Origin: a virus
Lineage: Duplodnaviria > Caudoviricetes
DNA: 44,457 nucleotides
IMG/VR virus record: IMGVR_UViG_3300020043_003642
Coordinates: 1-44,457 of that record
Reading direction: 5' to 3' (one strand)
Shown here: positions 1-44,457 of the stretch, piece after piece
Layout of the letters: the number at the start of each line of letters is the position of its first letter
Numbering within the stretch: the stretch's first letter is position 1
The notes under the pieces: model-generated
The model's database searches: none
What the model saw: only the letters and a program-made list of their open reading frames with translations
What the model was told of the DNA's origin: nothing
Program-made: the position numbers and the translations under genes

Positions 1-31
1 AAGTGAGGTATGTATGTCAAGTAAATACACT
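1..31 (+). repeat. 31-bp direct repeat, copy 1 (identical to 3025-3055)
   Basis: AAGTGAGGTATGTATGTCAAGTAAATACACT at both 1-31 and 3025-3055. Confidence 0.9.
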
Positions 32-149
32 GTGCACTATTTATTTTACAGTTGACAAAGAGGGGGAGGTGTGCATGGGATTATGCCAATAACCGTATAG
101 TATTACGCCAGTAAACGGATGGTATTTCAGGGGGTATAGTATGGGTATG

Positions 150-178
150 TTGCGTAGTTACTAGTCGTGTGGTATATT
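150..178 (+). promoter_or_regulatory. putative sigma70 promoter
   Basis: TTGCGT-17bp-TATATT with TG extension, upstream of ORF 236. Confidence 0.45.
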
Positions 179-235
179 CCATCTATAGGTCTGGCAATAA
201 CCGTGTGATAACAGTTAATAACTAAGAGGTATGCG

Positions 236-412
236 ATGTATAAGTATGCAGTAATAGACAGATTGAACGGCCAAGTTAACTTAGAGACTAACGACTTACA
301 TGAGGCATATGCACGCCTTCAAGAGTTAGACTTAGTAATAGAACCTGGCAGGTTTGCTATCGTAGATCTGACTAAGATGTCTATCGATGAGGTATTGCTC
401 AGTCAAATTTAG
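236..412 (+). CDS. hypothetical protein, 58 aa (not in ORF track)
   Basis: ATG at 236 after GAGGT RBS, open to TAG 410-412 (MYKYAVIDRLNGQVNLE...). Confidence 0.6.
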   Translation: MYKYAVIDRLNGQVNLETNDLHEAYARLQELDLVIEPGRFAIVDLTKMSIDEVLLSQI

Positions 413-617
413 TGATGCCAGACGAACAACCACCCGTTCCATACCATATGCGGCCCTTAGAGTCGACTTCAACCTTACCCTTTAGGTTAGGGGTAGGGAA
501 ATGGCGATCGAGGCGTGTATCGCAAATGGTGCAGTTCTGTGAGGTGCTATCAGAAGCCTTGACTAGGCGTTGTTCATCAGTATTGCATTTTGGACATGTG
601 TAGTTGTAAAATGGCAT
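399..617 (-). CDS. FmdB-family zinc-ribbon protein
   Basis: MPFYNYTCPKC...CTIC matches the MPxYxYxCxxC...CxxC signature. Confidence 0.75.
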   Translation of the reverse strand: MPFYNYTCPKCNTDEQRLVKASDSTSQNCTICDTRLDRHFPTPNLKGKVEVDSKGRIWYGTGGCSSGITKFD

Positions 618-635
618 GATATGTGTACTTACCTA

Positions 636-664
636 TTGACAGTCTTACAGAAATATGATACCCT
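636..664 (+). promoter_or_regulatory. sigma70 promoter preceding conserved element copy 1
   Basis: TTGACA(636-641)-17bp-TACCCT(659-664) with TGn extension. Confidence 0.6.
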
Positions 665-674
665 AAACCCATAG

Positions 675-713
675 GTTGCCCGGTTGGGCTTCTTAGTTAA
701 CTATATAGTTAGT
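675..713 (+). repeat. conserved 39-bp palindrome-containing element, copy 1
   Basis: GTTGCCCGGTTGGGCTTCTTAGTTAACTATATAGTTAGT; exact reverse complement at 12840-12878; 26-bp core also at 33388-33413. Confidence 0.9.
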
Positions 714-742
714 CCCCTTGAAGTGGGGGCCCTGAGTGGCTC

Positions 743-952
743 TCAGTGGCATTTAGTGGGTGGTTTCTTAGGGGCCATAAAGGGGTCATCTAGGTCACTA
801 CTACTGTCTAATGAGCTGATCAGTGCTTTAAGCTCTTCAGTTCTTTTCTTAGACTTAATATTAGACACTATTGTACTGATGACGTACAAAACCCCGAAAG
901 CTGAGATATACCCTACGAATACACCGCTTGAAATTGTAATGAAATCAATCAT
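743..952 (-). CDS. small membrane protein
   Basis: N-terminal hydrophobic helix, charged tail, GAGGA RBS, downstream of holin. Confidence 0.6.
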   Translation of the reverse strand: MIDFITISSGVFVGYISAFGVLYVISTIVSNIKSKKRTEELKALISSLDSSSDLDDPFMAPKKPPTKCH

Positions 953-997
953 TTCTTTCGATTCCTCATATATGTTATATTAAAAGAGAAAGATACT

Positions 998-1396
998 TTA
1001 TTTATCCACCTGCTTAATCTTTTCAACAGTACGTAAACCACCTAAACCTAATAACCCACCTAATACATATAATAACGCGTCCATATCAAATCTAGGTATT
1101 TGTGATACATCTACACCTGATACGCTAGCTATAGATATGAGTAATGGCACGATTAGGAAGTGGTAAGCGAATGCTACCCCACATACCCATCCAATAAAAG
1201 GCCTCCAACGACTCACAAATGGGTCTTGGCTCTCAGCCTCATTCTTATTGACCTCTAATTGACCTACAAGCAAGTCTAGCTCACCCTTAGCAGCCAATAG
1301 CGCCAATTCTTGTTTAGCCTTTTCAGATGCCGTCTTATCTGGCAGCAGCCTATCTAATAGATTACCTATAATTGGTAGGAATGCAGTTACACTCAT
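998..1396 (-). CDS. holin, 3-TM GTA-release type
   Basis: EVNKNEA...FVSRWRPFIGWVCG and GLLGLGGLRTVEK motifs of the GTA_holin_3TM family. Confidence 0.85.
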   Translation of the reverse strand: MSVTAFLPIIGNLLDRLLPDKTASEKAKQELALLAAKGELDLLVGQLEVNKNEAESQDPFVSRWRPFIGWVCGVAFAYHFLIVPLLISIASVSGVDVSQIPRFDMDALLYVLGGLLGLGGLRTVEKIKQVDK

Positions 1397-1430
1397 CTAC
1401 TCTCTCCAATATGATCCCATTGTGACTAAT

Positions 1431-1459
1431 ACTATACACCTAAGCTATAGGACTGTCAA
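1431..1459 (-). promoter_or_regulatory. sigma70 promoter for holin unit
   Basis: minus-strand TTGACA-17bp-TATAGT; inverted repeat CCTAAC-TTC-GTTAGG (1461-1475) directly upstream. Confidence 0.6.
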
Positions 1460-1524
1460 GCCTAACTTCGTTAGGGACCAGAGCCAATGTATAACTGTTT
1501 GATATTATTAGTAAACTATAATGC

Positions 1525-1552
1525 TTGATCTGAATTACCGCTATGCTATTCT
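1525..1552 (+). promoter_or_regulatory. putative early promoter
   Basis: TTGATC-16bp-TATTCT with TGn extension, upstream of 1589. Confidence 0.4.
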
Positions 1553-1588
1553 ATAACCATAGGAAGAGAACATTAAGAGGTAAATTGT

Positions 1589-1807
1589 ATGAAGATCCAC
1601 AACGTATTACGCAAGTTAATTTTTAAAGGTAACAACTTAAAGAGAGATGATTTACAAGGAACTAAGTTCACCGAAAAAGTACCTGACTTACGAGGAGCTA
1701 ACTTGGCAGTAGCTGATTTTACAGGGATAGAGGCTAATTTACAAAAAGGAGTCGATTTACGAGGAGCTGATTTAAAAGGTGCTAATTTATACGAAGAGGA
1801 AGATTAA
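1589..1807 (+). CDS. short pentapeptide-repeat protein
   Basis: DLRGANLAVADF, DLRGADLKGANL repeats; GAGGT RBS. Confidence 0.75.
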   Translation: MKIHNVLRKLIFKGNNLKRDDLQGTKFTEKVPDLRGANLAVADFTGIEANLQKGVDLRGADLKGANLYEEED

Positions 1808-1812
1808 AGTGT

Positions 1813-2238
1813 ATGCCTTTAGATGTAACATATACAACAGAAGAGCGAATGAAGATTCTAACTATAATGTTCGATAAATATGTGAAGAAATATGGTTTAG
1901 GTAAGCATAAATTAAAATTCAAGGATTTTAATGGGACATTAGGGATGTATGATTATAATAAACTAATAGTGTATATATCTAATGAGGTAGTTGAAGATTA
2001 TGCTTTCATAGAGGCTGTAGAGACATTGAAACACGAGATATGTCACGCCTTAGCGTGTAGAGATGACAGGTATATAAGTGGGCACGGGAAAACCTTTAGA
2101 AAGTACTGTAGGGAATTTAAGATTTGGGAAAGACCATACAGTAAGCACTGTATATTTAGAATAAGAATGAGTGGCTATAGAAAACATATGTTAAAATATA
2201 ACGGCTTCGAAGGCTGTAATTTCAGGATATATTATTAG
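1813..2238 (+). CDS. SprT-like zinc metalloprotease
   Basis: TLKHEICHAL (HExxH) followed by GHGKTFRKYC. Confidence 0.8.
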   Translation: MPLDVTYTTEERMKILTIMFDKYVKKYGLGKHKLKFKDFNGTLGMYDYNKLIVYISNEVVEDYAFIEAVETLKHEICHALACRDDRYISGHGKTFRKYCREFKIWERPYSKHCIFRIRMSGYRKHMLKYNGFEGCNFRIYY

Positions 2239-2267
2239 TTGTATTTTGTAGCTAAATCAGTTATATT
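2239..2267 (+). promoter_or_regulatory. putative sigma70 promoter
   Basis: TTGTAT-17bp-TATATT. Confidence 0.45.
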
Positions 2268-2282
2268 AAAGATATAGCGGCC

Positions 2283-2326
2283 CCTGCTTATCGGGTCCCT
2301 TACTCTGTAAGGCAATGATAAGTAGG
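2283..2326 (+). promoter_or_regulatory. long leader stem-loop with internal loop (possible RNase III site)
   Basis: CCTGCTTATC/GATAAGTAGG outer stem enclosing CCTTAC-TCT-GTAAGG. Confidence 0.5.
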
Positions 2327-2347
2327 CAAGTGAGAGGTAATCAGTGT

Positions 2348-2527
2348 ATGAGTAAGCAAGAAATGCAAAAAAAGAAACACCAGATACGTGGATATGATCG
2401 TTCAATAGAAGACCAAAAGAAAATAGATAGGGATTTAGCTGAAGATAAGGCTATGTTGGCTCTATTAATAGTAGTTTTCATAGCTTCAATACCGATGGCT
2501 CTAAGTCTTATAGGTATCCTGCCGTAA
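2348..2527 (+). CDS. small membrane protein (start revised to ATG 2348)
   Basis: GAGAGG RBS; C-terminal TM helix ending IGILP. Confidence 0.65.
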   Translation: MSKQEMQKKKHQIRGYDRSIEDQKKIDRDLAEDKAMLALLIVVFIASIPMALSLIGILP

Positions 2528-2551
2528 GGTAGGACATGGAGGTAATATAAC

Positions 2552-2749
2552 ATGAGAGCACCTAACTATAAACAAAAACTCGAGCAAATTCAAAGAACTC
2601 TGGCTTCAGTGGACAAAGAATATTGTCTAGCTAAGGACGAAGGAGACGACTATATAGCAGTAAACTTAACACCTCAAGAGAGACGTGCAGTTGAGTTGGC
2701 TGGCTATAGAGTAGTAGTTGGTGTACATTGCGATTTTATTTATACTTAA
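2552..2749 (+). CDS. hypothetical protein
   Basis: GGAGGT RBS, co-directional early cluster. Confidence 0.65.
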   Translation: MRAPNYKQKLEQIQRTLASVDKEYCLAKDEGDDYIAVNLTPQERRAVELAGYRVVVGVHCDFIYT

Positions 2750-2761
2750 GGTACTGTAACT

Positions 2762-3010
2762 ATGATCCACATCAGTTGTTTATATTATTGTACAGAATGT
2801 AAGTACACTACTGAGATTCCTATAACGGTGCAATGTATAGAGTACGATGGGGTACTGACATACTGTGAACATTGTGAAAAATACCAAACTATCAAGAACT
2901 TAGGAGAGGATCTCAATAATAAGCAGGAAGCTCTAGAAAGAAATGCTATACTATATAAAGAAGTTATGGTACATTTAAACAATACAGATAAGTTTCTTAA
3001 GAAGTTTTAA
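2762..3010 (+). CDS. zinc-ribbon hypothetical protein
   Basis: CTEC...CEHC pair. Confidence 0.6.
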   Translation: MIHISCLYYCTECKYTTEIPITVQCIEYDGVLTYCEHCEKYQTIKNLGEDLNNKQEALERNAILYKEVMVHLNNTDKFLKKF

Positions 3011-3024
3011 AAAGAGATAAAGGT

Positions 3025-3055
3025 AAGTGAGGTATGTATGTCAAGTAAATACACT
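3025..3055 (+). repeat. 31-bp direct repeat, copy 2 (RBS and first codons of ORF 3038)
   Basis: identical to 1-31. Confidence 0.9.
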
Positions 3056-3298
3056 AAATATGATCAATATGTAGTTACAGCGTTTGGTTTGTTCGGAGAT
3101 TTGAGAGTATCTAAGGATGTATATGCTTCACTATTTGAAAAGAAATTACACCCAAATAATGACAACGCATTTAAATCAGCTAAAGATAAATCTGTTGCTG
3201 CTATCACAAACAAATGCCCCAAGGCTACTAAAGAGCAAGTAGATAGTATGGCAGGTGTGGTATTACACTTAGCGTCACAATGCAAGTATGCACACTAA
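3038..3298 (+). CDS. hypothetical protein
   Basis: GAGGT RBS, 86 aa ORF. Confidence 0.65.
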   Translation: MSSKYTKYDQYVVTAFGLFGDLRVSKDVYASLFEKKLHPNNDNAFKSAKDKSVAAITNKCPKATKEQVDSMAGVVLHLASQCKYAH

Positions 3299-3325
3299 TA
3301 TTAAAAATGGTGAGGAGATTACACT

Positions 3326-3619
3326 ATGTCTAAAAACGTTTCTTATATAACAGCTAGCACAGCTGCTTACCTAGCTGATGATTATATTCTGACTATTAAC
3401 GATAGGTTACCGTATTTTTATGGGTTAATTAGAGAGCATGCTGAAAACGGTGTGTATAGTTGCGTATATGATATAACAAACCCAGCAGACTTTGGAGATA
3501 TGCCTCCAGATGTTGAACAGCAATTAAAGGATTATGGTTTTGAAATTACACGTTTCGAGAATCAAGGTTTTATATTAATTTCACGGGAACATGAATCAGG
3601 ATTACAAAGAGGTGAATAA
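3326..3619 (+). CDS. hypothetical protein
   Basis: GAGGAG RBS, 97 aa ORF. Confidence 0.65.
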   Translation: MSKNVSYITASTAAYLADDYILTINDRLPYFYGLIREHAENGVYSCVYDITNPADFGDMPPDVEQQLKDYGFEITRFENQGFILISREHESGLQRGE

Positions 3620-3620
3620 T

Positions 3621-4160
3621 ATGTTAAGTTACAATAAATTCTTAGAAGCAGTAGATAAGTACAAACAAGTCGATATCGAGGGCTTAATTAAAAACAGAGT
3701 ACTTACAGTAGTAGACTACTCGATACCTAGTTACCATCGCAGGATGTTCCTATTCGATATGAGTAAATTCAACGGTCTACATATGCCCACACCGCCTGAA
3801 GGAATAGATATCATGGGTTACTTAGTAGCTCACGGTAAGAACTCAGGAGGTACAATACCTCACAGCTTTTCTAACAAAATAGGTAGCCTCCAGTCCTCAT
3901 TAGGCGCTATACTTACACAGGGCACATATGTGGGGAAATATGGTAGGTCCTTAAAGCTTAGAGGCTTAGAGAAAGGGATTAACGATAATATAGGTGTACG
4001 TACTGTAGTAGTGCACGGTTCTAAATATGTGTCAGACGACTATGCTAAAGAGCACGGATCTATTGGTAGGTCTTGGGGCTGTCTAGCTGTAGACTTTAAA
4101 CATAAAGATCTACTCATAGACACTATTAAAGGTGGCTCACTGATAGTTTCGTTAAGCTGA
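3621..4160 (+). CDS. murein L,D-transpeptidase catalytic-domain protein (YkuD_2 type)
   Basis: VDYSIPS..RRMF, VAHGKNSG, FSN..GSLQSSLG, catalytic VVHG...GRSWGC; AGAGGTG RBS favours ATG 3621. Confidence 0.85.
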   Translation: MLSYNKFLEAVDKYKQVDIEGLIKNRVLTVVDYSIPSYHRRMFLFDMSKFNGLHMPTPPEGIDIMGYLVAHGKNSGGTIPHSFSNKIGSLQSSLGAILTQGTYVGKYGRSLKLRGLEKGINDNIGVRTVVVHGSKYVSDDYAKEHGSIGRSWGCLAVDFKHKDLLIDTIKGGSLIVSLS

Positions 4161-4167
4161 GGTTAAT

Positions 4168-4275
4168 GTGGTAGTTAAACTGATAATAACTAGTTGGTTA
4201 ATGCTTTGCGGGTTATTATTTATGTTAGGTCTACTGATACCTTTCAGTATATTCTTACCGATGTTTATGGGTTAA
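4168..4275 (+). CDS. small hydrophobic peptide, 35 aa (not in ORF track)
   Basis: GAGG RBS, GTG start, MVVKLIITSWLMLCGLLFMLGLLIPFSIFLPMFMG. Confidence 0.45.
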   Translation: MVVKLIITSWLMLCGLLFMLGLLIPFSIFLPMFMG

Positions 4276-4290
4276 GTTGGGAGTAGATCT

Positions 4291-5136
4291 GTGAGTAAAA
4301 AGACTTACACGATTAAATGGTTGAGTGATATACACCTAAACTTCTATAGAGAGAAAGAAGAACGCATAGATCTATATAAAAGCATAAACAGAGGTAGCTT
4401 TGACTCAATAATAATAACTGGTGATATAGCAGAGTCTGAGACGTTACACGAAGTACTGTTAGAGCTAAGTGAGAATATCACCAAGGATGTATACTTCGTC
4501 TTAGGGAATCACGATTTCTATGGTGGAAGTGTAGACAGTTCAAGCACGATAGCTGAGGAGTTCTCATTATTTGTAGATGAGCGTATCTGTTATTTACCAG
4601 ACCACAGTTATGTTGCTTTAAACAAGGAATTAGGTCTCTGTTTAGTGGGTGAGAACGGTTGGGCAGACGGTAGGAACGGCAGTGGGATAGATTCTTACGT
4701 CAGCTTAAACGACCAATACTACATAGAGGATCTAAATGAGGCTTACGGTAATGGTTATAGATCTGAACTGTTTCGTAAAATGCAACAGTTGGCGGATTGG
4801 GATGCTGATTCGTTAAATGATAAGCTGATGAGTCTACCTAAGTGGTGTACTAAATTAATAGTAGCTACACATATACCCCCTTTCACTGAAACTTCCCGAT
4901 ATCGTGGGAAACCGCCCAGCCCTGACTTTTTACCGTTCTATTCTAGCCAAATATTAGGAGACACGCTTAAAACCTTCGCAGAAAAACACCCACACATTCA
5001 AATACTTAGCATTTCAGGGCATACACACGGTGGTGGTAAAGCGCAAATATTGCCAAATCTAGTTGCTAAAACACACAATTCAGATTACTTTAATCTTAAA
5101 GCTAAACTTCTTAGATTTAAGAGCGACGAGGAGTAA
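4291..5136 (+). CDS. calcineurin-like metallophosphoesterase
   Basis: SDIH, TGDIAE, LGNHD, ATHIPP, SGHTH motifs. Confidence 0.9.
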   Translation: MSKKTYTIKWLSDIHLNFYREKEERIDLYKSINRGSFDSIIITGDIAESETLHEVLLELSENITKDVYFVLGNHDFYGGSVDSSSTIAEEFSLFVDERICYLPDHSYVALNKELGLCLVGENGWADGRNGSGIDSYVSLNDQYYIEDLNEAYGNGYRSELFRKMQQLADWDADSLNDKLMSLPKWCTKLIVATHIPPFTETSRYRGKPPSPDFLPFYSSQILGDTLKTFAEKHPHIQILSISGHTHGGGKAQILPNLVAKTHNSDYFNLKAKLLRFKSDEE

Positions 5137-5139
5137 GGT

Positions 5140-5670
5140 ATGGATAGGTTTTACAGATTCATGATAGGTGTAGCCTTCACTTTTTTACTGTTCAGTATAT
5201 TTGTACGTGCAGCATATTCTGGGGAAAGTATCTTTGAGGATCAAAGAGATGAATATACAATAACAGGTCAATTAGAACCTAAAGACGCTATAGCTATCCA
5301 GCAATTAAAAGAGAGGGGCACCATTAAAATAAGCAGTATAGGAGGAGATGCTGGCTTAGCCGACCTGATATTAAAGGAAGTGATTGACAAGAAGCTTAAC
5401 ACAGTATGCTTAGATCTCTGTGCAAGTGCTGGGGCGGTAATATTTCTAGCGGGGGCCTCACATTTTGGTCAACAAGTTGGAGCCGATCTGATATTTCACG
5501 CACCAGGCATAGACTTACCAGATGGCAGTAGAATGTTAGCTCCCAAAGCCTATATAGACCACTGGAAAGAAACTTACGTATATCTAGGGGTAGATAAGTT
5601 AATGAGTGAAACACAGTGGGACGCGATGTGGTCAAGAGCTGAAGTTGTCATAGAGATTCCAATTAAATAG
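5140..5670 (+). CDS. ClpP/crotonase-fold serine peptidase with N-terminal signal peptide (paralog 1)
   Basis: ISSIGG, CLDLCASAGAVIFLAG (Ser), LIFHAP (His); hydrophobic N-terminus. Confidence 0.7.
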   Translation: MDRFYRFMIGVAFTFLLFSIFVRAAYSGESIFEDQRDEYTITGQLEPKDAIAIQQLKERGTIKISSIGGDAGLADLILKEVIDKKLNTVCLDLCASAGAVIFLAGASHFGQQVGADLIFHAPGIDLPDGSRMLAPKAYIDHWKETYVYLGVDKLMSETQWDAMWSRAEVVIEIPIK

Positions 5671-5688
5671 TTAAGGAGCGAAAAGAAA

Positions 5689-6225
5689 ATGACTGGTATA
5701 GTAGTAGATATTTACAAAAACGAGATATTCGTATTCGCAGATGGTAGGGTAACTAATGACGACTACGTGTTCACAGATAAAGACGATAAGATCCATAAGC
5801 TCGGAGAAAGGGACATCATTACCATGACTGGCGGTTGTGAGATTATAGACCAAGCTATAGAGCTAATTAGGGACGGGAATCTAAGTATAGAGTCTGTTAA
5901 AGAGATTACAGGGAGTGGTATTATCATCTATGTTACAGACGAGCTTATACACGAATGGACAATAGACAACGTTAAAGATACTAAAGACTCCCCTAGCAAT
6001 AATGGGACAGCTACCTATAAACATAAGGTTCTACCCCTATTCTTCGGCTCAGGAACTGAAGCGTTAGCTGGCGCCTATGAGTTAGCTCAACCTAGAAAAG
6101 CTAAGAACTCTAAAGACTACCAGAAAACTATGGAGAGCATTTTCCTAGCTGCAAGTAAGAGAGTGTCTAGTATGGGCCCTCTGCACCAAACTGAAAGCTT
6201 TAAACTACCTAAAAGGAAAAAATAA
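5689..6225 (+). CDS. HslV/proteasome-beta-like Ntn threonine protease
   Basis: after Met removal Thr1, Asp17 (ADGR) and Lys33 fall at canonical spacing; FFGSG motif. Confidence 0.75.
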   Translation: MTGIVVDIYKNEIFVFADGRVTNDDYVFTDKDDKIHKLGERDIITMTGGCEIIDQAIELIRDGNLSIESVKEITGSGIIIYVTDELIHEWTIDNVKDTKDSPSNNGTATYKHKVLPLFFGSGTEALAGAYELAQPRKAKNSKDYQKTMESIFLAASKRVSSMGPLHQTESFKLPKRKK

Positions 6226-6228
6226 GCC

Positions 6229-6696
6229 ATGAAGATTTACGATCTAAGGGGCTATTTAATCTTCGAAGACGAAGAACTTCAAGACTTACAACACGCCGAT
6301 TTACGAGGAGTTGATTTAGAGGGAGCTAATTTATATGGAGCTAATTTAGAAGGAGCTGACTTACGAGGAGCTAACTTAGATAAAGCTAACCTAAGATTGG
6401 CTAATTTAAGGTACGCTAATTTAGAAGGGGCTTATTTATACGGCACCGATCTAGAAGGAGCTAATTTAGAAGACCTCAAAGGTAAAAGGATTCTAACATT
6501 CTCAGTGCCAGGAAAGCAGTTTGCGTATTACTGTGATGATTATATTAAGATAGGTGGTACTAAAGCAAGTATAGCTCAATGGTTATGTAATTATAAAGCT
6601 ATATGTAAACGTTGGGACCTCTCTAAAGAAGAGATAGAACTATATGGCGACTTCATTAAAATGTGTGCTAAGTTAAATAAAGAGGATAAAAAATAA
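6229..6696 (+). CDS. pentapeptide-repeat protein
   Basis: about 12 A(D/N)LxG repeats plus C-terminal IKIG..SIAQW domain. Confidence 0.85.
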   Translation: MKIYDLRGYLIFEDEELQDLQHADLRGVDLEGANLYGANLEGADLRGANLDKANLRLANLRYANLEGAYLYGTDLEGANLEDLKGKRILTFSVPGKQFAYYCDDYIKIGGTKASIAQWLCNYKAICKRWDLSKEEIELYGDFIKMCAKLNKEDKK

Positions 6697-6923
6697 TGGG
6701 TAGTCAGCACGTGGCTTTAACTGAACAAGTAAAGCTGAGACTTAAAGAGCTTAGAGCTCAAGGTTTAAGCCTACATAAAATTGCAAAAGAGACAGGTGTA
6801 GCCTATAATATCGTTACCAGAGAGCTCATGACACCGAAAGGCGTAGGGTTCTTAACTGATCTTTCAACAGAACTAGGCGGCAACCTGTACAGATTAGCGA
6901 GGAGAGGGGCATACAATGAGTAA
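6696..6923 (+). CDS. helix-turn-helix DNA-binding protein
   Basis: LRAQGLSLHKIAKETGVAYNIVTREL. Confidence 0.7.
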   Translation: MGSQHVALTEQVKLRLKELRAQGLSLHKIAKETGVAYNIVTRELMTPKGVGFLTDLSTELGGNLYRLARRGAYNE

Positions 6924-7404
6924 TAATGGTGAAATACAACACAAACACATAATGATCAGAGCTGAGTGTAAGAGAGCCCCTCACGACACTCCAGAAGGGA
7001 AGATGGACCTTAACACATCGCTCTCTCAGCTGATCCAATCTATCGGTATGAAGATATGTCTACCAGCTAGATGTATATACATAGATGTAGAAGATAATGA
7101 AGGATATACCGGGAACATCGGTCTTTCGACATCGCACGCAGCATACCATTGGTGGGATACTCCAGATCCAGCCCTGTTAGTCAACAAAGGTGCTAGCTTA
7201 GTCCAATTCGATTTATATACATGTGGGTGTTTAGAGGCGGACGGAGTGTTGAAGTGCTTACAGTGGATAGATAGATGGGGTATATTGACAGTTGAAGTAG
7301 CTTATTTAGATAGGGCACACACTTTAGCTGATATAAGGACATATTATGAGTCTGGGGACGTCGTCGATTTACAGAGAGTAGTTAAATGCCTGAATCTTTC
7401 ATAG
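6916..7404 (+). CDS. speD: pyruvoyl-dependent AdoMet-decarboxylase-like protein (SpeD family)
   Basis: HKHIMIRAE, GYTG...LSTSHAAYHWWD (self-cleavage SH), QFDLYTCG. Confidence 0.75.
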   Translation: MSNNGEIQHKHIMIRAECKRAPHDTPEGKMDLNTSLSQLIQSIGMKICLPARCIYIDVEDNEGYTGNIGLSTSHAAYHWWDTPDPALLVNKGASLVQFDLYTCGCLEADGVLKCLQWIDRWGILTVEVAYLDRAHTLADIRTYYESGDVVDLQRVVKCLNLS

Positions 7405-7568
7405 ATGAGCCGCTAAGTGAAGAGTCTTTAACTGAGGCACTTGAGGGGATACTTTTGTCTGCTAAGCTTGAAGACTTCACTGAAAGAGAGTTGGAAAGTA
7501 TGCGTTTAGCAGATAAGAATTCTTTTAGGTATATGGTTTACGAAAAACTTTCAATAGGGGAGCGATAA
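7386..7568 (+). CDS. acidic hypothetical protein
   Basis: overlaps upstream gene, Glu-rich. Confidence 0.5.
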   Translation: MPESFIDEPLSEESLTEALEGILLSAKLEDFTERELESMRLADKNSFRYMVYEKLSIGER

Positions 7569-7569
7569 A

Positions 7570-7728
7570 ATGGTAATAGAAATGAAAGCTAAAGGAGAAG
7601 ATCAGAATATTCAGCTTATTGTAGAAGTTGACGAGCATTGCCATAGAAACGATATACTCAAAGTATTTATAGCTTTCTTGGAAGCTATGACGTACCACAC
7701 AACAGATATAAAAGAGGAATTATTGTGA
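7570..7728 (+). CDS. hypothetical protein, 52 aa (not in ORF track)
   Basis: GGGGAG RBS, MVIEMKAKGEDQ...KEELL, stop overlaps next ATG. Confidence 0.6.
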   Translation: MVIEMKAKGEDQNIQLIVEVDEHCHRNDILKVFIAFLEAMTYHTTDIKEELL

Positions 7729-7961
7729 TGAGTATATATGTTACAGTTAAGGTACAGAAAAAAGAACAAGGAGGTGCACTCCAAGATTTAAAAACTTTGT
7801 ACACTTTGTTAATCGACGGGACGACTCGAGAAGAGTATGACAAGAGGATTTCTGATTTGACGGCACATCTGAGGAAGTTCTTAGAGCAGTCAGGTAACGT
7901 AGATTTTGACACACAAAGCATTGAACACAGTAGTAAGCCTTTTGGTTTTGAGGAGATATAA
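7728..7961 (+). CDS. hypothetical protein
   Basis: AGAGGA RBS, TGATG coupling. Confidence 0.6.
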   Translation: MSIYVTVKVQKKEQGGALQDLKTLYTLLIDGTTREEYDKRISDLTAHLRKFLEQSGNVDFDTQSIEHSSKPFGFEEI

Positions 7962-7963
7962 TT

Positions 7964-8065
7964 ATGATAGATATTAATTGGGACTTAGTCCAAGCACTTT
8001 TCGTGATTGTAGCAATTATGGGTGTAATGTTCTTAGTGGGGAATTCTATCCGCAAAGATGATTAG
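7964..8065 (+). CDS. small membrane peptide, 33 aa (not in ORF track)
   Basis: GAGGAG RBS, MIDINWDLVQALFVIVAIMGVMFLVGNSIRKDD. Confidence 0.6.
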   Translation: MIDINWDLVQALFVIVAIMGVMFLVGNSIRKDD

Positions 8066-8526
8066 TTCCCTCTAAGCTTATCTTTTAACTTATCTACACG
8101 GGCGTTAAGCCTGCTCAAATCTTTAAGGTTGTCCTTGCGCTGAGCCTCAAGGGCAATCTTAACAGCCGCCTTAAAAGTATCGAAAGCGTGCACATCTAAC
8201 GCATTGACAGCCTCTTCAGCTTTAGCTCGAAGCCTATCTATCTCAACTAGGAGCTTATGCTCAACATTATCTATCTTACCTGACAGTATCTTATCTCCGG
8301 GTATGTGAGAGTTCTCGTGGAAGGACAAACTTAACTCTAACTGCTTAATATCATGTTTAAGTTCATTATACATCTGGGCATCTTTACTGTTAACTACATC
8401 AGACATAGTCTCAAGCTTTGAGTTAAGCTCAGCTATCTCTTTGTTTTTAATAGATAATTCTTCTTCTAAACTAGCGAGCTTTCTCTCTAGCTTAACAAAT
8501 CGCTCAGTCATTGCATCTAGCTTCAT
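8062..8526 (-). CDS. coiled-coil hypothetical protein
   Basis: heptad-rich, last gene of tail cassette. Confidence 0.7.
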   Translation of the reverse strand: MKLDAMTERFVKLERKLASLEEELSIKNKEIAELNSKLETMSDVVNSKDAQMYNELKHDIKQLELSLSFHENSHIPGDKILSGKIDNVEHKLLVEIDRLRAKAEEAVNALDVHAFDTFKAAVKIALEAQRKDNLKDLSRLNARVDKLKDKLRGN

Positions 8527-8548
8527 TTGAAATTCACTCTAAATAATA

Positions 8549-9517
8549 TTACCAACATTGTATTATGATATATCCAGGACCACCATTTCCACCACCCCCA
8601 GCTACAGAAGATGCACCGTTAGTGGCTCCGCCACCGCCGCCTCCACAGCCCCAAGCTCCGTCTCCACCTTTACCTCCAGTTGCAGCTGATGTGTTAGCAG
8701 TTCCACCGTTCCCACCATAACCAAATAGCTCTTGAGGGCTGTCTGAAACTAAATCTCCAAATAGAACTCCGTCTGTCCCAGCTGTACCTGCAGTACTAGA
8801 TTGGGTAGTTGAAGGGAAAGCCCCACCACCGCCTGTCATAACCCCACCTGCAAATACGGTAGTTCCAGCGTTGACACCACCTCCGCCAGCACCACCATTT
8901 GTAGGTTTACAACCTAGAGTAGTGTTACTTCCAGCAGCACCAGATCCTCCGCTAGCTCCAGCTCCACCTGCAATGAAAAGACAAGGGACAGTGTTAAATA
9001 CCCAACCGCTAGACGTATTAGCGACAGCTTCTGCTGCCCCGGCCGTAGTACCTGCTGTAGCTCCAGAACCTGCTGCTCCACCTGTTGCAGCGGTAGATCC
9101 TGAGCGAATTATTATCTCAGCTGATGCTGTAGCTGTAGGAGACACTAAAATCCTAGACATAGATCCGTTAGTTCCAGCAGTGCCTGCAGCGCCACCCTGT
9201 ACTTGACCTGTACCACCACGACCACCGCACCCAGGTTGGACATATAAATAGCTAGGTAGTAGCATAGCAGGACATATTGCAGAACTTATAGCCCCAGAAC
9301 CACCACCTCTACCTCCACCGCCAGCTGTAGCAGCAGCAGATGCACCACCGCCGCCACCTCCAGCACCGCCACCTACACATATCATCTGTATCATTTTAGC
9401 TGTGGGAGGTATTCTGAAGTGGTACTCTATGTTAGTGTTTGCAGAAGAGGATATCCCTCCTAGAAACAGGCCTCTCATATCAGATATAGAAGACGTTCTA
9501 TCATACATCTGGTACAT
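8549..9517 (-). CDS. glycine-rich tail-associated protein (start revised to ATG 9517)
   Basis: CVGGGAGGGGG...GGNGGPGYIIIQCW pattern; GGAG RBS. Confidence 0.7.
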   Translation of the reverse strand: MYQMYDRTSSISDMRGLFLGGISSSANTNIEYHFRIPPTAKMIQMICVGGGAGGGGGGASAAATAGGGGRGGGSGAISSAICPAMLLPSYLYVQPGCGGRGGTGQVQGGAAGTAGTNGSMSRILVSPTATASAEIIIRSGSTAATGGAAGSGATAGTTAGAAEAVANTSSGWVFNTVPCLFIAGGAGASGGSGAAGSNTTLGCKPTNGGAGGGGVNAGTTVFAGGVMTGGGGAFPSTTQSSTAGTAGTDGVLFGDLVSDSPQELFGYGGNGGTANTSAATGGKGGDGAWGCGGGGGGATNGASSVAGGGGNGGPGYIIIQCW

Positions 9518-9519
9518 GA

Positions 9520-9957
9520 TTAGTAGTCTCCACCTACAGCACAAACGTCCCAGTTAGTATTTGCAGCAACTGCCGTCACGCCCACATAGATTCTATATGA
9601 AGCAGGTAGTTGTATATTCAAAGACAATTCATACCCCATAGCGGGGGCTGTAGCGCCAGTATTAACAGCTGTAGCTGGGAGGAGGATTTCTTTGTATAAG
9701 ACGTTGTTAGTACCTGTAGCTACAGTCGATCCGTTATTGATGTATATTCTACCTGCTGCAGCAGACGTAGTAGTAGAGCCTGAAGTAGATCTAGGTTGGA
9801 AAACTAGCCTGCTTAAAAAAGACCCGTCTGTAGCGTCAGCAGTAAAAACTAAAACTACGTCAGCATCTGTACCGTCAGTGCTGCTATCTGCCGCTGAAAC
9901 CTTAGCCCAAGAAACCTTAGGAACGTTAGTGTATATAGGTGATGTATTAGCTGCCAT
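9520..9957 (-). CDS. virion structural protein (tail-fibre associated)
   Basis: MAANTSPIY...VGGDY, Ala/Thr-rich beta protein next to fibre gene. Confidence 0.6.
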   Translation of the reverse strand: MAANTSPIYTNVPKVSWAKVSAADSSTDGTDADVVLVFTADATDGSFLSRLVFQPRSTSGSTTTSAAAGRIYINNGSTVATGTNNVLYKEILLPATAVNTGATAPAMGYELSLNIQLPASYRIYVGVTAVAANTNWDVCAVGGDY

Positions 9958-9983
9958 TGTTTATGTACCTTAAAATATTATTA

Positions 9984-12638
9984 TCATGCTGAAAATTGAC
10001 CGATTACTATAGGGTACGCCAGTCCTATATCAAAACCACCTGCGGCTGGTGTAGTCCAAGACATGTTACCTGAGCCGTCAGTTGTAAGTACTTGGTTAGC
10101 GTCACCATCTGTATCAGGTAAAGTCAGGGTTATATTGCCCGCTAAAGACGCTGGGGCAGCTAACGTAATAGCACTGCCTCCATTATCCGTATCTTCAAAA
10201 AACCTTACTCTGGAAGACCCTAAAGCTGAGGACCCTAGATCTAAATTATAAGGGACCGCTATAGTAATATCGCCAGATACGCCGTCTCCGTTAGTGACAG
10301 TCAGTTGGTTAGATGTTACAGACCTTCCTGCAAAAGTGTCAGCAGCAGTTTGAACTAGGATACCGTTTGTATTATAGGCAGCTAGTGCAGTCAATGTAGC
10401 ATCTAGAGGCTGACCTGACACTGTAGTTAGTACTGTCCCAGTCTCAGCTGGTAATGTAACAGTGTAATCTGCCCCTAAAGAGCTAGGTGCGGTTACAGTT
10501 ACCTTATTAGTACCGTTATCTGTATCTTCACTGAAATATAAGGAGGCAGGCCCGGCAGCTGATGCAGCAGTCCACTCAGTCATCCCACTACCAGACGCTG
10601 TAATAGTAGTATCTGTTATAGTGAGGCCAGACCCCACTTCTAGCCAAGTTACAGCCCCTGCTGAATCGTCCCAAAACATTATTCTGTCAGCATTGGGGTC
10701 AGTCAGAGAAGCTCCAGTACCACCATCTGCTAATGAGACATCAGTCCCGTTCGAAACGTATATAGTCCCAGTTACACCCTGTAAAGTTTGAGTGTAGTTA
10801 GAGCTAATAAGTGTAGGGGCTATAATTGTAACGTAGTTAGTGCCACCTACTATCTCGTGGAAATCCATGGATCTGAAATTACCGATAGTAGCAGAAGGGC
10901 TATCGCCAACCAGCCCTTGCACAGTCACAGATCCGCCTACAGTTAAAGATGTGGATATTGAGGCATCGTCTACATATAAATTTTTAAATCTGAGTAAATT
11001 CGAACCTAAATTGTAAGTGTCGTCTGTGTCCGGTACTATACTAGCATTTACTGGATCAGACCAAGAGATCCCACCGCTACCGGCAGCCCAAGTCAAATTA
11101 CCAGAACCATCAGTCTGCAGAAACTGATCAGCATCTCCATCATTGGCTGGAAGCGTTAAAGTATAGTTAGCTGCCAAAGAGCTAGGTGCTTGAATTGTAA
11201 CAGTATTTGAGCCGTTGTCTGTATCTTCGTTAAACGTAATACTAGACGGCCCAGTAGCTGACGACCCTAAAATTAAATTGTATGGTATAGAAATGGTAGG
11301 GTTACCGCTAACACCGTCCCCATTGGTGACAGTAATCTGGTTAGCAGTACCTGTGATAGTGCGCCCAGTAAACGTGTCAGCAGCTGTCTGTGTAACTAAA
11401 CCGTTAGTGTTATATGAAGCTAGTGCACCTAACGTAGCATCGTAAGCTTGTACGTCAGTACCTATCTTAACACCTAATGTAGTGCGAGCTGTTGCAGCAT
11501 CGGCATCGTCTACCAGGGAAGCGCCAAATGAACTGACAGTAACTGAAGCTGCTGAGATATCTAATGTGCGGTCAGCGTCCCCAGTAGTGATAGTAATTGT
11601 GCGTTGAGCTGAAAGGTTAGACCCAGGTTTAACTATTAAGTTGTGCGAAGCATCAGTGTCCGCTATAGCAAGCCCAGTATTGTCCAGTGTAATAGAGTCT
11701 ATGTCAGTATTAGCGCCTGACTTAGCAGCACTTAAAGTCGCCCTACCGGCAGCGGCATCGACGTCATCTACTAACGATCTACCGAAAGCGGTGAAGTCAC
11801 CTAAAGCAGCAGTCCCTGACCCAGTGAAGTATGGGACCTTGTCAGCAGCCGAAGTCAGGCCTGCAAGGGCAGCCAGCTCAGCGTCGTAAGCTTGTACGTT
11901 AGTACCTATAACTAAGCCTAAGTTAGACCTAGCATTAGCAGCTGAGGATATGTCAGACAGGTCATTAGCCCCTGACATTAAAGTGCCAGATATACTAGGC
12001 AGTGTTACAGTGTAATTACTCGCTAAACTAGCAGCCGGCTGTAATAAAACGTAGTTTGAGCCGTTATCCGAATCCTCAAAAAACTTCAGGCTAGACTGAG
12101 CAACTGCACTAGAACCTAGCTCTAAGTTGTAAGGTATTGATAATGTTGGATTTCCTGATACACCATCACCATTAGTAACTGTAATCTGATTAGCTGTGCC
12201 AGTCAGTGTCCTCCCGGCAAACGTATCGGCTGCAGTTTGGACTAGGATACCGTTAGTGTTGTATAAGGCTAAGGCTGATAGGGTAGCGTCGTAGGCCTGT
12301 ACGTCAGTACCTATCGTGAGGCCTAACGTAGTGCGCATAGCGCTCTCAGAAGTGTCGTCCAGTAGTCCTCTAGCCGTAGAGGTCAAAGTCGTCGTGGTGG
12401 CCGTCCCAGAGCCTGTGAAGTAGGGTAGAGCGTCAGCCGCCGAAGTAGTGGTAGCTAAAGCAGTAAGCTCGGCGTCTAGAGGTTGATAGCCAGCACCAGC
12501 CTCTACAGAATTGTTAACCCACTTACCTGTAGCCGTATCGTACATCACCACTTCACCGTCTTGAGGGTTGGTGATAACCACATCCCCTAAAGCATCGATG
12601 CTGTGCTGACCTAAACCATTCTTAGTAACATCAACCAT
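9984..12638 (-). CDS. long tail fibre protein with internal repeats
   Basis: 884 aa Thr/Gly/Ala-rich; repeated GTDVQAYDA, VTNGDGVSG, EDxDNG..TLP, DG..Q.L.TDGSGN..W modules. Confidence 0.85.
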   Translation of the reverse strand: MVDVTKNGLGQHSIDALGDVVITNPQDGEVVMYDTATGKWVNNSVEAGAGYQPLDAELTALATTTSAADALPYFTGSGTATTTTLTSTARGLLDDTSESAMRTTLGLTIGTDVQAYDATLSALALYNTNGILVQTAADTFAGRTLTGTANQITVTNGDGVSGNPTLSIPYNLELGSSAVAQSSLKFFEDSDNGSNYVLLQPAASLASNYTVTLPSISGTLMSGANDLSDISSAANARSNLGLVIGTNVQAYDAELAALAGLTSAADKVPYFTGSGTAALGDFTAFGRSLVDDVDAAAGRATLSAAKSGANTDIDSITLDNTGLAIADTDASHNLIVKPGSNLSAQRTITITTGDADRTLDISAASVTVSSFGASLVDDADAATARTTLGVKIGTDVQAYDATLGALASYNTNGLVTQTAADTFTGRTITGTANQITVTNGDGVSGNPTISIPYNLILGSSATGPSSITFNEDTDNGSNTVTIQAPSSLAANYTLTLPANDGDADQFLQTDGSGNLTWAAGSGGISWSDPVNASIVPDTDDTYNLGSNLLRFKNLYVDDASISTSLTVGGSVTVQGLVGDSPSATIGNFRSMDFHEIVGGTNYVTIIAPTLISSNYTQTLQGVTGTIYVSNGTDVSLADGGTGASLTDPNADRIMFWDDSAGAVTWLEVGSGLTITDTTITASGSGMTEWTAASAAGPASLYFSEDTDNGTNKVTVTAPSSLGADYTVTLPAETGTVLTTVSGQPLDATLTALAAYNTNGILVQTAADTFAGRSVTSNQLTVTNGDGVSGDITIAVPYNLDLGSSALGSSRVRFFEDTDNGGSAITLAAPASLAGNITLTLPDTDGDANQVLTTDGSGNMSWTTPAAGGFDIGLAYPIVIGQFSA

Positions 12639-12674
12639 TTACGTATTATTCTTCTAATCAGTTTACAATAAAAT

Positions 12675-12736
12675 AGGTGAGGAGCGACCATGTTGCATGG
12701 CGTCTAGACGTACTATCGCCTAGAAGAACACTCCCC
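12675..12736 (-). ncRNA. candidate 62-nt three-way-junction RNA / structured leader
   Basis: GGGGAGUG/CGCUCCUC closing stem + ACCU, UCUAGGCG/CGUCUAGA and CCAUG/CAUGG arms; starts at predicted TSS. Confidence 0.45.
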
Positions 12737-12744
12737 TTAGAGCC

Positions 12745-12774
12745 ATAATAACATAAATAGCCAAGCAATGTCAA
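12745..12774 (-). promoter_or_regulatory. sigma70 promoter for tail-fibre cassette
   Basis: TTGACA-18bp-TATTAT with TGn extension. Confidence 0.6.
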
Positions 12775-12839
12775 GCAGTTAGTATGTGTAGCTGCACAGT
12801 TATGTAATATTACCCGAAATTAAACACCTGCTAACTACC

Positions 12840-12878
12840 ACTAACTATATAGTTAACTAAGAAGCCCAACCGGGCAAC
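12840..12878 (-). repeat. conserved 39-bp element, copy 2
   Basis: exact reverse complement of 675-713. Confidence 0.9.
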
Positions 12879-12887
12879 TGTAGGTTT

Positions 12888-12916
12888 AGTATAGCATAGA
12901 ACTATTCAACTGTCAA
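12888..12916 (-). promoter_or_regulatory. sigma70 promoter preceding element copy 2
   Basis: TTGACA-17bp-TATACT with TGn extension. Confidence 0.7.
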
Positions 12917-12929
12917 CATAAATATCTTG

Positions 12930-12958
12930 TTGACTAGTAACTTACTTGAATGTATATT
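12930..12958 (+). promoter_or_regulatory. divergent sigma70 promoter for ClpX/replication unit
   Basis: TTGACT-17bp-TATATT. Confidence 0.6.
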
Positions 12959-12986
12959 CGAACCAAGGATAGCTGAAGGAGAGAAT

Positions 12987-13292
12987 ATGAGCACCCACAC
13001 GATTAACGTGTACTGCAGGAACTGTTCTATATCTAGTAATAATCTAGACAGTGATACTGAGATCTGTAAAAGTTGTACATCAGCCTATGCATATTTCTGC
13101 AAGTTCAGAGAATACCAACAAGCTACAGGTAAGAGCTTGCTCGGACCGGAACCTCCAGGTAACCCTTTAGGCTTGAAATGGCCAAATAGTTTTAGACATC
13201 AAGATGAAATGAGAGTACAATACTTAAATACTAAGTTCGAATATAAGGGCCACATAAATTACTTCCCCAATAAAAATGAGGATGGTGAATAA
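12987..13292 (+). CDS. Cys-containing hypothetical protein (start revised to ATG 12987)
   Basis: AAGGAG RBS; CRNC...CKSC. Confidence 0.6.
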   Translation: MSTHTINVYCRNCSISSNNLDSDTEICKSCTSAYAYFCKFREYQQATGKSLLGPEPPGNPLGLKWPNSFRHQDEMRVQYLNTKFEYKGHINYFPNKNEDGE

Positions 13293-13294
13293 TT

Positions 13295-13513
13295 ATGGCA
13301 ATCCAATGGGTAGTGTATAACCACACGAAGGGCTACGAAGATATTAAAGTTTTCAAGAGTGAGCGAAGAGCTAAGAAGTATAGGAGCGACTGGTTAAAGT
13401 TAGAAAGTGAAGGACTGAACGAAGGTCAGGTAAGGCACTTGAAAGATAGTCAATTTAAGATTTACCGCTGTATCGTGTTGACTGATAGTCGTAAGGGCAA
13501 AAAAGATGAGTAG
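13295..13513 (+). CDS. hypothetical protein
   Basis: coupled ORF, basic. Confidence 0.6.
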   Translation: MAIQWVVYNHTKGYEDIKVFKSERRAKKYRSDWLKLESEGLNEGQVRHLKDSQFKIYRCIVLTDSRKGKKDE

Positions 13514-14573
13514 TATAAAATACCCACCAGAAATTTTCCAAGAGCTGGACAAGTACATTGTCGGGCAGAACGATTGTAAAGAAAGGCTATCAGTATTAGG
13601 GTATTTATTTTCATTGAAAGCTGCAATGATGACTCAAGGTAATACGCCTGTAGAGAATTTCCCAAGACTAAACTGTATGATCATAGGTCCTACAGGTAGT
13701 GGTAAGACTGAGATGTTGTACAGATTATCTAAGTGCTTAGACGTACCGTACAAGCGTGTAGATTGCACAACCTTAACACCACAAGGGTATAAAGGTATTA
13801 ACTTGGACGAAGCTATAGATAGCTTTATTGGAGAGCTTAAATTCTTCAAGACACCAGGCATCCTAGTCCTAGATGAGTTCGATAAGCTTGGGATGGGAGG
13901 CAGTGGCTCATCTGTAGAAGAGTTCAGAGTTCAGACACAGACTAACCTGCTGGACTTACTAGACGGCAGATACTCTGCTGACCCCAAGGCTTCACAGATT
14001 GAGTTAGAGTACTTGAACGGCAGTCTAATAGTGTTAGCAGGAGCTATCAACCACTTGTTTGACCCTGAACGAGAAAAAGAAAAGTTCTCACCAGGCTTCC
14101 TGTCTCAACCTATAAAGAACGAGGTAGATATAGATAAGTGGAGAGACTTACTGGTAGAAGAAGGAATCATGCCTGAGATAGTAGGACGCACAGTATCTAT
14201 ATGTAAAACTAATAGGCTTAACACAGAAGAAATATTAAATCTAATATACAGTAAAAGAAACTCTATCATGGAGAGATACTACAACATGTTGCCATACATA
14301 GAGTTTACATACGAAGAGACAAGACAGATTGCAAATGAGATTAACGATAGTAAGTTTGGTATTAGAGACTTAGAAGGTAAGTTCTTTGCTTTAGTCCAAA
14401 GTAAAATCTTAAACTCTACCGACTTAACGTATGTTGCCCCTAAAGTAGAGGAGCTGGAGAACCCCTTACTTATAGAGAAACAAAATTCGTTTGTAGACGA
14501 CGAAGATGAATGGGATGACTTAGATACAATAGAAGATTTAATTAACGAAGGTGGAGATATAGATGATAAATAA
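13506..14573 (+). CDS. ClpX/HslU-like AAA+ unfoldase lacking zinc-binding domain
   Basis: PPEIFQELDKYIVGQ, Walker A GPTGSGKT, pore loop GYKG, Walker B LVLDEFDKL, QTNLLDLLDG, GIMPEIVGR, GIRDL. Confidence 0.85.
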   Translation: MSSIKYPPEIFQELDKYIVGQNDCKERLSVLGYLFSLKAAMMTQGNTPVENFPRLNCMIIGPTGSGKTEMLYRLSKCLDVPYKRVDCTTLTPQGYKGINLDEAIDSFIGELKFFKTPGILVLDEFDKLGMGGSGSSVEEFRVQTQTNLLDLLDGRYSADPKASQIELEYLNGSLIVLAGAINHLFDPEREKEKFSPGFLSQPIKNEVDIDKWRDLLVEEGIMPEIVGRTVSICKTNRLNTEEILNLIYSKRNSIMERYYNMLPYIEFTYEETRQIANEINDSKFGIRDLEGKFFALVQSKILNSTDLTYVAPKVEELENPLLIEKQNSFVDDEDEWDDLDTIEDLINEGGDIDDK

Positions 14574-15153
14574 GTTAAAATATATACTATTGTTATTAGT
14601 ACTAAGCTCACAAGTAGCGCTAGCTAAAGACTACGAGGTATGGTTAGGTGAAAAGGATAGACCTACAGAACTCAATAGTAAACAGGTAGAAGAAGCTGTA
14701 AGCACTTTAGTTAAAGCTGACGTATCTGATACAGTTATAATTAACATCAACTCCCTAGGGGGATATAACTACTTAGGCAATGCAGTAATAGATGCTATTA
14801 AACACAGCAATGCTGTAGTAGTTACCAGATGTGTAGGCCAGTGTTTAAGTAACGGAGCATTCATAACTATGGCAGGAGACGATATAAGGATTAAACATGG
14901 GGCGCTATTGATGTTCCATATCTCGCAAGTACCATGCGCTAAAGGCACATGCGCTATAGGGAGAGAATATGTTAAGAAGTACCCTAAGTTCAAAGAAGCA
15001 TACGATTTAGATGTTAAGCTATTTAGAATGCTTGACTTGCATAAGATACTATTGCCAACTGAGTGGGAACAGCTTTTAAACGGTAGGAATGTATGGTTAA
15101 CACAGCTACAAATGAGAGATAGAATGAATAGATATTTTAGTAGAGGTAATTAA
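14563..15153 (+). CDS. ClpP-fold serine peptidase with signal peptide (paralog 2)
   Basis: ININSLGG, CVGQCLSNGAFITMAG, LLMFHIS; KLKYILLLLVLSSQVALA|KD. Confidence 0.8.
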   Translation: MINKLKYILLLLVLSSQVALAKDYEVWLGEKDRPTELNSKQVEEAVSTLVKADVSDTVIININSLGGYNYLGNAVIDAIKHSNAVVVTRCVGQCLSNGAFITMAGDDIRIKHGALLMFHISQVPCAKGTCAIGREYVKKYPKFKEAYDLDVKLFRMLDLHKILLPTEWEQLLNGRNVWLTQLQMRDRMNRYFSRGN

Positions 15154-15154
15154 T

Positions 15155-15304
15155 ATGTTAACACTGATGTATTTATGTATATTAGCTAGCCGCAGTTCAG
15201 ACTTAACTGGGATAAAACTGGTAGGCTTAGGTGGAATTCTAGTACTGGATATCATATGTGTCATGCAAACTGTAGATTACTTCTACCGCTTGACATTAGG
15301 ATAG
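15155..15304 (+). CDS. small hydrophobic protein, 49 aa (not in ORF track)
   Basis: AGAGG RBS, MLTLMYLCILASRSS... Confidence 0.45.
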   Translation: MLTLMYLCILASRSSDLTGIKLVGLGGILVLDIICVMQTVDYFYRLTLG

Positions 15305-15318
15305 CTCGATACTAGAAT
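15290..15318 (+). promoter_or_regulatory. sigma70 promoter for SSB/DNA polymerase
   Basis: TTGACA-17bp-TAGAAT. Confidence 0.7.
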
Positions 15319-15363
15319 GCAAGTGGGTAATAACCTAACTTATAAACAAGAGGAAACATAGAA

Positions 15364-15972
15364 ATGACAAGTACGACAACAATCCAAGAACTTAACCAAA
15401 CAGGCATGGTCACACCTTATGGCAAGATCAGATTCTTTGCAGTTACTCCAGTAGATGAGAAAGGAGCTGATGGTAAGTCTACAGGTAAGAAAGTATTAAA
15501 ACAGAAACTAGCTTTAGAGTTCGATGGTCAGGACCCTGAAGCAATTAAACTGCGAGACTGGATTGCAGCAACTAATGACTCACGAATTACAACAATTGTA
15601 AAAAACCCTGTCACTAAGAAACAAGAGATCCTACCTAACGACAACTATATCCTACAGTTCTATTGGGGATTAAAAGACGGCAAAGTAAATACTCAGATGG
15701 TCGACGAGAACAACGTAGAGTACGAAGCAATGCCTAGATTCCATACAGGAGACGGAGATACAGGGCTAGCGAGAGTAGCAGTCAAACTTGCTACAGCCAG
15801 CAAAGGAAGCAAATTCTTCCAAGCTGAGAAAAAAATCCAATTGAAGGACCTTAACATCAATCTAGACGGACCTAATAAGACGGCTAAGGCTGCTAAATAT
15901 AGTAACAACGGCGGTAGCTCAATTAGCTTACTGGAAGCAGCTATTGAAGCTGAGCACCGAGGTCAGGCCTAA
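15364..15972 (+). CDS. probable single-stranded DNA-binding protein
   Basis: TPYGKIRF start reminiscent of T7 gp2.5-like SSBs; directly upstream of polymerase; lacks acidic tail. Confidence 0.45.
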   Translation: MTSTTTIQELNQTGMVTPYGKIRFFAVTPVDEKGADGKSTGKKVLKQKLALEFDGQDPEAIKLRDWIAATNDSRITTIVKNPVTKKQEILPNDNYILQFYWGLKDGKVNTQMVDENNVEYEAMPRFHTGDGDTGLARVAVKLATASKGSKFFQAEKKIQLKDLNINLDGPNKTAKAAKYSNNGGSSISLLEAAIEAEHRGQA

Positions 15973-16044
15973 AGGGATATCAGCCAAGGACGGCACTAAT
16001 TTAATTGAAGGTAAACAATATTAAAAGATAAGGAATAACCTAAT

Positions 16045-18108
16045 ATGCTGTTCGCTAAAGTGACCGCCATAGACTACGAGACTTTACCGATTAGCAACAA
16101 GTTCCCCTACCCTAAACCTATATGCCTTTCTTACAGCGGGTCACGAGGCGAAGGTATAGTGGTAGGGCTCTCTTCTATAGAGCAGTTCCTCAAGGAGTTG
16201 CTATCTGAAAAAGACCACCTCATAGTAGCACACAACGTTAAGTTCGAAACCATAGTTACAGAAGAATGGTTCCCTGAACTACGTAAACTACTATGGGATT
16301 CCCTCTACGCTAAAAGGTGGTTCTGCACAGTTCTATACCAGCAGCTAATCAATAACGTATCTAAAACTAAGATAGAGAAGAAAGACTTAGCTAACCTGGT
16401 TAACATCTATTTCAAGGAAGACATCAGTGAAACTAAAAGCAATAAGGTATTCTCTTGGAGGCTCAAGTACCACATCTTGGAAGATGTTCCAGTTGACATG
16501 TGGCCACAGCCTGCTATAGACTATTCGTTAAACGACTCTATATGGGCGCTGAAGCTCTATAAAAAGTATATGGAGATAGACTCTAAGCTTCTATACAGCG
16601 ACCATGTCCTGTCGGAGTTTACGTTAAACTTAATGGGTAGTACTGGGATGTTGGTTGCCAAGGATAGAGTGGAGCTTTTAGAGAAAGAACTATTAGACTT
16701 TTTAAATCCTAATTACGAGAGGTTAATATCAAATGGCTACGCCAGCAGGCACAAGAAGACAGGGAAGATTAAGAAACAAACCGGAAAGCTACGGTCTTAT
16801 ATTAAAGAGAACATCCCCGAGGTCAAGATCTCACCTAAAGGTACCGTCGAAACAAAAGATGAGGCTATGGAGTTTTATCTTAGCCAAGCTCCAGAGGATG
16901 AGATTCTTAAGACGTTTAAGGACATAGGTGAATATGAGAAAGCTTACACAGCTTTTGTATCTAGGCTCCTTGAAGCTGATCCAATTATTCGTACCGATTA
17001 TAACGCTATCGTTAGTTCTGGTAGGTCTTCTGCTAGGACTACTAAACTATATCCTAGTCTCAACATACAACAGATGCCAAGAGAACTTTCGGGAGTAACT
17101 TGGGATATCAGGAACTGCTTTGTAGCACCTGAAGGCTTTAAGATCTGCTCTATAGACTACTCAGCCTTGGAGTTAATGTCCACTGCCACACAGCTAAAGA
17201 AGGTAGTAGGCTACTCTAAGATGGCTGAGAAGTTAAACATGGGAGATAAACCTACAGACTTACACTCAGTGCTAGGTGCCAAGCTAATGTCTATGAAGTC
17301 AGGCAGAACAGTTACGTACGAAGAGTTTAAATCTAGGAAGAAGGAAAAGGAGTTCGAGAAGATTCGTAAAGTAGCTAAGGTAGTAGGTCTAGGTAAGCCA
17401 GGCGGGATTGGGCGAGATGTCATGAGGACTCAGATGGCATTAGAGGGAATATTCCCTAAGTACAAGGAGCTACACTATGCCGACAACCCTCACGAGATAG
17501 ACCAGCTAGTCATAGCATATAGAGCTAAGTACCCTAATATCAGGAACAAAAGGGTAGCTAGAGATAAGTGGGCACTAGTTTACGATGAGGTAGTAGAGTT
17601 CGATAGAGGGCTGCAAGACTTGTACCCAGAGCTAAGGAAGTTCTTAAGGGAGTACCACGAGAAATACATGACAGGTGAAGTTAAGAAGGTTAAAAATGAT
17701 TTCGATGAGTGGGAAGATGAGCCAGTATACAGGTATAATGCTTTTGGTTCTGTTAGGGATTGGTGTACATATACCGAGTTCTGTAACGGTTTTCTTATGC
17801 AATCTCCTGGTGCTGTCGGAGCCAAGCGTGCAGTTAACTGGTTTGTTGAGAAGTATTACAGACACAAAGATGTAGTACCACTAGCCTTTATCCATGATGA
17901 GATACTTTTCTACGTCAGGGACGACGAGAACATGTGGAACTACATTGAAGATGTAGCTAGTATTATGTGTAAAGCTATGGCCTTAACACTTTCTTCTGTG
18001 AGAATTACACTAGAAGCATCGACAATGGACTACTGGTCAAAGTCTAAGACGTTAGAAGACAGGACTTACTTCTTAAATGTAGGGGCGAAAGAAATACTTA
18101 GAGCTTGA
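16045..18108 (+). CDS. family A DNA polymerase with 3'-5' exonuclease domain
   Basis: AIDYET, AHNVKFE, YSLND; SGRSS, NIQQMPR, motif A IDYSALEL, motif B RKVAKVVGLGKPGG, motif C FIHDEI. Confidence 0.95.
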   Translation: MLFAKVTAIDYETLPISNKFPYPKPICLSYSGSRGEGIVVGLSSIEQFLKELLSEKDHLIVAHNVKFETIVTEEWFPELRKLLWDSLYAKRWFCTVLYQQLINNVSKTKIEKKDLANLVNIYFKEDISETKSNKVFSWRLKYHILEDVPVDMWPQPAIDYSLNDSIWALKLYKKYMEIDSKLLYSDHVLSEFTLNLMGSTGMLVAKDRVELLEKELLDFLNPNYERLISNGYASRHKKTGKIKKQTGKLRSYIKENIPEVKISPKGTVETKDEAMEFYLSQAPEDEILKTFKDIGEYEKAYTAFVSRLLEADPIIRTDYNAIVSSGRSSARTTKLYPSLNIQQMPRELSGVTWDIRNCFVAPEGFKICSIDYSALELMSTATQLKKVVGYSKMAEKLNMGDKPTDLHSVLGAKLMSMKSGRTVTYEEFKSRKKEKEFEKIRKVAKVVGLGKPGGIGRDVMRTQMALEGIFPKYKELHYADNPHEIDQLVIAYRAKYPNIRNKRVARDKWALVYDEVVEFDRGLQDLYPELRKFLREYHEKYMTGEVKKVKNDFDEWEDEPVYRYNAFGSVRDWCTYTEFCNGFLMQSPGAVGAKRAVNWFVEKYYRHKDVVPLAFIHDEILFYVRDDENMWNYIEDVASIMCKAMALTLSSVRITLEASTMDYWSKSKTLEDRTYFLNVGAKEILRA

Positions 18109-18166
18109 ATGTGTCACAGATTGAGAGTATAATGACAACAGTTCGACAAGATGTAGAGGGTAATAT

Positions 18167-18382
18167 ATGGCAGCACATCCTGACGGCGAAGGTAGATATA
18201 TAGTAATGGCAGAGATGCCTAATGGTAAGATCTACAAGAGTACGTACGACGACTACGCAGAATCCTTCAATAAGTACCAAGCTATACGAGACTTTAAAAA
18301 CGCTTATTGGTATGACACTGAAGAGCAAGAAGGTTTATATTGTACGTTTAACGGTAAATTTTTAGAGAACGGGGTAATGTAA
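18167..18382 (+). CDS. hypothetical protein
   Basis: AGAGGG RBS. Confidence 0.6.
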   Translation: MAAHPDGEGRYIVMAEMPNGKIYKSTYDDYAESFNKYQAIRDFKNAYWYDTEEQEGLYCTFNGKFLENGVM

Positions 18383-18383
18383 A

Positions 18384-18845
18384 ATGAAAAGGTATAATCC
18401 TATAAACGGCAAGATCGACCACCGACCGATAGGGACAGCAAGTTTTAAATATGATTTAGATTTAGAACTAAAAGCAGCATTTCCTAAATTAAAAGTAGTA
18501 GATGGTATCCCAGAGGAAGCCCCGTTGTTAGACATTAACCAAAAGGAAGAAACTAAGTTTACTTCGTTTATTGTAACATATAACCCGTTTGTAGAAATAC
18601 CTAATATTAGAACAGGTGACTTAGCTAAACATATACACCATGAGTTTCAAGATTTAGATGGAGAAGAGTGTAGGCTAATCTACAGGCAATACCCTACTAA
18701 CTTAGGTGAAGGAGGCATGGTTCCCGAAGGACACAGTATGTACAGGAAGGCTATATTTATGAGATTAGTAATAGTTTCTGAGGAAGTATATCAAAAGTAT
18801 CTGTTAAATAAAAGCGAGGGTAAACATGAAGAAGCAAGTAGGTAA
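18384..18845 (+). CDS. hypothetical protein
   Basis: 153 aa coupled ORF. Confidence 0.65.
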   Translation: MKRYNPINGKIDHRPIGTASFKYDLDLELKAAFPKLKVVDGIPEEAPLLDINQKEETKFTSFIVTYNPFVEIPNIRTGDLAKHIHHEFQDLDGEECRLIYRQYPTNLGEGGMVPEGHSMYRKAIFMRLVIVSEEVYQKYLLNKSEGKHEEASR

Positions 18846-18921
18846 AAACAAAGTGGTAGTTGTGCTAGTAATGCTAGCAGCAGCTGTGTTCGTAGCTAAG
18901 ATGTTAGGTTTCCTACCGTAA
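18826..18921 (+). CDS. small membrane peptide, 31 aa (not in ORF track)
   Basis: GAGGG RBS, MKKQVGKNKVVVVLVMLAAAVFVAKMLGFLP. Confidence 0.6.
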   Translation: MKKQVGKNKVVVVLVMLAAAVFVAKMLGFLP

Positions 18922-18958
18922 GGTAGGACAAAGGTCTCTTGTGACAAGAGGTAAACGT

Positions 18959-19120
18959 ATGAGCTATAACCAACATGATGATGATGATGATGTTGTTATA
19001 GAGAAAGAATTTTATTCACACGCATGGTTCATAGATGTAGATAAACCAGTTAGATATTACATAATAGATTATTTAAACGGCGGCAAGAAAATATATCTTG
19101 ATGAACAGGGGCTTATTTAA
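18959..19120 (+). CDS. hypothetical protein, 53 aa (not in ORF track)
   Basis: GAGGT RBS, MSYNQHDDDDDVVIEKEF... Confidence 0.55.
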   Translation: MSYNQHDDDDDVVIEKEFYSHAWFIDVDKPVRYYIIDYLNGGKKIYLDEQGLI

Positions 19121-19244
19121 TACGGAACTATCATTTCGTATATTAGCAGTAGTAGTATCAGCAACAGTATCGCTCATACTGTCTAGCTTGATCTACACTT
19201 ACGTGGGCCTACACTTATTAAGAGTACTAGGTGTGGAGGTTTAA
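19101..19244 (+). CDS. small membrane protein, 47 aa (not in ORF track)
   Basis: MNRGLFNTELSFRILAVVVSATVSLILSSLIY...; fills gap exactly, weak RBS. Confidence 0.4.
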   Translation: MNRGLFNTELSFRILAVVVSATVSLILSSLIYTYVGLHLLRVLGVEV

Positions 19245-19529
19245 ATGCCAGGCTGTGGAGTACACCCAGATTGGGAACCGATAATAAGCAAAAACAGTTC
19301 ATACAGAGAAAATGAGAGGAAAAACAATATGAGTTATAATCAACAAGACGACGCATATAGACAGTTATTAATCGTTAAACAGTCTAGCCTTAAGGTAGCT
19401 GCTGACCTAGTCATGGCAGGTAAAGCTGACGAGCTCCCTAAAGTACTAGAGATGGCAGCTGAAATTACCGAGAGACTCTTAGCTCGTAAGAAGGATCCCA
19501 GTAAGGACTTAGGGACTACAGCTAAATGA
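19245..19529 (+). CDS. hypothetical protein (alternative start 19329)
   Basis: RBS-like sequences before both ATG 19245 and ATG 19329; RQLLIVKQSSL motif. Confidence 0.6.
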   Translation: MPGCGVHPDWEPIISKNSSYRENERKNNMSYNQQDDAYRQLLIVKQSSLKVAADLVMAGKADELPKVLEMAAEITERLLARKKDPSKDLGTTAK

Positions 19530-20134
19530 TAGTTTATAATATGCCTCAAAGGAGTCCTGAATGGTATAAAATCCGTTCGGGAATCATCACCGCGAGCGCA
19601 GCGAGGAATGTCCTTACCCCCAGTCTTAGAAATGAGTATATGTACAAGCTCATCTCTGAGATACTGACGGGCCAATCTGAAGTAATTGAAACTAACCAAC
19701 ACATGCAGTGGGGTATAGAGTATGAAGAAGAAGCGAGACAGTGGTATATCGAAAAGACTGGTAACCAAGTTGAAGAGATTGGATTTGCCATATCCGACTT
19801 TAATGCTGGCATTGGCTGTAGTCCAGACGGGCTTGTTGGTGATGGTGGTCTTATCGAAATAAAATGTCCGATGTCCAAGACTCACATTAAGTATGTGATG
19901 ACTGGCCCTAAGACTGAGTACGTACAACAGATGCAGTTCCAGATGCTAGTCACTGGACGCAAGTGGTGCGACTTCGTTACGTACGATCCTAGGATGCCTG
20001 AGAGTGCTAAAGGTGCTATACATAGAATAGATAGGGACGAGCAGATGCTCTGGAAGATGGTGTCTTGCCTCACTAAGATGCAAAAGACTATGAAAGAGTT
20101 TCTAGCTGAACATGGTGTAGAGTATAACTACTAA
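19526..20134 (+). CDS. YqaJ/lambda-exonuclease family recombination nuclease
   Basis: QRSPEWY..R.G.ITAS, WGIEYE, SPDGL, EIKCP, QMQFQM. Confidence 0.92.
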   Translation: MIVYNMPQRSPEWYKIRSGIITASAARNVLTPSLRNEYMYKLISEILTGQSEVIETNQHMQWGIEYEEEARQWYIEKTGNQVEEIGFAISDFNAGIGCSPDGLVGDGGLIEIKCPMSKTHIKYVMTGPKTEYVQQMQFQMLVTGRKWCDFVTYDPRMPESAKGAIHRIDRDEQMLWKMVSCLTKMQKTMKEFLAEHGVEYNY

Positions 20135-20151
20135 AACTTAAGGGTATACTT

Positions 20152-20595
20152 ATGCGAAGAAAAAGTACTGAAAGGGAAGTAGGGTTGAAATATGGATTCA
20201 GGTCTGGCTTAGAGGAAAGAGTAGCAGCCTCGTTTGTAGATGCAGGATATAGTTTCACATTCGAAGAGAAGACTATAGAGTTCACCCAACCTGCTAAGAA
20301 GAGGAAATACACCCCAGACTTCGTGCTAAGTAAGCTAGATGGAGGTGAGATGGTAGTTGAGACTAAAGGCCGTTTCGTACAACAAGACAGGCTTAAGATA
20401 GAGATGGTACTTAAAGAACACCCAGACTTAGACTTAAGGATCTTGTTCTCTAACGCTAAGGCTAAGCTATCTAAGACCTCTAAGACTACGTATGGGGACT
20501 GGTGCGATAAGCGAGGGATTAAGTGGGCACACAAGGAAATGCCAGAGAGTTGGGCTAACGAACTAATGTTAACAGATAAGGGCAACAAGAAATGA
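20152..20595 (+). CDS. T7 gp3-like endonuclease I (Holliday junction resolvase)
   Basis: FRSGLE, YTPDF, ETKGRF, HPDLDLRILF, SKTTYGDWC. Confidence 0.92.
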   Translation: MRRKSTEREVGLKYGFRSGLEERVAASFVDAGYSFTFEEKTIEFTQPAKKRKYTPDFVLSKLDGGEMVVETKGRFVQQDRLKIEMVLKEHPDLDLRILFSNAKAKLSKTSKTTYGDWCDKRGIKWAHKEMPESWANELMLTDKGNKK

Positions 20596-21251
20596 TATTA
20601 GATAAAATATTAAAGAAGCTGTCTGCTAAGGCTTGTTTTAAAATAGCTATAGGGTTAATCTTATTTGGTTTGTTAATGGAGCACGTACACGCTATCCCTA
20701 AAGAAGAGCCAGATACTATTACCTTTTCTAGAAGACCTTTAGAGGCCGTCAGTCTAATTGAAAGCACACCTCGTGTAATTAAACTGAATTCAGCTATCGA
20801 AGGACCTGGAGCTTACGATGATGTTATAGAGATGTTAGCTTCCCTTAATGAGAGAGACGAGGTTATAGTTGAACTAAACTCTCCAGGAGGCTCTGTGTTG
20901 GGCGGTATCCCTTTAGTGAATGCTCTCCTACAAACTAAGGCTCACGTAACCACCAGGATTACCGGAGGAGCTTACAGCATGGCTGCTGTCCTGTTCTGTA
21001 CTGGCGATACTAAGGTGATGGACCTAGGGACTGTCCTTATGTTTCACGACTATTCGGTAAGCGGCTTAACAGGAAAAGGTAACGAACTCGAACAGTTCAC
21101 GTTAAGTCTTACCAGAATGATGAGGGAGATTCTGTCAGGTGCGTGTGGAGAAATCCTTACCCCCACAGATATCGAGAACATACTCTCAGGGAAAGACTTA
21201 TATATCCACCCAGCAGACCTGAAAGGGAGACTGACAAATGGCAGCAATTGA
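20592..21251 (+). CDS. ClpP-fold serine peptidase with signal peptide/TM (paralog 3)
   Basis: LNSPGGSV, AYSMAAVLF (Ser), LMFHDYS (His), GKDLY (Asp); IAIGLILFGLLMEHVHA|IP. Confidence 0.85.
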   Translation: MILDKILKKLSAKACFKIAIGLILFGLLMEHVHAIPKEEPDTITFSRRPLEAVSLIESTPRVIKLNSAIEGPGAYDDVIEMLASLNERDEVIVELNSPGGSVLGGIPLVNALLQTKAHVTTRITGGAYSMAAVLFCTGDTKVMDLGTVLMFHDYSVSGLTGKGNELEQFTLSLTRMMREILSGACGEILTPTDIENILSGKDLYIHPADLKGRLTNGSN

Positions 21252-21996
21252 TGGGTATTTAGATCAAGAGCTTAACGTCTTAATGTTCGACATTGAGACA
21301 GTGCCTGCACTGGTAGCCACTTACCACACGTCGAAGCAGACTATAAGTGAGGACCAGATAATCTCTGACCCATTTATAGCTTCTATACAATATAAGTGGT
21401 TAGATGAAGATAAAGTGCATGTACTCATGGCTGACTTGAAAAAAGCAGACGACAAGGCTATACTTAAAGAGTTCATTAAGGTAGTAGATGGAGCAGATTG
21501 GGTAGTGTACCATAACGGTGATAGCTTTGACTGGCGTTGGGTACAGCAACGAGTAGCTTACCATAGGCTCCCTAGGTTAGCTCCTAAGATGTCTACAGAT
21601 ACTATGAGAGAGTGTAAGAAGCACTTTAAGCTGCTTAAGTATACCCTCAAGTATTGCTGTAAGTATTTTAAGGTGTCTGGGAAGTTAGAGTCTGGTGGTT
21701 TTAAGCAATGGGTAGCTCTGCTACTTAAAGATCAAAGTACTATTAAAGAGTTTAAAGAGTACGGTAAACAGGACGTAGTGAGCTTGCAGGACTTATTCCT
21801 GAGGATATTGCCGTACATCTCTAAGAAGCCTAGCTTGAAGCAAGACCTTAACGACTTCCAATGCGAGTGTGGTTGCACTAATTACACTAAGAATGGTACT
21901 AGGTTGACTGCAGCAGGTGTTAAACAGCAGCAGATCAGATGTAAGAATTGTGCTACAGTTAAGTATGTGACCGCTAGAGGACAGGTAAAACCATGA
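21238..21996 (+). CDS. RNase H-like DEDD 3'-5' exonuclease with C-terminal zinc ribbon
   Basis: FDIET, HNGDSFD, YGKQDV; CECG...CKNC. Confidence 0.85.
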   Translation: MAAIDGYLDQELNVLMFDIETVPALVATYHTSKQTISEDQIISDPFIASIQYKWLDEDKVHVLMADLKKADDKAILKEFIKVVDGADWVVYHNGDSFDWRWVQQRVAYHRLPRLAPKMSTDTMRECKKHFKLLKYTLKYCCKYFKVSGKLESGGFKQWVALLLKDQSTIKEFKEYGKQDVVSLQDLFLRILPYISKKPSLKQDLNDFQCECGCTNYTKNGTRLTAAGVKQQQIRCKNCATVKYVTARGQVKP

Positions 21997-22322
21997 GTAA
22001 TAAGAACGTCGTCGTAGACATATCTAAAAGACGTAAGAATAATAGGAAGCGAGATAATAAGGAAGAAGCGCTCCCTAAGGACATCCTAGTTAACTTACGA
22101 CCTATAGATAAAGGCTTCGACACGTTCGAGTATTGGATAGAAGATGAAAACATATTATGCACTAAGGTAGGTAAAGTAGTCGTCATTAAATGCCTTACAG
22201 CTATCTTGGCTGATATAGCAGACGATGACCCTGAGCTACAAGTACTAGCCTTAGAGTCACTAGAAGATATCATGCGTCTATATGTATTAGGTGGGTGTGG
22301 GGAAGATGATGACTATCAATAA
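21993..22322 (+). CDS. hypothetical protein
   Basis: ATGA coupling, acidic C-terminus. Confidence 0.6.
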   Translation: MSNKNVVVDISKRRKNNRKRDNKEEALPKDILVNLRPIDKGFDTFEYWIEDENILCTKVGKVVVIKCLTAILADIADDDPELQVLALESLEDIMRLYVLGGCGEDDDYQ

Positions 22323-22788
22323 AACTAAGAAAACTTGGGCAGAAATAGTAAACGACATAGAAACCGCAGGACATACTTCTGTAAGTGCTGAGACATTCAG
22401 CCACATTAAAAATCTGTGTGAAGACCCTCCAGGACCTAACGCTAGACTTAGAGAGCTGCTCCAAGGTGATAAGTATAGATACTCACCTAAGATGGAGAAG
22501 GCAAGGTTAGACCTGATACCTCCCTATATTATCTACGCTATGGCTGAAGCTTTTGAAGACGGTGCCTTGAAGCGGTCAGCTCACAACTGGGAGTTAGGTG
22601 AGTCTGCACGGACTTGGAGTATCGGTGAACGTATAGCTGCTATACAAAGACATAGCTTGCAATTACAGATGGGATGTGATATAGCTGAAGATAGTAAGAT
22701 ACACCATGCAGCCCACATAGCAGCGAATGCTGCCATGATATTAGGCGCTTACCTAAAGGGGTACGGAGAAGATGATAGACTGCGATAA
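22306..22788 (+). CDS. dATP/dGTP diphosphohydrolase-domain protein (DUF5664-like) with N-terminal extension
   Basis: KARLDLIP, GALK..HNW..G, AIQRH, DSKIHHAAHIAANA. Confidence 0.8.
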   Translation: MMTINKTKKTWAEIVNDIETAGHTSVSAETFSHIKNLCEDPPGPNARLRELLQGDKYRYSPKMEKARLDLIPPYIIYAMAEAFEDGALKRSAHNWELGESARTWSIGERIAAIQRHSLQLQMGCDIAEDSKIHHAAHIAANAAMILGAYLKGYGEDDRLR

Positions 22789-22945
22789 TTACTGTTTCTG
22801 TATGCAATGTGATGTCACTTGCCCTCAAGCTGGTAGTGGCTGTGGTCGCTGCCTAGACAGGAAAGCAAGGAAGTTATTAGAGTTAGGTGTGCAGCAAGCC
22901 AAAGAGGATAAAGATAATACCGTAATTGAGCCTAAGGGAGATTAA
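22772..22945 (+). CDS. Cys-rich small protein, 57 aa (not in ORF track)
   Basis: GGAG RBS, MIDCDNYCFCMQCDVTCPQAGSGCGRC... Confidence 0.55.
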   Translation: MIDCDNYCFCMQCDVTCPQAGSGCGRCLDRKARKLLELGVQQAKEDKDNTVIEPKGD

Positions 22946-22946
22946 A

Positions 22947-23261
22947 ATGAATAGATGTTGTAGTTGCCAAGAAGATTTACATAAGCTGATAGACGAGATT
23001 GGTACCAGAAAGGATAAGATACCTCAAGGTATATATACTAAAGTATTCAACTCTGTTTTTGGGCCGAACGATAATAGAGGGTTAGCTAACTACTTAGATA
23101 AAGTTTTGGGTTGGGAAGAGGCAAGAATAAAACATTATATGACTACACCTAACCCATCACTCAGAAACTTATCTCCCCACTATATAGAAAAGATGGGGTA
23201 TACTACTATTACTGCGATACATATTGCTGAACTAATTAATAACTTAGACAGGGATATGTGA
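22947..23261 (+). CDS. protein with Xre/MbcA/ParS antitoxin C-terminal-like segment
   Basis: KVLGWEEARIKHYMTTPNPSLRNLSP resembles vFG..e.a..Wl..PN..Lg..tP; GGGAG RBS before ATG 22947. Confidence 0.5.
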   Translation: MNRCCSCQEDLHKLIDEIGTRKDKIPQGIYTKVFNSVFGPNDNRGLANYLDKVLGWEEARIKHYMTTPNPSLRNLSPHYIEKMGYTTITAIHIAELINNLDRDM

Positions 23262-23262
23262 A

Positions 23263-23628
23263 ATGAATATAGATAATATAGACAGGTACGTGTGTACCTC
23301 ACTGGAAGAGATGAGAGCCTCCCTAAAGACTTTAAGACCTCTAGCTGATGGGTCCTATGTACCTAAGCAAGTAGAGGTCGTGAAGAGTACCCTATTCAGT
23401 TTAATAGAGGAAGCTCAGACTTACGTTAACCGTATGGAGAATGCCCTTGAACAGGAAGGTAGGCTTAAGAGTGTCTCTGAAACCATTAGAAAGCTTAAGA
23501 AGGAACGTAAAGAGTTGAAAGCTGAGGTGGTTAAGTTAAAGGGTGAGTTAGACGATTTAGGTGGGAAACAACCCAAGTCAGAATTTACAGAGTTTGATCT
23601 ATACGACGATATGTTCTACGGAGATTGA
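23263..23628 (+). CDS. coiled-coil hypothetical protein
   Basis: heptad pattern, acidic aromatic tail. Confidence 0.65.
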   Translation: MNIDNIDRYVCTSLEEMRASLKTLRPLADGSYVPKQVEVVKSTLFSLIEEAQTYVNRMENALEQEGRLKSVSETIRKLKKERKELKAEVVKLKGELDDLGGKQPKSEFTEFDLYDDMFYGD

Positions 23629-23633
23629 ATAGT

Positions 23634-23957
23634 ATGCCATATATAAGCAAAGACAGAAGGGAACTATTAGAAAGCGCTTTATCGGAATTAAAGCTTGCTA
23701 TATGTGGTCTACGTGCAGCTCCTACGCCTGGAGATATGAACTACGTTATAACTGAGCTGTTGACAGGATACGCTAAGGATAAGGCGATGTCTGACGGCTT
23801 GCTCCCATATAAAGTCATAAATGAAGTTGTAGGCATATTAGAGTGCGCTAAGCTAGAGTTCTATAGGCGTGCAGCTGCTCCTAAAGAAGACCAAGCTATT
23901 AAGGATAACGGGGATATCCCTAGATATATATTAAACTTACCTGTAGATGGAGGGTAA
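23634..23957 (+). CDS. conserved phage protein (DUF6899-like)
   Basis: MPYI..R...GDMNYVIT...NEVVGILECAKLEFYRR..APKED..I..NGD. Confidence 0.7.
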   Translation: MPYISKDRRELLESALSELKLAICGLRAAPTPGDMNYVITELLTGYAKDKAMSDGLLPYKVINEVVGILECAKLEFYRRAAAPKEDQAIKDNGDIPRYILNLPVDGG

Positions 23958-24348
23958 AGATGTGCGTAATGTTAACCTCAACGGCCTAGACAAAGAAGTA
24001 TCTTACTACTTAGCTAGCCCATACAGCCATAAAGATCCTTCAGTTATGGAAGAGAGATACTTAGCTATCGATAACTTCGCAGCTGAGATGTTTAAGCAAG
24101 GCTTCTATAAAGTCCACGAACCTATAGCATCTTGCCACCATAAAGCTAAAAGACACCAACTACCTTCAGGGTATACCTTCTGGCAAAAGCGTGACAGGTG
24201 GCTTATAGATAAGAGTGATGCTGTGTTAGTATTAATGATAGACGGTTGGAAAGAATCTGTTGGTGTTACTGACGAGATATGGTACGCTAAGAGTCTACAC
24301 AAGCCTGTGTATGGGTACGACATTGAGGTAGGAGTTACTGTATTATGA
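23947..24348 (+). CDS. DUF1937 / nucleoside 2-deoxyribosyltransferase-like protein
   Basis: YLASPYSH, PIASCH, W..RD, GWKESVGV..EI..A. Confidence 0.75.
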   Translation: MEGKDVRNVNLNGLDKEVSYYLASPYSHKDPSVMEERYLAIDNFAAEMFKQGFYKVHEPIASCHHKAKRHQLPSGYTFWQKRDRWLIDKSDAVLVLMIDGWKESVGVTDEIWYAKSLHKPVYGYDIEVGVTVL

Positions 24349-24752
24349 CGTATAGTCAGCAAGATCTGGATATTATATATGGTGCTCTCTTAGATAAGCT
24401 AGATGAAGTAGAGCCTAAAGACAAGATATACGCAGGGGCTATCAATAAGGTCCTAATTAAAACCCAAGAGCTATCTGAAATAAACAGGTTAGATAGGTTA
24501 TGCGAAGCTGTAGAGCTAGCTAATAGCTTATTTGAGGAGGCTACTGACGGTACCTATTCTATACTCTGGAAGACTAAGTATGATGAGGTTAGGTTTGAGC
24601 TTGAGAGTTTTTGGTTAGTTGTACACGATAGTGACGGTAACCTACTAGTAGATAACAGGGACCTATTCTTGAAGTGTGTAGCTAAAGCGTGTATAAAGTA
24701 TTCAGATGTAGCTGGCGAACTATTAGATGAGGCTATGTCAGCTATCTATTAA
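24345..24752 (+). CDS. hypothetical protein
   Basis: AGGAG RBS, last plus-strand gene. Confidence 0.65.
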   Translation: MTYSQQDLDIIYGALLDKLDEVEPKDKIYAGAINKVLIKTQELSEINRLDRLCEAVELANSLFEEATDGTYSILWKTKYDEVRFELESFWLVVHDSDGNLLVDNRDLFLKCVAKACIKYSDVAGELLDEAMSAIY

Positions 24753-25044
24753 TCCCTCCGCATATGAGGACTGCTCTTTCGGGATACTAATGCAATTAGT
24801 AATCCCTCTGTTGTTGCTATCTAATGTTGGGTCATTAGTTAGAGCGTCGGCGCGAGGGGCTCCTTGTACCTGATGCCTTTCAGGCTTCCCGTTACCGGGC
24901 TTTCTTTCGCGTAGGACTTTGGCGTTATTATTGCTACACGGTCCTAAGGGCATACCCATTTAACCCATGAGTGGGAGATGTTAGACCACCTACCTTACAC
25001 GGTATCCTATTGTTTAACGTCAACAGACAGTTATTACTAGGTAC
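24753..25044 (-). ncRNA. candidate ~290-nt structured non-coding RNA
   Basis: GC-richer intergenic stretch tiled with nested helices, downstream of a dedicated promoter; strand inferred from the promoter. Confidence 0.55.
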
Positions 25045-25050
25045 AATTTA

Positions 25051-25079
25051 AATATACTGTTACTGGGTTAGTTTGTCAA
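25051..25079 (-). promoter_or_regulatory. sigma70 promoter with no convincing downstream CDS
   Basis: TTGACA-17bp-TATATT. Confidence 0.65.
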
Positions 25080-25125
25080 GTCGTATTATCTAAGTATCTC
25101 TGGTAATGATACGACTGTCTAGAAC

Positions 25126-25368
25126 TTACTGTGTAAGTTTATCGAGTAGGCGGTCGATCTTATTTTCAATGCGTGTAAGGTCATCCTTTAATTCTTGCTG
25201 CCTAACATCTAACACTTGCTGCTTTAAGTCTATCAACTTCTCAACTTCAGCATTAGACATCTTGTCTGCTAATCTTTCTTTGACCATAGATATTTCTCGC
25301 ACAACGTACACTCCGAACGGTACAACGACCGTAGCTATAACATATTGAATTATCTGTAAAATGTCCAT
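25126..25368 (-). CDS. small TM plus coiled-coil protein (possible lysis accessory)
   Basis: N-terminal TM, C-terminal LTRIENKIDRLL. Confidence 0.65.
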   Translation of the reverse strand: MDILQIIQYVIATVVVPFGVYVVREISMVKERLADKMSNAEVEKLIDLKQQVLDVRQQELKDDLTRIENKIDRLLDKLTQ

Positions 25369-25371
25369 TAA

Positions 25372-25689
25372 TCACTCCCAGTACGTAGAACCTGAGCCTG
25401 TAGTCTTTAAGTAGGTTCCGTTAGTCGTAGGTTTGACGTAGTCTACTCCGGATATGTTCAAGAGGACATTACTAGGTTCGGTGCTTTGTATAACTAGGTA
25501 CCTAGGGCTAGATGTAGATGTAAAGGAGATACTAGGAGCGTTGCCTGTAGCTGCATTAGTTATAGTCACGTATCCTGTAGTAGCAGCATAATACGGGTGG
25601 TTAAACCCTAATACTCTGTAATCGGTTCCTGAGTATGCACAGGAGAACCTAAAAGATAGTCCGCTGCTTTGTGGGACCATTCTAGCCAT
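25372..25689 (-). CDS. tail-associated protein resembling the C-terminal half of neighbouring paralogs
   Basis: GYVTITNAATGNAPSI and GTYLKTTGSGSTYW segments. Confidence 0.55.
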   Translation of the reverse strand: MARMVPQSSGLSFRFSCAYSGTDYRVLGFNHPYYAATTGYVTITNAATGNAPSISFTSTSSPRYLVIQSTEPSNVLLNISGVDYVKPTTNGTYLKTTGSGSTYWE

Positions 25690-25702
25690 AGTTTGTTACA
25701 CC

Positions 25703-26230
25703 TTAAGAATAATACGGGGCCGATGAAGTATCACTAATAAAACTATTAGTGCTAGTTTTAAAACTATCTGTTACTGTCATATATCCATTATAAACCGTTG
25801 TATATCCTCCTGCCCCAGGGGAAATAGTTAAGTTGGTATTAGTTGGGGTAGTTATAGTTTGGCAGTATACGTCACCTGACGATATAGTGATAGTCCTGAT
25901 ACCTCCAGAACTAGAGCCTACTGAGCTTGAAGTATCTATTTCACTCCAGTCTATGTTACCTAATAGCCCAGAAGAATACTTAATCTCTCCGTTCGAATCT
26001 TTAACTACTAGCCTATAAGCTATATTGAAAGGTACATACATCTTGGTTGTACCGTAAGAATCTAGAGTGATAGGGTTGGTTAGCTCTGTAGTTAAGTCAC
26101 TATCTGAATAAACTGTAGCTAGATCAGTAGTTCCGTTTAAATAGACTTCGAGTGTGCCTGAAGCTAGAGGTTTACCCCTTTCATCTACAAACTGTACTAC
26201 TGGATATAGTGATTGATATCTGGTTGTCAT
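25703..26230 (-). CDS. spike-like protein with head-binding-type N-terminal domain (paralog C)
   Basis: QFVDERGKPLASG...GTT...VYSD...NPITLD. Confidence 0.7.
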   Translation of the reverse strand: MTTRYQSLYPVVQFVDERGKPLASGTLEVYLNGTTDLATVYSDSDLTTELTNPITLDSYGTTKMYVPFNIAYRLVVKDSNGEIKYSSGLLGNIDWSEIDTSSSVGSSSGGIRTITISSGDVYCQTITTPTNTNLTISPGAGGYTTVYNGYMTVTDSFKTSTNSFISDTSSAPYYS

Positions 26231-26235
26231 GGTAG

Positions 26236-26994
26236 TTAAGCACCGAATTCCATTGTTGTAGTTCCACTATTATACTTTAAGTATTGTCCCGCACTGCCAT
26301 CTGTGGAGCTAAATATTCTATCTAGACCCCAATACATTATAGTAGATGCGCTAGCTGAGATAACTAAGTCTATATTAGTGTCGTCTCCTGCTGCTTTGAT
26401 ATCTATAGAATCTGAGTTATATACTATTTCTATGTAGTTGACGGCGTTTGCAGTTTGCGCTACTCTGACTATGTTATGGGTAGGAGTGTAGTAATACGCA
26501 AAACCTTCACCGTTAGATAATTGTAAGTTTATAGAATCTAAATTAAAAGTTGTAGTACTTGAAGCCTTACCTAGATCTTCTATTACAGTTACACCTGTAC
26601 CGTTAGGTTCAAAGCTCATAGTTTGACCTGAATTAGATCTCATGGTTATATCAGATAGAGCATAGTAGTCTGTAACAGACTCTTCTGCAGTAACTACTCC
26701 TGTAGCTGGGACTTCCTTATTGTTTATCACCGGGTCTATAGTATATAGTGTATTATCGCTGCTATCTTTAATAACAAACTTATAACTAGTATCTTCAGCT
26801 AAGTATATTACACATGAGCCTGCTGAGTCTAAAATTATAGGGTTAGCGTTAGTAGATGAGCCTGCAGAGTCACCATACGTGCTTAGAGGCGTTGATGTTC
26901 CTGAGACATAGGTATATACCTTACCTCCTGCTAGAGGGCTTCCTGAAGCGTTCTTGAAGGTATAGATAGGGTTTATGAATAGTCCTACTGACAT
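26236..26994 (-). CDS. spike-like protein with head-binding-type N-terminal domain (paralog B)
   Basis: FKNASGSPLAGGKVYTY.SGTST..TY.D...NPIILD. Confidence 0.7.
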   Translation of the reverse strand: MSVGLFINPIYTFKNASGSPLAGGKVYTYVSGTSTPLSTYGDSAGSSTNANPIILDSAGSCVIYLAEDTSYKFVIKDSSDNTLYTIDPVINNKEVPATGVVTAEESVTDYYALSDITMRSNSGQTMSFEPNGTGVTVIEDLGKASSTTTFNLDSINLQLSNGEGFAYYYTPTHNIVRVAQTANAVNYIEIVYNSDSIDIKAAGDDTNIDLVISASASTIMYWGLDRIFSSTDGSAGQYLKYNSGTTTMEFGA

Positions 26995-26995
26995 T

Positions 26996-27784
26996 TTATG
27001 CCCAACTTAATACTTTAGATCCGTTCGTCTGGAGCTTCTGTCCTGAAGTGCCATTAGAGTTCGGAAATCTATAACCGTTTAAATACACATACCCTGTGCC
27101 TTTAGCTAAAAATCTTAGAGTTACAGAATTACTTCTTTGACCATTTAATATTTGAGCTGTAGATTCTGTACCTGAGGCATCTGAAAACATCATTCCTATG
27201 ATTAGTGGATCACTTGATGTTGGTGCTGCATTCATAGTAAACTTTAAAAGCTCATTATTGTTAGCATCAGCTAGTCCGTAACCGCTATCAAAGGCAAACC
27301 TGATATCCCCGTAAGCGTCTGTACCTAACTGCAAGTTCTTAACAGACAGAACACTATTAGCGTCATAAGTTCTAAGGGATATATCTGTACTAGCAGATGA
27401 AGTCCAACTGGATACTATACTGTTGTTAGGTAAGGTATTACCTGCTGATGTTGGGTTAGTTCCTACGTCAGACACGTGAGTGCTTTGCAAGCTAATACTT
27501 TGAGCTGCCTTGACTCCGTCTAAAGTTCTGAAAGCAGCATTAGATCCCATCTCAAATAATTCTATGTCGTAAGTAGCTGATGTATCAAGATAAATTACAG
27601 CTCTACCTGTGGCATCTAACTCTACAGGGTTCTTGTGTCTAGTTAAGCCTTCTGGGTCCTTATACACTGGGCCTTTAGTTGTAGTACCTGTAAGGTAGAA
27701 GTACACCTTACCGCCAGACAGAGGGTTCCCTGAGTTGTCATAGAACTGCGAGTATGGGGGAGGTAGTAATCTAGCTGTGGTCAT
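26996..27784 (-). CDS. spike-like protein with head-binding-type N-terminal domain (paralog A)
   Basis: QFYDNSGNPLSGGKVYFY.TGTTT..VY.D...NPVELD. Confidence 0.7.
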   Translation of the reverse strand: MTTARLLPPPYSQFYDNSGNPLSGGKVYFYLTGTTTKGPVYKDPEGLTRHKNPVELDATGRAVIYLDTSATYDIELFEMGSNAAFRTLDGVKAAQSISLQSTHVSDVGTNPTSAGNTLPNNSIVSSWTSSASTDISLRTYDANSVLSVKNLQLGTDAYGDIRFAFDSGYGLADANNNELLKFTMNAAPTSSDPLIIGMMFSDASGTESTAQILNGQRSNSVTLRFLAKGTGYVYLNGYRFPNSNGTSGQKLQTNGSKVLSWA

Positions 27785-28355
27785 GTTCAGCTTCCATTAG
27801 TATTAAGTCGACTAGTTCTAGCTTGTATCTCTTATTAAGAGCTGCCTTAACCGTACTGTCTATAGTTTTTAAATTGTTCACATAAAGTACCCGCTCATCC
27901 ATGATTCGCTTAATTACTTCTTCGTGGGTCATTACCTGCGGGTTACGTTTTCTCATAGCGCGTTGCAATATTACCGCCCATCTACCGTGTTGAACACTAA
28001 TAGACCATAACAGTTCATCTACTGCCTCACACCTAGGGATCTTTAAGTCTTTGTAGGCGTGGTTAGAGATAGGTTCGAACTTAGTTCGTTTGATATACTC
28101 GTGTTGGGCTTCGCGGAACTTAGGGTCGTTTCTGGCCAGCTCTACCCATTTCTCGTCGAATAGTTTACTGCCTACATCTAACCCTTCGAACATCTTTTCG
28201 TAGCCAGACTCTCTCAGGAAAGCTGTAAGTGTTCCTGTCAGGAAAGATAGTTGGTATCTGCCGTACGAGAAGCCTCCTGGGTCTTTAGACCACTTAGAGA
28301 TAGCCTCGTATCCTAACTTACCAGATTCGTATTTAGCGCTGATATCACCCAACAT
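27771..28355 (-). CDS. peptidoglycan hydrolase, VgrG3 C-terminal-like muramidase
   Basis: LGDISAKYESG...IS...DPGG.SYG.YQL, F..AQHEYIK, LWSISVQHG. Confidence 0.8.
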   Translation of the reverse strand: MLGDISAKYESGKLGYEAISKWSKDPGGFSYGRYQLSFLTGTLTAFLRESGYEKMFEGLDVGSKLFDEKWVELARNDPKFREAQHEYIKRTKFEPISNHAYKDLKIPRCEAVDELLWSISVQHGRWAVILQRAMRKRNPQVMTHEEVIKRIMDERVLYVNNLKTIDSTVKAALNKRYKLELVDLILMEAEHDHS

Positions 28356-28359
28356 ATTA

Positions 28360-30156
28360 CTATCTGTCCTGTAAATCTCTAGGGCTAAACATATCTACAC
28401 CTGTTTGTACTGCCGCACCTTTAGCTGTTCCTTGGAAAGATCTGAGCAATATGTGTTTTATGACAGCTTGCATGCGTGGGTCTTTAGGGTTATAGTTTTT
28501 AAACTGTACGAACATGGGGATAGTTTTATCTAAAAACAAACCTCTGGCAGCTATCTGAGCCACTACTCTAGGTGACAAGTTAGTTGGGTCCACCCCAGGC
28601 AAATGTGTCTTACCTTGACCTAATCTGATAGCTTCAGTTTGTAAGCCTTTCATTATGTTATTTAACCCTTCTAAAGCATCTCTAGCATCTTTAGGTGTAG
28701 TTAGGCCTATTGAATCGGCTTTGTTTTTCATGAACTTCATAGCTTTATTAACATCTAACACACCAGTATCGTCTATAAAGTCTCTGCTTGAACGGGCCAG
28801 TAGTCCGTATGAAAGCGCTTCTTTCCCTTCAGCAGACATGTTTGGTATGAAGGATTTAAGGTCGTCGTATACTGCAGAACCTTTAGAGGAGTACAGTTTG
28901 TCTATGTATTCACCTACATCCCGACGCTCACTTGCAAACTTCTCTCTGAAACTTCTGTTAGTGACTACTGAGTTGGCGAAGAACTGGTTAGCCTCATCTA
29001 TCTCTTTAGTTAGTCCTACTTTATCCGCAGCTATTTTTAAGTCAGCATCTAATGCCCTATTTATATCGTTAAGGAGTTGGAAATCGCTATCTAAGGCCCC
29101 GGACGTAGTATCCTTCTTTAAAGACTTCTGGACTTCTCCTACTTGCTTTTTCCAGGCTAGAATAGTGCTAGCGTCTGTTGTTGGGTTGGCTTGTATTACA
29201 TTAGCTATCCTCTCTACTGCTGGATTAGGCTTAGTGAGGGATGTCGAGCTACTTAAAATTTCTTTAACTTGATTAGTGGCTTTTAAAGTGTTATCTATAG
29301 ACGCAGGGCCTATCTGATCTATCTGGTAAGCTATTTCATTATAATTCTGGGAAGATTTAGCTTCTATCTCATCTGAGATTTTAACTATATCGTCGTAAGC
29401 TTTTTGGTTACCTTGAAATATAGTTTCTTCGATATTAGCTGCTGCTTTCTTAGTTTCAAACTTTTCAGCTAACGTCTTGTTTTGCTTAGCAAATATTCCA
29501 GGGTTTTCTATAGAGGATAGTGTTTTGGAACCTATAGCTTGGCCTAAGGATATAGGTACACCTGCTGCTCTCATAGCTTCTGCTTCTGGAGTAGCTTTAA
29601 ACAGAGGGGATAGGTATGGGGTTGCAGCGCCTGCTGCTCCTAACACACCTCCGACTAGCGGGCTATCTCCGGCCAATGATGCAGCACCTGCTCCACCGAT
29701 ACCTTCTTTGGCCACATTAGCTGCTAAGTAAGGCATAGCTTTGGCTGCTGCTGGGGCTATAGCTCGACCTAAAAGTCCCGCACCTTTACCTATTAATGTC
29801 TGTTCGGTTATAAATGCGCCGATATCAGATGTAGTATCGCCACCGTATGTACCTTTGAGCCTTTCCTGTCTCTGTCCTTCTAAGGCAGACTTAAAACTAT
29901 CTACCTTTTCTTGAGGGATTTGTCCTGCTGCTGCCATACCTTCAAAGAAGGCTCCAGCTAAATGCTCTGTTACTTTACGGGGAATATCTATCAGACCTAG
30001 TCCTACTCCTTTAGCTGCCTTACCGTATAGTTCCATTACACTTTCAGGCTCTTTGTCGTCTAGGTTGTAATAGTTTAATACGTCATTACTTGGCTGAGAC
30101 ACTGAGCCTATATCCAACTCTTCATCAGAATATGAATCTAAGATATCATTGGGCAT
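28360..30156 (-). CDS. internal virion / DNA ejection protein (start revised to ATG 30156)
   Basis: helical Ala/Gly-rich, third of three large genes after the tail; GGAG RBS. Confidence 0.65.
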   Translation of the reverse strand: MPNDILDSYSDEELDIGSVSQPSNDVLNYYNLDDKEPESVMELYGKAAKGVGLGLIDIPRKVTEHLAGAFFEGMAAAGQIPQEKVDSFKSALEGQRQERLKGTYGGDTTSDIGAFITEQTLIGKGAGLLGRAIAPAAAKAMPYLAANVAKEGIGGAGAASLAGDSPLVGGVLGAAGAATPYLSPLFKATPEAEAMRAAGVPISLGQAIGSKTLSSIENPGIFAKQNKTLAEKFETKKAAANIEETIFQGNQKAYDDIVKISDEIEAKSSQNYNEIAYQIDQIGPASIDNTLKATNQVKEILSSSTSLTKPNPAVERIANVIQANPTTDASTILAWKKQVGEVQKSLKKDTTSGALDSDFQLLNDINRALDADLKIAADKVGLTKEIDEANQFFANSVVTNRSFREKFASERRDVGEYIDKLYSSKGSAVYDDLKSFIPNMSAEGKEALSYGLLARSSRDFIDDTGVLDVNKAMKFMKNKADSIGLTTPKDARDALEGLNNIMKGLQTEAIRLGQGKTHLPGVDPTNLSPRVVAQIAARGLFLDKTIPMFVQFKNYNPKDPRMQAVIKHILLRSFQGTAKGAAVQTGVDMFSPRDLQDR

Positions 30157-32269
30157 TGAATTTCTCCAAGAGCTTTTGAGCCTTAGCTTTTCTAGCTTCA
30201 GAGGCCTTAGGGTCTTGTAATACCTGAGCTGCATATTCAGCGTGAGCTCTAGGGATTTTAGATACTGCTGCAATGTCTTCATCCGTAGCAAAGGAAGCTA
30301 GATTGTAGCCAGCACCTTCTACTATAGAAGACATTTGTTTTTGAGCTTCTTTCTGTGAGACTCCTTGATTTATCAAGTCGTTATACATAATAGAAAGGCG
30401 TCTAGTTCCAGCTGCCTGGTTCTTAGCATATATCTTAGCTTCGTTTGGTCCCATTCCTGAGTTGGCTACTGATTTATTTAATAGTGCCATAGCTCTGTCT
30501 GTTGCCGTAGTTCCGACTAATGGTACCATAGTTTGGAACAGGTTAGTGACTAGGGGCCCCATAATTCCAGCGTTAGCTTCTAATTGCTTGTATTCTGACG
30601 CTGATAGTTTAGTCCCTAACATGTCCTTTATCTGTGCGATCCCTGTGGAAGCTCTTCCGCCGACAGTCAAAACATCGTTAGCGCTACGATTTAAATTAGA
30701 CACTAGTTCGTTTAGGTTGTTTTCTATTCCGGCAAGATTTAAAACTTGCTTCTCGGCTACTAATGATGCTTCTTTAGATAGGGGGCGCTTACCGTTCTCA
30801 ACGTTAACAGTTATACCTCCGCCAGTCTTAGATGCAGCGCTTACTCCCTGTTCTAACTGACGCACTTCGTTGTCGGCAGCTAAGATCTCGTCATCTGACG
30901 CACCACTGTCCACTAGTTGATTACGTCTAGCTACTGCTGCCTTGTAATCTGCTTGTAGCTTACCTACAGTACTTAGCGGACCTTTAACGTCTTTAGGGTT
31001 AACGTAGGTGCTAGGTGGTAAATCCAAGCCAGACAAACTATCTTGCAGGCTAGCCATCTCTTTAGCTAGAGCTTCTTTCTCACTTACATTCTTAGGGGCC
31101 TCTTTAACACTTTCAGAGTATGAGATATCACCGTCTGCGTTAGTCTTAGTGGTGTATGTTCTGGTAACATCTATATTTGGATCTGGGTCACCACTGGTAT
31201 CTGCTCTGTAAAGCTGAGCATCTCTAGCTTCATTGGCAGCTACAACTAAAGGAGTCTGTCCTGCACGAACACTTTCAGCTAATGCTTTAACTCTGGCTAT
31301 AGCAGCAGGAGAAGGGTTCTCTTGGCTAGCTAATTCAGCCATAGCATTGCTTAGTTCTTGGGCTTGAGCTTGACGTTCTTGACCTAGTTCGTACTGAGCC
31401 TGTTCTTTAGCTTTCTCAGTCTCAGGATCTAGCTTCTTGTACTCGTGGAAAGTACTGCCGTCATCTGCCTGTCTACGTTGGTAGTCAGCAATAGCTGCTT
31501 GGCTTTCTTCACGAGTCATCGGAACTTGATTTGCGCGGGTCACTAAATCCGGCCCTAAAGAAGCTTTCTTAGCGGCAATTAAATCATTGAAGTACTTGTC
31601 TACAGCTGGGTCTGCCATTGCTCGCAGCGCAGGTTCTGCTAACTTAGCTGTTCTAGGGTTAGATACAACAGTTTGTAAGTAGCTTTCTATACCTTGCTGT
31701 ACAGATTGTAGCCCTATTAAAGCTCCTGGGGAGTATTTCTCAGGAATTTCAGATCCCATTTGTTGGTTCAAATATGGGATTAAGCTTTCCCACTCTTGAG
31801 CTCGTTGGTTAGCAGGGAGGGATGATATACGCTGTATGACTCTACCTATGGCTGCAGCGTTTTTAGTTTTTTCATAATCCTGCATAAATACAGCCATCTC
31901 TAAATCTAGTTTTTTCAGACCTGCGCCTGACTTCCTAATGTCCATAGCAGTCTTAGCATCACCAAACTGGTCATACACTGAAGCTATAGCGTCAGGGCCG
32001 TACTTACTAGCCTCAGAGACAGCTTGCTTCATAGCCATTTCCATCTGTCTATCTTCTTGCATCTTCTGCATTTCCATTGCTTTCTTCTGCTGGGTCATCT
32101 GTTGAGTCTGCATAGAAGCTAAATCCTTGGGGTTCATTCTACGCATAGCTTGTTCTTGGTTATATTGACCGTACGAAAACACACCAGGTGCACCATAACT
32201 GCCTTGTGGAGATGTGTCAGTCTCGCCGAAGTAATCGCCAAAAGAACCGTCACTAAAAATACCTGCCAT
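30146..32269 (-). CDS. internal virion / DNA ejection protein
   Basis: 707 aa Gln/Ala/Met-rich helical; position. Confidence 0.65.
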   Translation of the reverse strand: MAGIFSDGSFGDYFGETDTSPQGSYGAPGVFSYGQYNQEQAMRRMNPKDLASMQTQQMTQQKKAMEMQKMQEDRQMEMAMKQAVSEASKYGPDAIASVYDQFGDAKTAMDIRKSGAGLKKLDLEMAVFMQDYEKTKNAAAIGRVIQRISSLPANQRAQEWESLIPYLNQQMGSEIPEKYSPGALIGLQSVQQGIESYLQTVVSNPRTAKLAEPALRAMADPAVDKYFNDLIAAKKASLGPDLVTRANQVPMTREESQAAIADYQRRQADDGSTFHEYKKLDPETEKAKEQAQYELGQERQAQAQELSNAMAELASQENPSPAAIARVKALAESVRAGQTPLVVAANEARDAQLYRADTSGDPDPNIDVTRTYTTKTNADGDISYSESVKEAPKNVSEKEALAKEMASLQDSLSGLDLPPSTYVNPKDVKGPLSTVGKLQADYKAAVARRNQLVDSGASDDEILAADNEVRQLEQGVSAASKTGGGITVNVENGKRPLSKEASLVAEKQVLNLAGIENNLNELVSNLNRSANDVLTVGGRASTGIAQIKDMLGTKLSASEYKQLEANAGIMGPLVTNLFQTMVPLVGTTATDRAMALLNKSVANSGMGPNEAKIYAKNQAAGTRRLSIMYNDLINQGVSQKEAQKQMSSIVEGAGYNLASFATDEDIAAVSKIPRAHAEYAAQVLQDPKASEARKAKAQKLLEKFNAQ

Positions 32270-32328
32270 TATTTTGTCCTCAAGACATTAAATCTATTAA
32301 AATTATGGGAGTCTTTGCGGTAGCCATA

Positions 32329-33264
32329 TTATAAAGCCCCTAATAATCCTGAGATGTTACCACCACCAGTACTGAAGATACCGCCAGCGCCGGCCCCTGC
32401 GCCTAACATCATACCTGAAGCTTGCCACGCATCTGGTGACAACATAGAGTTAGCTGCCTTACGAGCTTCGATGGTTTGAGCAGCACTCATCATTTGGTAG
32501 TTAGATCCTAACTGACCTAGCTTCATCTGGGCGTCAGACAGGAAGTTGCCTTGTAATTGGTTCTGTTGACCTATCATGCCTCCAAACGAACCTATAGCGC
32601 CTGTAGCGCCTTGAGTAGCTTGTAAGCCAGACTGAGACATCTGCCCCGCAAACCCTGAACCTATTTGAGATAGAGCATTAGCAGCATTAGCGCCTGCAGC
32701 ATACTTAGACAGGTAACCTTGTTGGTCAGTTTGGAAGAGTGACAATAATCGGTTCTGATAGTCACCTAAGCTTTGAGTAGCTATCTGTTGACCTTGGTTG
32801 TGGAGCTCTTGTAAGGCTCTGCCGCTCTGTGTCATACCTGCAGCAGCTGAAGACTTGTCGATAGCTTTAACGCCCATATCCAAAGCAGCTTGCACTTGAG
32901 GTGATTGTAGGTAGTTCTGGGTAGCTGTTTGTTGGGCTGAAAAACCGTTGACACCTAGCAAGTCTCTCAGTAAAGTACTATCAGGTGCTGGGTCTCTAGC
33001 CGCATTGATGAATGGCATTAGATACTGACTAGCCTGACTAGAAGCGTCTTTGAAATAGCTAATATTCTGCTCGTTAATAGCTTCAAACCTAGAGACTATA
33101 TCGTCGCTAAGTGATTGATATAACTCACGATTCTTATCAGCAGTCTCAGATTGTATACGTGAGGCTTCACTGATAGCATTTGCTTGAGCTTGGTACGCAC
33201 TCTGGAGCGCTTGGCTCATTATGCCAGCATACTCATTGATTTGCTTAGTTTGACGATTTGCCAT
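32329..33264 (-). CDS. DNA transfer/ejection protein (P22 gp7-like)
   Basis: SP..Q.AL..G..AI..S.AA.G..QSGRALQEL...GQ..A....DYQNRL motif. Confidence 0.75.
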   Translation of the reverse strand: MANRQTKQINEYAGIMSQALQSAYQAQANAISEASRIQSETADKNRELYQSLSDDIVSRFEAINEQNISYFKDASSQASQYLMPFINAARDPAPDSTLLRDLLGVNGFSAQQTATQNYLQSPQVQAALDMGVKAIDKSSAAAGMTQSGRALQELHNQGQQIATQSLGDYQNRLLSLFQTDQQGYLSKYAAGANAANALSQIGSGFAGQMSQSGLQATQGATGAIGSFGGMIGQQNQLQGNFLSDAQMKLGQLGSNYQMMSAAQTIEARKAANSMLSPDAWQASGMMLGAGAGAGGIFSTGGGNISGLLGAL

Positions 33265-33300
33265 CTAATTGTAACCCGTGTGTGTCTTTTAAAATTGGGA

Positions 33301-33361
33301 GGTTAACCGGTATCCCTTACCCCCAAGGTTCCTGTGTACATACAGGATCAACCGATTAACC
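33301..33361 (-). promoter_or_regulatory. three-way-junction RNA structure in leader of ejection genes
   Basis: GGUUAAUCGGU/ACCGGUUAACC closing stem with UCCUGU/ACAGGA and CCUU/AAGG arms. Confidence 0.5.
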
Positions 33362-33387
33362 TATTATCGTGTAGTTACTTATTCTTT

Positions 33388-33413
33388 CTAACTATATAGT
33401 TAACTAAGAAGCC
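33388..33413 (-). repeat. conserved element core, copy 3
   Basis: CTAACTATATAGTTAACTAAGAAGCC identical to 12841-12866. Confidence 0.9.
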
Positions 33414-33429
33414 GCAACCGATTAACTTG

Positions 33430-33459
33430 ATTATACCATACATTTACACGCTCTGTCAA
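33430..33459 (-). promoter_or_regulatory. consensus sigma70 promoter preceding element copy 3
   Basis: TTGACA-18bp-TATAAT with TGn extension. Confidence 0.75.
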
Positions 33460-33521
33460 TACCCGATAGAACCGCATAGGAAGCCCTACACGCCACGATA
33501 TCTGAAAGAGCTATATCCCTA

Positions 33522-33776
33522 CTAGTCTGGCTTTTTATACCTGTCCTTGACCGCCTGGATGGCATCTAGCCACGTAGTTGACCCAGACTTCATGTCGTGG
33601 AATAACATATCCAATTGAGCGGTTACAGGAGGATAGTCACGTAATCTCCCATCTAACCAAGCCCTAGCTTCTTGAGCTGCCCGGTTAGCTTCCCACTCAG
33701 CTAATATCTCAGCTTCTTCTTCAGGTGTAAGTTCAACTTGAACACCATCAACCATTCTATGCATTTTTGACTCCAT
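33522..33776 (-). CDS. tail-fibre assembly/chaperone-like protein
   Basis: VELTPEEEAE...R..DYP....QLDML.HD......W..AI.AVK..Y.KP, typical after fibre genes. Confidence 0.65.
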   Translation of the reverse strand: MESKMHRMVDGVQVELTPEEEAEILAEWEANRAAQEARAWLDGRLRDYPPVTAQLDMLFHDMKSGSTTWLDAIQAVKDRYKKPD

Positions 33777-34947
33777 ATAATATAAAAGTGCCGCTGGCTA
33801 TATTACCAGAAGACATTAAGAACCTAATAGCAGTGACAGCAGTAGTAGCTAAATATACACCAGAACCTAATCCAGAAGCAGCCACAGCTCCAGAAGAATA
33901 GCTACCCCATATCCAATCTAATGTGTGGTAGTATGAAGACTGTGAGGGGTTGTTAATTCTAACGAAACCGCTAAGATTCTCCCCAGTACTTGACCCTAAA
34001 TTTGTGGTAGCGGATCCTGTAGGAGTTATTAACATTTGAGCAGCAGCGGAAGCACCGGCGTTAACTTCAGTACTAGCAGTGTGTACAGCTGCATTTATAT
34101 AATTATATTCGTTAGTAGACGGGTAGGTTGGAGTACCTCCCGTACCTATCCTACAATTTAAAGTTACATCGTCAGTAGAAGGAACTATATTAATAAGCTC
34201 TACTATGTACAAAGGATAAGTGCTTGATAATCCAGTAAAATCAATAGTAGAACTGTTAGAGGCTGTCTGTGAAGATATCTTAACTAAAGAACCGGCGTTA
34301 GCACTAACATCTTGAAATGAAGGTAAGGCTGCGGCACCGTTAGAAACTAATACATAGTTAGCAGTCCCAGGGCTTACAGACTGTATAGCTCCAGTACCTG
34401 TAGTACCTCCACACAAAACCCCATAAGCTGTGTTAGAAGCTACTCCAGTCCCACCTTTAGCTACTGTTAGTGGGTTTTCAGCCGTTATAGCGGAAGTACC
34501 ATTACCTATTAGCACTCCAGTTAAAGTACTTGCTCCAGTACCACCATCTGCTACAGCTAAATCAGTGATTCCTGTAATAGTACCACCGGTAATTGCAGCA
34601 GCTGAAGCACCTAAAGTAGTTAGCCCTGATATAGTACCACCTGTAATCGCAACAGCATTAGCGTTCTGTGTAGCAATAGTGCCGATACCTAAATTAGCTC
34701 TAGCCCCAGATGCAGTTGAAGCACCTGTACCGCCGTCTGTAACTGGTAAGTCAGTACCACCTTCTACATATAGACCGGCCGCATTTGGAGACACGGAGGA
34801 AAACAGTCCTGTAGTAGAGTTGTACTGTAAGACTTCCCCATCTGCAACTTCACTGTTGGTATATATAATATCGGTTACTCTATCTTTGACGTCACGTCTA
34901 GAGATTTCGATATCGTCACCGTTTAACCTATCATTAATATCACTCAT
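33757..34947 (-). CDS. tail fibre protein
   Basis: repeated L.V.DGGTGAST, AITGGTI; C-terminal AVTAIRFLMSSGNIASGTFILYG domain. Confidence 0.8.
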   Translation of the reverse strand: MSDINDRLNGDDIEISRRDVKDRVTDIIYTNSEVADGEVLQYNSTTGLFSSVSPNAAGLYVEGGTDLPVTDGGTGASTASGARANLGIGTIATQNANAVAITGGTISGLTTLGASAAAITGGTITGITDLAVADGGTGASTLTGVLIGNGTSAITAENPLTVAKGGTGVASNTAYGVLCGGTTGTGAIQSVSPGTANYVLVSNGAAALPSFQDVSANAGSLVKISSQTASNSSTIDFTGLSSTYPLYIVELINIVPSTDDVTLNCRIGTGGTPTYPSTNEYNYINAAVHTASTEVNAGASAAAQMLITPTGSATTNLGSSTGENLSGFVRINNPSQSSYYHTLDWIWGSYSSGAVAASGLGSGVYLATTAVTAIRFLMSSGNIASGTFILYGVKNA

Positions 34948-35549
34948 TAAGTTTGCCTCTTAACGCCATAAGCTAGCATAGCGCCTGACGTTATAGTCCC
35001 AGTGCCTGGGAGAATCTGTATAGCGTTAACAGCGGCAGCTGTATCTCTTTGACCTGCACCACGAACCCTTTCAGGATATGTCTGTGCGCATATAGTGTCA
35101 TACAGGAACATAGTCTTAGTTGTGGTAGTGTCGGCGCTGTATATCTCTATCTTTCCTTGAATAGCGTTAGTTGAGTTAGTCCCGGAAAGTTGTATACTAG
35201 TGCCCGTGGTAGAGCTATTAGCATTAGTGGAAGCTGCCGCAGCACCAGACAAGTAGTCAATTGCCCACCTATAGTCACCTGAAGATGTAGCAAAAGACGA
35301 ACCTCCGTTAGCTGAAGTTCTAAGTAGTAAGGTAGTAGAAGAACCTCTTATAACATCGAATAGCTCTACAACTATCTTTGTGTACTTAGCAGCATTGTGT
35401 AGTATTAAAGTCTCACTACTGGACCCAGAGAATGTCTTTAATCCTAAGAAGTCATAGCTTTCACTTTGGTTAAAGTACTCTCTCCAAGGCTGTGACCAAT
35501 TACCTAGACTGTCTACTGGAGCTATGTTAAGGGGTGCTGGACTACTCAT
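34947..35549 (-). CDS. tail tip/needle-associated protein
   Basis: N-terminal P..VD..G..S.PW..YF after gp10-like gene; C-terminal domain similar to that of 33757-34947. Confidence 0.6.
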   Translation of the reverse strand: MSSPAPLNIAPVDSLGNWSQPWREYFNQSESYDFLGLKTFSGSSSETLILHNAAKYTKIVVELFDVIRGSSTTLLLRTSANGGSSFATSSGDYRWAIDYLSGAAAASTNANSSTTGTSIQLSGTNSTNAIQGKIEIYSADTTTTKTMFLYDTICAQTYPERVRGAGQRDTAAAVNAIQILPGTGTITSGAMLAYGVKRQT

Positions 35550-37011
35550 TAGACCCCTTAATGTTCGCTACAATACCCGATATCTTCCAAGGCACAGGGT
35601 CTGTCATGGTGAGCCTGAAGGTAAAGCTTCTAGCTAAACCTAGGCGCCTGAACATACAGCGCTTTAAGTACTCACCGAAGTCCCCAACACCTCGAGTCAT
35701 GATACTGCCCCAAGATCTACCTAAGTCCTTAGAGACCTCAAGCATAAGCTCAGGCTCGCTAGGGGACGTATCCTCAGAGTATTCAATAGCCCCAGCATCT
35801 ACTTTAACCTCTAAAGAGGCCACTGAGATTCTATTCCTAGTGTTTTGTAGGTGAGGGGTTACTATAATACGTCTAGTGTCATTACCTCTCTCTTGATATT
35901 CAGAGTGCGAAAGCTGGTAGATATTACCAGTTTGCCAGTCTCCAACTAAAGTCTTGTTGTTTATAGAGCATGAGCAATTAGCAAAATGCCTATTGTAGAA
36001 AGGGGTCGTAGCTCCCTCGCTGTCTAAACTCTCAAGCTCGAACCACATCTCGGTAGATATATCGAAACACCAAGTATATCCCCTGGAAGAAGTAGCTGAA
36101 GGGAATGTGATGCAGTAAAACGTATGTGTACCATACTGATGCATGAAAGCGTGAGCATCTGAGTATGTATCGTATCCTTGAAATATGGAAGTTAAAGCCC
36201 TGTCCGAGATAACCTTATACTGACCCTCAGAAGCCATAACAACACCAACTAGACCTTCTCTGTTTTGAGCTAGCCAGAAAGCTCTGTTGTTAGACGTCTG
36301 TACAGAGTACTTAGCTGCACAACCTACCTGTAAAGCACCACTAACAGCCCTGTCAAAAGGAGCACCTTTAGGGTTACCGGAGTTATACCAGATCTCGGAC
36401 GTGTAGTCCCCAAGTAACCAGACTCTAGTGTTAAGTACGCATCCTGAGACTAATTTATCTGGGTCAGTTTCAGCTGAGGCGAAGAATAAGGCATTCCAGG
36501 ACGTACCATCGTTTAGATCAGATACATAGAACTTTTGAGTATCAGGTATAATAGCTATGAAGTAGCCATTAGTTGCCATGACAATTTCAGGGTCGTCAGG
36601 TAAATCTGCATCAGTAACCTCAGTCCAGTTGTCAGTAGATATCTTATACCTGTACGTATTTAAGCTGTCGGTAACCAATATCTCATCTAAGATAGCTGCC
36701 ATAGAGATTCTAGGAAGCTCTGTAGAGTTAGATAAGGTACCTTGAGATGTAGCTACACCAGCCGATGTGATAGAGTAGAAGGTAGAGTCGCCTACAGCGT
36801 ACACTACACCTAAGTGAGTCATCAAGGCCCGTACGTTAGTACCGCCCAGACCTGCCCAAAGTGTAGCCCCTGGTGTAGGTAGAGCGACAAAAGGTGACAT
36901 ATCGCCACCTAATGGGTTCTCTTCCAGGTACATATTAACTAGCCTTTGAACTGAAACGTCTTTACTTTCAGCTTGGTAGCTAGGTTTTAATAAAGGTAAA
37001 GCCTTGAACAT
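35542..37011 (-). CDS. P22 gp10-like packaged-DNA stabilisation / tail hub protein
   Basis: QRLVNMYLE, PTPG, FASAETDPD, EIWYNSG, GCAAKYS, VGDWQTGNIY, FRRLG. Confidence 0.85.
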   Translation of the reverse strand: MFKALPLLKPSYQAESKDVSVQRLVNMYLEENPLGGDMSPFVALPTPGATLWAGLGGTNVRALMTHLGVVYAVGDSTFYSITSAGVATSQGTLSNSTELPRISMAAILDEILVTDSLNTYRYKISTDNWTEVTDADLPDDPEIVMATNGYFIAIIPDTQKFYVSDLNDGTSWNALFFASAETDPDKLVSGCVLNTRVWLLGDYTSEIWYNSGNPKGAPFDRAVSGALQVGCAAKYSVQTSNNRAFWLAQNREGLVGVVMASEGQYKVISDRALTSIFQGYDTYSDAHAFMHQYGTHTFYCITFPSATSSRGYTWCFDISTEMWFELESLDSEGATTPFYNRHFANCSCSINNKTLVGDWQTGNIYQLSHSEYQERGNDTRRIIVTPHLQNTRNRISVASLEVKVDAGAIEYSEDTSPSEPELMLEVSKDLGRSWGSIMTRGVGDFGEYLKRCMFRRLGLARSFTFRLTMTDPVPWKISGIVANIKGSNE

Positions 37012-37947
37012 TTACCACCTTGAGGTGTCAGGTCTGACAAATAGAGAAGTCTTCTCATTATCCCAATCTTTAAGCCCTTCAAGTAAGTCGCTAGCAATAG
37101 GTGCTATAACAGCTAACTTCTCTTCAGTAGAGAACATAGGAGCTAAGCGCACAGCTAGACCATAAGCTAAGGCTTCAGACCACTCTACAGGGAAATCTGG
37201 GTTATCCGACCCGCTATCGAAGTCCTCGAGAGTTCTTTGGAAAGACATCTTAACACGTATGTTAGCGCTTTCAGGGGCAGGCCAAAGGTGTAAAGTACCA
37301 CCAGACAGTTGAGTGTCGTAGTACCAAACCATAGGAAGGCCTGTAGTATATTTGTCAGGTATGTTGTAGTATTCTTTTCTTGATATTCTACGGACACTTA
37401 CGTCAACATCAGCATCGTTGCGCACGCGAACATCAGAAATATGCATAGGTCTGGCAAGCTTATAAGTATAGCTATACACACGATTCCCGGCAGTAGCGTC
37501 ATCGCTGATAGCATCAGCAACAGTAACAGTAGACGCTCCCTTAGAGACAACAGTAGTCCAGTGAATCGAGCCATCATCTAGCACTACCCCTATATAGTCA
37601 TTAGCTGATATATTATCAGTGTTACTTACACTCAATACGGTTTGACCGCTAGCTTCGTCCGCCGATATAGAAGTCTCGACCATTATCTCGGAGAAGTGAC
37701 CCGCAGTAGAAGAGATCAAATAAGACGGAATAGCCTCAGAGAGTATTCCAGTAGCTTCAGTCTCAGTCCATAAATGTAAACCTTGGACTTGCCAGGTTTT
37801 AACCATCATGTTAAGTGACCTAGAAGCTAGAGCTGTATCCTCGCTAGAGACTGACTCCTGTTCGCCATAGATGGCTAATAGTCTAAACGCGTGGTCTATA
37901 ATATCAGACCTAGTCACGTTAAAATTAGTTGAGCCTGAAGTAGCCAT
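37012..37947 (-). CDS. head-tail adaptor / tail tubular protein A-like
   Basis: MATSGSTNFN..R..II..A, ARSLN-like, LHLWPAP, DFPVEW.EAL.YGLA.RLA. Confidence 0.8.
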   Translation of the reverse strand: MATSGSTNFNVTRSDIIDHAFRLLAIYGEQESVSSEDTALASRSLNMMVKTWQVQGLHLWTETEATGILSEAIPSYLISSTAGHFSEIMVETSISADEASGQTVLSVSNTDNISANDYIGVVLDDGSIHWTTVVSKGASTVTVADAISDDATAGNRVYSYTYKLARPMHISDVRVRNDADVDVSVRRISRKEYYNIPDKYTTGLPMVWYYDTQLSGGTLHLWPAPESANIRVKMSFQRTLEDFDSGSDNPDFPVEWSEALAYGLAVRLAPMFSTEEKLAVIAPIASDLLEGLKDWDNEKTSLFVRPDTSRW

Positions 37948-37955
37948 TATAGTTC

Positions 37956-38264
37956 CTAAGTATCGAAATTGTAATTGCCTGCAGCAAATCTTTCAGCTAA
38001 AGTCTGTGACTCTGTAGGAGCTGTGGGGTTATACCTTAAGTCTCCATCTGGCCTAACAAAAGGTGGTGGATAGTCAGGTCTAGGCGTAGGAGCTGGATAG
38101 TCATCCGAATCTGCCTGATCCATAGAGCTTCTATCTACTAACCTACCTTTAAGATCAAAAGCTGACTTAGACGCATAGATAACTAACCCAGAGACATCAT
38201 CTTTAACTAACCAGTCTTTAGATGTAAGAGTCCCTCGACCCTTTGTGCCTCTAAACTTACTCAT
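37956..38264 (-). CDS. hypothetical virion-module protein
   Basis: DDVSG...RPD motif, conserved position before adaptor. Confidence 0.6.
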   Translation of the reverse strand: MSKFRGTKGRGTLTSKDWLVKDDVSGLVIYASKSAFDLKGRLVDRSSMDQADSDDYPAPTPRPDYPPPFVRPDGDLRYNPTAPTESQTLAERFAAGNYNFDT

Positions 38265-38268
38265 TCTA

Positions 38269-38658
38269 CTAGTCCTGCCTTACAACAATCAGTAGACTTA
38301 CTTCATCGCCAGCATCTAAATTAGCAGTAGACAGTAATAGATCACCAGTAGCTCCCGCACCATTAGGGTTTGAGATGCCACCGAAACAACCAAACTCGTA
38401 TGTACCGCCGTGAGCAGGGTCCATTGCAAAAGCTGGACTATCTGTAGTCTGGTCCCACTCTAAGCGAACAACACAAGAAGAGCCAGCTACCATTACCTTC
38501 TCTAGAACACCTTTAGATGTATCGTTAACGAAGGCAGAGTTGTCATAGATTACTAAATCAGATTCTTCTGAGCCGTCAGAAGATATATGGATATGTCTAA
38601 CAACTAGTTTGCTAGAGCCACCACCATACAAGGTACGTTGTGTTACGGTGTTTGCCAT
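38269..38658 (-). CDS. virion structural protein
   Basis: MANTVT..L....SDGSEES...GATGDLLLST. Confidence 0.65.
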   Translation of the reverse strand: MANTVTQRTLYGGGSSKLVVRHIHISSDGSEESDLVIYDNSAFVNDTSKGVLEKVMVAGSSCVVRLEWDQTTDSPAFAMDPAHGGTYEFGCFGGISNPNGAGATGDLLLSTANLDAGDEVSLLIVVRQD

Positions 38659-38726
38659 TATAATACCTTTTAGATATGTTTAAATTTGGACTTCCTTGTG
38701 AAATTGTCCTTTTTGTTTTGTTACGC

Positions 38727-39668
38727 TTACGCGTCTGTGCTAGCTGTCCAGTTAATCAGCATAGCTTTTTCACCAGCTAAGTTGACAACGTACACAGGAT
38801 CGACTACTACGAAGGTAGCGCCTGTAACAGCTTCTGTAATGTTAGCAGCATTATCTGCCAACTGGAGGTTAACGTTAGGTCCTACCATACCAGTAGATGC
38901 TGTAATAGTATCTACCAGGAAGATATCTGCAGCGTTACGTGTTCTGAAGAATTCCACATCATGAACATGCAAGTCTGTAGTAGCCGTAGTTCTAACATCG
39001 ATACCACCAACAGCGAAGTTACCATCCATCCGTTTAATCGTAATCTCGATATTATCCCCACCTACTAAAGCCACAGCAGCGTTAGTACCTGCAGCAGCAG
39101 CCCCGTCGTGCACTAAGTCTAGAATTCTAAGTCTGTTAGCAGCAGCAGAGGTTAAGATACCATCTGCCATCTGACCTGTAACGTCTCTGAGTTCTAGTTT
39201 GTTTAGTGTAACATCAGCAGCTGTAACATTAAGCATCTTAGTAATAGCATCAACACCGCCTGTTAAGAGCAAGTTATGAAGCGTTACGTTAGCAGCAGAT
39301 ACTTTTAAGAACCCGCTAGCATGTGTAATGTTAATAGTTGGACGTAAAGACCCTACACCCATACCTAAAACTGCAACACCTGCAACATCGATATCGATAG
39401 AGGTAGCTGTAGAGATAGTTTCAGAGTGACCTGGCCCTAAGATTAAGATATCACCACGAGAAGCTACACATTTATCTAATGCAGCAGCAATCGTAGCCAT
39501 TGGATGTAAAAAGTCACCAGAGTTTCCATCAGACCCTGCGACCTGCCCAGTCATTAAAACGCCTGAGTTATTAACGTGAATTACCCGTCCTGGGTGCATT
39601 TGGGTTATAGGTAAACCCCTAATAGTCACCCCGTTAAGGAAACCATTAGAAAAATTTGACATTGGCAT
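38727..39668 (-). CDS. capsid-associated beta-helix (pectate-lyase-like) protein
   Basis: GSDGNSG...P.ATI..ALDKC.A.RGD.L.L.PGH.E. Confidence 0.65.
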   Translation of the reverse strand: MPMSNFSNGFLNGVTIRGLPITQMHPGRVIHVNNSGVLMTGQVAGSDGNSGDFLHPMATIAAALDKCVASRGDILILGPGHSETISTATSIDIDVAGVAVLGMGVGSLRPTINITHASGFLKVSAANVTLHNLLLTGGVDAITKMLNVTAADVTLNKLELRDVTGQMADGILTSAAANRLRILDLVHDGAAAAGTNAAVALVGGDNIEITIKRMDGNFAVGGIDVRTTATTDLHVHDVEFFRTRNAADIFLVDTITASTGMVGPNVNLQLADNAANITEAVTGATFVVVDPVYVVNLAGEKAMLINWTASTDA

Positions 39669-39749
39669 ACTTATTTATTCTCCTAAGTAACCGCAGTGCG
39701 GCCCTCCGCAAGGAGGGATACACTACTTAGTTCGATAATATATCGAGGA

Positions 39750-40658
39750 CTATTCCCCATCCGAGCCGTAAATACCACGGTAGTCGTTCCAACCGAAGCT
39801 GTATCGTTCGCTCATAGCAAACTTAACGTTCATTGTGTCGAAATCTACCATGTCAGATACTTCAGGAGCACGTCTTGAATAGTGAACCAAGCCGTTAGAA
39901 GCATCTGTAAGTACGAACCACGCGTTAGTGTCTGTGAGGTAGTCAAGGACTGCCACACCTTCGCTGAACATACCAGTTAAAGTGTTTTTGTCGTTGTCTG
40001 CCGTACCAGCACGTAAGCTAGAGTTCAAAAGACGATCAGCTTCAAACTTAAGGTTGTTAGGAACGATAAGTTTCTTAGGATTTAAGAGTGCTCTTAGCCC
40101 TCTGTTGTCTTTCATAGCTCTAATATCTAACCAAGCTTGTTCGATTGAAGCCTCAGAAAGAGGAGCATCTACAGCCATACGGTTAGAAACGTTAGCACCA
40201 TTAGCATCTACGTGGTTAGTAGCGCACAATACTTTACCGTCACCGCCAGTGTAACCTGTAGTGAAAGCTCTGTTAAGTACGTTAGCACCTACAACGTTCT
40301 TGTTTTGAGCAAAAGCTCGACCTAACATTTCAGAACGATGTGTAGCAACTTTATATACTTGACCATCTTCGATAGCATTACGCGTAATGATAATACCGCT
40401 AGCATATGTGTTATGCATGATACGGCTGGTATATAATTGGCTAGGAGCGTCGTAACTGATAGCCTCACCTTCAGGTAACTGAACAGGTAAGTCTAGACCA
40501 GCAAGAGCGACTTCTTCTTCAAAAGCCATTTTAGATGGGAGCTTATCCTTGAAGATCTCAGCCCATTGAGCAGGGATTTCATTGTAAGCTGCACCGAAAT
40601 AAGCACGTACCGTCGGGAGTAGGTCCTTCGGAATAGTACCTGAATTAACAATAGACAT
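39750..40658 (-). CDS. major capsid protein (HK97 fold)
   Basis: AFEEEV, EG..I.YD, A.G..ITR.AIED, GGDG..L...H, PKKLIVP, ERYSFGW.D.RG.YGS. Confidence 0.9.
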   Translation of the reverse strand: MSIVNSGTIPKDLLPTVRAYFGAAYNEIPAQWAEIFKDKLPSKMAFEEEVALAGLDLPVQLPEGEAISYDAPSQLYTSRIMHNTYASGIIITRNAIEDGQVYKVATHRSEMLGRAFAQNKNVVGANVLNRAFTTGYTGGDGKVLCATNHVDANGANVSNRMAVDAPLSEASIEQAWLDIRAMKDNRGLRALLNPKKLIVPNNLKFEADRLLNSSLRAGTADNDKNTLTGMFSEGVAVLDYLTDTNAWFVLTDASNGLVHYSRRAPEVSDMVDFDTMNVKFAMSERYSFGWNDYRGIYGSDGE

Positions 40659-40676
40659 ATTTTAACTCCTATATCC

Positions 40677-41297
40677 TTAAGAAATACCGATGTTGAGGTT
40701 TTGTTGAGATTCGGTATGGTTGATGATCAACACTTCGAATACTGGGTTACCAGTGTAGTCGAGAGTTGCTCGTCTTGCAGGTCCTAGGATGAGAAGTTGG
40801 TTTGAAGCATCTGCTGCAGGCAAGTCAGATGTAGCATCTAACTGTACAGTAGATTTACCAGTAGCAGTATCAACACCAGCTCCGTACAGTACAGCGTTTA
40901 AGCCTACAGACGCAGCAGCAGTGATAGCAGCACTAGCTTGGATTTCAAAAACAACATCTGGATCATCGCAAACAGATACTACTACTTCGGTAGAAGCAGG
41001 TACGTAGTTTTTAGACAAATCAGACGCAATAGGTTCAATACCTACGATAACACCAGTTAAAGGTAAACCGTCACCGATAACAGATGCAGCAGCAGGTGTA
41101 ACTTCGTGTAAAGTACCAATATCATAAGAAGACATTGCAGACTTTACGACAGCAGTGTTCATATCACCAGTTTTGAGTACAGGGGAACCAATACCGCAAG
41201 CATCTGAGTTAGATGAAGAAATGTAGTACTTCTTCACAGACCCGCTCATCGGTTTTCCACCTTGCATTCTAACTGGACGTAATCCGAAACCAGCCAT
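40677..41297 (-). CDS. capsid cement/decoration protein
   Basis: FGLRPV...V.DDPD.VFEIQA; position directly before MCP. Confidence 0.7.
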   Translation of the reverse strand: MAGFGLRPVRMQGGKPMSGSVKKYYISSSNSDACGIGSPVLKTGDMNTAVVKSAMSSYDIGTLHEVTPAAASVIGDGLPLTGVIVGIEPIASDLSKNYVPASTEVVVSVCDDPDVVFEIQASAAITAAASVGLNAVLYGAGVDTATGKSTVQLDATSDLPAADASNQLLILGPARRATLDYTGNPVFEVLIINHTESQQNLNIGIS

Positions 41298-41321
41298 ATT
41301 TTATTTCCTCGTAATTAATAA

Positions 41322-41804
41322 TTAAAGTGGGTTATATTCAACATCCTGAGTAAAGCTTGAATCTTTAAACCCAGGTTCTTGTTTTTTCTTGTGGCGCATT
41401 TCTAGTTCGTTAGCAGCTTGCGCTTTCTCTTTTTTAGCTTGTTCCCATAGCTCTAATGGGCATTCAACTAAAATGAGCTTGCTAGTGCCTTTTGTAACAA
41501 CTAAGAAGTCACCTTCTCTCAAGTGCCCATCTGCGGCAGTACCATCGCCTATGTGCTGTAATAAGTTCTTGTATTCAGGGTCTAAAAGTGATACTGGAAG
41601 ATAACCTAAAGATTTAACTCTAGCCATATCTTCGCCCTGATACTTTACAAACCTATGATGTCTATTCGCAGGTAAGACTCCTTCAGGGATATACAATAGC
41701 CCTTTTTGATAGTCCGTGCGTCTAGACCGTTTAGCTAATCTATCATCCTTCTTCTCAGGAGCTTTAGCTGTGGTAGACTTGTTTATATTGTTGTCCGTTG
41801 TCAT
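41322..41804 (-). CDS. head-module hypothetical protein
   Basis: conserved position between scaffold and cement genes. Confidence 0.65.
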   Translation of the reverse strand: MTTDNNINKSTTAKAPEKKDDRLAKRSRRTDYQKGLLYIPEGVLPANRHHRFVKYQGEDMARVKSLGYLPVSLLDPEYKNLLQHIGDGTAADGHLREGDFLVVTKGTSKLILVECPLELWEQAKKEKAQAANELEMRHKKKQEPGFKDSSFTQDVEYNPL

Positions 41805-41819
41805 ATGTTTGTACCTCTA

Positions 41820-42710
41820 TTAAATAGCGTTTAGCTGTTTTAACTCTTCGATATACTTGTTGATGCCTTCAGCTGGGTTCTCTTTGTAGCCTTTGACACC
41901 ATATTTAGGATCTGTCATCTGTTTAACCACTTGCTTTTGGAAGTCAGACAGCTTATTCCACTCGGGGTGAGGAGCTTTAGCTGTAGGTTTCCCTGTGCCT
42001 TGGGTTCTAATTGCGCTTGAAACTGCTGTAGGACTTGGCGTTTCACGGTTATTGTTAGTCATATAATCCTTCCTCTTCTCCTGTACGCGCTTCTCCACGT
42101 AGGCGACAACCTCATCGATTGCAGCATTTGGGTTAGCTTTGGCGTAATAAGCGTCAGCAGCCTTAGCGATAGCTTGCAATTCAAACTCATTAGCTGTCTG
42201 AGGGTTATTAAACCAAGGATTAGAGTTTAGAAATCTTTGTACTTCAGGGTGGTCTAATGGGTTCTTAGGTTGCTCTGAGATAGGCTTTAAGTCTTGCAAC
42301 TCTTGTGTAGCTCTATCATAAGCTTCGAAGTCCCCTCTCATCCTAGCAGCTTTCTGCTCAGCTTCGATTTCCTTTCTAGCCTTTTCATACATAAGCTTTT
42401 CCATATACTTAGTATGTTCCATGACCATCTCTGTAGTCTTACGTTGCTCGTCTAAGTCGTGCTTTAAGCTCTTAATTTGCTTTAAGAATGTACCTCGACC
42501 TAAATAAGTGTGCGCATCTACCCAATCGTCTTCAGGACCTGAATATTCTTCCTTAGGTCTCCAACCTTGTTCCATAGCTTTGACTTCTTCATCGCTATAC
42601 TGTGGTTGTTCTAAGACCTCACCTGTAGGTTCTACACTGACTTCCGCCGACGGAGCGCTTTGTGTTTCATCTATAGGAGCAATATTACCGGCCATCTCTT
42701 CTAGTGACAT
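41820..42710 (-). CDS. capsid scaffolding protein
   Basis: acidic N-terminus, GWRPKEE...WVDA, coiled coil, NPWF. Confidence 0.7.
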   Translation of the reverse strand: MSLEEMAGNIAPIDETQSAPSAEVSVEPTGEVLEQPQYSDEEVKAMEQGWRPKEEYSGPEDDWVDAHTYLGRGTFLKQIKSLKHDLDEQRKTTEMVMEHTKYMEKLMYEKARKEIEAEQKAARMRGDFEAYDRATQELQDLKPISEQPKNPLDHPEVQRFLNSNPWFNNPQTANEFELQAIAKAADAYYAKANPNAAIDEVVAYVEKRVQEKRKDYMTNNNRETPSPTAVSSAIRTQGTGKPTAKAPHPEWNKLSDFQKQVVKQMTDPKYGVKGYKENPAEGINKYIEELKQLNAI

Positions 42711-42745
42711 ATTTACCTCTACTCTTCGAATGATTTTGTTCTCAG

Positions 42746-43072
42746 TTAAACTTCGAACTCTATATCCATACCGTCTAGATCTCCCTCTTGAACAATAGCT
42801 CTACAGTGCTCATCGTAGATAAGCCTGATATTATTGTCTTTAGACGAAGGGATTCTATCCCCTGCATAAGCTATAAAGAACACCATATCGCCAACTTTTG
42901 GCTTTACAGTCCTGTCTCTAAAAGCTTCTTCCCCTAAAGAAATAACTTTCCCTACGTTCAATCCCATTTGTTCCCTATTTATCGTACTGTCATCTAAGAT
43001 GATTCCACCTTTAGACTTCTTCGATAACTTTGGAACTTCCACTAACATGTGCGTACCCAGTGCTATAGGCAT
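42746..43072 (-). CDS. groES: co-chaperonin GroES-like protein
   Basis: ALG..MLV, KSKGGIIL, GKVISLG, KVGD.V.F..YAG. Confidence 0.85.
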   Translation of the reverse strand: MPIALGTHMLVEVPKLSKKSKGGIILDDSTINREQMGLNVGKVISLGEEAFRDRTVKPKVGDMVFFIAYAGDRIPSSKDNNIRLIYDEHCRAIVQEGDLDGMDIEFEV

Positions 43073-43074
43073 AA

Positions 43075-43365
43075 TTAAACCTCTGTGCTTCTTACAAAAA
43101 GTTTATGTTCTTCCAGCAAACTCTCTAGCTCTTTACTGTCGAGTATTTGCTGTAACGTTCTTAGCGCTCCGCTATAGTGGTTAATTCTCCTATCAAGATA
43201 CGGATCTTGAATATTGTCACTGTCTAGTAGTACCAGTTGTACTATGTCTTCTTTAGCTAGTCTGAGACCCTCTAAAACTGTCCTAGTGGCATAGTCGTTA
43301 AGCCACCTATGGAGAGTTTCACTATTCAGAGGTTCCAGATGTTTGCTGTTGTTGTTTTGCTGCAT
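43075..43365 (-). CDS. hypothetical protein
   Basis: between portal and GroES. Confidence 0.55.
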   Translation of the reverse strand: MQQNNNSKHLEPLNSETLHRWLNDYATRTVLEGLRLAKEDIVQLVLLDSDNIQDPYLDRRINHYSGALRTLQQILDSKELESLLEEHKLFVRSTEV

Positions 43366-44455
43366 TGGCCGCTACCTTACTTTCTACTTCTTTAGCGTAA
43401 CTGGTAGAGTCTACAACTTTAATCATGTTATCTACTCTAGCTTGGTATTGGTCTAATTGAGATCCAGCTTCGATAGCCTCAGCATCAGCGATAGACTTAA
43501 TAGCCCCAGCTTCAGCTTTTAGACGTTCGATACGGACCCGTTCAGCTTCTAGTTGTAATTTACGTTCTTCTATTTGCGTCTTAGCGGCCTTATCTGCTAA
43601 CTCGGACTGTACCTTAATAGCTTCAAGGTCGGGGCCTTGTTGAGGAGGTGCTAAGAATCTTTCTGGCTCAGTGAATCCTTGAGCTATCATCACTTCCTTG
43701 ATTACTTCCTGCATATTGAACAGTGGTGCTGCAGTTACTGCCATATTCATCAAACCTTGAGCTTTAAGCGCTCTTTGTAGTTCAGTTGACGAGTTTTGGT
43801 CAGCTACAGGCACTATGTCAGCTGAGTAGTAGTCAAAGTCTGCTACCTGGTCGAAACCTTGAGCAAATACTTCAGCTAGTTCAGGTTCAGACAGATCTAA
43901 CACGTTAGCGTAGTCCTGAGGGTCGATGTACTTAGCGTACAGCTTGTATATATGCCCTAATTCTTTCTTGAGCCCAGCGAATATACGTCTTTGGATAGCC
44001 AGATAGACTGTCATACCTTGTTGTATAGACTGAGCTAAGGTGTTAGGTGATGTATTTTGAGTCTCTACATTACCTGTCATGACCTCAGTAGTTGAGGTAA
44101 GTTCTCTAGTAGCGTTAATAATCATCCCTAACAGTTGAAACAGTACTGTAGACGGTTCTTTATAGTTAAGTGGGACAATTTCCTCAGAAATCTTTCTACC
44201 ACCTGAAGCTTCGGCTGTTACCCATTCACCAGGTGCCATCTTCAAGTTTTCTTTACGGATTCTTAAGCCTTTACCTATAAAGCCACATTGAGTGTTAGCT
44301 AAGGTACCAGCATCTACTAATTGGTTCAAAATCGTGTTAGCTGCATCGTTTAGAGACAGTAATAACGTACCGAAACCGTTAGAGTAGAAAGATCCGTCTG
44401 GGTTAGGTAAGAAGTGGTAATCTGTGAAGTAATGTTTCTTATTAATCCTAACTAC
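43322..44455 (-). CDS. portal protein (5'-partial, runs off the window)
   Basis: frame open to window end: YFTDYHFLPNPDGSFY..GFG.LL...NQLVDAGTLAN, PGEW, YKEPS.VLFQLLG. Confidence 0.9.
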   Translation of the reverse strand, partial: VVRINKKHYFTDYHFLPNPDGSFYSNGFGTLLLSLNDAANTILNQLVDAGTLANTQCGFIGKGLRIRKENLKMAPGEWVTAEASGGRKISEEIVPLNYKEPSTVLFQLLGMIINATRELTSTTEVMTGNVETQNTSPNTLAQSIQQGMTVYLAIQRRIFAGLKKELGHIYKLYAKYIDPQDYANVLDLSEPELAEVFAQGFDQVADFDYYSADIVPVADQNSSTELQRALKAQGLMNMAVTAAPLFNMQEVIKEVMIAQGFTEPERFLAPPQQGPDLEAIKVQSELADKAAKTQIEERKLQLEAERVRIERLKAEAGAIKSIADAEAIEAGSQLDQYQARVDNMIKVVDSTSYAKEVESKVAANAAKQQQQTSGTSE

Positions 44456-44457
44456 TT

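What the first reader, a model, noticed from the sequence alone, without database searches (positions are those of the whole stretch)
24753..25079. Candidate novel ~290-nt structured phage ncRNA with its own promoter at the early/late convergence point
Seen: minus-strand TTGACA-17-TATATT (25079-25051) points into a region with no convincing CDS that is tiled by helices. These are a long-range stem 25021-25027 with 24807-24813, TAGGAC/GTCCTA (24912-24946), and CGCGA/TCGCG (24851-24911) enclosing CCCG-GUAA-CGGG (24888-24899, GNRA on minus) and CCTGA/TCAGG (24869-24884). There are also CTAATG/CATTAG (24821-24838), an ~11-bp hairpin (24781-24806) and a terminal hairpin (24755-24769), with A-rich joiners such as GAAAGAAAG on minus. 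I do not recognise it as tRNA, tmRNA, RNase P, 6S or an intron. Caveat: some helices extend with G-U pairs better on the plus strand, so strand is inferred.
Basis: partly seen in the sequence, partly recalled or inferred. Interest (0 to 1): 0.8.

Follow-up and report, generated by a model that had tools for sequence, protein, structure and literature searches.

The report
Phage ribosome-anchor RNA with pseudoknot
The gap between two gene blocks of this phage is a conserved non-coding cassette behind a predicted promoter, and its unvarying core is a roughly 45-base RNA motif, also found in many unrelated phages, that is complementary to the tail of the host's 16S ribosomal RNA and is followed not by a start codon but by a predicted pseudoknot, so it likely parks a ribosomal subunit on the RNA without translating it.

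Summary
The helices and the sigma-70 promoter are in the sequence (whole-region z -2.8), the promoter is kept in relatives, and the overlapping ORF is not. But this is not one fixed 290-nt fold: close strains swap, add or drop 50-240-nt blocks, and several proposed helices are strain-specific or broken. The same module stands in dozens of unrelated phages (Streptococcus, Lactococcus, gut phages, Pseudomonas PAK_P3, PAK_P4, LUZ100), before head and lysis genes or inside tRNA clusters, once per genome where counted. Both stems covary; a model trained without the window finds it at 44.5 bits. No Rfam family; nearest are STAB-SD (function) and the 5' end of CC2171 (sequence). Likely mechanism: 30S anchoring that shields the downstream RNA; ribosome decoy, odd start codon and ribozyme remain open. 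Transcription and ribosome binding are untested.

The parts
25051..25079 (-). sigma-70-type promoter; its -35 box lies in a duplicated copy of the last codons (LDKLTQ-stop) of the upstream 80-aa gene
   Evidence: kept in L002, L205 (read by eye) and in strain contigs X1-X4
25000..25044 (-). predicted 5' leader with a local hairpin and a conserved 10-nt block; transcription start inferred near 25044
   Evidence: z -2.2
24984..24997 (-). complement of the whole 13-nt 16S rRNA 3' tail with one bulged base (extended Shine-Dalgarno, no start codon behind it)
   Evidence: (rank 1 in window, L002, L205)
24976..24990 (-). invariant core GGUG-(6 nt)-YAUCU; can form a 4-5 bp stem that hides the Shine-Dalgarno part
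   Evidence: its loop takes 4 substitutions in X4 and a 28-nt insertion in X3
24954..24975 (-). predicted H-type pseudoknot: stem 1 24975-24973 with 24966-24964, stem 2 24972-24967 with 24959-24954
   Evidence: no difference listed here in X1-X4
24905..24952 (-). second module: helix 24946-24941 with 24917-24912, flanked by conserved GCCC and CGCGAAA blocks
   Evidence: 4 of 11 predicted pairs changed on both sides, two sequences only
24864..24904 (-). two small hairpins (GUAA tetraloop; 8-nt AAAGGCAU loop kept in L002); hotspot where relatives carry 150-240 extra bases
   Evidence: (z -3.3)
24804..24858 (-). 3' module: closing stem 24858-24854 with 24808-24804, exchangeable inner hairpin 24842-24817, conserved CAACAACAG block
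   Evidence: (z -2.8)
   Evidence: (D3)
25079..25144 (.). strain-specific 66-nt piece between direct repeats (duplicated gene end plus hairpin 25079-25116)
   Evidence: (D1, I5)
25126..25368 (-). upstream 80-aa gene (hydrophobic N-terminus, coiled coil, no family name); syntenic marker used to find relatives
24738..24959 (-). 73-codon ORF, not a gene

Best explanation
The region is a conserved non-coding cassette behind a predicted host-type promoter, whose core is a phage RNA module that likely binds the host 30S subunit by pairing with the whole 16S rRNA tail and, having no start codon and a predicted pseudoknot where the coding sequence would begin, would hold the subunit in place as a barrier that protects the RNA downstream. 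Shown: the complementarity, the lack of a start codon at the usual distance, the conservation and covariation of the pseudoknot, the spread over unrelated phages, the position near transcript 5' ends or right behind stop codons. Inferred: transcription from the promoter, opening of the small stem that hides the Shine-Dalgarno part, 30S binding, non-productive trapping by the pseudoknot (stem 1 starts about 5-7 nt after the P-site slot, inside the ribosome footprint), and stabilisation of what follows (head and lysis messages in temperate phages, structured RNA and tRNA cassettes in lytic ones).
For:: best duplex with the 13-nt tail among all sites of both strands in the window (-18.0), L002 (-18.2) and L205 (-21.0); with 8 middle bases left free, 18 of 20 distinct hits continue the 16S complement (RTCY) against 3 of 99 background GGAGGTG sites; the third base of the start-codon slot is A in 20 of 20; the bases upstream, never part of the pattern, extend the duplex (26 of 38 at or below -17 against 9.6% after shuffling); pseudoknot in 39 of 47 hits with a Shine-Dalgarno extension, 2 of 15 without, 65 of 1410 shuffles; stem 2 of 4 bp or more in 18 of 20 against 90 of 356 cross-paired; 31 cells changed on both sides, 0 of 500 shuffles, above all slid controls; model without the window scores it 44.5 bits; best of 302 kb control DNA 16.7. 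AUC-frame not tied to the next gene (13/17/17 of 47), peptides unrelated. Position about 45-90 nt after sigma-70 promoters in the window, L002, L205, PAK_P3 and within 12 nt of a stop codon in 32 of 58 copies. Precedent for start-codon-free Shine-Dalgarno stabilisers: PMC7509114.
Against: No experiment and no transcript data for this phage. With a 20-nt tail the window's site falls to shared second place and with a 25-nt tail out of the top six, and variants break the pairing beyond the 13-nt tail. The Shine-Dalgarno part is predicted to be paired inside the RNA. In PAK_P4 the next feature is a tRNA 9 nt away and in LUZ100 a mapped terminator follows, where a 5' shield is of little use. The classical barrier acts against RNase J, which gammaproteobacteria such as Pseudomonas mostly lack (recalled). 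One copy per genome with changing neighbours fits a trans-acting RNA as well. The invariant bases also fit an internal stem with a fixed G-U pair, which ribosome pairing does not explain. L002's pseudoknot is weak and the model aligned only its 5' part. The Bacteroidota test of covariation with 16S gave no real copies.
Confidence: 0.42

Rival explanations
1. The module is a ribosome decoy acting in trans: made in large amounts from late or tRNA-cluster transcripts, it would sequester 30S subunits or shield their 16S tail, shifting translation during infection.
For: One copy per genome in 5 of 5 positive records; neighbours vary freely; it sits among tRNAs in PAK_P3, PAK_P4, LUZ100 and before a tRNA-like element in L205, where tRNA processing would release it; in the window no gene follows at all.
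Against: No conserved ends or processing signals in the copies between genes; it lies outside the abundant sRNAs annotated by RNA-seq in PAK_P3 and PAK_P4; phage messages use Shine-Dalgarno sites themselves.
Confidence: 0.2
2. It is a compact catalytic or protein-binding fold (for example a small self-cleaving RNA), and the Shine-Dalgarno likeness is partly incidental.
For: About 11 invariant bases in 45 nt, a fixed G-U pair and a fixed first C-G pair of stem 1 (40 of 40), conserved loop lengths; a 28-nt insertion in the loop of the small stem is tolerated in X3; spacers before scaffolding genes and tRNA ends are places where small ribozymes are known (recalled).
Against: No score against any Rfam ribozyme model; the purines upstream follow the 16S tail also where stem 1 starts C-G and internal pairing cannot explain them.
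Confidence: 0.15
3. It is a real initiation site: the extended Shine-Dalgarno loads ribosomes on the invariant AUC (or the preceding NNA) codon to translate a throw-away mini-ORF, or catches ribosomes that have just terminated, and so tunes the next gene.
For: AUC-UCN is invariant at about 9 nt from GGAGG; extended Shine-Dalgarno sites support non-canonical starts in S. aureus (PMC13009471); 32 of 58 copies overlap or abut a stop codon.
Against: Mini-ORFs run 2 to 426 codons (median 11) with no shared peptide beyond Ile-Ser; only 7 of 47 reach the next start; frames are random; the NNA slot takes 7 different codons; stem 1 begins inside the second codon; the window and the tRNA-cluster copies have no next gene.
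Confidence: 0.12
4. The whole gap is one large ornate RNA with a fixed global fold, of which the window holds a shortened copy.
For: Conserved blocks keep their order over 440 nt in L002; relatives carry extra structured sequence at one fixed site; compensatory helix in module 2.
Against: The 5' module occurs alone in dozens of unrelated contexts; the closing long-range stem is broken; large blocks are exchanged among strains 90-98% alike; L002 folds no better than shuffles; no Rfam score.
Confidence: 0.1

Closest known systems
STAB-SD of Bacillus thuringiensis cryIIIA and the phage SP82 polypurine 5' stabiliser (as described in PMC7509114; originals not read)
   Same: Strong Shine-Dalgarno sequence without a start codon near the 5' end of an RNA; 30S binding alone thought to block decay.
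   Different: Here the conserved part is the proximal tail complement GGUGRUC plus an invariant AUCUC and a covarying pseudoknot; it is a sequence family spread over phages of two phyla, also in tRNA clusters and non-coding cassettes.
Caulobacter sRNA CC2171 (Rfam RF01867)
   Same: Its consensus begins with nearly the same 22 nt (16S-tail complement, then UCUC and a stem opening with C-G); weak scores on 4 of 7 loci, best E 0.028.
   Different: CC2171 is 159 nt, chromosomal, alphaproteobacterial, has GUG in the start-codon slot and a multi-hairpin body; scores 14-24 bits against a cut-off of 75; no match in the window.
Ribosome-entrapment leaders with a pseudoknot (E. coli rpsO; PMC7038950 passage, entrapment mechanism recalled)
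   Same: Shine-Dalgarno pairing next to a pseudoknot that has to be unfolded before an initiation complex forms.
   Different: rpsO has a real start codon and a protein repressor; this module has neither and is not tied to one gene.
GP20-a/GP20-b motifs and the six GP20-leader candidates of Fremin et al. 2023 (PMC10690425)
   Same: Structured RNA upstream of phage scaffolding genes (8 of 41 downstream proteins here are scaffolding proteins).
   Different: No gathering-level Rfam score on 20 loci including two before scaffolding genes; the one weak GP20-b match lies downstream of the module. Overlap with Fremin's unnamed candidates could not be excluded.
Large phage ncRNAs GOLLD and ROOL (PMC5737381 passages)
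   Same: Non-coding RNA in phages, near tRNAs.
   Different: No Rfam score, far shorter conserved core, modular and exchangeable body.

Membership tests
STAB-SD / polypurine 5' stabiliser | Strong complement of the 16S 3' tail | tested here: met
STAB-SD / polypurine 5' stabiliser | No start codon at initiation distance | tested here: met
   20 of 20 free slots end in A; 8 of 59 have an NUG, all at +16 to +21 inside the pseudoknot
STAB-SD / polypurine 5' stabiliser | Lies near the 5' end of the protected RNA | tested here: inconclusive
   45-90 nt behind predicted promoters in 4 phages; intercistronic or between tRNAs elsewhere; no 5' ends mapped
STAB-SD / polypurine 5' stabiliser | 30S binds and downstream RNA half-life rises | not testable with these tools
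   needs toeprint and decay assay
CC2171 (RF01867) | Score over the family cut-off of 75 bits | tested here: not met
GP20-a/GP20-b | Rfam gathering score | tested here: not met
Known small self-cleaving ribozymes held in Rfam | Model score and catalytic-core layout | tested here: not met
   no hit
Known small self-cleaving ribozymes held in Rfam | Self-cleavage in vitro | not testable with these tools
   bench assay
tRNA, tmRNA, RNase P, 6S, group I/II introns, GOLLD, ROOL, OLE, HEARO | ARAGORN call or Rfam score | tested here: not met
Protein-coding gene (ORF 24738-24959) | Frame and protein kept in relatives | tested here: not met
   1-nt deletion at 24894 in X1/X2, 79 nt replaced by 236 in X3/X4; no tblastn match at the site in L002, L189, L205

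The most novel reading that the evidence does not exclude
A widespread, undescribed class of phage RNA that captures host 30S subunits through the full 16S tail and locks them with a pseudoknot, working as a start-codon-free ribosome trap or decoy, carried once per genome like a tRNA by phages of Bacillota and Pseudomonadota, including PAK_P1-like and KPP10-like Pseudomonas phages.
Probability: 0.25. Interest if true: 0.9.

Novelty: new variant of a known kind. Interest (0 to 1): 0.72.

Why it matters
It exposes a small RNA family that sits unannotated in well-studied phages (PAK_P3, PAK_P4, LUZ100, phiLC3, SM1) and makes a sharp, cheap prediction: 30S binding through the 16S tail with no initiation. 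If it is a stabiliser, it gives a phage-wide way to set the ratio of head and lysis proteins and a portable part for expression work. If it is a decoy, it is a new kind of RNA-based control of the host ribosome by lytic phages, for which few functional small RNAs are known.

Tried and rejected
Rfam at gathering and E-value level: nothing real. blastn of the whole region and of the window's module against isolate phages and of a family member against plasmids: nothing. Pattern scans on other conserved blocks: 119 listed, all chance on inspection; 2: L002's contig and one chance; 72: only L189, a 97.5% copy of L002, is real; 9: only L002's contig; so modules 2-4 rest on L002/L189 and four strain contigs. 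Related-locus scans: none; one search gave L205 and 3 loci without the cassette; one unrelated locus. Expression: no RNA holder listed; X1/X2 are only guessed RNA and are contigs, so their depths say nothing on transcription. Bacteroidota test for covariation with the 16S tail: 45 pattern matches against 10 for the control in 401 genomes, but the 30 loci read are coding or chance (2 of 30 reach the pseudoknot score, both inside a 660-codon ORF; 20 of the 30 scored at most 16.7 bits): uninformative. Antisense idea (block 25001-24992 complementary to codons of the 80-aa gene): imperfect in L205, not pursued; judged weak. Group I intron idea for the X1/X2 insert from two short look-alike words: order of elements does not fit, only 30 letters of each end visible. 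Start-codon-free initiation after the pseudoknot: distance to the next start is not in one frame. L213 and L237 were dropped as coding look-alikes without Shine-Dalgarno extension. 41 of 48 downstream ORFs were given to (near-duplicates and look-alikes left out). Protein search gave 84 distant homologs of the 80-aa gene but no DNA context.

Full report
Setting. The window is a linear virus record, 65% complete, of a podophage whose capsid protein is 41-43% identical to those of HTVC023P, CRP-901 and DSL-LC04; the host is unknown. The finding fills the gap between converging gene blocks: plus-strand DNA-metabolism genes end at 24752, minus-strand structural genes end at 25126.

Observation. The six stem pairs I checked letter by letter are exact and the promoter is where stated. 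The region folds moderately better than shuffles on both strands (z -2.78 and -2.56); 25 of 306 genome tiles fold at least as well. No Rfam or ARAGORN call. Folding alone is therefore weak evidence; the case rests on relatives.

Relatives at the same site. L002 (exonuclease 74% identical; fourfold synonymous sites identical in 24 of 59 and 3 of 13) keeps the promoter and a series of blocks in the same order over about 440 nt. L205 (81-aa neighbour 38% identical) keeps a promoter at the gene end, the same 16-nt block as L002 and then a tRNA-like element. Four contigs of close strains show a modular body: X1/X2 carry at least 240 extra bases between 24863 and 24869 and differ below 24800; X3/X4 replace 79 nt by 236, swap the 24842-24817 hairpin for a shorter one, and lack 24759-24808 and 25079-25144, both flanked by direct repeats. 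These changes break ORF 24738-24959, which also has no match in the relatives.

The core. The best-kept block, 24997-24984 on the minus strand, is the complement of the 13 terminal bases of 16S rRNA with one bulge. With the tail taken from E. coli rrsB, it is the strongest site of both strands in the window, in L002 and in L205, and an ordinary level (-15.3) is the best in L001, which lacks the gap. With longer tails the rank drops in the window (shared second for 20 nt, outside the top six for 25 nt), so the claim is limited to the single-stranded tail. No AUG, GUG or UUG follows at initiation distance.

The family. The 16-mer shared by L002 and L205 occurs in about 160 stretches of IMG/VR (120 returned). 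Among 62 distinct contexts, 47 have a Shine-Dalgarno extension and 39 of these can form an H-type pseudoknot that starts at the same C, against 2 of 15 without extension and 65 of 1410 shuffles. Geometry is tight: stem 1 mostly 3 bp with an invariant first C-G (40 of 40), loop 1 mostly 1 nt, stem 2 4-8 bp, loop 3 mostly 3-4 nt; all four Watson-Crick pair types occur at the other positions (these counts are on hits chosen for pairing). An independent scan with the 8 middle bases free returned 25 stretches, 20 distinct: 18 continue the 16S complement (background 3 of 99), all 20 have A where a start codon needs G, and 18 have a stem 2 of 4 bp or more against 90 of 356 cross-paired controls. The bases upstream, never searched for, extend the duplex well beyond shuffles. 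On a plain MAFFT alignment of 27 members of similar geometry, 85% of cells pair and 31 change on both sides, 0 of 500 shuffles, above all slid controls (relatedness among members is not corrected). A covariance model built from these 27, without the window, L002 or L205, ranks the window's copy first (44.5 bits), finds one copy each in PAK_P4, SM1, PAK_P3, LUZ100, L002, L189 and L205, and weakly the reverse strand of the 16S end itself; it did not score the phiLC3 locus, which matched by blastn over the 3' part only. Best score in 302 kb of control loci: 16.7 bits. In X4 four substitutions and in X3 a 28-nt insertion fall in the variable middle, leaving GGUG, AUCUC and the pseudoknot untouched.

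Contexts. Of 41 downstream proteins, 14 are head or connector proteins (8 scaffolding), 6 lysis enzymes, 3 other, 6 unnamed families, 12 without hit; phiLC3 has it before the large terminase. In 32 of 58 copies a stop codon lies within 12 nt upstream. In lytic Pseudomonas phages it is in tRNA clusters: 50 nt behind a predicted sigma-70 promoter in PAK_P3, between sRNA1 and tRNA-Cys in PAK_P4, right after tRNA-Asn and before an annotated terminator in LUZ100. It is outside the annotated sRNAs. No real copy was found in 30 loci read from 401 Bacteroidota genomes or by one query in plasmids.

Mechanism. Pairing with the 16S tail is the step best supported (about 0.65-0.7 over the first, second and fourth readings together). 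The small internal stem that hides the site is predicted to be weaker than the rRNA duplex (-12.6 for the whole 53-nt segment against -18.0). The pseudoknot starts 5-7 nt after the slot where a start codon would sit, inside the stretch a ribosome must hold single-stranded (established knowledge), so a bound 30S would be stuck in a pre-initiation state. Translation from the invariant AUC gives unrelated peptides of random frame. I commit to a cis barrier that protects the downstream RNA (0.42), by analogy with start-codon-free Shine-Dalgarno stabilisers; a trans decoy (0.2), a catalytic or protein-binding fold (0.15), a non-canonical start (0.12) and one large ornate RNA (0.1) are the rivals. 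None of the functional steps was tested.

Literature seen. Searches for the combination found no description: (listings only). Passages read: PMC4933390 (PAK_P3 sRNA1/2; the module is not mentioned in the passages shown), PMC10690425 (six unnamed GP20-leader candidates; 6 supplementary files searched without hit, files 1, 2 and 4 not searchable, so overlap with those candidates is open), PMC5737381, PMC7509114, PMC3997798 (reference list only), PMC13009471, PMC7038950, PMC10884466, PMC10134795, bioRxiv 10.1101/2022.01.24.477521 (CC2171 expressed, function unknown), PMC11701678 and PMC5317160 (not informative), bioRxiv 10.64898/2026.09.22.753630 (no mention of 16S or Shine-Dalgarno). No paper was read whole. 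Most subscription journals are outside the library. The rpsO entrapment mechanism, the absence of RNase J from most gammaproteobacteria and the gene contexts of small ribozymes are recalled.

Verdict. Real feature, different anatomy from the one proposed. An apparently undescribed, widespread phage RNA module that works most likely like a STAB-SD element but is not shown to be one; the rest of the cassette is a variable set of hairpin modules of unknown role. Interest 0.72.

Noticed in passing
L205:4492-4575: tRNA-like element (47.7 bits, CCA end) with a 21-nt loop in place of the anticodon loop, missed by ARAGORN; it follows the same promoter as the module, and a 25-codon ORF with a good ribosome-binding site runs through the module there.
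   Followed up: partly
window:25060-25147: The last seven codons of the 80-aa gene are duplicated; the second copy holds the -35 box, so the promoter survives loss of the 66-nt piece, as in strains X3/X4.
   Followed up: partly
window:24863-24869 (strain contigs X1/X2) and 24866-24944 (X3/X4): Inserts of about 240 nt at one site of the cassette; only 30 letters of each end are visible, and they look structured.
   Followed up: no
window:24952-24905; L361:1547-1580; L359:1860-1890; L360 after 2558: A GCCC-opened helix follows the pseudoknot in the window, LUZ100, PAK_P3, PAK_P4 and several gut phages; possibly a second recurrent module of late leaders.
   Followed up: no
Rfam RF01867 consensus: CC2171 begins with almost the same 22 nt as the module; it may be a chromosomal relative or a small ORF with a GUG start.
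   Followed up: partly
window:13506-15153, 20592-21251, 42746-43072; L002:12163-12747: The phage encodes a ClpX-like ATPase, two ClpP-like proteases and GroES; L002 carries a further host-like ClpP next to the cassette.
   Followed up: no
window:22291-22788 and 23947-24348: dATP/dGTP diphosphohydrolase and nucleoside 2-deoxyribosyltransferase-like genes hint at altered nucleotide pools or modified DNA.
   Followed up: no
window:25172-25181 with 24992-25001: A 10-nt inverted match between the cassette's conserved block and codons of the upstream gene, kept at 9 nt in L002 but imperfect in L205.
   Followed up: partly
L359:1650-1725 and 1918-1992: PAK_P3 appears to hold two further tRNA-like stretches around the module that its record does not annotate (read by eye).
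   Followed up: no
window:3591-4160: L,D-transpeptidase (YkuD_2) gene in a lytic-looking podophage.
   Followed up: no
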